From the NCBI GenBank assembly GCA_964459195.1, contig CAYWNB010000004.1:2639-49215 (forward strand): a stretch of 46,577 bases of DNA, read 5' to 3'. Positions 1-46,577 of this stretch are shown here, piece by piece. The first letter of the stretch is position 1, and the number at the start of each line of letters is the position of its first letter. The notes beneath the pieces were generated by a model. It saw nothing but the letters and a program-made list of their open reading frames with translations. It had not been told where the DNA came from and did no database searches. The translations under genes and the position numbers were made by a program. Origin of the DNA: an uncultured Desulfobacula sp. (GTDB lineage Bacteria; Desulfobacterota; Desulfobacteria; Desulfobacterales; Desulfobacteraceae).

Positions 1-1
1 A

Positions 2-3000
2 AGCATCCACCTTGCTGAGCAATGAATCATCATCATACCAATTGAGTTTTATGGCTTTTGCCGGGCATTCCGATGCACACACCCCGCATCCCTGGCACAG
101 CGCCGGATCGATGTAGGAAACCCCCATCTCATTAATCACCGGCACATGATAGGGACAAGACCGGACACAGACCAGACAGGATGCGCAATTGTCCTGGTTT
201 ACTTCCGCTGTGACCGCACTCAGGGTCAAATATTCCTGGGCAAGAAATGTCGTGGCCCTGGACGCCGCTGCCATTGCCTGGGCAATGGTCTCGGTTATCA
301 ACTTAGGTCCGTGGGCCGTACCGCAGATAAACACTCCTTCTGTTCCCCCATCCACCGGCCGGAGCTTGACATGGGCCTCCATGAAAAACCCTTCGGGATT
401 GCGCTGGGCTTTGATGATGGTGGCCAGTTCTCCCGTGTCCGCAGCCGTAACCCCGGCACTCAAGACCACAAGGTCTGCGTCGGCTTCAAGCTTCTGACCC
501 AGGATATGGTCCCTGAAGGTGACGGTCATCTTGCCGCCTTCTCCTTTTTCCACCACCGGCGGCTGATCTTTGTCAAACCGGAAAAAAATCACCCCCATGT
601 TCCTGGCCTTTGTGTAGAATTCTTCCATCATGCTGTACATTCTCATGTCACGATAGAGGATAAACACATTGGTTTCAGGCATTTTTTCCTTGATGGCAAT
701 GGCATTTTTCACGGCATTCTGGCAGCAGATCCGGGAACAATTGGGATTCTCCTCGCTTCTGGATCCCACACACTGAATCATGATCACCTGATCCAGCGCC
801 TTGGATTCTCCCTCTCCAAAGGAATCTGCTTCAATCATGTCGGCAAGTTCCAGCTGGGTGACAACACAATTGCTTTCATTGTATAAAAATTCGGTTGGTT
901 TGTATTCAGTGGCACCAGTGGCAACGATCATCACCCCATGGTCAATTTTCCGTTGTGCCATGGAAGACCCGACCAGCACTTCAGTGTTAAAATTGCCTTT
1001 ATAACCGCCAAATTCCACAATCAATGCCTGTTTGAGCACATCAATGTTGTCATGGTCTTCGACCCCCTTCACAAGTTCCGTTACATAGGCCCTGATATCA
1101 TCCCCCTCAATGGTGTGATGAAGATGTCTGCCAAGACCGCCCAGAACATCTTGTTTTTCAACCAGGGTCACATGGAATCCCTGGTCGGCAAGGCCCTTGG
1201 CAGCCGTCATACCCGCAATACCGCCGCCGACCACCAGGGCTTTGTCAATGATGGTGATCCGCTTGTCATGGAGAGGCCCCAGGGTGGCAACCCGTGCCAC
1301 AGCCATTCGGATCAAATCCTTGGCCTTGGCCGTGGCCTGCTCTGGTTCATGAAAATGCATCCAGGCGTCCTGGTTTCTGATATTGGCCATTTCAAACAGG
1401 TATTTGTTTAAACCTGCTTCCTCCAGGGTATCCATGAAAATCCCTTCATGGGTTTTGGGGGTACACGAGGCCACCACCACCCGGTTGAGCTGATGTTCGT
1501 CAATGAGTTCTTTTATGGAAACCTGGGTATCCTGGGAACAGGTGAACAAATTCTCACCGGTATAGACCACATTGGGAAGATTTTTACTATACCGTTCCAA
1601 CTCGTCCACATCAATGATTCCGGCAATGTTAATCCCGCATTTGCAGACAAAAACCCCAATTCTGGGTTCTTCCCCCAGCACATCCCTTTCTTCGGGCATG
1701 GAAACCGTCTTTGTCAGAGTATGGCGGGCTGCTGCCAGATGGATACCGGCGGCACCGGCGGCGCCTGATGCTTCAGTGATGGAAGAGGGAATATCCTTGG
1801 GTCCCTGGAAGGTTCCGGACACAAAAACCCCGGGTCTGGAGGTTGCCAAAGGTGTAAAAGTGTCGGTCTTGACAAAATTATATTTATCCAGGTCCACCCC
1901 GATGCGATTGGCAAGGTCAACACTGGCCTTGGGAATGGTCAGCCCCACGGACAGGATGACCATGTCAAAAACTTCCTTGTGCATCCCCCCTTCTTCGTCG
2001 GCATATTTTAAAATTAAATTGTCCGTACCCGGCTCTTCCACCACGGAGTGGATCCGGGATTTGATAAATCTCACCCCCTCCTGGTCTGCAGCCCGATTAT
2101 AATATTTTTCATAGTCCTTGCCGAATGTCCGCATATCCATATTAAAGATGGCCGCATCCAGTTCTTTTTCCGAATGCTCCTTGGCAATCATGGCATCCTT
2201 GATGGCATACATGCAGCAGACCGAAGAACAATACCCGTTTCCGCACCGATTGGTATCCCTGGAGCCGATACACTGGAGCCAGGCAATCTTTTCCGGTTCT
2301 TTTTCATCGGAAGGCCGGACCAGATGTCCCATGGTAGGGCCGCCGGCGGACAGGATCCGCTCAAACTCAAGGGAGGTCATGACATTCTTGGACCGCTTGT
2401 ACATGTAGGTATCATCCATGTCCGACGGGTCAAAAGTGGTGGCCCCGGTGGTCATGATAACAGACCCCACTGAAACATCCCTTATCCGTGGCTGCTGGTC
2501 GTGATCCACCGCTCCTGCCAGGCAGACCTCCACACATTGGTAACATTCCGAGCAGATACCGCAGGACAGGCAGCGAGCCGCTTCCCTGTCAATGGCCTCT
2601 CTGGCAAGCCCCAACGTAACTTCCGCAAAATTGCCTTCCCGATCTTCCACAGAAATCTTTTCCGGGGTTTCCCGGGGCAGACGGGGCACATCAATAATCT
2701 CGGGTTTTTCAAACTCATAGCTTTTTTCCCGGCCCTCAGTGAGGTCCAACCCGTTTATAAACCGGTGCATGCTTTCGGCGGCTGTTTTGCCTGAAGCGAT
2801 GGCATCCACAACTGATTTGGGTCCGTAAAAAGCGTCCCCCCCCGCAAAGACCCAGTCAATGGGGGTCTGGAGCGTAAGAGGATCGGCTTTATACCCGCCG
2901 GGCGGGGTGAGGGAGATCCCTTCCTTATCTGCAAATTCAAGTTCCCCTGCCTGGCCGATGGCCACAATCACGATGTCGGCCTCGTGGGAGTTCAGCTTGC

Positions 3001-4447
3001 AGTCATCAAACTGAGGGTTAAACCTTCCGTTTTCATCAAAGACAGCCGTACATTCCTGGAAGGACACCTCTTCCACCCGTCCATTGGTTCCGTAAAAACC
3101 GATGGGGCCCTGGCTGTTAACAATTTTCACCCGTTCTTCCAGGGCTTCTTCAATCTCATAATCCCAGGCCGGCATTTCGTCTCGTTTTTCAAGACAAACC
3201 ATGGTGACATCCTCTGATCCCAGTCGCCTTGCCGTCAGGGCCACGTCAACGGCCACATTACCGCCGCCGATGACCACCACCCTGCCCGTGAGTTTGTCAG
3301 CCTTGCCCATGGCGGCATCCCTCAAGAAGTTTGTTCCCTTGAGTACGCCCTCAAGGTCTTCGCCCTTGACCCCAAGCGCCCTGGAACCATGAAGACCGGT
3401 TGCCATGAACACAGAGGCATAGCCCTCTCGTTTAAGGCTTTCCAGGGTAATATCCTTTCCAAATTCAACGGAAGTTTTGATCACAACCCCTAGTCGTTCA
3501 ATCACATCAATCTCTCGTCCCAACTCTGCTTTGGGCAGCCGGTATTCGGGAATCCCCACCGCCATCATCCCGCCTTTGACCGGCAATTTTTCAAATATGG
3601 TTACCCCATACCCTTTTTGGACCAGATAATAGGCAGCAGTGAGCCCTGCGGGTCCTGATCCCACAATGGCGATTTTTTCGTCCCGCTCGTCTGCAATCTC
3701 CGGAAGCCAGGGGTCATCGCCTTCCAGATCCAACTCCGCCAGATACCGATGAAGGTATTGGATGGCCAGGGGCTGATCGGCATCTCCCCTGGTACAAACC
3801 GCCTCACAGGGATGATGGCATACCCTTCCGCAGGAACCGGGAAAGGGATGTTCCTGTTTAAACAGCTTTAAGGCTTCATGGTATTTTCCCTGGCCCATGA
3901 GGGCGATAAATCCCTGGATGGACACATGGGCAGGACAGGTTGCCTTACACGGGGCAATGGAACGTTTGGAGATGCCGTAGGCACCGGGTATGGCCTGCTC
4001 ATATTGTTTGAAGATGGCTTTGCGGGGCGCAAGCCCCTCGTTGTGTTCACTTATCGTATCAACGGGACATACTTTGGTACATTCCCCGCAGGAGGTACAT
4101 TTTGAAATATCAACAAACCGTGGACTTTCTTTGATCTTGGCCGTGAAATTCCCCTGTTCACCATCCAATTCCAAAAGTTCCGTATTTGTTAACAACTCAA
4201 TGTTCAGATGCCGGCCGACCTCGACCAGTTTGGGTGAGATAACTCACATGGTGCAGTCATTGGTTGGAAATGTCTTGTCCAACCGGGCCATCATACCACC
4301 GATGGCGTATGATTTTTCGACCAGATAAACATAATATCCTGAATTTGCCAAATCAATGGCCGACTGCATTCCTGCAATACCGCCGCCAAGAACCATGACC
4401 GCACCTGCAAGATCTTTGTTGGGTGTCACCTTTTGCGTCATTCTCAA
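2..4447 (-). CDS. hdrA: Giant HdrA-like / GltD(NfnB)-like / HdrA-like fusion flavo-iron-sulfur oxidoreductase with an in-frame UGA (Sec). It is partial: the C-terminus lies beyond the window start.
   Basis: By hand translation, the minus-strand frame is open from 4243 down to position 2 and is the same frame as track ORF 4244..4447. Motifs seen in order: [17 protein letters not shown] (FAD fold); [11 protein letters not shown]-[TGA][13 protein letters not shown] (HdrA DCSMC motif); [13 protein letters not shown]; [22 protein letters not shown] plus [17 protein letters not shown] (GltD/NfnB-like); [23 protein letters not shown]; a second FAD fold [17 protein letters not shown]; [20 protein letters not shown]; and terminal [13 protein letters not shown] / [12 protein letters not shown] ferredoxin motifs. 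At least 1482 codons lie in the window. Confidence 0.85.
4244..4246 (-). other. In-frame UGA, predicted selenocysteine codon (residue 68) of the HdrA-like protein
   Basis: TGA sits where HdrA proteins carry the last Cys of the DCSMC motif, and the frame stays open for more than 1400 codons afterwards. Confidence 0.75.
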
Positions 4448-4497
4448 ACCTCCTAACCGTTTAGTATAGCCGCATTAAATTTTAAGCTATGGCCTGG

Positions 4498-4529
4498 AAC
4501 ACTTGCTTGTATGCAAGCAACACTTGCTT
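4498..4529. promoter_or_regulatory. Candidate regulator-binding array: 11-nt direct repeat AACACTTGCTT (4498-4508 and 4519-4529) flanking the perfect palindrome TTGCTTG-TATG-CAAGCAA (4503-4520)
   Basis: Read directly from the sequence. The array lies 50-80 nt upstream of the HdrA-like start codon (4447, minus strand). A TATACT hexamer (minus strand, 4463-4468) lies between it and the start. Confidence 0.35.
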
Positions 4530-4652
4530 CGGAGCAGAGGGCTGAAACAAAAGTCCGGTGCATGAAAAAGAGTCCATCAACCGGGCTCAAGATAATGATT
4601 CACCAAGCGAAAAAGAGAAAGAAGAAAATAACCCGCAATTAGCAACCGAACG

Positions 4653-4715
4653 AAAAAAAAATCGGCTATCCTGCACCCGAACTAACAATTCCCGAGTCCG
4701 AAGCCGATTTTTTTT
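4653..4715. other. A9 - 7-bp stem (ATCGGCT...AGCCGAT) - T8 symmetric hairpin; terminator or attenuator-like on either strand, with a large ~34-nt loop
   Basis: The sequence reads aaaaaaaaatcggct...agccgatttttttt in the noncoding region upstream of the HdrA-like gene. Confidence 0.3.
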
Positions 4716-4958
4716 GTATACGCTTTGTTGGACCGGCATATCCTGCCGATCATTTTTATTATATAGGTGCATCCCTTGTGCACAATACGACAAGAATCTA
4801 TTGGTCACCTCTTCTTAATATTAAAAAGTGGTCTGATGAAACAAACTGCCTCCTGAAATAAAGATAGAGTCTTTATTTCCCCCTATCTCTAATTAAAAAA
4901 ATGGTATTTCTTTGTCAAGAATTATTTATTTTACTCAAGTTTCAAACCGAAGGAAAAC

Positions 4959-5017
4959 GGGGTCAGGCTTGCGTTATTGTGCTTTTGTTAAAAGCACAAT
5001 AACGCAAGCCTGACCCC
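4959..5017 (-). terminator. Perfect 28-bp-stem hairpin with a 3-nt loop, immediately downstream of the ampG-like gene; likely an intrinsic terminator or palindromic element
   Basis: ggggtcaggcttgcgttattgtgctttt-gtt-aaaagcacaataacgcaagcctgacccc. The arms are exact reverse complements. On the minus strand it is followed by the U-rich ccgttttccttcggttt. Confidence 0.6.
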
Positions 5018-5028
5018 TTCCATGAAAT

Positions 5029-6582
5029 TTACAATGAATCGGTGTTTTCTTTCATGCCCAGATATTTCCCGCTCAGCCAGACAAGAATCAACACAGGAAC
5101 ACCAATCAGTGCGGTAATGAGAAAAAAAGTAGAATACCCCAGGGTATCAACGATGGTGCCGGAATAACCACCGAAAACCTTGGGGACCAAGGTCATTAAA
5201 GAGGTAAAAATTGCATATTGGATGGCCGTGAATCTAATATTGGTGAGGCTTGACAAAAAGGCCACAAAGGCTGCGCTTGCAAGCCCTCCTGCCAGGTTGT
5301 CGGCGGAGATGACAAGATATAGCATGGGTAAATTATGCCCCATACCGGCCAGGGCCATGAACAGCAAATTGGTCAAAGAAGAGAGCAAAGCCCCCATGAA
5401 TAAAATTTTGAGCACCCCGTATCGAATGGACAAAAACCCTCCCAAAAACCCACCTGCAATGGTCATAAAAAGACCGAATGTTTTTACCACACTTGCAATT
5501 TCTATCTTTGTAAAGCCAAGATCCTGGTAAAAAACATTGGAAATAACCCCCAATACAATATCCGAGATTCGGTAGAGGCCGATTAAAGCCAGTATCAGCC
5601 AGGCAAGAAAAACCCCATACCGGTTAAAAAAATCAGCGACAGGAGCAAGATAGCTGTCTATCACCATTCGTTTATTCACTGCGCCCATTGCCATGGCAAT
5701 TTTTCCAATGACAGCGGCCACGCAGATGCCTGAACCAAGCCGGACAACTTCAACCAGAAGTCCTGCAAGGGGCTTGTTGTTCAAAAAGAGCCCCATACTT
5801 TTTTTCAACCCCGCAGCCATGTCCGCAGTAAAATGGAAGGTCAGGACAAACCCGCCTACTGCCAGGGCAAACAGGAATAAAGATCCCAGATAATCCTTTG
5901 GTGTATAAGTTTTTCCTTCAATTTCTTCAGCCCCGGGTTCGGACACAAGCAATGCCGTAATAATGCCCACCAGCATGAAAGCCGCCATGATGCAATAGGT
6001 GATCTGCCATGCTTGATATATATAATTTCCCTTTATGGATCCAAATAACTGTGCCAGGAACAGGGCACCGGCACCGGCAACCAGCATGCCGATCCGATAA
6101 CCGCCAATATATGCTGACGCCATCAGGGCCTGGAGATCAATGTCAGCCGATTCTATTCTGTAAGCATCAATGACAATATCCTGGGTTGCCGAAGAAAAAC
6201 CAAGCATGACAGCTGCCATTGCCATGATCGTCAATGGATATTGGCCCGATGCAGGATCTGTGAATGCCATCCACAAGATGGCTGCTATAACACCTGTCTG
6301 GGCCGCTATTATCCAGCTTCTCCTGCGCCCTAACAACCTTGTGAAAAAAGGGATGGGCAGCCGGTCCACCAAAGGCGCCCATACAAATTTGAATGAATAT
6401 CCCAGTGCTGCCCAGCTAAAAAAAGTAACAGCCGATCGTTCGACCCCAGCCTCCCTTAGCCATAGAGAAAGGGATGAAAAAATCAATAAAATGGGCAGGC
6501 CTGCAGAAAATCCGAAAAAAACCATGGTGACAACCCGGGGATGAAAAAAGGACTGCATCGATTCTTGCCAATTACGCATCAT
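5029..6582 (-). CDS. ampG: AmpG-family MFS permease (muropeptide/beta-lactamase-induction signal transducer family)
   Basis: 517-aa polytopic protein. The N-terminus FFGFSAGLPILLIFSSLSLWLREAGVERSAVTFFSWAALGYSFKFVWAPLVDR is characteristic of AmpG. Confidence 0.8.
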   Translation of the reverse strand: MMRNWQESMQSFFHPRVVTMVFFGFSAGLPILLIFSSLSLWLREAGVERSAVTFFSWAALGYSFKFVWAPLVDRLPIPFFTRLLGRRRSWIIAAQTGVIAAILWMAFTDPASGQYPLTIMAMAAVMLGFSSATQDIVIDAYRIESADIDLQALMASAYIGGYRIGMLVAGAGALFLAQLFGSIKGNYIYQAWQITYCIMAAFMLVGIITALLVSEPGAEEIEGKTYTPKDYLGSLFLFALAVGGFVLTFHFTADMAAGLKKSMGLFLNNKPLAGLLVEVVRLGSGICVAAVIGKIAMAMGAVNKRMVIDSYLAPVADFFNRYGVFLAWLILALIGLYRISDIVLGVISNVFYQDLGFTKIEIASVVKTFGLFMTIAGGFLGGFLSIRYGVLKILFMGALLSSLTNLLFMALAGMGHNLPMLYLVISADNLAGGLASAAFVAFLSSLTNIRFTAIQYAIFTSLMTLVPKVFGGYSGTIVDTLGYSTFFLITALIGVPVLILVWLSGKYLGMKENTDSL

Positions 6583-6686
6583 TTGTATTTTTCCATTTTT
6601 TTATAAAGAAAAGGAAGCTATGGGGATTAAGGTATCAAATTAAAATATCAGATTAACCTGTCAAATTTAAAGATCTGGTTAACATA

Positions 6687-7541
6687 TCAGAGAGTAATTT
6701 CATAATTATAGGGAACGGCAAAGCAATCAATTGCCTGGGTATTATTCACCTGTGCATTGGTTTTAAACACATGGGTGCAGTCTTGTACGATGGCATCCAT
6801 ATCATCGTCGGTCCTGTCCTGGTTCAAATGGATCAGGCCCAGTCGTTTAACCCCAGCCTTTGCAGCCAGGTCCATGACATCGGGGATGGAGGAGTGACCC
6901 CACCCGGTCTTCCGGACATATTCACTTTTTGTGTACTCAGCATCATGCAATAAAAGATCGGCATTTTCTGCAAATTTGATATAGTCCGAAAGCTTTTGGC
7001 TCTGGGGATGGGCAAACCCAAGTTCATTGTCCGTTAAAAAAACAAAATTTTTACCCTCTTCTGTAAATTTATACCCCAGACTTCCTTCAGAATGGCTTGT
7101 GAGAATTGAATCTACGGTCAAAGAACCGATATTAAAACTGCCGGTCAAGGAGGTATCAAACTGGATATCGGCAGGCAGATCTTTTAGCTGAACAGGGAAA
7201 AAAGGAGGCTTCAGGACTTCATTTAATACCCCTTTTGTATCAAAACTCCCAAATTTCCGGTCCTGAAAAATGATCCGGGTTTTCCGATAAAGCAAGGGTT
7301 TGAAAAATGCAATCCCCAGAATATGGTCCCAATGCGTATGGGTGAGCAGCAAGGTGTAGTCAGAAATATTGCGCCTCAAAAGGGAATTGCCAAGCCGACG
7401 GATCCCTGTGCCGGCGTCGATGATAACGGTTTCCCCTGTTTTTGCCTGAATTTCGATACAGGTGGTATCTCCTCCATACCGTACATATTGCTGTCCTGAT
7501 ACAGATATTGATCCCCTGGACCCCCAACATTTAATAAACAT
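6687..7541 (-). CDS. MBL-fold metallo-hydrolase
   Basis: LLLTHTHWDHILG (HxHxDH motif) in a 284-aa ORF. Confidence 0.8.
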   Translation of the reverse strand: MFIKCWGSRGSISVSGQQYVRYGGDTTCIEIQAKTGETVIIDAGTGIRRLGNSLLRRNISDYTLLLTHTHWDHILGIAFFKPLLYRKTRIIFQDRKFGSFDTKGVLNEVLKPPFFPVQLKDLPADIQFDTSLTGSFNIGSLTVDSILTSHSEGSLGYKFTEEGKNFVFLTDNELGFAHPQSQKLSDYIKFAENADLLLHDAEYTKSEYVRKTGWGHSSIPDVMDLAAKAGVKRLGLIHLNQDRTDDDMDAIVQDCTHVFKTNAQVNNTQAIDCFAVPYNYEITL

Positions 7542-7745
7542 GATTCTCCTGTATCAACCCCAAAGATTAGAATCCATACACAAACTCAACTCCCTACAAT
7601 CTTATGAATCGACACAGAAATCAATATTTTTTTTGATTACCACCAAATTATTGATATTGACAACTGCGTTTATTTTGCTTAGGAAAACCAAGAATATAAA
7701 TCGTACTATACAATAAATCTTATATTTAAAAAGGGGATCTTAAAT

Positions 7746-9593
7746 ATGGCACAGCTAATCGCAGACAGAAGAGATGTGGATTTTGTATTGCATGAACAAA
7801 TTGGAATGGTCGACCATGAACTATTTGAAGAGTTTAATAAAAAAACAGCTGACCTGATCGTATCCGAAGCGAGGAATCTGGCCATTAAAGAAATTTTACC
7901 CACCTTCAAAGATGGGGATGAAATCGGATGTAAGCTTGAAAACGGCAAGGTCACCCTACCCGACTCTTTTAAACGGGCCTGGAAACTTTATTGTGAAGGA
8001 GAATGGCTGGCCATGTGTGACGACCCTATTGTAGGGGGTCAGGGCATGCCAAAGACCATTGGTTGCGCTGCCCTTGAATACATGGTGGGCGCCAATTCGG
8101 CTTTCATGCTCTACTACGGCATGACCCATGGGGCAGCCAAACTGGTTGAAGCCTTTGGGGACGAGGAGCAAAAAAACCTTTATATGAAAAAAATGTTTGC
8201 CGGCGTTTGGGGCGGCACCATGCTGCTCACTGAATCCGAAGCAGGATCGGACGTAGGAGCGCTGGCCACCACCGCCGTAAAAAAAGAAGACGGAACCTAT
8301 GCCATCCAGGGAACCAAAATTTTTATCTCTGCCGGTGAGCATGATCTGTGTGACAATATTATCCACCCGGTCCTTGCCAGGATTGAAGGGGCACCCGCCG
8401 GAACAAAGGGAATATCTTTATTCCTGGTCCCCAAATTTTTGGTGAATGCCGACGGCAGCCTGGGGGCCTTCAACAATGTTGTCTGCACAGGGCTTGAAGA
8501 AAAAATGGGCATCCACGGCAATGCAACGGCCTCCCTTTCCCTGGGGGAAAAGGCAGAATCCATTGGCACCCTGCTCGGAGAAGAGAACAAGGGCATGCCC
8601 GAAATGTTCAAAATGATGAACGAAGCCCGGGCCTTTGTGGGCATGCAGGGGTTTGCTGTGGCTTCTGCCTCGTATATGTATGCACTGGAATATGCCAGGA
8701 CAAGGATCCAGGGAAGGCACCTTACGGCTGGCAAGGATCCTTTGGCCAAAGATGTCGCCATTATCCAGCACCCAGATGTCAAGCGCCAACTGCTCAATAT
8801 GAAAGCCTATACAGAGGGCATGCGGTCCCTGATCTATTATTACGCAAAATGTTCCGACATCGTCCATACCACCGAGGATGAAACCCTGAAAAAAGAAACC
8901 GCCGCTTTAATTGAGGTCTTAACCCCCATCGTCAAGGGCTATATCACGGACAAGTCCCTTGAGGTCTGCTCCCACGGCGTTCAGGTCTACGGTGGTTATG
9001 GGTATGTCCAGGAGTACCCCGTGGAGCAGCTCATGAGGGATACCCGGATCTTCATGATCTATGAAGGCACCAACGGCATCCAGGCCATGGATCTTCTGGG
9101 CCGGAAACTGTCCATGAACCAGGGACGCTCCTTTGACTATTTCATAGCCCAGATTAAAAAAACCATCCAGGATGCGGATGGGATTGAAGGAGTTGAAGAG
9201 ATGACGGCAAAAGTGGCCCATGCCGTATCCCGGCTTGAGGAGGTGGCAACGGTCATCAAGGATCGATCCAGATCAGACCAGGCATTAAATGCCTATGCCT
9301 TTGCCCATCCCTTTCTGGAGGTCACAGGAGACGTCACCTTTGCCTGGATGCATCTTTGGCGGGCCAGCATAGCGGCCCCGAAACTTGCAAAAAAAGTGGG
9401 CAGCCTGGACAAGGACGCTGTTGCGCAAAAAGCACTTAAAAACAAGGATGCGGCTTTTTATGCAGGGCAAATGGCAACGGCCAAATTTTTTATTTCTACC
9501 CTTCTTCCCCAGGCCTATGGTAAGATGGATGCCATTCTTGAGGGAGATACCTGTGTAGAGGATATTCTAGATGTCTCCTTTGGTTCAAAATAA
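7746..9593 (+). CDS. Long-form acyl-CoA dehydrogenase
   Basis: 615 aa with an ACAD-type N-terminal/middle/C-terminal layout (TESEAGSD, YEGTNGIQAMDL) plus a C-terminal extension. Confidence 0.85.
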   Translation: MAQLIADRRDVDFVLHEQIGMVDHELFEEFNKKTADLIVSEARNLAIKEILPTFKDGDEIGCKLENGKVTLPDSFKRAWKLYCEGEWLAMCDDPIVGGQGMPKTIGCAALEYMVGANSAFMLYYGMTHGAAKLVEAFGDEEQKNLYMKKMFAGVWGGTMLLTESEAGSDVGALATTAVKKEDGTYAIQGTKIFISAGEHDLCDNIIHPVLARIEGAPAGTKGISLFLVPKFLVNADGSLGAFNNVVCTGLEEKMGIHGNATASLSLGEKAESIGTLLGEENKGMPEMFKMMNEARAFVGMQGFAVASASYMYALEYARTRIQGRHLTAGKDPLAKDVAIIQHPDVKRQLLNMKAYTEGMRSLIYYYAKCSDIVHTTEDETLKKETAALIEVLTPIVKGYITDKSLEVCSHGVQVYGGYGYVQEYPVEQLMRDTRIFMIYEGTNGIQAMDLLGRKLSMNQGRSFDYFIAQIKKTIQDADGIEGVEEMTAKVAHAVSRLEEVATVIKDRSRSDQALNAYAFAHPFLEVTGDVTFAWMHLWRASIAAPKLAKKVGSLDKDAVAQKALKNKDAAFYAGQMATAKFFISTLLPQAYGKMDAILEGDTCVEDILDVSFGSK

Positions 9594-9616
9594 GGATCAA
9601 AAAACAGGGAGGTCAA

Positions 9617-9925
9617 ATGTTTGAAACCATCAAAAAAAGCGTGTTAACCGGTGTGGGACTGGCCCTGCGATCCAAGGATGAAATCGAGGAACTGGCAAAG
9701 GAGTTTGCCGAACAATCCAAGATGGACCAGACCGAGGCAAAACAATTTCTGAATGAATGTCAGGAAAAATATGAGGATGCCAAGCAAGGGTTCGATAAAA
9801 AAATCGAAGCCGCCATTGAAAAAATATTGAAGAAGCTGGATTTACCGACACGATCAGACATTAAACAGCTGAACCAGCGAATTGACGAATTGACTGAGGA
9901 TTTCAATGGCAAAAATGAAGCATAA
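9617..9925 (+). CDS. Phasin-family / PHA-granule-associated regulator-like coiled-coil protein
   Basis: 102 aa. MFETIKKSVLTGVGLALRSKDEIEELAKEF followed by a coiled coil. It starts 23 nt after the ACAD stop and has a GGGAGG SD. Confidence 0.6.
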   Translation: MFETIKKSVLTGVGLALRSKDEIEELAKEFAEQSKMDQTEAKQFLNECQEKYEDAKQGFDKKIEAAIEKILKKLDLPTRSDIKQLNQRIDELTEDFNGKNEA

Positions 9926-10147
9926 CCATAGGCTTATGCTCAACATCTAACCAATCGCCTTTAAATTTTGATCGCTCTGGAAGAACCTGGCCCGTTGGGA
10001 CGGCCTCTATCCCGAAGCCCAGGACCTGGAGAAGATTCAACAATACATGCATGATGTCATGGAAATTGGTAACATCGTTGATCTTGAAAAATTCATTGAA
10101 AACCGCTTTGCCAATCAGGCTTACAATATATAGACGAGGTGTTGTCC

Positions 10148-10735
10148 ATGAAAATTACAGACCCGCAAGTCATTGAAAATGGAGAAAAAGACCTGATTAA
10201 TGCCGTACAAAAAGATCTGGATCTGGATACAGTCAAACAGATTCTCAAGAATCGCATGGGGGCTTCCACCCTCTCTTCAAAGGGGGGTCAGATAGTGGTT
10301 CACAACAATAAAATCGCTTTCAGGCTGGACTTTGATATCAATTTAAGCGGCAGCCTTCTCTTTGACAGGGAGGGCGATTATATTGATGACTCCGGGGAGG
10401 AGGAACTCCTTGAACCTGCCAGGGACCCGGAAATGGCCTTGGAAAGATTTGATACCAAGGATGCACTCACCGATAAAGGAATAGATGAGCCCCCATATGA
10501 TGGAATCCGCTTGGTTGACACAGGACTATACGAAACCGATCCCGACGAGATCAATACCGCTGAACCAGATCTATCCGATCAAGAGGAAGTGGACACCCAA
10601 AACTTGGAAAATGAGAGCCTGGAAGGTAACTATCTTGCGGATGAAGCTGTGCTTCAAGAAGAGATATTTGACGATGATATCAATGGTATTCTCAAAGAAA
10701 GCCGTGAATTCTGGAAACAAAGAAAGGATTCCTAA
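10148..10735 (+). CDS. Hypothetical protein: ~85-aa N-terminal domain plus a long, highly acidic (D/E-rich), probably disordered tail
   Basis: Track ORF 10139..10735. I prefer the ATG at 10148, preceded by AGGTG. No family recognised. Confidence 0.5.
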   Translation: MKITDPQVIENGEKDLINAVQKDLDLDTVKQILKNRMGASTLSSKGGQIVVHNNKIAFRLDFDINLSGSLLFDREGDYIDDSGEEELLEPARDPEMALERFDTKDALTDKGIDEPPYDGIRLVDTGLYETDPDEINTAEPDLSDQEEVDTQNLENESLEGNYLADEAVLQEEIFDDDINGILKESREFWKQRKDS

Positions 10736-10780
10736 CCATGATTAAAATACCTGGCAGCAAAATCTGCTGCCACCGCCGCC

Positions 10781-10897
10781 ATGGCCATTGAATTGGCCGG
10801 GCGTAATCAGGATATAAACAACCCGAATGAAAAATTTTTAACCCTTGAGAAAGAATGTCAAAATATAGTGACGTTCATTAAAGGATTTGCTCCATAA
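10781..10897 (+). CDS. Possible 38-aa small ORF (MAIELAGRNQDINNPNEKFLTLEKECQNIVTFIKGFAP) whose stop overlaps the DUF2058 start (TAATG)
   Basis: Open frame with a TAATG overlap with the next gene. There is no convincing SD and it is below the track length cutoff. Confidence 0.2.
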   Translation: MAIELAGRNQDINNPNEKFLTLEKECQNIVTFIKGFAP

Positions 10898-11379
10898 TGG
10901 GAACATCGTTTCAAGACCAGCTGCTTAAATCAGGACTTGTGAATAAAAAACAGGTCAAAAAAATCTCGCATGAAAAACGTGCCAACCGCAAAAGAAATCA
11001 AGGGGCTCCCCCCTCTCCTGAAATAAATAAAGCATTAGAGGAAAAGCTGGCCAAAGAAAAACGCAACCGAGAACTCAACCAAGAACTCAATAAAGAAAAA
11101 AAGAAACGTGAACGACTGGCCCAGGTCCGGCAGCTCATTGAAACAAACCGTTTGGATATAGAAGATGATGATGAACCCTATTACTTTGCCCTGGGGAAAA
11201 AAATTAAAAAATTGTATGTAAATAAAGAGATTGCCAGGAAACTAAGTCTTGGGCAATTGGCCATTGTTCACCTTGATGACCATTTCGAAATTGTACCTGC
11301 CAAGGCGGCCCATCAGATCGCCAGCCGTGATAAGGATGCACTGGTGGTACTGCACAGCCCCGAAGACCCGAGGGAATAA
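10897..11379 (+). CDS. DUF2058 (YaiL-like) protein
   Basis: MGTSFQDQLLKSGLVNKKQVKK, then a lysine-rich region, then a C-terminal conserved domain; 160 aa. Confidence 0.7.
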   Translation: MGTSFQDQLLKSGLVNKKQVKKISHEKRANRKRNQGAPPSPEINKALEEKLAKEKRNRELNQELNKEKKKRERLAQVRQLIETNRLDIEDDDEPYYFALGKKIKKLYVNKEIARKLSLGQLAIVHLDDHFEIVPAKAAHQIASRDKDALVVLHSPEDPRE

Positions 11380-11380
11380 A

Positions 11381-12106
11381 ATGAGTTTAAACTTTGAAGA
11401 AATAGATTTTCGTTCAACGCCCATCGGCAACCTGATGCTGCGGCGCCGCAAGTTGCTCCAGCTTGGGGGCCTTGATATATATGAGGTAAAACTTGGTGAG
11501 GATTTTTTGATGTCAAGCTTGTTCCATGAAGCAGAATCTCAATTGGCCAAACTGGGGCTCAATCTATTAAAAAATAAAAATTTAGACGTTGTGGTCGGCG
11601 GTCTCGGGCTTGGGTACACAGCTGTTTCTGCCTTGGAAGATCCCCGGGTGAAATCCCTTGTGGTTGTGGAGTATTTAGAAGGGGTCATCGAGTGGCACCA
11701 AAAGGGACTTGTTCCCTTAGGCAAAATTTTGACAAAGGATTCCCGCTGCCAATTGCTCAATGCCGACTTTTTTGCCCTGTCCTCTGACCTGTCAAAAAGC
11801 TTTGACCCGAACCAGCCCACAAAGAAGCATGATGCCATTCTTCTGGATATAGATCACACACCGACCCGGGTATTACACCAGACAAACACCCGTTTTTATA
11901 CCGAAGAGGGGCTGGGGGAACTGGCCCAGCATTTAAAGCCCGGCGGCGTATTTGCCCTTTGGGCCGATGGACCGCCGGAGGCATCCTTTACCCGTCACCT
12001 TTGCAAGGTATTTGCAACGGCCCAGTCCCACACCATCGTGTTTGATAATCCCATAACCGGCGGTTCCTCGGAGGGTGCTGTTTACACGGCACAGGTGGGT
12101 CTGTAA
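11381..12106 (+). CDS. Spermidine-synthase-like (SpeE-fold) SAM-dependent methyltransferase/aminopropyltransferase family protein
   Basis: Internal ATG at 11381, one nt after the DUF2058 stop. VVVGGLGLGYTA (SAM-binding G-loop) and ILLDIDHTP motifs. The track ORF N-terminal extension overlaps the upstream gene. Confidence 0.65.
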   Translation: MSLNFEEIDFRSTPIGNLMLRRRKLLQLGGLDIYEVKLGEDFLMSSLFHEAESQLAKLGLNLLKNKNLDVVVGGLGLGYTAVSALEDPRVKSLVVVEYLEGVIEWHQKGLVPLGKILTKDSRCQLLNADFFALSSDLSKSFDPNQPTKKHDAILLDIDHTPTRVLHQTNTRFYTEEGLGELAQHLKPGGVFALWADGPPEASFTRHLCKVFATAQSHTIVFDNPITGGSSEGAVYTAQVGL

Positions 12107-12144
12107 GGCCATCACTACAAATGAATCCTATTTGCCTGCAGAGT

Positions 12145-13587
12145 TCATGGCGGATCAATTTTTCCGGCTGCCAGGGCAAGGCGGGTTGCGGCCAACTTGT
12201 AATCATGGACAGCCTTGATTTCATGGGTCAAACTCTGCTGCACCATGACCTGGGCATCCAGAAGATCGGTAATGGTAAACAGACCACTGTTATATCGGTT
12301 TTTCACGATGCGCAAAGACTCTCGTGACTGGCCTACGGCTGCCTGGTTCACTTGAATGCGCTTCCAGGCGCTCTGGGCATTGAAAAATGCCTGGCGGGTT
12401 TCCCCGCAGATCTGCTGTTCCATGCCACGCAGAAGGGTCTTGGTCTGATTGAGGTTCATTTGTGCCTCCCGCACTTTTGCCGAGATCCGGCCTCCGGTGA
12501 ACAAGGGCATGGAGACGATGGCACCAATGGTATAGTTGGTTGCCGCACCATCAAAATCCTCTGAATTGATCTCATAATTTCCTGCCAGACTCACCGATGG
12601 ATTCCGGGATGCCTTGGATTTGTCTATCTCTTTTTGGGCAATCTGTCGCTGAAAAGCCAGATGCTTAAGATCCGGCCGATGGGACAGGGCAGTGCTGATC
12701 CAGGTATCCAGGCTGCCGGCGATGGGATCACCGGCCCTGAGGGGAGTTGACAGGGTATAATTCACATCTCCTGCAACCCCCATGGCAACATTCAGTCGGC
12801 ATTTGGCAATATCGGTCTGACTTTTGGCCTCGGCCAGCTGTTGTTCCAGGTCGGCAATCTGAACCTGAGCGCGCAGCAGATCGCTTTTCGCCACAAAGCC
12901 CCCGTCATACCGGGATTGTACCATTTTCAAGTGGGAACGGGCAGTGTCTGAAATCTGCCGGATAACGATTTTGTTTTCCCGGGCAAACAAGGCGCCAATA
13001 TAGCAGGTAATGGTATTGGCAATCACCTGCTGCCGAGTACGTTCGTTAAAAAGCGCTGCTGCCTCCTGGTTCAAATGGGCCTGCTGAAGGCCATACCAGG
13101 TCTGGCCGCTGTCATACACAGGCCAGGCAACAGAAAGGTTCGATGCATAATTTGTGATACCGTCCGGGTTATTGAGCCGGTCAGGATCAAAATCCTGGGC
13201 AGTGATGGACCCCTGGTTCAGTTTTGCCCCAAAGGCCCACATGGGATTGGTGGTACGGCTGGACTGTCCTGAAAGATGAACCTGGGGCATTGCACCTGAA
13301 CGGGCCTGGATAACCTTTTCCTGGGCGGAAAGGACCCCAAAGCCTGCGGCCTGGAGGCTTGGGTTGCTGTCCAGTGTCATTTCAACCGCCCGGGAAAGTG
13401 TCAACTCCAACACCGGGTCCGACACCGGGTCCGATATCAGGTCCGAGGCCAGGCCCTGAACCGAAGAGACCAGGAGCCATACCGTCATAACCCAACCGGC
13501 CATAACCCTTATGGACCAGAGGCATAAAAAACCGTTGTTCAATTGTAATGTCATTGGTTCTTCCTTAATTATTTGGGCGGTAGTCAT
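12145..13587 (-). CDS. TolC-family outer membrane efflux protein (OMF)
   Basis: 480 aa with the typical OEP repeat architecture. The start overlaps the RND stop (TAATG). It is the last gene of the MFP-RND-OMF operon. Confidence 0.85.
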   Translation of the reverse strand: MTTAQIIKEEPMTLQLNNGFLCLWSIRVMAGWVMTVWLLVSSVQGLASDLISDPVSDPVLELTLSRAVEMTLDSNPSLQAAGFGVLSAQEKVIQARSGAMPQVHLSGQSSRTTNPMWAFGAKLNQGSITAQDFDPDRLNNPDGITNYASNLSVAWPVYDSGQTWYGLQQAHLNQEAAALFNERTRQQVIANTITCYIGALFARENKIVIRQISDTARSHLKMVQSRYDGGFVAKSDLLRAQVQIADLEQQLAEAKSQTDIAKCRLNVAMGVAGDVNYTLSTPLRAGDPIAGSLDTWISTALSHRPDLKHLAFQRQIAQKEIDKSKASRNPSVSLAGNYEINSEDFDGAATNYTIGAIVSMPLFTGGRISAKVREAQMNLNQTKTLLRGMEQQICGETRQAFFNAQSAWKRIQVNQAAVGQSRESLRIVKNRYNSGLFTITDLLDAQVMVQQSLTHEIKAVHDYKLAATRLALAAGKIDPP

Positions 13588-16500
13588 TATTCAGATTCTG
13601 CCTCTTTGACCGCAAGGTGCTTATGGGCCGCTTCCCAGCGTTTATCCATAAAATACAAAATCGGTACCGTCATCCGTGAAAACAGCAAAGAGGCCACCTC
13701 TCCGGCCATGAGGGATATGGCAAGTCCCTGAAAAATCGGATCAAAGAGAATGACCGAAGCCCCCACAACCACGGCGGCGGCGGTCAGCATCATGGGACGA
13801 AATCGGACGGCACCGGCATCAATGACCGCCTGGTCCAGGGGCATGCCCTGGGCGATCCTCAGCTCAATAAAATCCACCAGGATGATGGAATTTCGCACCA
13901 CAATTCCGGCACCTGCAATGAAACCGATCATGGAGGTGGCCGTAAAAAATGCCCCCATGGCCCAGTGGGCTGGGAGAATCCCGATCAGGGAAAAGGGAAT
14001 TGCCACCATGATCACAAAAGGCGTTGAAAACGACTGGAACCATCCCACCACTAGGACAAAGATCAGGACCAGGACAACGGCAAAAGCCAGGCCCAGATCC
14101 CTGAATACCTCGTAGGTGATGTGCCATTCCCCGTCCCATTTCATGGCCAGATGCCGGTCGGTTTCCGGCAGGGCTGCCGTGTGCTGGACAATGCCGTATC
14201 CTTCAGGTGTTGTGATGGCATCTATTTTTTTCCACATTTCCAGGATAGCATAGACCGGGCTTTCCTTGGCGCCGGCCACATCAGCCGTCACATGGATGAC
14301 CGGCATAAGATTTTTATGATAGATGCTCCTGTCCAATTGGGTCTGTCGCACACGCAGCAGGGAGGACAGGTCCACCAGACTGCCGTCGGCAGCCGGCACC
14401 TTGATAGCCCCGAGCCGGTCCACACCTGCCCGGGTGGCAAGCGACGGCTGGAGCACAATGGAAACATCTTCTTTTTCCAGGGACTTATGGAGCAGGCCGG
14501 CAGTTTGTCCCTCCAGAACGAGCTGCAGTGTCCGGGCGATCCTGCCAACACTGATACCGTGGAGGGCCGCCTTTTCCTGGTCAATATCCAGCTGAAATCG
14601 TGTCTGTTCCTCTTCCATGTACCAGTCCACATCCACCACGCCGTCCGTGGTTTCGAAAATATCCCGCACCTTGAGGGCCAGTTCTTTTTGGCGATCATAG
14701 TCCGGGCCATAAATCTCGGCCACAAGCGTTGACAACACCGGAGGCCCCGGGGGGACTTCAGCTATTTTGACCCTTGCCCCGTAACGATCGGCAATAATTT
14801 TCAAGGGATCTCTCACCCGTTTGGCAATCCCATGGCTCTGCTGTTTGCGCCTGCCCTTGCCGGCAAGGTTGACCTGAATATCTGCCATACCAGGCCCCGA
14901 TCTCAGGTCATAATGACGAACCAGGCCGTTGAAATTATAGGGGCCAGCTGTTCCCGAATGGATCTGGAAATCCACCACCTCGTTGACGGTTTTAAGATAC
15001 TCCCCCATTTCCATGGCCGCCGAGGTGGTTTCCTCAAGGGTAGCCGTCTCTGGCATATCCAGGATCACCTGGAATTCACTCTTATTATCAAAGGGCAGCA
15101 TCTTGACCCGGACCAGCCCCGCGACGACCAGGGCACAGGCCAGGAAAAGAAGTCCTGCTACCCCCCCCAAGAAAAGCCCATCGTACCAAAGGCTTGTGAA
15201 GCAGAGGATCCATGACCTTCCGATAAAGCCGTATGGACCAGTCTTCCTTGTGCGGGTCTCCATCCCCCCCGTGCTTGTCCGGCCTTATCATTCGCACCGA
15301 TGCCCAGGGCGTGACAATAAAGGCCACCAAAAGTGAAAAAAACATGGCGGCCGAAGCCCCCATGGGAATCGGCCGCATATAGGGCCCCATGAGACCGCCG
15401 ACAAAGGCCATGGGTAAGATAGCAGCAATGACGGCCAGGGTGGCCAGGATCGTGGGGTTGCCCACTTCATCCACGGCTTCTATGGCCACCGTGAAATGAG
15501 AACGACCATGGTTTTCCTCCAGCCGATAATGGCGCACCACATTTTCCACCACCACGATGGCATCATCCACCAGAATACCAATGGAAAAAATCAGGGCAAA
15601 CAGGGTGATGCGGTTCAGGGTATAGCCGTACAGATAAAAGGTCGTCAGGGTCAGGGCCAGGGTAACGGGAATGGCAAAAGCCACCACATAGGATTCCCGG
15701 TGACCCAGGGTAAACCAGATGAGAATGATCACCGACACCACGGCAATGAGCATGTGAAACAACAGTTCATTGGATTTTTCCTTGGCCGTCTCACCATAAT
15801 GGCGGGTGATGGTCATATGAATATTGTCCGGGATGATCCGTCCTCTTGCATCCTCAACTCGTTCCAATACTTTTTCTGCCACACTGATGGCGTTGGTGCC
15901 CTTGCGCTTGGCCACGGTCAGGGTGACAGCAGGCCAGACCCCCCTGGATGCATCCTCGGTCTGGATCTGTTTTTCAGCAGCGGCAGGGCCGGTACCAAAA
16001 AAAACATATTGGGACGGATCCCCTGGCCCATCTTCAATGACGGCCACATCCCTCAGATAAACCGGCCGACCCTTGTAAACATTTATCACCACCCGGCCCA
16101 CATCTTGGGCATCCTTGAGAAGACCGCCTGTGTGGACCACCACCTGCCCCTGGCGGGAGGGGAAACTGCCTGAATCCGATGCCTGGTTGGCTGCGGCCAC
16201 AATGCCTGCAACCTGTTCCATGTCCAGACCATAGGCTGAAAGACGCACAGGGTCGAGACGAACATTCACCTGACGCTGTTCACCGCCGATAATGGTGGTG
16301 ATGGATACATTGGGCTCCTGCTTGACCCGGTCCTCCACCTCTGCCACCAGTCGTCTGAGCTGGTAATGATCCACTTCTTCGCTCCAAAACGTCAGGGCCA
16401 GGATGGGAACGTCATCAATATATCGGGGCCGGATCAGCGGCGGGCTTACGCCGGAAGGAATCCTGTCATAATTGGCCGTCAGCTTGGCTTGAAGCCGGAC

Positions 16501-16836
16501 AATGGCCCCCTCCTGGTCCTGTCCCACCAGAAAACGAACCACGACCATAGACATGCCCGGCATGGAGGTCGAGTAAATGTATTCCACACCCGGGATTTCC
16601 CAGAGAAACTTTTCCATGGGTTTGGTGACCCGCTGTTCCACCTCTTTGGCCGAAGCCCCGGGCATTTTCACAAACACATCAATCATGGGAACGATGATCT
16701 GGGGCTCTTCCTCCCTGGGCAGGGCAATGACCGCTGCAATTCCCAAAAGAATCGAAGCAATGATAATCAAAGGGGTCAGTTTGGAATCAATGAAAAATGA
16801 GGCAATTTTTCCAGCCGGACCAAGCTTTGCTGTCAT
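13587..16836 (-). pseudogene. RND (AcrB/HAE-type) efflux permease split into two overlapping ORFs by a 1-nt frameshift in a G8 run. This could be a pseudogene, a phase-variable gene or an assembly error.
   Basis: Track ORFs 15088..16836 (N-terminal part) and 13587..15263 (C-terminal part). Both frames read ..FLGG.. across cccccccc (15161-15168). Removing one G gives a continuous ~1082-aa protein: ..[40 protein letters not shown].. Confidence 0.85.
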
Positions 16837-18005
16837 GATGCATCCTCAATAGTCATGCCATTTCTTACGCCTGGAGGCGGTGACACAAGATACCGGGTTC
16901 CGGGTTTCATCCCGGATATGATTTCAATCTTATCCTTAAAATGCCTGCCCGTTCTCATCAGGCGAAATCTTGCGACCCCCCCTCCATCCACCAAAAAGTA
17001 TCCGGTAAGCTGCCCCTGCACCACCTGGGCGGATTCAGGGATCAGCAGCATGCCGACTTCCCCCACGGGGATACTGACCCTGGCAAACATGCCGGACCGC
17101 AGCAATACATCTTCCGGAAGGATGACCTTGACCGTAAACGAGCGGCTGGTCCGGTCTGCCATGGGAAAAATCGTTTTTATGGTACCCGAGATCAACGGAG
17201 AATCCGGCTGGGCAGGTATGCCGACCTCCAGAGACTGACCAATTTGCACCATCTGGATATAATGCTCCGGCAGCACCAGCTCGGCCTGGAAGCCGCCTGT
17301 TCCCTCCAGGGTAAGCAAGGGGGTTCCGGGGGATGCCAGATCCCCAACGGTGATCATTTTTGCGGTCACTATCCCGTCATAGGGGGCCAGGATGGTGGCA
17401 TCCTTCTGGGAAATGCCGGCCCCAAAAACAGCGGCCCTTGCCTGGGCAATCCGGGACTGGGCCGCCGCCACCATGGCGTCTGCCTGGGACAGGGATGCCT
17501 GGGACTGACGATGACGAGCCTCAACCTCTTCAAACTCCTGGCGGGTAGCGGATTCTTCCTGGTACAACTTTTGATACCGCTTATAAGTGGCATCGGCAAG
17601 GTCTGCACCTGCCTGGGCCGCATTTCTGGCCGCAATGGCAGCGGATGCCGCTTTCCTGGTTTCTGACAGCGTGGCCTGGCTTTGACGCAGTCCCGCATCC
17701 ACCTGTCTTTTATCCAGGACAACCAGAACATCCCCTTGCCGGACCGAATCTCCCTCCCTGACATTGACAGCCTTGACCGTTCCCATGATTTTGCCGGATA
17801 GGGTGCTGGCGGTCTGAGCGGAGATGGTGCCGAGGGCTTCGTAAACAAAGGGCTGGTTACTGACGACCGCCACAGCCACATCGGCCTTGATGGAGGACAA
17901 AGGACCGGGCAATGTGGTGCCGGGTTCTATTTTGTCCTCGCAACCCGTTAAAAACGTGAGGATTCCCAAGAAGATCCATATCCAGCACAAGGATTTCCTA
18001 ACCAT
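16833..18005 (-). CDS. RND efflux periplasmic adaptor (MFP/HlyD family) lipoprotein
   Basis: Lipobox LTFLTGC. Barrel-sandwich/coiled-coil pattern. ATGA overlap with the RND gene. Confidence 0.85.
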
Positions 18006-18085
18006 GGTTTGCTCCTTTTATATTTATCAAACGGTGATCTCTCGTTGATTATTGATCGCTAAATCATCCAGCGGATCATTCTGAG

Positions 18086-18889
18086 TTATGCGGCTTTGAT
18101 CATTTCGCGTCGCCGTCTGTACTCGTAGATAATGGCACCGAGAACCGTCAGGAGGATAAAAACAACGGCCAGGGCGTTCATGGCCGGGCTGATAAAACTG
18201 CGCAATTTGGTGCCGATATAAATGGGTAATGTTTGCTCAACACCAATGGCAAAAAGGGTGGTGTTATAGTTATCAAAAGACTGCATAAACGCCAGGGCCA
18301 TGGATGAGATCAGGGCGGGTCTCAAAAAGGGCAGGGTTATTTTCCAGAAAACCTGGCCATGGGTGGCGCCCAGGTCAAAGGCCGCCTCTTCCTGGGTCAG
18401 GTCAAAGCGCTGGGCCCGGGACATGATCAAAAGCATGCAATAGGAGGAGATAAAGGTCGATTGGCCTAGAATTGCGGTCCATAAACCGCCGGGGATATCC
18501 ATATAACTGTCCCAAAACAAAAAGGTTGAAATTCCCAGGATAATCCCCGGAGTCAGGATGGGAGACACCAGGACGCCGTATACAAAATTGCGGGCCTTAA
18601 ACTGCAGCCGGGTCAGCAGCAAGGCCCCGCCAAGTCCAATGGGGACAGATATTGCGACTACTGAAAATGCAACCAGAAAGCTGTTCCAAAGGGCACTCCA
18701 CATCTGCTCATCCTTGGCCAGCTCTCCAAACCACATCAGTGTAAACCCTTTCCAGGGCGTGATCTGAGGAATATCATTGGCATTAAAGGCAATAATTGTC
18801 ATGAAAATAAGGGGCAAAAACATATAGGCAAAAAACAAGGTCAGATAAAGGCCTATTATAATTCTGAAAATGGATTTGGATGATTTCAT
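18086..18889 (-). CDS. potC: ABC transporter permease, PotC-like
   Basis: 267-aa, 6-TM binding-protein-dependent permease; last gene of the pot-like operon. Confidence 0.7.
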   Translation of the reverse strand: MKSSKSIFRIIIGLYLTLFFAYMFLPLIFMTIIAFNANDIPQITPWKGFTLMWFGELAKDEQMWSALWNSFLVAFSVVAISVPIGLGGALLLTRLQFKARNFVYGVLVSPILTPGIILGISTFLFWDSYMDIPGGLWTAILGQSTFISSYCMLLIMSRAQRFDLTQEEAAFDLGATHGQVFWKITLPFLRPALISSMALAFMQSFDNYNTTLFAIGVEQTLPIYIGTKLRSFISPAMNALAVVFILLTVLGAIIYEYRRRREMIKAA

Positions 18890-19779
18890 TGGGTAAGCTC
18901 TTTCAAACCGACTTTAAATAATTTAAGCATCATAAACATAAAAACGACACAAAGCAGCATCAAGACGGTTGCGTAGGCCGCCCCCAGATTCCAGTTGGCA
19001 CACTCAAAATTGGTGTTGATGACCTGGGTGAACCAAAAACTGCTGGGGCTGCCCAACAACTGTGGCGCGGCAACGGTTCCGGCTGCCAGCATAAACGTCA
19101 TGGTGCAGCCCACGGCGATGCCGGGTTTGGCATGGGGCATGACAATTTTATAGTGAATGCGCAGCCAGGATGCGCCAAGATCCCGGGCAGCATCCAGCTG
19201 ATTTCTATCCAGACTCTCCATGACATTGTATATGGGGAAAACCATAAAAAGGATATAAGCATAGGTCATCCCTAAAATAACGGCCCCGTTGCCCATACGA
19301 AAATTAATGGGATCCGCAATAATCCCTAGGAATATGAGAAATTGATTCAAGATGCCCATATCTGCCAAAATGATTTGCCAGGCAAACAACCGTAGCAATT
19401 CATTGATCCAATAGGGGATTATCAATCCCAACATCAATAAACCTATTTTTGCACCCCGGGCCACCTTGGCAAGGTAAAAAGCGATGGGGTAGCAGATGGT
19501 AAGGGCTGTAACGGTGACGATGAGACTGGACCATATGGTTTTAAAAAAAATCGCCATGTGCAATCGATTGGTAAAAAACACCATATAATTTTTCAGGGTC
19601 CAAACGTCTTTGGGGCCGCCGATATCCCGCAGTGGCAACATGGGTCTCAGGGAATAATCAAACATGATCAGCTGGGGGATTAAAATCATGAACACCACCC
19701 AGACACCCACGGTAATCAAAATATATGCGACGCCTATTTTACCCAGGTCCTTTAGGGCTGTATTCCAGAAATCACGCAA
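18886..19779 (-). CDS. potB: ABC transporter permease, PotB-like
   Basis: 297-aa permease containing DAARDLGASW (EAA-loop-like); overlaps its neighbours. Confidence 0.7.
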   Translation of the reverse strand: MRDFWNTALKDLGKIGVAYILITVGVWVVFMILIPQLIMFDYSLRPMLPLRDIGGPKDVWTLKNYMVFFTNRLHMAIFFKTIWSSLIVTVTALTICYPIAFYLAKVARGAKIGLLMLGLIIPYWINELLRLFAWQIILADMGILNQFLIFLGIIADPINFRMGNGAVILGMTYAYILFMVFPIYNVMESLDRNQLDAARDLGASWLRIHYKIVMPHAKPGIAVGCTMTFMLAAGTVAAPQLLGSPSSFWFTQVINTNFECANWNLGAAYATVLMLLCVVFMFMMLKLFKVGLKELTQ

Positions 19780-20860
19780 TGGAGGTGCCTCCGTCTTTTA
19801 ATAAAAACGCATTTTCCCTGTTGAACCTCACCTTGATAGTTTCACCCTCCTCGATCCTTGGAACTGACCCATCGTTATTGAGTCGCATGGTAAATATTTG
19901 CCCCTGTTCGGTGGCAAGTGTTACCACGGCATAGGCCCCCTCAAAACTGATGGTCTTCGTCCGGCAGGTCAATCGGTTCTCTGCATGGGAATCTGTTGCT
20001 AAGAATACGGTCTCCGGCCGGATAAAAATAGTGGCGGTCTCTCCTTTGTCCATGTGTTGGGGATTTTTACCAAAAAATGACCCGGCTGCTGTTTTGAGGA
20101 GGGCATAATCCCCATCAATACGGATGATATCGCCATCAACGATGTTGCTTTCGCCGACAAAGGATGCCACAAAAGCGGTTTTCGGGGTGTTGTAAATAAT
20201 ATCGGGTTTGGCCACCTGTTCGAGCTTGCCAATGGACATCACCCCCACCCGATCAGACATGGTTAAGGCTTCGGTCTGATCATGGGTGATATAAATAAAG
20301 GTGACATCGGTACGGCGTTGAATATTGCGCAGCTCAGCACGCATATGGTTTCTCAACCTCAGATCCAGGGCGGACAAGGGTTCGTCCAGCAGCAAAACAG
20401 CAGGGTTCACCGCCAGAGCCCTGGCGATGGCCACTCGCTGCTTTTGCCCGCCGGAAAGTTCGCTGACCATTCTATCGCCTGTTCCATAAAGATCCACAAG
20501 CTCAATGAGTTCTTCCACCTTTTTTTCTCGTTTTGCCTTTGCCACGTGGCGCACTTCCAGGCCAAATCCGATATTTTGAGCCACCGTCATCAGGGGGAAA
20601 AGAGCCAGGTTCTGGAATATCATGGCAGTTGGACGATTGTTGGATCCAATCTTACACATGTCTTTGCCGCCTATCTTTATTTGCCCTTCACTGGGATCCA
20701 TAAAGCCTGAAACCAGGCGCAACAATGTGGTTTTACCGCAACCAGACGGTCCTAAAAAACTGAAAAACTCCCCGGCCTGGATATGTACATTTATATCCCG
20801 AACTGCGTAAACTTCGTTGAAACGCATGCTAACACCCGATATCTCAACATCTTGGCCCAT
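19772..20860 (-). CDS. potA: ABC transporter ATP-binding protein, PotA-like (spermidine/putrescine type)
   Basis: Walker A GPSGCGKTT, signature LSGGQKQR, Walker B LLLDEP, and a C-terminal TOBE-like domain. Confidence 0.8.
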   Translation of the reverse strand: MGQDVEISGVSMRFNEVYAVRDINVHIQAGEFFSFLGPSGCGKTTLLRLVSGFMDPSEGQIKIGGKDMCKIGSNNRPTAMIFQNLALFPLMTVAQNIGFGLEVRHVAKAKREKKVEELIELVDLYGTGDRMVSELSGGQKQRVAIARALAVNPAVLLLDEPLSALDLRLRNHMRAELRNIQRRTDVTFIYITHDQTEALTMSDRVGVMSIGKLEQVAKPDIIYNTPKTAFVASFVGESNIVDGDIIRIDGDYALLKTAAGSFFGKNPQHMDKGETATIFIRPETVFLATDSHAENRLTCRTKTISFEGAYAVVTLATEQGQIFTMRLNNDGSVPRIEEGETIKVRFNRENAFLLKDGGTSIA

Positions 20861-20944
20861 CCTATCAATCCCTTACATCTATATAATTTTGAAACAATCG
20901 TCTCTTTTTTATTGTTTTTTTGGTATCTGTTTTTTTAGGGTTAC

Positions 20945-21001
20945 AAAAAGGCCACAGGCCCTGTTTTAAGAAAAACTTAAGGAACAGGACATGGGCCTTT
21001 T
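20945..21001 (-). terminator. Long imperfect hairpin followed by a U-run, between the solute-binding-protein gene and potA; an intercistronic attenuator or mRNA stabiliser
   Basis: Minus strand: AAAAGGCC..CCUGUU..UUAAG-UUUUU-CUUAA..AACAGG..GGCCUUUUU. Confidence 0.45.
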
Positions 21002-21009
21002 CCCTGCAG

Positions 21010-22185
21010 TTAGGCTGCCTGAAATTTGTCCCTGTATTCGGTACGCGCCGGAACAAACCACGGTTGTTCGTTGGGATACCACCACAGGTTATCAAGGGCA
21101 TTGCCTGGATAGGCGTCTTTGAACCCCTGCTTGGTCTTTTCATCCAACAGGTTGTCAACCCCTATTACAGGGCTGTTGTAACCGGTGGATTTTGCCATGA
21201 TGGCGCCGGCTTCTGGTGTATAGGCCCAGTTGAGAAAAGCATAGGCCTGTTCCAGATTCTCGGCATTTTTAACAATACTCATGGAATCAACCCAGGTCAT
21301 GGCCCCTTCCTTTGGTGCCATATAAGTAACCGGCTTGCCTTCTTTTTTCATGGTCATAATCGGACCGTCCCAGGTCTGGCCGATAAGGCAGCCATTTTGC
21401 AAAAATGCCAGCTGGTGATCCTGGGCGTTATTCCAGAACATTTTAATATTCTTTTTCTTGGAGATTAAGAATTTGAGAATTTCATCATAGACCTTGCGCA
21501 TTTTTGCTTCACTCTCATAGGTATCATACATCCTGTTGGAGGGAACCTGGCCTGTTGCATCCAGGTATAATCCGGCACCAACAAATACCGAATGCGGCCT
21601 ACAGGTCACTTTTTGTTCAAACTCATCTTCCCACATGGTGCCATAGGAGAGTTCACCATACTTATAATTTAGCTTATCCGTGTTAAAGGTGATCGCCTCT
21701 GTGCCCCAGTCATAGGGCAGGCCTATGCGTTTGCCATCAATAACACCCCCTTGCTCTTTAGATGATTCATAGAAGGAGGGTTGAAGGTTTTTCATGTTTG
21801 GAATTTTACTTTCGTTTATTGCCTGGTACAATTCAAATTCCATGTGCAGTGCGATTTCGGTGATGGAGGGCTGGGCAATGTCGAATCCCTTGGCACGGGC
21901 AGCACGCAATTTATTCATGCACTCCTGGTTGGAGGAGTAGTTGGTGACCTTGACCTTGATGCCGGTGGATTTTTCAAAGGCTTTGATGACTTCGGCTTTT
22001 GAGTAATCCGGCCAGGTATAAAGATTCAAATTACCCGAAGATGACAAGGCGTCTTTAATAAACCAGGGTCCCATGCTGGCCGTTGCATAAACACCAAGCC
22101 CTAAGGTTGTGGATTTTTTAATAAAAGATCGTCTGGTGATTGTTTGGGTGTCTTCTTCTTTTTGACTTTTTTTTTCCATTTTCAT
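21010..22185 (-). CDS. Extracellular solute-binding protein, PotD/PotF family, with a twin-arginine signal
   Basis: TRRSFIKKSTTLGLGVYATA Tat-like leader; family-1 SBP of 391 aa. Confidence 0.75.
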   Translation of the reverse strand: MKMEKKSQKEEDTQTITRRSFIKKSTTLGLGVYATASMGPWFIKDALSSSGNLNLYTWPDYSKAEVIKAFEKSTGIKVKVTNYSSNQECMNKLRAARAKGFDIAQPSITEIALHMEFELYQAINESKIPNMKNLQPSFYESSKEQGGVIDGKRIGLPYDWGTEAITFNTDKLNYKYGELSYGTMWEDEFEQKVTCRPHSVFVGAGLYLDATGQVPSNRMYDTYESEAKMRKVYDEILKFLISKKKNIKMFWNNAQDHQLAFLQNGCLIGQTWDGPIMTMKKEGKPVTYMAPKEGAMTWVDSMSIVKNAENLEQAYAFLNWAYTPEAGAIMAKSTGYNSPVIGVDNLLDEKTKQGFKDAYPGNALDNLWWYPNEQPWFVPARTEYRDKFQAA

Positions 22186-22550
22186 CTCCTTAATTTAAGT
22201 GTGAATAAAATGGCAATATAAAACAAATACAAGGAATAGAATGCCATTGCATTGTCGCTTCTTACCGGCATTGCACCGGTAATCAATAAAATTTTGCCCC
22301 AAAAGAATATTTTACACGAAAAGGCCTTTAAGAAACGAATGCCTTTGCATATTCATCTTCCAGATCATCGATTGTACAGCCTTCGATGGTAATAACCCCT
22401 TAAGTTACCTAGTTCTGCTCCATAGTGCAACGTTTTAAAAAAAAACCATGGAAACAAAAAACAAGTATCGCTATCGATGCTTTAAAAAAACCATTGATAT
22501 TAAAGGATGGTGACGGTGACGGCAAAGACCTGCCACCGGCTGAAAAATTT

Positions 22551-22573
22551 GGTGGGTGGGGGGGGAGGGGGTG
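22551..22573 (+). repeat. G-rich tract GGTGGGTGGGGGGGGAGGGGGTG. It has G-quadruplex potential on the plus strand and is a C-rich, rut-like tract on the minus-strand transcript.
   Basis: Read directly. It lies 11 nt downstream of the metallophosphoesterase stop codon. Confidence 0.6.
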
Positions 22574-22583
22574 AAGCCAGTCG

Positions 22584-23447
22584 CTACTCGGGAGTGTCAT
22601 TTCCCGAAACTAATTCCTCAGAAAAACTCACAGAATCCCCGTCAAGAAAAATCCTTGTCAAATAAATCTGCATTTTATGGGTACCCCAGTTTTTATAAAA
22701 CAAAAACATATTATCGTCATTATCATGGTTACAAGAGGATAACGAACCCACCATATACTGGGTAAAAGAGTGATTAAAATAAAGATCTGTGGTCTGTCTT
22801 AAATCCAGCTGGTGGGTGTGCCCGCAGAAGACATGGCCTATTTTATGTTCTCTGACAAAATCAGTTAAAGACAAAGAATTTAGAAGGGGTCCCTCATCTG
22901 TGGCTAGAATCGAGTGGTGAATCAGCATCAGGGACACATCATATTTCATCCGGCTGATTTTTTTTGAGATCTTCCTTAAAACTTCCTCTTCAACAACCCC
23001 GTCATCATTGGAAAGCTGATTTGAATCTATGCAAATAATCAGCACAGTCACTCCATTGATGGTAAAAACCTTGATATAGTTAAGATCCGTAAAGTTATCT
23101 TTTATTTTGGTAATATCTCGTTTTAAAAAAAGGTTTTTCTTGGTGGTAAGCTCCGGTCTTAACGGAGAAATGATCTCATTCTTGTATATGTATTTCTTAA
23201 AATATTCATGTGAGCGCATATTTCGTTTGTCATGGTTGCCGATAATAGAAATCACATTTTCACAGGTAATCCCCTTTAAAAATTGTCCTGCTTCCTGATA
23301 TTCACTTTCCAGCCCATCTGAGGTGCTGTCACCCGTATTGATTACGATATCGGCATCATATGAATTGAGTTTCTCCAACAATAGGTCATCATTGCCCTCC
23401 CAATGCCGCGGTCCAAAATGCAAATCCGATATGTGTAAGATATTCAT
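22584..23447 (-). CDS. Calcineurin-like metallophosphoesterase
   Basis: Motifs ISDLHFG, GDSTSDG, GNHD and GHTH. The gene is noticeably AT-rich compared with its neighbours. Confidence 0.8.
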   Translation of the reverse strand: MNILHISDLHFGPRHWEGNDDLLLEKLNSYDADIVINTGDSTSDGLESEYQEAGQFLKGITCENVISIIGNHDKRNMRSHEYFKKYIYKNEIISPLRPELTTKKNLFLKRDITKIKDNFTDLNYIKVFTINGVTVLIICIDSNQLSNDDGVVEEEVLRKISKKISRMKYDVSLMLIHHSILATDEGPLLNSLSLTDFVREHKIGHVFCGHTHQLDLRQTTDLYFNHSFTQYMVGSLSSCNHDNDDNMFLFYKNWGTHKMQIYLTRIFLDGDSVSFSEELVSGNDTPE

Positions 23448-23641
23448 TCCAGCTTTCCTTTGTTAAGCAGGGAGGCGCCCTTTACCATAGAAGCGGGTAA
23501 CCAAATCCAGGGGGGTTTGCCCATATGTTTTTAGTTTAATCAGCATGTATTTGCACTTAGTATAATAGTTACCCTCTGGTGTAAAGTTAATTAATTACCA
23601 GGAATATATTTAGCATCAAACTTAAAAAATGGTTTGAAACG

Positions 23642-24277
23642 CTATTTCTTACCCCGGGTGGGACAGATGTCAAACATGGGACAGATATTGCACAAGGGCT
23701 TTTTGGCATCACAGATCTCCCGGCCAAAATAGATAAACTGGAGGGATAAATCGCTCCAGGAAGATTTCGGGATGATTTCCATGAGTTCAAACTCCACTTT
23801 TACCGGGTCCTTCTTGTCGGTGAGACCCAGTCTGTTGGAGAGCCTCAAAACATGGGTATCCACCACAATGGCATCATATCCAAAGGCAGCCGATCTTACC
23901 ACATTGGCGGTTTTTCGCCCCACCCCGGGTAGGCAGATCAATGATTCAATACTCTTGGGAACCATACTTGTGTGATTATCCAAAATAGATTGGGCACAGG
24001 CCTTGATATTTTTAGCCTTGTTGTTGTAAAATCCGGTTGAATAGATAATACGTTTAATATCCTTTAAGGGTGCCGCGGCAAGGGCACCTGGATCCGGATA
24101 AATGGCAAACAGTTTTTTTGTCACCTTGTTGACCTGATTATCCGTACATTGTGCCGACATAATGGTTGCAATGAGCAATTGAAAAGGCGTTGTATGATCC
24201 AGCTGGGTCTTGACAACCGGATACCGCTCCTTTAATCTTTTAAGCAGTGTACTAATTTTTATTAAATCTAAAATCAT
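23642..24277 (-). CDS. nth: Endonuclease III
   Basis: HhH-GPD fold (LPGVGRKTANVV) and a C-terminal 4Fe-4S loop CDAKKPLCNICPMFDICP. Confidence 0.9.
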   Translation of the reverse strand: MILDLIKISTLLKRLKERYPVVKTQLDHTTPFQLLIATIMSAQCTDNQVNKVTKKLFAIYPDPGALAAAPLKDIKRIIYSTGFYNNKAKNIKACAQSILDNHTSMVPKSIESLICLPGVGRKTANVVRSAAFGYDAIVVDTHVLRLSNRLGLTDKKDPVKVEFELMEIIPKSSWSDLSLQFIYFGREICDAKKPLCNICPMFDICPTRGKK

Positions 24278-24290
24278 AGAGCATTTATAT

Positions 24291-25292
24291 ATGAATCAAA
24301 AAAAAACCACAAGACAGATTAAGGCCCTGGGGCTGTGTTCAGGGGGGTTGGACAGCATCCTCTCCGCCCTGGTATTAAGAAAACAGGGGATTGATGTCAC
24401 CTGGATCAGCTTTGAAACCCCATTCTTTTCATCGGAATCCGCCCAGAAAGCATCCGGCCAAACCGGCATCAACCTCATCATCCAGGACATTACAAAGGAA
24501 TATATGGAGATGATGAAAGCCCCCAGGGGCGGCTTTGGGAAAAACATGAACCCCTGCGTGGACTGTCACACCTTGATGTTTGCACAAGCTGGCACCCGTA
24601 TGCGAGAAGAAGGGTTTGATTTTTTATTCAGCGGAGAAGTTTTAGGCCAGAGACCCAAGTCACAAACCAAGAATGCCATGAGATCTGTTGAAAAAAACTC
24701 CGGATTTGAGGGAGATCTTCTGCGCCCCCTAAGTGCAAAATGCCTGCCGGAAACCCGCATGGAACAACAGGGCTTGGTAGACCGGGCGAGGCTCATGGAT
24801 ATAACCGGCCGTTCCAGAAAGGTACAGATACAGATGGCCCGCGAGTTTGGCATCAAAGAATACCCGGCACCTGCCGGGGGATGCCTTTTAACGGACAAAA
24901 TTTTTTCCAACCGGCTTCGGGACCTTTTATATGTACAAAAAACCGATGAGACGCGACTGCTACAGCTCTTAAAATTTGGACGTCACTTCAGGCTGGACAA
25001 TGAATGCAAGCTGATTGTGGGGCGGTCAAAAAACGACAATGAGCAGATCCTCGCCTGGTATGACAAAACCCAAGACATCCGACTGCGACATGCTGAGATG
25101 GCCGGGCCGGATGTAATTCTCCTGGGCAATTTTTCCGATTCACACATCAAGACTGCGGCCCAAATCACTGCGGGATATACCAAGTCAAAACCCGGTGAAA
25201 CCACCTCCATCCGAGTGATTGAAAAAGGAGAAAAGACCCTTCTCAAGGTTTTAACCCCTCAACCCGGCATCTTTGAAGATCTGATGATATAA
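24291..25292 (+). CDS. PP-loop ATP-pyrophosphatase, ThiI/MnmA-like (putative tRNA sulfurtransferase)
   Basis: CSGGLDS PP-loop, NPCVDCH, GEVLGQRPKSQT, LLRPL. Start taken at ATG 24291, because the track extension overlaps nth. Confidence 0.6.
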   Translation: MNQKKTTRQIKALGLCSGGLDSILSALVLRKQGIDVTWISFETPFFSSESAQKASGQTGINLIIQDITKEYMEMMKAPRGGFGKNMNPCVDCHTLMFAQAGTRMREEGFDFLFSGEVLGQRPKSQTKNAMRSVEKNSGFEGDLLRPLSAKCLPETRMEQQGLVDRARLMDITGRSRKVQIQMAREFGIKEYPAPAGGCLLTDKIFSNRLRDLLYVQKTDETRLLQLLKFGRHFRLDNECKLIVGRSKNDNEQILAWYDKTQDIRLRHAEMAGPDVILLGNFSDSHIKTAAQITAGYTKSKPGETTSIRVIEKGEKTLLKVLTPQPGIFEDLMI

Positions 25293-25304
25293 AAAAACCC
25301 GGGA

Positions 25305-25790
25305 TTAATAATAAATCATTTTTTCCCAAAATTCTTTTTCATCCTTATCCCAGTCTGGACCAAATTTTTCTTCACAGAAAAAAGACAGACGTGTATACCA
25401 GCTCGTCCAGGGATTTTTACCCTCTTTTTTAGCCACCAACACATCCATGAGAAATGCTTCGATGTTGATCATCTCTTCCTTGGGAATATAGGAACTGGCA
25501 CCACCCAGATATGATTTTTTAATATTCTCGGGACTCAGGGCATGGGCTGTCAGCATAACGGTTACCACATTTTTTTTGTTTGCGGTTTCCAGCAGCTGAT
25601 ACCCGTCCACCCCCATGATATCTAAAATTGCGATATCAAACTCCTGGGTTTCAAGAAGGTGGTTTGCATCCTCATAGGTTTCAGCTCTGACTGTGGTACA
25701 CATATCGAGCAGTTCTTCCAGGGAATCAAGAACATCCGGTTCATCATCAACAATCAATATTTTTTTGTTTTCCAAATTGCTATTTGACAT
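25305..25790 (-). CDS. Single-domain response regulator (CheY-like receiver) with a short C-terminal extension
   Basis: KKILIVDDEPDV, DIAILDIMGVDG, TAHA. There is no adjacent histidine kinase. Confidence 0.8.
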   Translation of the reverse strand: MSNSNLENKKILIVDDEPDVLDSLEELLDMCTTVRAETYEDANHLLETQEFDIAILDIMGVDGYQLLETANKKNVVTVMLTAHALSPENIKKSYLGGASSYIPKEEMINIEAFLMDVLVAKKEGKNPWTSWYTRLSFFCEEKFGPDWDKDEKEFWEKMIYY

Positions 25791-25890
25791 ATTTTTTTCC
25801 CATAGCTTAAAGTTAGTCTCATAAAATCATTTAGAATAAAATCATTTAGAATAAGATAAGTCCTATCCGGATAGTTTCAATCCCTTTGGT

Positions 25891-26958
25891 TTACAGCGCC
25901 TCGGATTTTGCTTTGAGCTGACCGCAGGCCGCCGAAATATCAGCCCCCTTACTCTTCCTTGTCATGGCCGTCATGTCATTGTCCAGCAGAATCTGAAGGA
26001 ATGATAAAATCTGTTTGGATCCGGGCCGTTTAAAGGAGGATTCTTCATGTTCATTAAAGGGAATCAGATTGACCTTTGCCCTTATGGGTAACAAAAGTTT
26101 CACAAGCTTCAGGGCATCTTCCCTGGAATCATTGATCCCTTTAATAAGGATATACTCAAAGGTAATCTTGTTTCTGGGTTTCATGGTAAATTCTTGACAG
26201 GCTTCCAGCAAAGCCCCGATGGGGTATTTATCATTGATGGGCATTAGTTGGGATCTTGTCTTGTCATCGACGGCATTGAGGGAGACGGCCAGATTGACAT
26301 CGGTGTTCAGTCCCAATTGTACAATCTTAGGAATCAGACCCGAGGTGGAAACGGTCACCCGCCTTGCGGCAAATTTCATGCCGTAATCCGTGTCCAAAAT
26401 AATCTTGAGGGACTTGATAAGGGTGTCGTAGTTAGCAAGGGGCTCCCCCATGCCCATGAAAACAATATTAGAAAGTTTAAGGGGATCTATTTTTTTTTGA
26501 ACCAGAAAAAAACGTGCATCCCGCACCTGGGATATGATTTCCGCCACGGTGAGATTGCGCTTAAATCCGCCCCTGGCCGTCAGACAAAATTCACACCCCA
26601 TGGCACATCCCACCTGGGTGGAAACGCAAAGGGTAAAATGATCCTTTTCAGGTATCAAAACAGTCTCTATGTGGTGACCGTCCTCCAGCTGAAATAAAAA
26701 TTTTTCAGTGGTGTCAGTTGAGACCTGTTTGTCTTCAAGGTCAAGCCGGGACAAATAAAAATTTTCTGTCAGCAGGCACCGCAACTCCTTGCCAAGGTCG
26801 GTCATTTCATCAAAACTTTGGGCCTGCTTTAGATAGATCCATTTGAAAATCTGACCGGCCCGAAAAGATCTGGACCCTTTATCTTCAAGCCATTTGGCCA
26901 GTTCTTCCCGGGTATAATTTTGTATGTTTTCCATGTGTTTCAACCTGTTTAATTTCAT
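25891..26958 (-). CDS. rlmN: 23S rRNA (adenine2503-C2)/tRNA methyltransferase RlmN (radical SAM)
   Basis: FRAGQIFKWIY, the CAMGCEFCLT radical-SAM motif, and the C-terminal ISAACGQL. Confidence 0.9.
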   Translation of the reverse strand: MKLNRLKHMENIQNYTREELAKWLEDKGSRSFRAGQIFKWIYLKQAQSFDEMTDLGKELRCLLTENFYLSRLDLEDKQVSTDTTEKFLFQLEDGHHIETVLIPEKDHFTLCVSTQVGCAMGCEFCLTARGGFKRNLTVAEIISQVRDARFFLVQKKIDPLKLSNIVFMGMGEPLANYDTLIKSLKIILDTDYGMKFAARRVTVSTSGLIPKIVQLGLNTDVNLAVSLNAVDDKTRSQLMPINDKYPIGALLEACQEFTMKPRNKITFEYILIKGINDSREDALKLVKLLLPIRAKVNLIPFNEHEESSFKRPGSKQILSFLQILLDNDMTAMTRKSKGADISAACGQLKAKSEAL

Positions 26959-27030
26959 TATTTCCTTGACATATCACGGAATCTACACTAAATTCAATGA
27001 TTTGATTTGATATTTGAGGCAAGGCCCTTT

Positions 27031-28356
27031 ATGTTTGAAAATTTGAGTGACAGACTTGAATCCGTCTTTAAAAAATTAAAGGGCCACGGCACCCTGAACG
27101 AGAAGAACATCGAAGATGGCTTAAAGCAAGTGAGGATGGCACTTCTCGAAGCGGATGTCAATTATAAGGTTGCAAAAAATGTCATTTCAGATATAAAGGC
27201 CAGGGCATTGGGTCAGGAGGTCATGCAAAGTCTGACCCCGGGCCAGCAGGTCATTAAAATTGTAAACGAAGAGTTTACCAGAATGATGGGATCCACCCAC
27301 CAGGAGTTAAATCTTGAGGGGAAAGCTTTGGGGTCTGTTATGCTGGTGGGGCTGCAGGGGTCGGGTAAAACTACCACAGCAGGGAAATTGGCTTATTACC
27401 TGCGCAAACAGGGAAGAAAGCCCTTCCTCGTACCCGTTGATGTTTACAGACCGGCTGCCATTGATCAGCTGAAAAAAATTGGAAACCAGTTGGATATACC
27501 GGTTTTCCAATCCACAACGGATATGAAGCCGTTAAAGATTTGTCAGGATGCCCAATTGGCGGCAAGGGAGCTTGGATGCGACACCCTGTTGTTTGATACG
27601 GCTGGCAGGCTGCATCTTGATGATGCGTTAATGAAAGAACTTGAAGATATTAAAACAGGGCTGAACCCATCGGAAATCCTTCTGGTGGCCGATGCCATGA
27701 CAGGCCAGGACGCAGTTAATATTGCCGGATCCTTTGACAAACGACTGGATCTGGATGGCTTTATTTTGACAAAAATGGATGGAGATGCCCGGGGTGGGGC
27801 CGCTCTTTCCATAAAAGCTGTAACAGGTAAACCCCTGAAATTTATTGGGGTGGGTGAAAAATCGACCGCCCTTGAGCCCTTCCATCCGGATCGGATGGCA
27901 TCCCGGATACTGGGAATGGGAGATGCCCTTTCCTTTATTGAAAAGGCACAGGATTCGGTTGATCAGAAAGAGGCCAAGGCCCTTGAACAAAAACTGAGAA
28001 AAAATAACTTTACCCTTGAAGATTTTCGGAATCAGATGAAATCTGTGAGGAAAATGGGATCCATAAAGGATCTGATCGGCATGTTGCCGGGGATGAACAA
28101 AAAACAATTGGCAGGATTAAATATTGATGACAAGGAATTTGGCAGAATAGAGGCCATCATCAATTCCATGACCCCGAAAGAAAGGTCAAATCATGCCATG
28201 ATAAAAGGATCCAGAAAAAAACGGATTGCCAATGGAAGCGGAACAAGCGTACAGGACGTCAACAAGCTTCTGAAAAGCTATACCCAGTCAATGAAAATGA
28301 TCAAAAAATTTAATAAAGGCGGCATGCGCTCATTAAAAAACATGCTGCCGTTTTAA
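27031..28356 (+). CDS. ffh: Signal recognition particle protein Ffh
   Basis: [47 protein letters not shown], and a Met-rich M domain. Confidence 0.95.
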
Positions 28357-28370
28357 GGAGAAGGAAACAT

Positions 28371-28625
28371 ATGTCCGTAAGAATCAGATTGACCCGAAAA
28401 GGCACAAAGAAAAAACCGTTTTACAGAATAGTAGCTGCTGATGTTGAAGCGCCCCGGGATGGCAAATTTTTGGAAGCTCTTGGGACCTATAATCCCATGA
28501 CAGAACCGGCCATCATTACCCTTAAAGAAGATAGAATAAACTATTGGCTGGGCGAAGGTGCGAAACCCTCCACCACAGTGCAAAGTCTGTTTAAAAGCCA
28601 GGGATTTACAGGCGCTGCTGCTTAA
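28371..28625 (+). CDS. rpsP: 30S ribosomal protein S16
   Basis: [24 protein letters not shown]. Confidence 0.95.
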
Positions 28626-28683
28626 GATTCAACCTGTCCGCCTCGGATAATTTTTAGGATTCTCATTTAAAGGAAATGTTTTT

Positions 28684-28914
28684 ATGAAAGAGCTGGTAGA
28701 ATACATTGCAAAAGCATTGGTAGATAATCCTGATGAGGTTGTAGTATCTGAAGTGGTGGGGGATCAGACTTCTGTACTGGAACTGAAGGTGGCAAAGGAT
28801 GACCTAGGAAAAGTAATTGGCAAGCAGGGCAGGTCTGCCCGGGCAATGAGAACCATCCTAAGCGCATCCTCGACCAAACTTAAGAAACGGACTGTTCTGG
28901 AGATCATTGAGTAA
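28684..28914 (+). CDS. KH-domain RNA-binding protein (YlqC/UPF0109)
   Basis: [18 protein letters not shown]. It sits in the conserved position between rpsP and rimM. Confidence 0.9.
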
Positions 28915-28916
28915 GG

Positions 28917-29462
28917 ATGGGGAAAGAACACCTGCTGACCATAGGCAAGGTAACCGGGGTACACGGCCTTAAGGGAAATCTCAAGGTCTGGTCCTTTGCA
29001 GAATCGGTTGATACCTTTGGAAAAGGCCGGCAGATCTGGCTTAAGTCTGAACAAGAGGAAACGGGTGAGGAATATACCATTCTCACTGCCTCTGCCCGGA
29101 AGAAAGGGGTTTTGATCAGCTTAAATCATGTGAACACTGTGGAACTTGCAGAGCAATTGATCGGATGCGAGATCCTTATCAGTAAAGATCAATTGCCTGA
29201 AATTGAAGAGGATGCCTGGTATTGGCAGGATCTTTACGGGTTAATAGTCATTGACAATAGCCTTGGACGTCTGGGAACCATTGAGCGTATCTTCCCCACC
29301 AATGCCAATGATATGCTGGTTGTCGTTGATAAGGATGTACCAGATAAGAATACAAAGGGGGATTCAGAAATCTTGATTCCCATGCATGAACACTTTATTG
29401 AATCCGTGGATTTGGATGCAGGGATTGTAACCACCACCCTGCCCGACGGGTACTGCTCATGA
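28917..29462 (+). CDS. rimM: Ribosome maturation factor RimM
   Basis: GKVTGVHGLKGNLKV; PRC-barrel C-terminus. Confidence 0.9.
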   Translation: MGKEHLLTIGKVTGVHGLKGNLKVWSFAESVDTFGKGRQIWLKSEQEETGEEYTILTASARKKGVLISLNHVNTVELAEQLIGCEILISKDQLPEIEEDAWYWQDLYGLIVIDNSLGRLGTIERIFPTNANDMLVVVDKDVPDKNTKGDSEILIPMHEHFIESVDLDAGIVTTTLPDGYCS

Positions 29463-29472
29463 TGGAGAGGAC

Positions 29473-29526
29473 TCCTGAATGGGCACTTAATCCTAAATGG
29501 GCACCAACTCCTAAATGGGCACTATA
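29473..29526 (+). repeat. Three tandem 18-bp units with core TCCT(G/A)AATGGGCAC (copies at 29473, 29491 and 29509), filling the rimM-trmD spacer
   Basis: Read directly; the period is exactly 18 nt. Confidence 0.9.
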
Positions 29527-29535
29527 GGACAGGTC

Positions 29536-30288
29536 ATGGATTTTACGGTGTTAAGCCTCTTTCCAGAGCTTGTGGCTAGTTTTTTTGACCATGGGATGAT
29601 CCACAGGGGCATTGAAAGTCGCCTGATTACAGGAACCTGTGTCAATATCAGAGATTTTTCCTGTGACCGGCACAAGACAGTGGATGACAGGCCCTATGGC
29701 GGCGGAAGCGGCATGGTCATGAAGCCTGAGCCCCTGGAAGCGGCCATTTCTTTTGTAAAAAAGAGGTCACCCGAAGCCAAGGTCATCCTTATGACCCCCC
29801 AGGGTACAAGATTTAACCAGAAAAAAGCCTGTGAACTTGCCAGCCGAAAAGAAGATCTTATCTTTGTCTGCGGCCGGTATGAAGGAATTGATGAAAGAGT
29901 ATACACCCAACTTGTGGATGAAGAGATCTCCATTGGAGATTATGTCATGACCGGAGGAGAATTGGCTGCCATGGCCATTATTGATTCTGTCGCCCGCATG
30001 ATCCCCGGGGTTTTAGGATCTGAGGCCTCTTCCCTTTCGGATTCTTTTATGGGTGACCGACTGGAGTATGCCCAATATACCCGACCGGAAGTCCACAACG
30101 ACCTAACGGTGCCCGAGGTGCTGTTGTCCGGGAACCATGAACGAATCCGCCAATGGCGGAAAACATCCTCTTTACAGAGAACCTTTTTGAAACGGCCGGA
30201 CCTGTTTGAAACACAGGCCCCCACACTCGAAGAAAAACAAATTTTAAGGCAATGGTGCCGGGAGATTGAAACACTTGTCAACCCATAA
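29536..30288 (+). CDS. trmD: tRNA (guanine37-N1)-methyltransferase TrmD
   Basis: MDFTVLSLFPEL, DDRPYGGGSGMVM, GRYEGIDERV. Confidence 0.95.
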   Translation: MDFTVLSLFPELVASFFDHGMIHRGIESRLITGTCVNIRDFSCDRHKTVDDRPYGGGSGMVMKPEPLEAAISFVKKRSPEAKVILMTPQGTRFNQKKACELASRKEDLIFVCGRYEGIDERVYTQLVDEEISIGDYVMTGGELAAMAIIDSVARMIPGVLGSEASSLSDSFMGDRLEYAQYTRPEVHNDLTVPEVLLSGNHERIRQWRKTSSLQRTFLKRPDLFETQAPTLEEKQILRQWCREIETLVNP

Positions 30289-30835
30289 CCTGTATGTGGT
30301 ACTCATCCATTTCCCCGTCATGAACCGCAAGGGAATGCCCATTGGATCGGCCCTGACCACCATTGATATGCATGATATTGCAAGGGCATCAAAGACATTT
30401 GGCGTCAAGGGATTTTATGTGGTAACTCCCTTTGTGGACCAGGCTGACCTGGCAAACCAAGTCATTGATCACTGGATAAAAGGGGTGGGCGGTGAATTAA
30501 ATCCCTCCAGAAAAGAAGCCCTTGAACTGATCCGGGTAACCGCCACATTTGAAGAGGCTGTCCAAAGGATACAAGACAAAGAAAAGCAAACCGTGGTAAC
30601 GGTGGCAACCAGTGCCAAATATCTGGAGGGTGCCATACCCATTACCACACTAAAAGAAAAGTTAGCGAGCAATGCGCCCCATGTCCTTGTTTTTGGCACG
30701 GCTTGGGGGATGGCTGAGGAACTGATTGATACCTGTGACTTAAAACTTGAGCCCATCAAGGGTTCTGGAGATTATAATCATCTGTCTGTCCGGTCAGCTG
30801 CGTCCATATATTTAGATCGAATTACAAATGGCTGA
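30266..30835 (+). CDS. Predicted SPOUT-type SAM-dependent RNA methyltransferase (Methyltrn_RNA_4-like); start codon uncertain (TTG 30266 or GTG 30296)
   Basis: VVLIHFPVMNRKG..TTIDMHDIARASKTFGV..FGTAWGM..NHLSVRSAASIYLDR. It is inserted between trmD and rplS. Confidence 0.55.
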   Translation: MKHLSTHNLYVVLIHFPVMNRKGMPIGSALTTIDMHDIARASKTFGVKGFYVVTPFVDQADLANQVIDHWIKGVGGELNPSRKEALELIRVTATFEEAVQRIQDKEKQTVVTVATSAKYLEGAIPITTLKEKLASNAPHVLVFGTAWGMAEELIDTCDLKLEPIKGSGDYNHLSVRSAASIYLDRITNG

Positions 30836-30869
30836 GATAGGCCAATAGTACGAAAACCAGGAGGAAGAA

Positions 30870-31220
30870 ATGACAAACGTAATTGAAAGATTAGAAAAAG
30901 AACAGATTCGCCTTGATATCCCTGATTTTACCTCGGGAGATACCGTAAAAGTACATGTAAAAATCAAAGAAGGTGAAAAAGAACGTATCCAGATGTTCCA
31001 GGGTGTGGTCATTAAAAAGACCAAAGGATTTGCCGGTGCCCGTTTTACCGTCAGAAAAATTTCCGGTGGTATTGGGGTTGAAAGAATTTTTCCCCTGCAT
31101 TCCCCCAGCCTTAGTAAGATCGAAGTTGTGACCCGGGGCCGGGTCAGAAGATCCAAACTCTATTACCTTAGAGACCTTCGTGGGAAAGCAGCCAGAATCA
31201 AAGAAAAACGGTTTGCCTAA
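30870..31220 (+). CDS. rplS: 50S ribosomal protein L19
   Basis: [29 protein letters not shown]. Confidence 0.95.
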
Positions 31221-31239
31221 ACGAACAGCCGATTACCCG

Positions 31240-31833
31240 ATGTGGGAATTTGAACACGACACACAACGCAACGGGTATCAGTATATTGCAGGGATAGACG
31301 AGGCCGGCAGGGGACCCCTTGCCGGTCCTGTTGTCTCTGCTGCTGTTATTTTACCCCCGGGGTTTGCCTGCCAGGGGGTTACAGACTCTAAAAAACTGTC
31401 CGAAAAACGAAGGGAAACCTTGTTCCCTCTCATCATGGCCCAGGCCCTGGCCGTTGGCATCGGCGTGGCAGATCACAGGGAAATTGATCGAATCAATATT
31501 CTTGCAGCCTCCCTTTTATCCATGAAACGGGCGGTTCAAAACCTTGCTGTTGGTCCGGATTTTTTACTCGTTGACGGGAAATTTACCATTGACATGGATC
31601 TGCCCCAACAGGCAATTGTCAAGGGCGATTCCCGGAGCATCTCCATTGCAGCGGCATCTATTATTGCCAAAGTCACCCGGGACCGCTATATGGCAAAACT
31701 CCACCAGACCTACCCCCTTTACAATTTTATCCAGCACAAGGGATATCCTACCAAAGCCCATAAACAGGCGATTATCGAACATGGCCCCTGCCCTTTTCAC
31801 AGGACAACCTTTAACGGGGTAATTTGCAAGTGA
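31240..31833 (+). CDS. rnhB: Ribonuclease HII
   Basis: IAGIDEAGRGPLAGPVV, DSKKLS. Internal ATG chosen because the track extension overlaps rplS. Confidence 0.9.
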   Translation: MWEFEHDTQRNGYQYIAGIDEAGRGPLAGPVVSAAVILPPGFACQGVTDSKKLSEKRRETLFPLIMAQALAVGIGVADHREIDRINILAASLLSMKRAVQNLAVGPDFLLVDGKFTIDMDLPQQAIVKGDSRSISIAAASIIAKVTRDRYMAKLHQTYPLYNFIQHKGYPTKAHKQAIIEHGPCPFHRTTFNGVICK

Positions 31834-32195
31834 CAAACCGAAATCAGAAAATCGGACAAACCGGTGAAAAGGCTGCTGCGCAATTTCTTAGCCGAAACGA
31901 CTATATCCTGCTTGAACGAAACTATAGAGCGCCCTTTGCTGAAATTGATATCATTGCCCGGGAGGGAGAGTGTATCTGCTTTATAGAAGTAAAGACAAGG
32001 ACCAGTCTCAAACGGGGCCTGCCAAGGGAATCGGTCAACCATCCCAAACAGCAAAAAATCATATCCGGGGCTTCCTTTTATCTAAAAGAAAAAAAAATAT
32101 TTAACCAGCAGGTTCGATTCGATGTGATCGACATCCTTTTTACTGGTAAAACCCCGGAAATAACCTTAATCCGAAACGCTTTTGGAACGGTATAA
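31824..32195 (+). CDS. yraN: YraN-family (UPF0102) endonuclease-like protein; the real start is possibly GTG 31830
   Basis: GEKAAAQFL..YRAPFAEIDIIA..CFIEVKTR. Confidence 0.85.
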   Translation: MQVTNRNQKIGQTGEKAAAQFLSRNDYILLERNYRAPFAEIDIIAREGECICFIEVKTRTSLKRGLPRESVNHPKQQKIISGASFYLKEKKIFNQQVRFDVIDILFTGKTPEITLIRNAFGTV

Positions 32196-32230
32196 CCCCC
32201 CTTTAGAAAAATGATTTGAAAAGGTGACAG

Positions 32231-33076
32231 ATGGAGACAAATAACCCGCCCGGCAACCTTTATATCGTCGCAACCCCTCTGGGCAATCTTGAAGATATGA
32301 CCTTCAGGGCGGTACGAATCTTAAAGGAAGCGGATCTAATCGCTGCCGAAGACACAAGGTATTCAAAAAGACTGCTCAACCACTATAGCATAGAGACAGG
32401 TATGATTTCCTGCCATGAGCACAATGAGGCCCAAAAATCGATTCAGCTCATTAAGGCGTTAAAGGCGGGTAAAAACATTGCCCTGATTTCAGATGCCGGC
32501 ACGCCTTTGATCTCTGATCCCGGTTACAGCCTTGTAAAATCGGCTGCAGAGCATTGCATTCCCATCATTCCCATCCCCGGCTGTAATGCCGCCATTGCCG
32601 GGTTGAGCGTGGCCGGGCTGCCAACGGATTCTTTTCTTTTTTGCGGTTTTCTACCCAAAAAGCAGCAAAAACGATCGATTACCCTTGAAGGGCTCAAACA
32701 GGAAAAAGCCACACTTATCTTCTATGAATCCCCCAAACGAATCTGTGCAATGCTCCAACAGGCCATCCCCATCCTGGGTGACCGCAGGGCATGCCTTGCC
32801 CGGGAAATCACCAAACTGCATGAAGAATATCTGAGGGGGACCCTTGGTGAAATTCTTTGTGCCCTTGAGCTGCGCCCCCAGGTAAAGGGAGAATGCGTCC
32901 TTTTTGTCCTGGGCACCTCCCCCCCTCCCCCGATGACCCCGGAACTGCTTGAAAAACTCATCCTTTCAAAACAAAACCAAAACAAGGGCACAGCCGACCT
33001 GGCCCGGGAAATTGCAGTGACCTGTCATCTGCCCAAAAAACAGGTGTATGACACCATTCTCAGACTCCGAAATTAA
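32231..33076 (+). CDS. rsmI: 16S rRNA (cytidine1402-2'-O)-methyltransferase RsmI
   Basis: LYIVATPLGNLEDMTFRAVRILKEADLIAAEDTR. Confidence 0.9.
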   Translation: METNNPPGNLYIVATPLGNLEDMTFRAVRILKEADLIAAEDTRYSKRLLNHYSIETGMISCHEHNEAQKSIQLIKALKAGKNIALISDAGTPLISDPGYSLVKSAAEHCIPIIPIPGCNAAIAGLSVAGLPTDSFLFCGFLPKKQQKRSITLEGLKQEKATLIFYESPKRICAMLQQAIPILGDRRACLAREITKLHEEYLRGTLGEILCALELRPQVKGECVLFVLGTSPPPPMTPELLEKLILSKQNQNKGTADLAREIAVTCHLPKKQVYDTILRLRN

Positions 33077-33213
33077 CCTTCCTCCTTAGGCATCATTCCA
33101 TGTAACCCATGGAAAAAACCCCGGGTCAAACATTTTCAATGAAGCCTTTCGCCTGGAGGATCACAGAACATTCTGCTAAAAAAAGATATCCTGTTAAAAA
33201 TATCCTGTTAAAT

Positions 33214-33253
33214 CCAAGAAGGGCCTTTCTCCGTATGGGGAAAGGCCCTTCTT
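33214..33253. terminator. Bidirectional terminator hairpin between the convergent rsmI and sat genes
   Basis: caagaagggcctttc-tccgtatggg-gaaaggcccttcttg: 15-bp perfect arms, with extra CC/GG pairs in the loop. Confidence 0.6.
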
Positions 33254-33298
33254 GTTCTATTTAATATGCTGTTATCCGATCAATTGGAATACAACAAA

Positions 33299-34576
33299 CT
33301 ACATTTTGCTTCCTTCTGCATGGCTTTGGAGTTTTACTTCAACTTTCTCTGTCAAAGATGCATAATATTTTCTCAGAATAACCAGAACTTCTTCACGGCC
33401 AAAATGGTCTACCACTTCCTCGTTGTTGGAAAGGGCATGCCGCAATTTTGTTCCGGAAAGAATAACCCGGTCATCTTTTCCATGGGGGCAGGTTCTCATG
33501 GAAGCCATGCCGTCACATTTCTTACAGTAGAAAGTCCAGTCAATTTTCAAAGGTTCGCAAATAAGGGCTTTTCCTGCTGCTTCGGGTGCAGGAATTGTGT
33601 CAAAAATTTCCTGTGCCTCGAACAATGTGTAGAAATCACCAACGCCGGCATGGTCACGACCGATGATCATTCTGTTGACGCCGTAGTTTTGGCGGAAGGT
33701 TGCATGGAGCAGGCCTTCACGGGGACCGGCATATCTCATATCAAGGGGATATCCGCCGTTAACTACATGCTCGGGGACAAAGTAATCCTGGATCAATTTG
33801 TCAATACATTCGATACGAACTTCTGCAGGGATATCACCGGCTTTAAGGTTACCGATGAGCGAATGGATCAAAACACCGTCACATACGTCAAGGGCAATCT
33901 TGCAAAGATGCTCATGGGATCTGTGCATGGGGTTTCTAAGCTGCATGGAAGCAACATTTGCCCAGCCTTTTTCATCAAATATGGCACGGGTTTCAGTCGG
34001 GGTAAGGTAAACGCCTTTGAATTTTTCGGGGAATTCACCTTCGGAAAGGACTTTTACAGGACCTGAAAAGCAGAATTCTTTTCTGGCCATAACAGCCTGA
34101 ACACCGGGATGATCTTCCATGGCAATTTTCCAGAATACATCGTCAGCAGACTCTTCGCCATGACCCTTGTATACATTTTCACATTCCCATTTTTTCTCGT
34201 CTTCGGTCATTTCAAATTTGTCTTCAACCTTCATGGTGGCAAAGATCTCGCCATTTCTTTCGAGGGCAATTTCATCACCAACATTAACTTCAGCTGCATC
34301 TTCTTTGGCAGCATCCAGCATTACAGGTACAGGCCAGAATGTACCATCCGCCAGGAGGAAGTCAGCGCAAACGCCTTTCCAGTCGGCTTTTGTCATAAAA
34401 CCGTTCAGGGGAGAAAATCCACCGATTCCCAGCATGATCAGATCGCCTTTTACCTGGGAAGAAATTTCAATTTTTTTCAGACCCGCTGCTTTTTTGAGTT
34501 CAGCTTCCAGTTCTGCGCCTTCGAGCTTACAAATTACAAGTCCTTTTCCACCATGAGGTGCAACTAATTTAGACAT
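33299..34576 (-). CDS. sat: Sulfate adenylyltransferase (ATP sulfurylase), dissimilatory type
   Basis: [34 protein letters not shown] at 34576, 10 nt downstream of the AAGGAG SD. Confidence 0.9.
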
Positions 34577-34701
34577 ATCAATCAATCTCCTTTATTAAAT
34601 TAACCTTCTATAAACTGACAAACGTTTATCCAACATCTGCCTAAAATTCTAAATATAAATCTCGTAAGATTTAATGATGATTCGCAAATTTGTCAAGAAT
34701 T

Positions 34702-35334
34702 TTATTCATTTATCTGTAAAATTCCAAGAATATCCGCCATGGCATCCACATGGATATCCGCCTCAAGTTTAGGTTGTTTAAACGCAACAAACCAGGTCCC
34801 GGCACTGCGGGCTGCTCGCAGGTCATATTCCGAGTCACCGATAAAAATCACTTCCTGGGGGTCCAGATGAAAGGCCTCCATAATTTTAAGCAATTGCTCG
34901 GGATCGGGTTTGGGATTTACCACATCAGCTGAAGTGACCACCATCTCGAAATATGATTCAATGTTATTGTCCTTAAGAACCTGTTCCATTGTGTTGGTTC
35001 GATTGGTGGCAATCCCCCGTATAAGCCCCTTTTCTTTTAAAATGCTTAAAAGCCGGACAAGCCCCTCTTCCATCCGCATATAGGGAATAAACTTGGCATA
35101 GCCAATCTGTTTGAGACAGGCGAAGACTTCCTTTGTCTCTTCTCTCTCTGGAAACAGATACAAGATGGCAGCCGTAACCGTCATCATGTGCACATTTACA
35201 AATTGAACATCTGTTAACCGGGGCTTATCAAAAGTTGCCAGAACTTCATCATAAAACTTTCTATTGGCAAGGGCCGTATCAAACAGCACGCCGTCGCAGT
35301 CAAAGACCACTGCTTTTATTTTTGAAATATCCAT
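34702..35334 (-). CDS. HAD-superfamily hydrolase (phosphoglycolate-phosphatase-like)
   Basis: MDISKIKAVVFDCDGVLFD (DxD motif), ATNR, GDSEYD. Internal ATG preferred over the track start at 35391. Confidence 0.8.
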   Translation of the reverse strand: MDISKIKAVVFDCDGVLFDTALANRKFYDEVLATFDKPRLTDVQFVNVHMMTVTAAILYLFPEREETKEVFACLKQIGYAKFIPYMRMEEGLVRLLSILKEKGLIRGIATNRTNTMEQVLKDNNIESYFEMVVTSADVVNPKPDPEQLLKIMEAFHLDPQEVIFIGDSEYDLRAARSAGTWFVAFKQPKLEADIHVDAMADILGILQINE

Positions 35335-35368
35335 ATATTTTATGCCATTTTTTAATTTCAACCAAAAA

Positions 35369-36097
35369 CTATGACTTGGTTTTTTCTGCAAGATAAATGG
35401 CGTATACCCTTATTGTAAGCTTTGGTTTATATTTAGAATCTGTTTTAAGGGTGATGATATCATAGAAATCATCTGCCTTTTGGGAGGTGCTGGTAATTTT
35501 CACCTGCCAGGCCGAATTTTTTTTGCCCGGTTTCACCATATCCTGATTTACCATATCCGGCGTTACCAGGGTTGCCTTGATCTGGGTGTTAAATTTTTGA
35601 TCCAGCCCCAAAATGGAAAACTTGTATTTATCCATCGGAGTGATGGTGACCATGGCCTCAAGCACATCCCCCGGGGCCCCGCTCAAACTGACCGTCCGGG
35701 GAGAGATCTCCACCACAGCATCCACCATCCCGGTCACCGTCAAGTGAAATTTTTTATTCGCCGGATCATCTGTTTTGACCAAAATTTTTTTGGTCAGTCT
35801 TTTACCCCCATATCCATTTGTTTTAATACCAATTTGAATTTTACCTTCCCCTCCCGGAGGAATTTGTTTGTCGTAGGAACGACTGTCACACCCTCAGGGA
35901 GGCAAGACCTTGGTAATATTCAAAACCGTGTCCCCTGTATTTCGGACAATGAATTCATGAAGTATTTTCTCACCTTCCGGCAGGGTGGAAAAATCAAAAA
36001 CAGCATCAACAGGAACTGCCCTGGGAGCTGCACTGGCGGGTATGAAAAAGAAACCCACTGCCAAAAAAACCGTCAAAATAATTAATAATTTTCTCAT
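35369..36097 (-). CDS. Exported DUF1573-family protein with an in-frame UGA at the first Cys of the family CGC motif; candidate selenoprotein of 242 aa with U68
   Basis: Track ORFs 35894..36097 and 35369..35782 are in the same frame, joined by TGA (35894-35896) plus an open stretch. Signal peptide MRKLLIILTVFLAVGFFFIPASA. The sequence FIVRNTGDTVLNITKVLPP-[TGA]-GCDSRSYDKQIPPGGEGKIQIGIKT matches my recollection of the DUF1573 pattern NtG..L.I..v..sCGCt....i.PGe.g.i.v. Confidence 0.65.
35894..35896 (-). other. In-frame UGA, candidate Sec codon of the DUF1573 protein
   Basis: See the CDS entry. Two small hairpins follow on the mRNA: GUCGU-UCCU-ACGAC (35870-35883) and UUCCUC-CGGGA-GGGGAA (35845-35864). 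Confidence 0.55.
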
Positions 36098-36186
36098 AAC
36101 ACCTTATTGCCTTAAATTCCTAAATTTTAGATAAACTTTTTATCCCAATTCTATATTTTCTTGAATAAAAATACAAGCCTGCTGTT

Positions 36187-38451
36187 TTATCCAGCCAACA
36201 AAAGATTCATCCTCTCATACACCCCCGCATCATGGGTAATTTTTTGCCCGTCAATGTGAACCACCCTCACCGCCCCCATCAAGGCATTTGTAACCAGTAT
36301 ATTGGGATAGGAAATAATTTCTTTTGAGGATATCTTTTTTCGGGTGACACCCCCCCCCTGCCGGGCAAATCCATTCACAACCGCCATGAGGGTAATCCCG
36401 GGCAATACATGATCAGACACGGGAACGACCAGTTCTTCGCCAATGACCATAAAAATATTGCCGGTATTGGTTTCCGATATGGTAAGATCCGGATTTAAAA
36501 TCATGGCTTCATCCCCCCCATGATCTCGTGCATAAACTCCTGCCCGCTCGTAATAGAGATAGTTTTGGGTTTTATGATCGGCCAGGGGGGTCGATCGGGG
36601 AAAGGGAAATGTCACCAGATCAAGGCCCGTTTTCCCGGACAAGACGAGACGGTGGACATAGGGCCTTGCAAAGGCTGCCAGAAAGGTCTGCTTCCCGTTT
36701 GCCTGTTCATCCCGGGATACCATCAGCTTTACAGCACAAATCAAGTCCGTATAGCCGTTTTCTTGTATCAAAAGATCAATAACGTGCTCCCAAGTGATAT
36801 CCGGCGGTAAGCCCTTGAAAAGAGAGGTCCAGGCCCCATTCATCCGCTGCAAATGGGCACCGAGGCGAAGGGGGGTTCCCTTTTCCACCCGGATGGTTTC
36901 AAAAAGCCCTGCCCCGTATTGAAATCCCTGGCTAGTGGCAGAGACCATTGCCCGGTCCTGGTCCACCATTTTTCCATCCACCCAGGCTTTGGGATGGTGA
37001 AAGGCGTTTCCTGCTGAAACCGATGACAAGGTATCCATGAGGGTCTTTCCCTTATCAAGGGTCTCCTGGAATTCTAGTTCAGGATCTGAATCATAGACAA
37101 TCCCTCCTCCCACAGAAAAGAAAAGGGTCTCGTCCACAATGGTGGCCGTGCGAATGGCAATGGAAAGATCCATGGTATTGTGAAAGCTGATATATCCGAT
37201 GGCGCCGGTATAAACATGGCGTTTTACCGGTTCCAGTTCATCAATAATCTCCATGGACCGAATTTTGGGACAGCCGGTAATGGATCCCCCGGGAAAAGTG
37301 GCCCGCAGCAGATCCACAGCGGACTTGCCTGTTTCAAGTTCCCCTTCTACAATGGAAACCAGGTGAAAAACATTCGCGTAGGGTTCCAGACATTTATGTT
37401 CGGACACAACAACAGATCCCTGTCGGGTCACCCGGGACAAATCGTTTCGCATGAGGTCCACGATCATGGTCAGTTCGGCATCATCCTTGATACTTTGGGT
37501 TAGATGCTGTCCATTCTCCCTGTCCTGTGCCGGTGTGTCTCCCCTGGCAATGGTGCCTTTGATGGGCCGCGTTTCCACCCGGATGCCATCAAGTTTTATA
37601 AACCGTTCCGGCGAAGTGGAAACAATTTTATGATCCCCGGCATGGATATAACTAAAAAACGATGCCGGGTTTCGATGAAATAATTCCAGAAACAATGAAT
37701 AAGAATCGCCTGAAAACCCTGTCTCAAATCGCTGGGAAAGGTTTGCCTGGTATATATCTCCCGCCGTAAGATAGTGGGTTATTCGTTCAACTGCCCGGAT
37801 ATATTCCTTCTTTGTGAAGCTGGATTTAAACCCCCTGTTGTCACTTGAAAAGAAACTTTTTTCCCAAGCCTGACCCAATTGTTTCAAAAAGGCTTGTTTC
37901 CGGGCCGACACATAGTCGTTGGGGGTGCCCTGGCAATTGGACAATACGGGAATAGACAAAAAAGTTTTCTGGGAGATCCGATCCTGGACTAGGAGAACAG
38001 AGGGCGCAACGAGACAGATCTCGGGCAGATGAATGTCCACACAGGTCCTGGGGAGGATTTCAATCCGGTCCTTCAGGTCATAGGAAAAATAACCGAATAG
38101 TCCGGCACAAACCGGCAATTCCTCTTTGGCCTGGTCCAGTTTCAAATGGTCCAGTTTCAAATGATCCATCAACTCCCCAAGAAAGGTGAAAGGATCCCGG
38201 GCAAGATCAAAGGATTCATTGTCAACCTTCAGGGCGATGGCTTCCCCCCGGCCTTTAAGTTCAAGCCAGGGCTGAATCGCCAGAATATTGAATCTTGCAC
38301 ACCCTCCAGCAGGGCTGGTGCCCGATAAAAGTAGGACTGTTCCAGGATCTGCGGCAAATCTTGCAGCAGCCATCTCAAAGGGCAGCCCCAGATCAATCTC
38401 TTCCATAAAAAGAGAGGCTACCCGGGGCAGTTGTTCAATACCCCATTTCAT
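36187..38451 (-). CDS. pabB: Fusion of aminodeoxychorismate synthase component I (PabB) with aminodeoxychorismate lyase / class IV aminotransferase (PabC)
   Basis: 754 aa. The N-terminal chorismate-binding domain has PERF, GAIGY and GGGIV-type motifs. The C-terminal ~270 aa is class-IV aminotransferase-like. Confidence 0.8.
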   Translation of the reverse strand: MKWGIEQLPRVASLFMEEIDLGLPFEMAAARFAADPGTVLLLSGTSPAGGCARFNILAIQPWLELKGRGEAIALKVDNESFDLARDPFTFLGELMDHLKLDHLKLDQAKEELPVCAGLFGYFSYDLKDRIEILPRTCVDIHLPEICLVAPSVLLVQDRISQKTFLSIPVLSNCQGTPNDYVSARKQAFLKQLGQAWEKSFFSSDNRGFKSSFTKKEYIRAVERITHYLTAGDIYQANLSQRFETGFSGDSYSLFLELFHRNPASFFSYIHAGDHKIVSTSPERFIKLDGIRVETRPIKGTIARGDTPAQDRENGQHLTQSIKDDAELTMIVDLMRNDLSRVTRQGSVVVSEHKCLEPYANVFHLVSIVEGELETGKSAVDLLRATFPGGSITGCPKIRSMEIIDELEPVKRHVYTGAIGYISFHNTMDLSIAIRTATIVDETLFFSVGGGIVYDSDPELEFQETLDKGKTLMDTLSSVSAGNAFHHPKAWVDGKMVDQDRAMVSATSQGFQYGAGLFETIRVEKGTPLRLGAHLQRMNGAWTSLFKGLPPDITWEHVIDLLIQENGYTDLICAVKLMVSRDEQANGKQTFLAAFARPYVHRLVLSGKTGLDLVTFPFPRSTPLADHKTQNYLYYERAGVYARDHGGDEAMILNPDLTISETNTGNIFMVIGEELVVPVSDHVLPGITLMAVVNGFARQGGGVTRKKISSKEIISYPNILVTNALMGAVRVVHIDGQKITHDAGVYERMNLLLAG

Positions 38452-39068
38452 CTGAGGAATGGATTCATTCGCTTTTCATCGCCGATGGTGGTTTCAGGAC
38501 CGTGGCCGGTATACACAATGGTGTCATCCGGCAATCTAAAAAGTTTTGTTTTAATACTGGATATCAAGGTATCAAAATCCCCGCCAGGCAAATCCGTTCT
38601 GCCAATGGAACTTTTAAACAGGGTGTCTCCGGCAAAAAGATGCCCTTTGGTGTACAGGCAGATTCCTCCCCTGGAATGACCCGGGGTATGAATCACCTCC
38701 AGGGTAATATCCCCAAAACTTACCGTATCGCCATGGTTGAGTAAAAGATCGGCCGGAGGAGAATTTTCCACAGACAGACCAAACATGGAAGCAGACTTGG
38801 ACAATTCCATGAGCATGGGCTCGTCATCGGGATGGATGGCAAGGGTGGCATGGGTCACTTCTTTCAATTTTTTATTGGCCCCAACATGGTCAAAATGGCC
38901 ATGGGTATTGATCAAATATTTTACCTTAAGTTCTAATTTGGCAAGGGCCATGAGAATTTGATCCCCGTCATCTCCCGGATCAATCACAACCGATTCTTTC
39001 GTACGTTCACACCCTAGAATATAACAATTGGCCATGATCGGCCCGACTTCCAGTTTTTCTATGATCAA
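38448..39068 (-). CDS. MBL-fold hydrolase, GloB/YcbL-like
   Basis: NTHGHFDHVGA, HTPGHS. Confidence 0.8.
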   Translation of the reverse strand: MIIEKLEVGPIMANCYILGCERTKESVVIDPGDDGDQILMALAKLELKVKYLINTHGHFDHVGANKKLKEVTHATLAIHPDDEPMLMELSKSASMFGLSVENSPPADLLLNHGDTVSFGDITLEVIHTPGHSRGGICLYTKGHLFAGDTLFKSSIGRTDLPGGDFDTLISSIKTKLFRLPDDTIVYTGHGPETTIGDEKRMNPFLR

Positions 39069-39092
39069 AACCTTCCTCCCTGATAAATGGAT

Positions 39093-39509
39093 CTATTCAA
39101 ACCCTTCTTGCAACCGAATCCTGTCCAGCACCCCGTTTATAAAGGCACCGGAATCCCTTGTACCGAATTTTTTACCGATTTCAACGGCCTCATTAATGGT
39201 AACGCTGGGAGGAATATCCTTACGTTTCAACAGCTCAAAGGTGGCAATACGCATGATATTCCTGTCCACCACAGGCATCCTGGAAAGCTTCCAGTTTTTG
39301 GAATATTTGTTGAGCAGACCGTCGATATCACCCATGTCGGCAACAACCCCTTCCACTAATCCCAGAAAAAAAGGTTTCACCATGTCGGTGAGTTCATCTT
39401 CCCGCTGGGCACAAAATTGTATCAGTCCTGTGGCAGGATCTAATTTGTTGACATCAAAGGAAAACAATGCCTGCAGCGCCAGTTCCCTTGAAAGCCTGCG
39501 ATCTCCCAT
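39093..39509 (-). CDS. nusB: Transcription antitermination factor NusB
   Basis: MGDRRLSRELALQALF...INGVLDRI. Internal ATG at 39509 chosen because the track extension overlaps ribH. Confidence 0.9.
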   Translation of the reverse strand: MGDRRLSRELALQALFSFDVNKLDPATGLIQFCAQREDELTDMVKPFFLGLVEGVVADMGDIDGLLNKYSKNWKLSRMPVVDRNIMRIATFELLKRKDIPPSVTINEAVEIGKKFGTRDSGAFINGVLDRIRLQEGFE

Positions 39510-39513
39510 TCTC

Positions 39514-40002
39514 TTATTCCGCCTTTCCAGATTCGAGGGTAAGCTCACAGCAGAGGTTTGCCATCTCAATGGCCGCCATGGCCACGTCAAAGCCCTTGTT
39601 CCCGGCCTTGGTGCCGGCTCTTTCAATGGCCTGCTCAATGGTTTCAGTGGTCAAGATTCCAAACATAACCGGCACATCCGCATCCAGGCCCACAGCGGCG
39701 ATGCCCTTGGAGACCTCTGCGCAGACATAATCATAATGGCTGGTGGCACCCCTTATAACAGCCCCCAGGCAGATGATGGCATCATATTTTTTCTGGCGGG
39801 CCATCTTCTGGGCAACCAGGGGGATTTCATAGGCCCCTGGTACTTTTACAAGGGTGATGTCCTTGTCCTGGGCTCCGCTTCGTACCAGGGCATCCACGGC
39901 ACCGTCCACAAGCCTTGCGGTGATAAAATCATTAAACCTGGCAGCAATGATCCCAAATTTTTTTCCCCGGGCCGTCAGGCCTGCTTCTATTATCTGTGGC
40001 AT
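39514..40002 (-). CDS. ribH: 6,7-dimethyl-8-ribityllumazine synthase
   Basis: [33 protein letters not shown]. Confidence 0.95.
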
Positions 40003-40024
40003 ATTTATATCCTTTATGGTTGAT

Positions 40025-41224
40025 CTACATATGAAGCAGATGGCCCATTTTGGCCTGCTTGCATTTCAGATATCCCTGGTTATAACAGTTTGGCGCGACT
40101 TCGATGGGCACCTGTTCCACTAAACTGAGACCATAGCCTTCCAGTCCGATCATCTTTTTAGGGTTATTGGTCAGCAACCGCATTTTTTTCACCCCAAGAT
40201 CCACCAGCATCTGGGCACCAATCCCATAATCGCGCATGTCGGCCTTAAAGCCCAGTTTTTCATTGGCCTCCACGGTGTCCAGCCCCTGACGCTGGTATTC
40301 ATAGGCCTTAAGCTTGTTGACAAGCCCTATTCCGCGGCCTTCCTGGCGAAGGTAAAGCAATACGCCGGCACCTTCTTCCTCCATCATGTCCATGGCCTTG
40401 TGGAGCTGCTCCTGGCAGTCGCATCTTAAAGAACCGAAGATATCACCGGTCATGCATTCCGAATGAACCCGGACCAGAATGGCTTGTTCCGGGTCAATAT
40501 CTCCTTTGACCAGGGCCATATGGGTGAGATTGTCCATGTCATTCTCATAGGCAATAATTTTAAATTCCCCTGCTTTGGTGGGGATAACGGTCTGGGCAGC
40601 CCGCTTAACAAAACTTTCATTCTTGAGGCGGTATTTTACAAGATCCGCCACCGTGCAGATCCCGATGGAGTGTTCCTTTGCAAAAACTTCAAGCGTAGGC
40701 ATTCTAGCCATGGTGCCGTCCTCATCCATGATCTCACAGATCACAGCCGCCGGCTTTAACCCGGCCAACCTTGCAAGATCAACAGAGCCTTCTGTCTGGC
40801 CGATACGGACCATGACCCCGCCGTCCCGGGCGCGCAATGGAAAAATATGGCCAGGCCTGGCAATGTCCGCAGGACCAGTACCATCGGCGACTGCCGTTAA
40901 AATAGTGGTGGCCCGATCTGCAGCTGAAATCCCTGTGGTCACACCGACCTTGGCTTCGATGGACACGGTGAACCCAGTTTCAAACTGGGAGGTATTTTTG
41001 TCCACCATCATGGGCAGATCAAGGCGGTCTGCAATACTCGAATCCAGGGGAAGACAAATTAAACCCCTGCCGTATTTGGCCATAAAATTTATGGCTTCGG
41101 GGGTGACAGCTTCCGCTGCCATGGTGAGATCCCCTTCATTTTCCCGGTCTTCATCATCCACAAGGATGACCATTTTTCCGTTTTTAATATCCTCAATTGC
41201 CTGTACAATCGTTAAATGCGGCAT
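40025..41224 (-). CDS. ribBA: Bifunctional 3,4-dihydroxy-2-butanone-4-phosphate synthase / GTP cyclohydrolase II
   Basis: [10 protein letters not shown], followed by [17 protein letters not shown]. Confidence 0.95.
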
Positions 41225-41261
41225 TCGTTACATCCCTTAATTATAAAATATGATATAAAAA

Positions 41262-41939
41262 TTATAAAAATCCATTCTTGGCGAGAAGGGCCATGCTGAT
41301 ATCCGATTTTTTTTGGCTATCAGCATCATTTTTAAGCCCCCTGCCCGTTAATATTTTTCTGACATATTTGCCCAGCATGTCTGTTTCTATGTTCACCTTA
41401 TCCCCCACCTTTTTAAGCCCGATGGTGGTGATATCTGCTGTGTGGGGAATAACACTTACCTGGAACGAAGCCTTTGAACCCGCCTGTGAAAACTGGTTGA
41501 TGGTCAGACTGATCCCGTCAATGGCCACGGATCCTTTTTCAATCATATCCGCGGCCAAGCCCTCATCAACTGCAACGGACATGATCAGCGCATTGGCGTT
41601 TCGGGTAACAGAAGAAATCATTCCGGTACCGTCAATATGCCCTGAGACCAGGTGCCCGTCAATGCGGTCGGACAATCTCAATGCCCTTTCTATATTCACC
41701 CGAGTCCCTGGTCCCATCCGTTTAAAGGTTGTCCTGGCAACTGTTTCCGGTGCCATATCAACCTTAAAATCAAATTTCCCCAGGCTTACAGCCGTCAAAC
41801 AGGCCCCGTTTACGGCAATGGAATCCCCAATTTTACTGCGGGCCAAATCCAGATCACACCCAATGTGAAGGATCTTTCCCTCTCCATTGGATTCAATTGC
41901 CTTGATGGTTCCAAAGCTTTCTATAATACCTGTAAACAC
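41262..41939 (-). CDS. ribE: Riboflavin synthase
   Basis: MFTGIIESFGTI with duplicated lumazine-binding repeats. Confidence 0.9.
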   Translation of the reverse strand: MFTGIIESFGTIKAIESNGEGKILHIGCDLDLARSKIGDSIAVNGACLTAVSLGKFDFKVDMAPETVARTTFKRMGPGTRVNIERALRLSDRIDGHLVSGHIDGTGMISSVTRNANALIMSVAVDEGLAADMIEKGSVAIDGISLTINQFSQAGSKASFQVSVIPHTADITTIGLKKVGDKVNIETDMLGKYVRKILTGRGLKNDADSQKKSDISMALLAKNGFL

Positions 41940-41967
41940 GCACTTTTCTCCAAAGGGTCTTGCCCCG

Positions 41968-43107
41968 TTATTCCGAACCAGGTGGTTCCTTAAGGTATCC
42001 GGTTATCAATACATCATTATCAAACAATTGTACCTTCATGTGTTTGAGTTTAAATGCATCACAAATTTTTTGGGGTCCCTTCCCGTTAAATACGGGCACC
42101 CCATCGCTGCCACCTAAAAACTTGGGGGCCAGAAAAAACAACACCTTGTTGACAATCCCCTCTTTTAATGCAGCTGCTGCCACCTTCCCTCCCCCTTCAA
42201 TGAGGAGACTTTGGATGGACATGTTTCCTAACTTAATCATGAGTTGGCCCAAATCAAGCCTTCCATTTTTTAAGGGCACTTCCAATACCCCCACCCCCAT
42301 TTTTTCCAGGCGCTGCCGTTTTTCAAACGGTGCGTCCGGCCCCACCACAAGAATCGTATCGGCAGTGGATTTTTGGGTGATCACCCGGGCGGTTTCGTCA
42401 ATGCTTAAGTGTGAATCAAGAATAATTCGAAGAGGATCTTTGGTCTGAAAATTTTCAATACGGGCGGTTAAAGAGGGATTATCCGCATGGAGGGTGCCCG
42501 ACCCGATGAGAATGGCATCCACTTCATGGCGAAGCCTGTGGACCTCCCGCCTAGATGTTTCATTGGTAATCCATTTAGAATCGCCTGTGGCAGTGGCGAT
42601 TCGCCCGTCAAGGGTACTGGCACATTTTAAGATAACAAAAGGGAATTTCTTGTTTTGCGTATACCAGATAAATGCTTCGATAAGGGTTTGGGCCTCAGGT
42701 TCTAACAGGCCGCATTCAACCTGGATGCCATTTTCCCTCAAGTATCGGATACCGCCGCCGCTGACATAGGGGTTGGGATCTTTACAGCCCACGACCACCC
42801 GGCTAATACCGGCATTGATTATTTTATGGGTACAAGGAGGGGTTTTTCCAAAATGATTGCAGGGTTCAAGGGTAACATAGATGGTGGCACCCTGGGTAAT
42901 CGGCGGGGTATTCGATGGATAATTTTTTAGGGCATCTTCAATGGCTTCCACTTCTGCGTGGGCCATGCCAGCTGCCCTGTGCCAGCCCTGGCCAACCACC
43001 ACACCGGCGTTCACCACCACCGCCCCCACACAAGGGTTGGGAGAGGTAACCCCTTTTCCCTTTAGGGCAAGGGACAGGGCCCGTCGCATATGGTCATGAT
43101 CGGTCAT
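41968..43107 (-). CDS. ribD: Bifunctional riboflavin biosynthesis deaminase/reductase RibD
   Basis: HAEVEAI, TLEPCNHFGKTPPC. Confidence 0.95.
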   Translation of the reverse strand: MTDHDHMRRALSLALKGKGVTSPNPCVGAVVVNAGVVVGQGWHRAAGMAHAEVEAIEDALKNYPSNTPPITQGATIYVTLEPCNHFGKTPPCTHKIINAGISRVVVGCKDPNPYVSGGGIRYLRENGIQVECGLLEPEAQTLIEAFIWYTQNKKFPFVILKCASTLDGRIATATGDSKWITNETSRREVHRLRHEVDAILIGSGTLHADNPSLTARIENFQTKDPLRIILDSHLSIDETARVITQKSTADTILVVGPDAPFEKRQRLEKMGVGVLEVPLKNGRLDLGQLMIKLGNMSIQSLLIEGGGKVAAAALKEGIVNKVLFFLAPKFLGGSDGVPVFNGKGPQKICDAFKLKHMKVQLFDNDVLITGYLKEPPGSE

Positions 43108-43612
43108 CAGCCTTGTCCGTCACTTTTTCCACCAATTGGTCAAATTCAACCGGCTGGCACTCTTTGGGCAGAAGCCCTTTAAGTTCCTGGATAAAGTCTG
43201 CTACATCTTTAAATTCCCGATATACCGATGCAAACCTTACATAGGCGACATCATCCACCCCTTTCAGGGCCAGAATAATTTTCTCGCCCACCACCTTTGA
43301 AGGGATCTCCCGGTCATTGTTTTCCCGCAACTCCTGTTCAATGACTTCCACCATCTCTTCAATGAGATTGATACTAATGGCTCTTTTTTCGCAAGCCTTG
43401 GAAATTCCCCGGATCACTTTGTCCCGGTCAAACTCTTCCCTGCGGCCGTCTTTCTTGATAATTATAACAGGGGCCTGCTCCACCCGCTCATAGGTGGTAA
43501 ACCGCCGGGAACAGATTTGACATTCCCTGCGGCGGCGGACTTCATATTCAATTTTACCCGGCCGGGAATCAACTACCCGTGTATTTAAATTGGTGCAATA
43601 GGGACACTTCAT
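43094..43612 (-). CDS. nrdR: Transcriptional repressor NrdR
   Basis: MKCPYCTNLNTRVVDSRP zinc ribbon plus an ATP-cone. Confidence 0.95.
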   Translation of the reverse strand: MKCPYCTNLNTRVVDSRPGKIEYEVRRRRECQICSRRFTTYERVEQAPVIIIKKDGRREEFDRDKVIRGISKACEKRAISINLIEEMVEVIEQELRENNDREIPSKVVGEKIILALKGVDDVAYVRFASVYREFKDVADFIQELKGLLPKECQPVEFDQLVEKVTDKADDRS

Positions 43613-43665
43613 GGCCGCCTCTTCTTCTTCTATTTCTATTTAAAACTGACATTTAAAGCTGGTAT

Positions 43666-44145
43666 TTAAAGCTGGACAAGGTCCACCTTGGCCTGGTCAA
43701 ACATTTCCAATGACAAAGGATCATCATACTCCTCCTTAAAATATACAATTTTAATCCCGGCATTAATGATCATTTTGGCACAAATGGAACAGGGCTGATT
43801 GGTACAGTATAATACAGAACCGTTTACGGATACCCCATGGAAGGCGGCCTGGATAATCGCATTTTGCTCTGCATGGACCCCCCGGCACAATTCATGTTTT
43901 TCCCCCGAAGGAACATTGAGCTGTTCCCTCAGACAACCGGTTTCCCTGCAATGGGGAACATTTGCAGGGGCCCCGTTATACCCGGAAGATAAAATTCTCT
44001 TCTCCTTGACAAGGACAGCCCCGACCTTGCGCCTTAGACAGGTGGAACGACTGGCCACAAGGTTGGTAATCCCCATGAAATATTCATGCCAGGAAGGCCT
44101 GCCGGAAACCTGTGGGATCTGCTCTTTTTTTGGGATTTTTTTCAT
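43666..44145 (-). CDS. comEB: Deoxycytidylate (dCMP) deaminase, ComEB-like
   Basis: HAEQNAI and [17 protein letters not shown] 44145 overlaps the glyA stop (ATGA). Confidence 0.85.
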
Positions 44146-45392
44146 AGGGGGGTCTTTGCATACAGGGGATATTGACCACAAAGTGCCTTTACCTTGACAG
44201 CCACAGCTTCCACATTATTCTCGTCAGCATTCTTATCATCCAAGATATCACAGATGTAGCCGGCAATTTTTGTGGTGGCCTCTTCCTTCATTCCCCGGGA
44301 GGTCACCAGGGGCACACCGATACGGATACCGGATGTGACAAAGGGAGAACGACTTTCATTGGGGACTGTATTTTTATTCACCGTAATATTGGCCCGGCCC
44401 AGTCTCTCTTCGGCTTCTTTTCCAGAAATATCTTGCTGGCTGAAATCCACCAACACCATATGATTATCCGTCCCATTGGAAACAAGGTTATATCCACGGT
44501 CCATGAGCACAGATGCCAGTGTGGATCCATTTTTAATCACTTGCTTCTGATAGTCTGCAAAGGCCGGCTCAAGGGCTTCTTTAAATGCCACCGCTTTGGC
44601 GGCAATCACATGCATCAAGGGGCCGCCCTGGATACCCGGAAAAATCTGACTACCGATCTTTTTGCTATAACGTTCGCTGGAAAGGATCAATCCCCCCCGG
44701 GGACCCCTCAGGGTCTTGTGGGTGGTTGAGGTAATGACATCGGCAAACCCGACAGGTGAAGGATGGACCCCACCCGCCACAAGGCCAGCAATATGGGCCA
44801 TGTCCACCATAAAAACAGCGCCCACAGATGCGGCAATCTGGGCAAACCCTTTAAAATCGATAATCCGGGGATAGGCACTGGCCCCGGCCACAATCATCTT
44901 GGGTTTATTTTTTTTGGCAAGCGTCTCCACCTGGTTCAGATCAATCATCTGCGTATCCGGGGAAAGTCCGTAGTGGATAAAATCATATAATTTGCCGGAA
45001 AAACTCACAGGGGCCCCATGGGTGAGGTGACCGCCATGGGCGAGGTCCATTGCCAGGACCCGGTCTCCGGGGTTTAAAAATGCAAAATAAACCGCCATGT
45101 TGGCCCCCGACCCCGAATGGGGCTGTACATTGGCATATTCAACGCCAAAGAGCCGCTTCACCCTTTCAATGGCCAATTCTTCTGCCTGGTCAACAAACTC
45201 GCACCCCCCGTAATACCGCCGAGAAGGGTACCCTTCTGCATACTTATTGGTCAGTATGGACCCTTGAGCCGCCATCACAGCAGGACTTACCGTATTTTCA
45301 GAAGCAATGAGGTTCAACCCATACTCCTGGCGAATTGACTCTTTTTCGATGATCTCTGCTATTTCCAGATCACTTGTCTCAATACTTCCCAT
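44142..45392 (-). CDS. glyA: Serine hydroxymethyltransferase
   Basis: [10 protein letters not shown], and [14 protein letters not shown] (PLP lysine). Confidence 0.95.
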
Positions 45393-45409
45393 TCTTATAG
45401 ACCCTCGGA

Positions 45410-45874
45410 TTAAAGATCAATACACTGAATTCTATCTTGATGCCGGCCGCCTTCAAATTCAGTTTCAAGCCATGTTTTGACCAGCTCAAAGGCCAGGATA
45501 TCACCGATAATCCGACCGCCCATCACCAAAATATTGGCATCATTGTGAAGCCGGCTCATGCGCGCTGAAAAGAGATCCGAACATAGGGCCGCCCGAACTT
45601 TTGGGAACCGATTGGCCACCATGGACATGCCAAGACCTGTTCCGCAAAGCAGAATCCCACGGGGAAACTGACCCCTGGAAACCGCATTGGCCACTTTTTT
45701 CCCATAATCCACGTAGCTGACAGATTCCGTACCGTTTGGACCGGCATCTTCAACCATAAAGCCCTTGCTCAAAAGAAGCGCTTTTATTTTTTCCTTTAAC
45801 TCAAAGCCACCATGGTCACTGCCAATAATAATAGAATTGCCAATAAAATTATTGGCAGCCGGTTCTTTATCCAT
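45410..45874 (-). CDS. rpiB: Ribose-5-phosphate isomerase B
   Basis: [28 protein letters not shown]. Confidence 0.9.
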
Positions 45875-45883
45875 TGCTTGCTT

Positions 45884-45945
45884 CCTTTGCTTTAGAGCCT
45901 TTGCTGTGGCGCCCTTTGCTTTAGCGCCCTTTGCTGTTGCGCGCT
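45884..45945. repeat. Four tandem 14-15-bp units with core CCTTTGCT (at 45884, 45898, 45913 and 45928), equivalent to two ~29-bp units, in the acpP-rpiB spacer
   Basis: Read directly. On the minus-strand mRNA each unit reads AGCAAAGG, and the last copy doubles as the rpiB SD (AAAGGAAG). Confidence 0.85.
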
Positions 45946-45949
45946 TGTG

Positions 45950-46183
45950 TCAGGATTTTGTCTTGATATAATCAATAGCATCCTGAACCGTCACAAGTTT
46001 TTCTGCTGCGTCATCATCTATTTCAATATCAAAAATTTCTTCCATGGACATGACAAGCTCGACAATTGTCAAAGAGTCTGCTCCAAGATCTTCAATCAGA
46101 GACGCCTCGGGCACCACATCTTCTATGTCAATATCAGAAATCTTTTCTGCAATCACTTTCCGCACCTTGGTTTCAATCGTCAT
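45950..46183 (-). CDS. acpP: Acyl carrier protein
   Basis: [23 protein letters not shown] (DSL phosphopantetheine site); 77 aa, acidic. Confidence 0.9.
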
Positions 46184-46208
46184 GACACAGGCTCCTTTTT
46201 ACCTTTTT

Positions 46209-46394
46209 TTATGCTTCGTCTGCTTTGACTTTAACGTTCCTGTCCTTGTAGGCACCGCACTCGGGGCAAGCCGTATGAGGAAGCTTGGGTTCCTGGCATT
46301 CCGGACAGGTTGCGATTGTCGGGGCGCTCAGTTTGTAGTGTGTCCTTCTTTTCCTGCCTCTTGCCTTGGAACTCTTTTGTTTTGGTACTGCCAT
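46209..46394 (-). CDS. rpmF: 50S ribosomal protein L32
   Basis: MAVPKQKSSKARGRKRR and CPECQ..CPECG zinc-ribbon cysteines. Confidence 0.95.
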   Translation of the reverse strand: MAVPKQKSSKARGRKRRTHYKLSAPTIATCPECQEPKLPHTACPECGAYKDRNVKVKADEA

Positions 46395-46474
46395 TGGTCT
46401 CTCCTAACTATACTATTTTACTTGTTATTTTACTTTAATTACCAGTATTATCCGCCAAACACATAAAACAAACA

Positions 46475-46503
46475 TATTTACCCCAATTTCCAAAAACTGT
46501 CAA
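46475..46503 (-). promoter_or_regulatory. Candidate sigma70-type promoter for rpmF-acpP: TTGACA, 17-nt spacer, TAAATA
   Basis: Minus strand reads cTTGACAgtttttggaaattggggTAAATAtg, about 75-105 nt upstream of the rpmF ATG. Confidence 0.4.
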
Positions 46504-46577
46504 GGCAATAAAATCCTGGCCTTATCCCTATTGCCCAACGATGGGTTTTGTGATACTTAAGGGCTCGAATTTACAGA

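Follow-up and report, generated by a model that had tools for sequence, protein, structure and literature searches.

The window, that is, the whole 46,577-nt stretch of DNA from an uncultured Desulfobacula sp. that was analysed here, carries on its minus strand a single reading frame that runs from 36097 to 35369 and comprises 242 codons with one internal stop. This frame opens with an ATG at 36097..36095, located 2 nt downstream of what may be a Shine-Dalgarno-like sequence (AAGGUG, 36100..36105), and closes on a TAG stop after 242 codons, so that the complete coding sequence of the putative OS_HP2/DUF1573 selenoprotein occupies 35369..36097. Its sole interruption is a TGA at 35896..35894, which is codon 68; the translation reads NITKVLPP up to this codon and GCDSRSYDKQIPPGGEGKI after it. 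The original prediction had described two open reading frames lying in one frame and separated by a TGA and 111 open nucleotides, and all of these elements are found on translating the minus strand: the ORF at 35894..36097 encodes 67 aa and ends with the TGA, the ORF at 35369..35782 encodes 137 aa in the same frame, and the 111 nt that separate the TGA from the next possible start (35782) are open. Reading through the TGA indeed gives the 242-aa protein that had been announced. The prediction that gene callers would split such a gene is likewise borne out by the JGI calls on the identical contig, where it appears as two hypothetical proteins of 67 aa and 137 aa, and by a search of 5.8 billion proteins that returned mostly 133-aa C-terminal fragments, a sign that in other sequences, too, the TGA breaks the gene call in two. 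The locus L040 (JGI 3300025433, Ga0208900_1000956) shows an identical 137-aa C-terminal ORF (P0003, 100% identity), the same neighbours and the same split calls.

With the TGA replaced by Cys, the product matches PF07610 (DUF1573) over residues 33-125 (E=1.5e-16) with 60.7 bits, above the gathering threshold of 26.1 bits, and because this match runs across the TGA, the continuity of the frame is not due to chance. The NCBIfam model NF041425, entitled "OS_HP2 family (seleno)protein", is matched with 127.4 bits (E=2e-37) for a curated cut-off of 100 bits, residues 32-125 falling on profile positions 4-97/98. In the window motif PP-U-G-C-D, Sec would take the place of the first Cys of the DUF1573 CxC, and this is the U-x-C (U-G-C) of OS_HP2. 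OS_HP2 abbreviates "Olavius symbiont's hypothetical protein 2": Zhang and Gladyshev (2007) counted it among six selenoprotein families that they reported for the first time, found in the Olavius algarvensis symbionts delta-1 and delta-4 (PMC1976440, Table 2), and the OS_HP2 SECIS is absent from the legend of Figure 5 in that paper. The Global Ocean Sampling paper of the same authors (2008) has an entry "OS_HP2, pfam07610, UxC" and counts 354 homologs with Cys against 2 with Sec (PMC2398784), and a DUF1573 domain-containing protein with the motif UGC stands in the prokaryotic selenoprotein tables of a 2022 review (pfam07610; PMC9312934) and of a 2026 review (pfam07610/PF07610; PMC13188914). The match to NF041425 and the published UxC/UGC motif of OS_HP2 lead us to abandon the claim of novelty made in the original prediction. 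DUF1573 was thought to be missing from published lists of bacterial selenoproteins, which is wrong in view of these four papers and of NF041425, and the protein was taken to represent an uncharacterised selenoprotein family, the implied novelty of which is equally wrong, OS_HP2 having been published in 2007. The locus is an ortholog of the already known OS_HP2 selenoprotein family, and no new family is involved.

The column that corresponds to codon 68 was followed in 39 related loci, obtained by scanning one genome per species. It holds TGA in 29 of them and Cys in nine, and the remaining locus ends before the site. Among the TGA loci, 26 have the U-G-C motif, including those of Desulfospira joergensenii DSM 10085, Desulfobacter curvatus DSM 3379 and D. 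latus, and three have a C-U-G-V variant. The TGA is kept in loci of different species and genera that are as little as about 30% identical, and the protein sequence remains similar before and after it; across the 39 loci the column alternates between TGA and Cys codons only, TGG being never encountered. The protein databases tell the same story for full-length homologs: P0004, P0005, P0006, P0009 and P0046 have Cys at the U column (PSCSC or PSCGC), and the Trp given at this column in P0001, P0002 and P0052 is a TGA read as such by the gene caller. Sec and Cys paralogs even coexist within single genomes (L010 with L013; L031 with L032). Thus, the alignment with homologs has brought to light both Cys forms (9) and other TGA orthologs (29), and the UGA does take the position of the first Cys in the CxC motif, as had been proposed. 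The partner of Sec68 in U-G-C would be Cys70 (UGU codon, 35888..35890, minus strand), an invariant column in alignments A2 and A4. These comparative data strongly favour Sec at codon 68, and from the ortholog column we consider that the UGA at 35894..35896, the U of U-G-C, almost certainly codes for selenocysteine.

The C-U-G-V variant forms a subgroup (L030:3205, L031:3193 and L033:3160) from Bacteriovoracaceae and Desulfomonilia MAGs, in which a Cys precedes the Sec position and none follows it. Its hairpin differs (GCCCC-GGC-GGGGC, nt 19-31), and L032, which comes from the same genome as L031, is a Cys paralog with the motif DCGCGG.

Two hairpins had been named downstream of the UGA, and both exist, at nt 14-27 and nt 35-51 as counted from the U of the UGA. 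The distal one (UUCCUC-CGGGA-GGGGAA; 35846..35862, minus strand) lies within the codons for I-P-P-G-G-E-G and represents the best SECIS candidate. Its consensus in orthologs, UUCCYC-CGGGN-GGGGAA, comprises 6 bp and a G-rich loop; all six pairs are formed in 17/17 distinct Sec orthologs of the close group (group 1), and the distant L020, L021, L024 and L039 build a 6-bp hairpin by means of a 3' arm shifted by one codon (UCCCUC...GAGGGA). Pairing reaches 98.8% of cells, a value attained by none of 500 shuffles, and falls to only 55-76% when the 3' partners are slid by 1-3 columns. The third-codon entropy within the stem is 0 bit for ATT, CCG and AAA and 0.32 bit for GGG and GAA; it is 1.57 bit for the Gly codon in the loop and 1.81 and 1.65 bit for the Gly codons just outside the stem. 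Compensatory changes are also found: in L007, a Pro-to-Leu replacement (C38 to U) goes along with GGG to GGA (G48 to A) and converts the pair C38-G48 into U38-A48, and L027 has a compensatory U38-A51 in the shifted register. As a control we used five Cys homologs, four of which encode IPPGGEG and one, L013, IPPGGRG. At the third position of the critical Gly codon, two of these five have G and the others U, A and C; the hairpin is paired 6/6 in two of the five, 5/6 in another two and 4/6 in one. Judged from these alignments, extra constraint on the distal hairpin appears only where the TGA is present.

That said, the palindromic nature of the Pro-Pro-Gly-Gly codons and the presence of the hairpin in 2/5 Cys homologs mean that its conservation stems partly from the peptide. 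When the 80 nt that follow the UGA were folded as a single sequence, the result was no better than for shuffled sequences (z = -0.42), so that thermodynamics alone cannot decide the SECIS question, and an Rfam scan of the whole window returned no family at gathering thresholds. The bSECISearch model places the loop 16-37 nt from the UGA; the distal hairpin, with 37 nt between the UGA and the start of its loop and 40 nt in L017, sits at or beyond this limit. The support for a SECIS element had been rated as weak in the original prediction; it is better than that, considering that the distal hairpin occurs in all Sec orthologs, that its synonymous sites are constrained and that compensatory changes accompany it. 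Comparison shows a conserved hairpin downstream of the UGA across Sec orthologs, and this candidate is most likely the SelB-binding element.

Nearer to the UGA, the structures vary from clade to clade. The proximal hairpin of the window (GUCGU-UCCU-ACGAC; 35870..35883, minus strand; nt 14-27 from the U of the UGA) has a loop without G and is formed, with four to five of its five pairs, only in the close relatives L001-L003, L022 and L008 and additionally in L005; L008 is counted on the basis of an identical sequence over nt 14-27. One compensatory change from G-C to A-U is shared by L002 and L022. In other clades the proximal hairpin is another one, at nt 19-31. Lastly, the RNAalifold consensus contains a possible lower helix in which nt 3-6 (the A of the UGA plus GGN) would pair with nt 19-22 (35875..35894, minus strand); its pair 6-19 is CG in seven sequences, GU in six, AU in one, UG in one and something else in two, which is suggestive only. 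All three of these proximal structures vary among the orthologs; they also show a few compensatory changes and may contribute.

As regards the decoding of UGA by the host, TGA is a normal stop in the window: 14 of the 39 large ORFs terminate with it, among them those for the metallo-beta-lactamase (MBL)-fold hydrolase and RNase HII, and a global reassignment of TGA in the genetic code is thereby excluded. The window was said to contain a second Sec gene, and our analysis bears this out. An HdrA-like (HdrL-type) flavoprotein with recognizable Pfam domains is encoded at 1..4441 on the minus strand; it runs off the start of the window and comprises at least 1480 aa. Its TGA (4246..4244) falls on the known HdrA Sec site, FPTNDCxxU, and is followed by a canonical SECIS hairpin, CUGGUCG-AGGU-CGGCCGG, at nt 19-36, which begins 15 nt after the UGA and has its loop 22 nt after it. 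HdrA with a CxxU motif is listed as a selenoprotein (PMC2398784). A Sec gene of this kind with a canonical SECIS lends indirect support to the view that the host would decode UGA as Sec; within the 46.6-kb window there are no tRNA genes, and no sel gene is among the ORFs annotated there. Another candidate, an ACP-like ORF and RpiB that share a frame across a TGA (45410..46198, minus strand), turned out to be two ordinary adjacent genes unrelated to Sec.

One may wonder whether the TGA is simply a true stop, be it in a pseudogene, through a sequencing error or between two genes, one for a secreted peptide of 67 aa and one for a protein of 137 aa that would begin at the TTG of 35782. Gene callers do annotate it in this way, and TGA behaves as a normal stop elsewhere in the window. 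However, 29 loci from many species have their TGA at exactly this column and the protein is conserved before and after it, Cys fills that column in other homologs, and termination at this point would cut DUF1573 in the middle of a beta-sandwich and leave a downstream piece devoid of a signal peptide. We find this explanation hardly credible. Very improbable as well is a read-through of the UGA without selenium, by which a near-cognate Trp or Cys, or Cys carried by tRNA-Sec, would leave W or C at position 68. It may draw on the W that some callers put in homologs and on the general knowledge that a shortage of selenium can lead to Cys being incorporated at Sec codons. Yet the column is occupied by TGA or Cys only and never by TGG, the host possesses another Sec gene with its UGA at a classical site, and selection on the synonymous sites of the hairpin is specific to the TGA forms.

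The question of which RNA element directs the insertion of Sec is a separate matter. Sec could be inserted under the direction of a proximal SECIS (the hairpins of nt 14-31 or the helix of nt 3-6/19-22), the distal hairpin being a by-product of the PPGGEG codons, and we consider this unlikely, without calling it far-fetched. The proximal structures start 10-15 nt after the UGA, a spacing like that of E. coli, the pairs 6-19 and 17-24 show compensatory changes, and the distal hairpin is still present in 2/5 Cys forms. Against this, no single proximal helix is found in all Sec orthologs (about 6/21 for helix C and 10/21 for helix B), the loop in the clade of the window, UCCU, has no G, and the distal hairpin is the sole element that remains intact in every Sec form, with its synonymous sites constrained. 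The distal hairpin is therefore retained here as the candidate SECIS.

Turning to the product itself, its N-terminus, MRKLLIILTVFLAVGFFFIPASA followed by AP, shows on inspection the n, h and c regions expected of a Sec-type signal peptide, namely MRK, LLIILTVFLAVGFFFI and PASA before AP, and neither a twin-arginine motif nor a lipobox is seen by the same inspection. The signal peptide would span residues 1-23 (36029..36097, minus strand) with a predicted cleavage between ASA and AP. The pattern A-x-A followed by AP recurs in homologs, and the corresponding N-terminus in the model of P0005 is a low-confidence helix (residues 5-16). Two further domains are assigned: the DUF1573/OS_HP2 Ig-like domain recognized by PF07610 and NF041425 (residues 33-125; 35723..36001, minus strand) and a second, C-terminal Ig-like domain without Pfam match (residues 126-242; 35372..35722, minus strand), which is seen in the AlphaFold2 model of P0005. 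This model is that of a Cys homolog, 52% identical to the window protein and with the same numbering around the motif. With a mean pLDDT of 87.7, it consists of two tandem Ig-like beta-sandwiches, and C68-x-C70 sits in a turn between strands 59-65 and 70-75 of the first domain. Both the Sec-type signal peptide and the second Ig-like domain after the U site had been foreseen in the original prediction; the former agrees with the n/h/c layout, the ASA-AP junction and its conservation in homologs, and the latter with the second beta-sandwich of the model. In a fold search, the P0005 model matched generic tandem Ig/ASH domains (HYDIN-like central-apparatus proteins, cadherins) and PDB 2qsv, and provided no functional clue; a sequence search of the PDB gave insignificant matches only (E ~0.7-0.9). 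Probably, the window product is located in the periplasm, is built of tandem Ig-like domains and uses Sec-Gly-Cys as a redox or metal-binding site. We also observed in the second domain a PDMV(T/N/K) repeat (35534..35569, minus strand; residues 177-188), whose copy number differs among close relatives, with about two copies in the window protein and about seven in P0008.

The neighbours of OS_HP2 in the window are housekeeping genes. Read along the minus strand, an MBL-fold hydrolase comes first, then a PabB/PabC fusion (PabBC), OS_HP2, HAD and ATP sulfurylase (Sat), an arrangement kept in L001-L019. The HAD-family hydrolase gene (PF13419; 34702..35334, minus strand) lies 32 nt downstream of OS_HP2, with which it is probably co-transcribed, and it also follows OS_HP2 in the distant Sec loci L020, L021, L024, L027 and L039 and in the Cys form P0046. 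HAD and sat together occupy 33299..35334 on the minus strand; in Desulfobacteraceae, sat comes after HAD, and L044 is among the loci where HAD comes after OS_HP2. A functional link between OS_HP2, HAD and Sat is possible, for instance, if HAD were a pyrophosphatase that works with Sat. The Cys paralogs of Desulfobacter (L042:1-1465 and L043:1-1287) have another setting, directly downstream of an FdhA-like molybdopterin oxidoreductase. In L042, the FdhA-like gene comes in three pieces; a Sec TGA was ruled out as the cause, since that assembly contains frameshifts.

Altogether, the locus very probably constitutes a single gene whose 242-residue product is a selenoprotein of the OS_HP2 family (DUF1573, NF041425). 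The continuity of the frame, the family assignment, the alternation of TGA and Cys, the conservation of the hairpin and the gene neighbourhood are shown by the present data; the insertion of Sec, the export of the product and its redox or metal function we infer as follows. UGA-68 would be decoded as Sec by SelB and tRNA-Sec, both most likely recruited by the 6-bp distal hairpin with its CGGGA loop in the IPPGGEG codons. The precursor would then be exported by the Sec translocon and lose its signal peptide, leaving a periplasmic product that is predicted to fold as two tandem Ig-like beta-sandwiches, with Sec-Gly-Cys in an inter-strand turn of the first domain. Most plausibly, Sec-Gly-Cys would act as a selenol-thiol/selenenylsulfide redox centre or as a pair of ligands for a soft metal or metalloid. 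More tentatively, it is tempting to speculate that OS_HP2 carries its SECIS inside the codons of its invariant IPPGGEG motif, which are intrinsically self-complementary (CCN-CCN-GGN-GGN), and at an unusually long distance from the UGA (37-40 nt), so that the peptide would have pre-adapted DUF1573 to the gain of Sec. The hairpins of the Cys paralogs would then be precursors or fossils of a SECIS, and the association of OS_HP2 with HAD (and Sat) could possibly reflect a tie to sulfate or selenate handling; we would give this scenario as a whole somewhat less than even credence.

The main value of these observations lies in annotation: the two mis-called ORFs should become one gene, annotated as a selenoprotein of the OS_HP2 family, and the mis-calling affects the source metagenome as well as most public homologs. 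OS_HP2 thereby gains one more member, and the comparative details, namely the SECIS candidate, the HAD/ATP sulfurylase synteny and the tandem Ig-like fold, could aid biochemistry. What is new is modest and is limited to the SECIS candidate that the IPPGGEG codons contain and to the conservation of HAD and Sat as neighbours.

Among known systems, the closest is OS_HP2 of the O. algarvensis symbionts, which has the same domain, the same U-G-C motif and the same Sec column as the window gene and comes from the same kind of lineage, sulfate-reducing Deltaproteobacteria of the Desulfobacterales type; nothing essential differs, and the present analysis adds to the published family a SECIS candidate obtained by comparison, the gene order and a two-domain fold prediction. 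The Cys-containing PF07610 proteins, such as PDB 2qsv from Porphyromonas gingivalis, have in common with the window protein the Ig-like fold, the two-domain layout and the signature N-T-G...C-x-C...PPG, but they contain Cys in place of Sec and their gene context differs, as illustrated by the Desulfobacter paralogs that adjoin an FdhA-like gene. As for the HdrA-like gene of the window, it would rely on the same decoding, with an in-frame UGA in place of a conserved Cys and a downstream hairpin whose loop contains G, whereas the protein itself, a cytoplasmic flavoprotein with a CxxU motif, is unrelated to OS_HP2 and its SECIS loop lies 22 nt from the UGA compared with 37 nt in OS_HP2.
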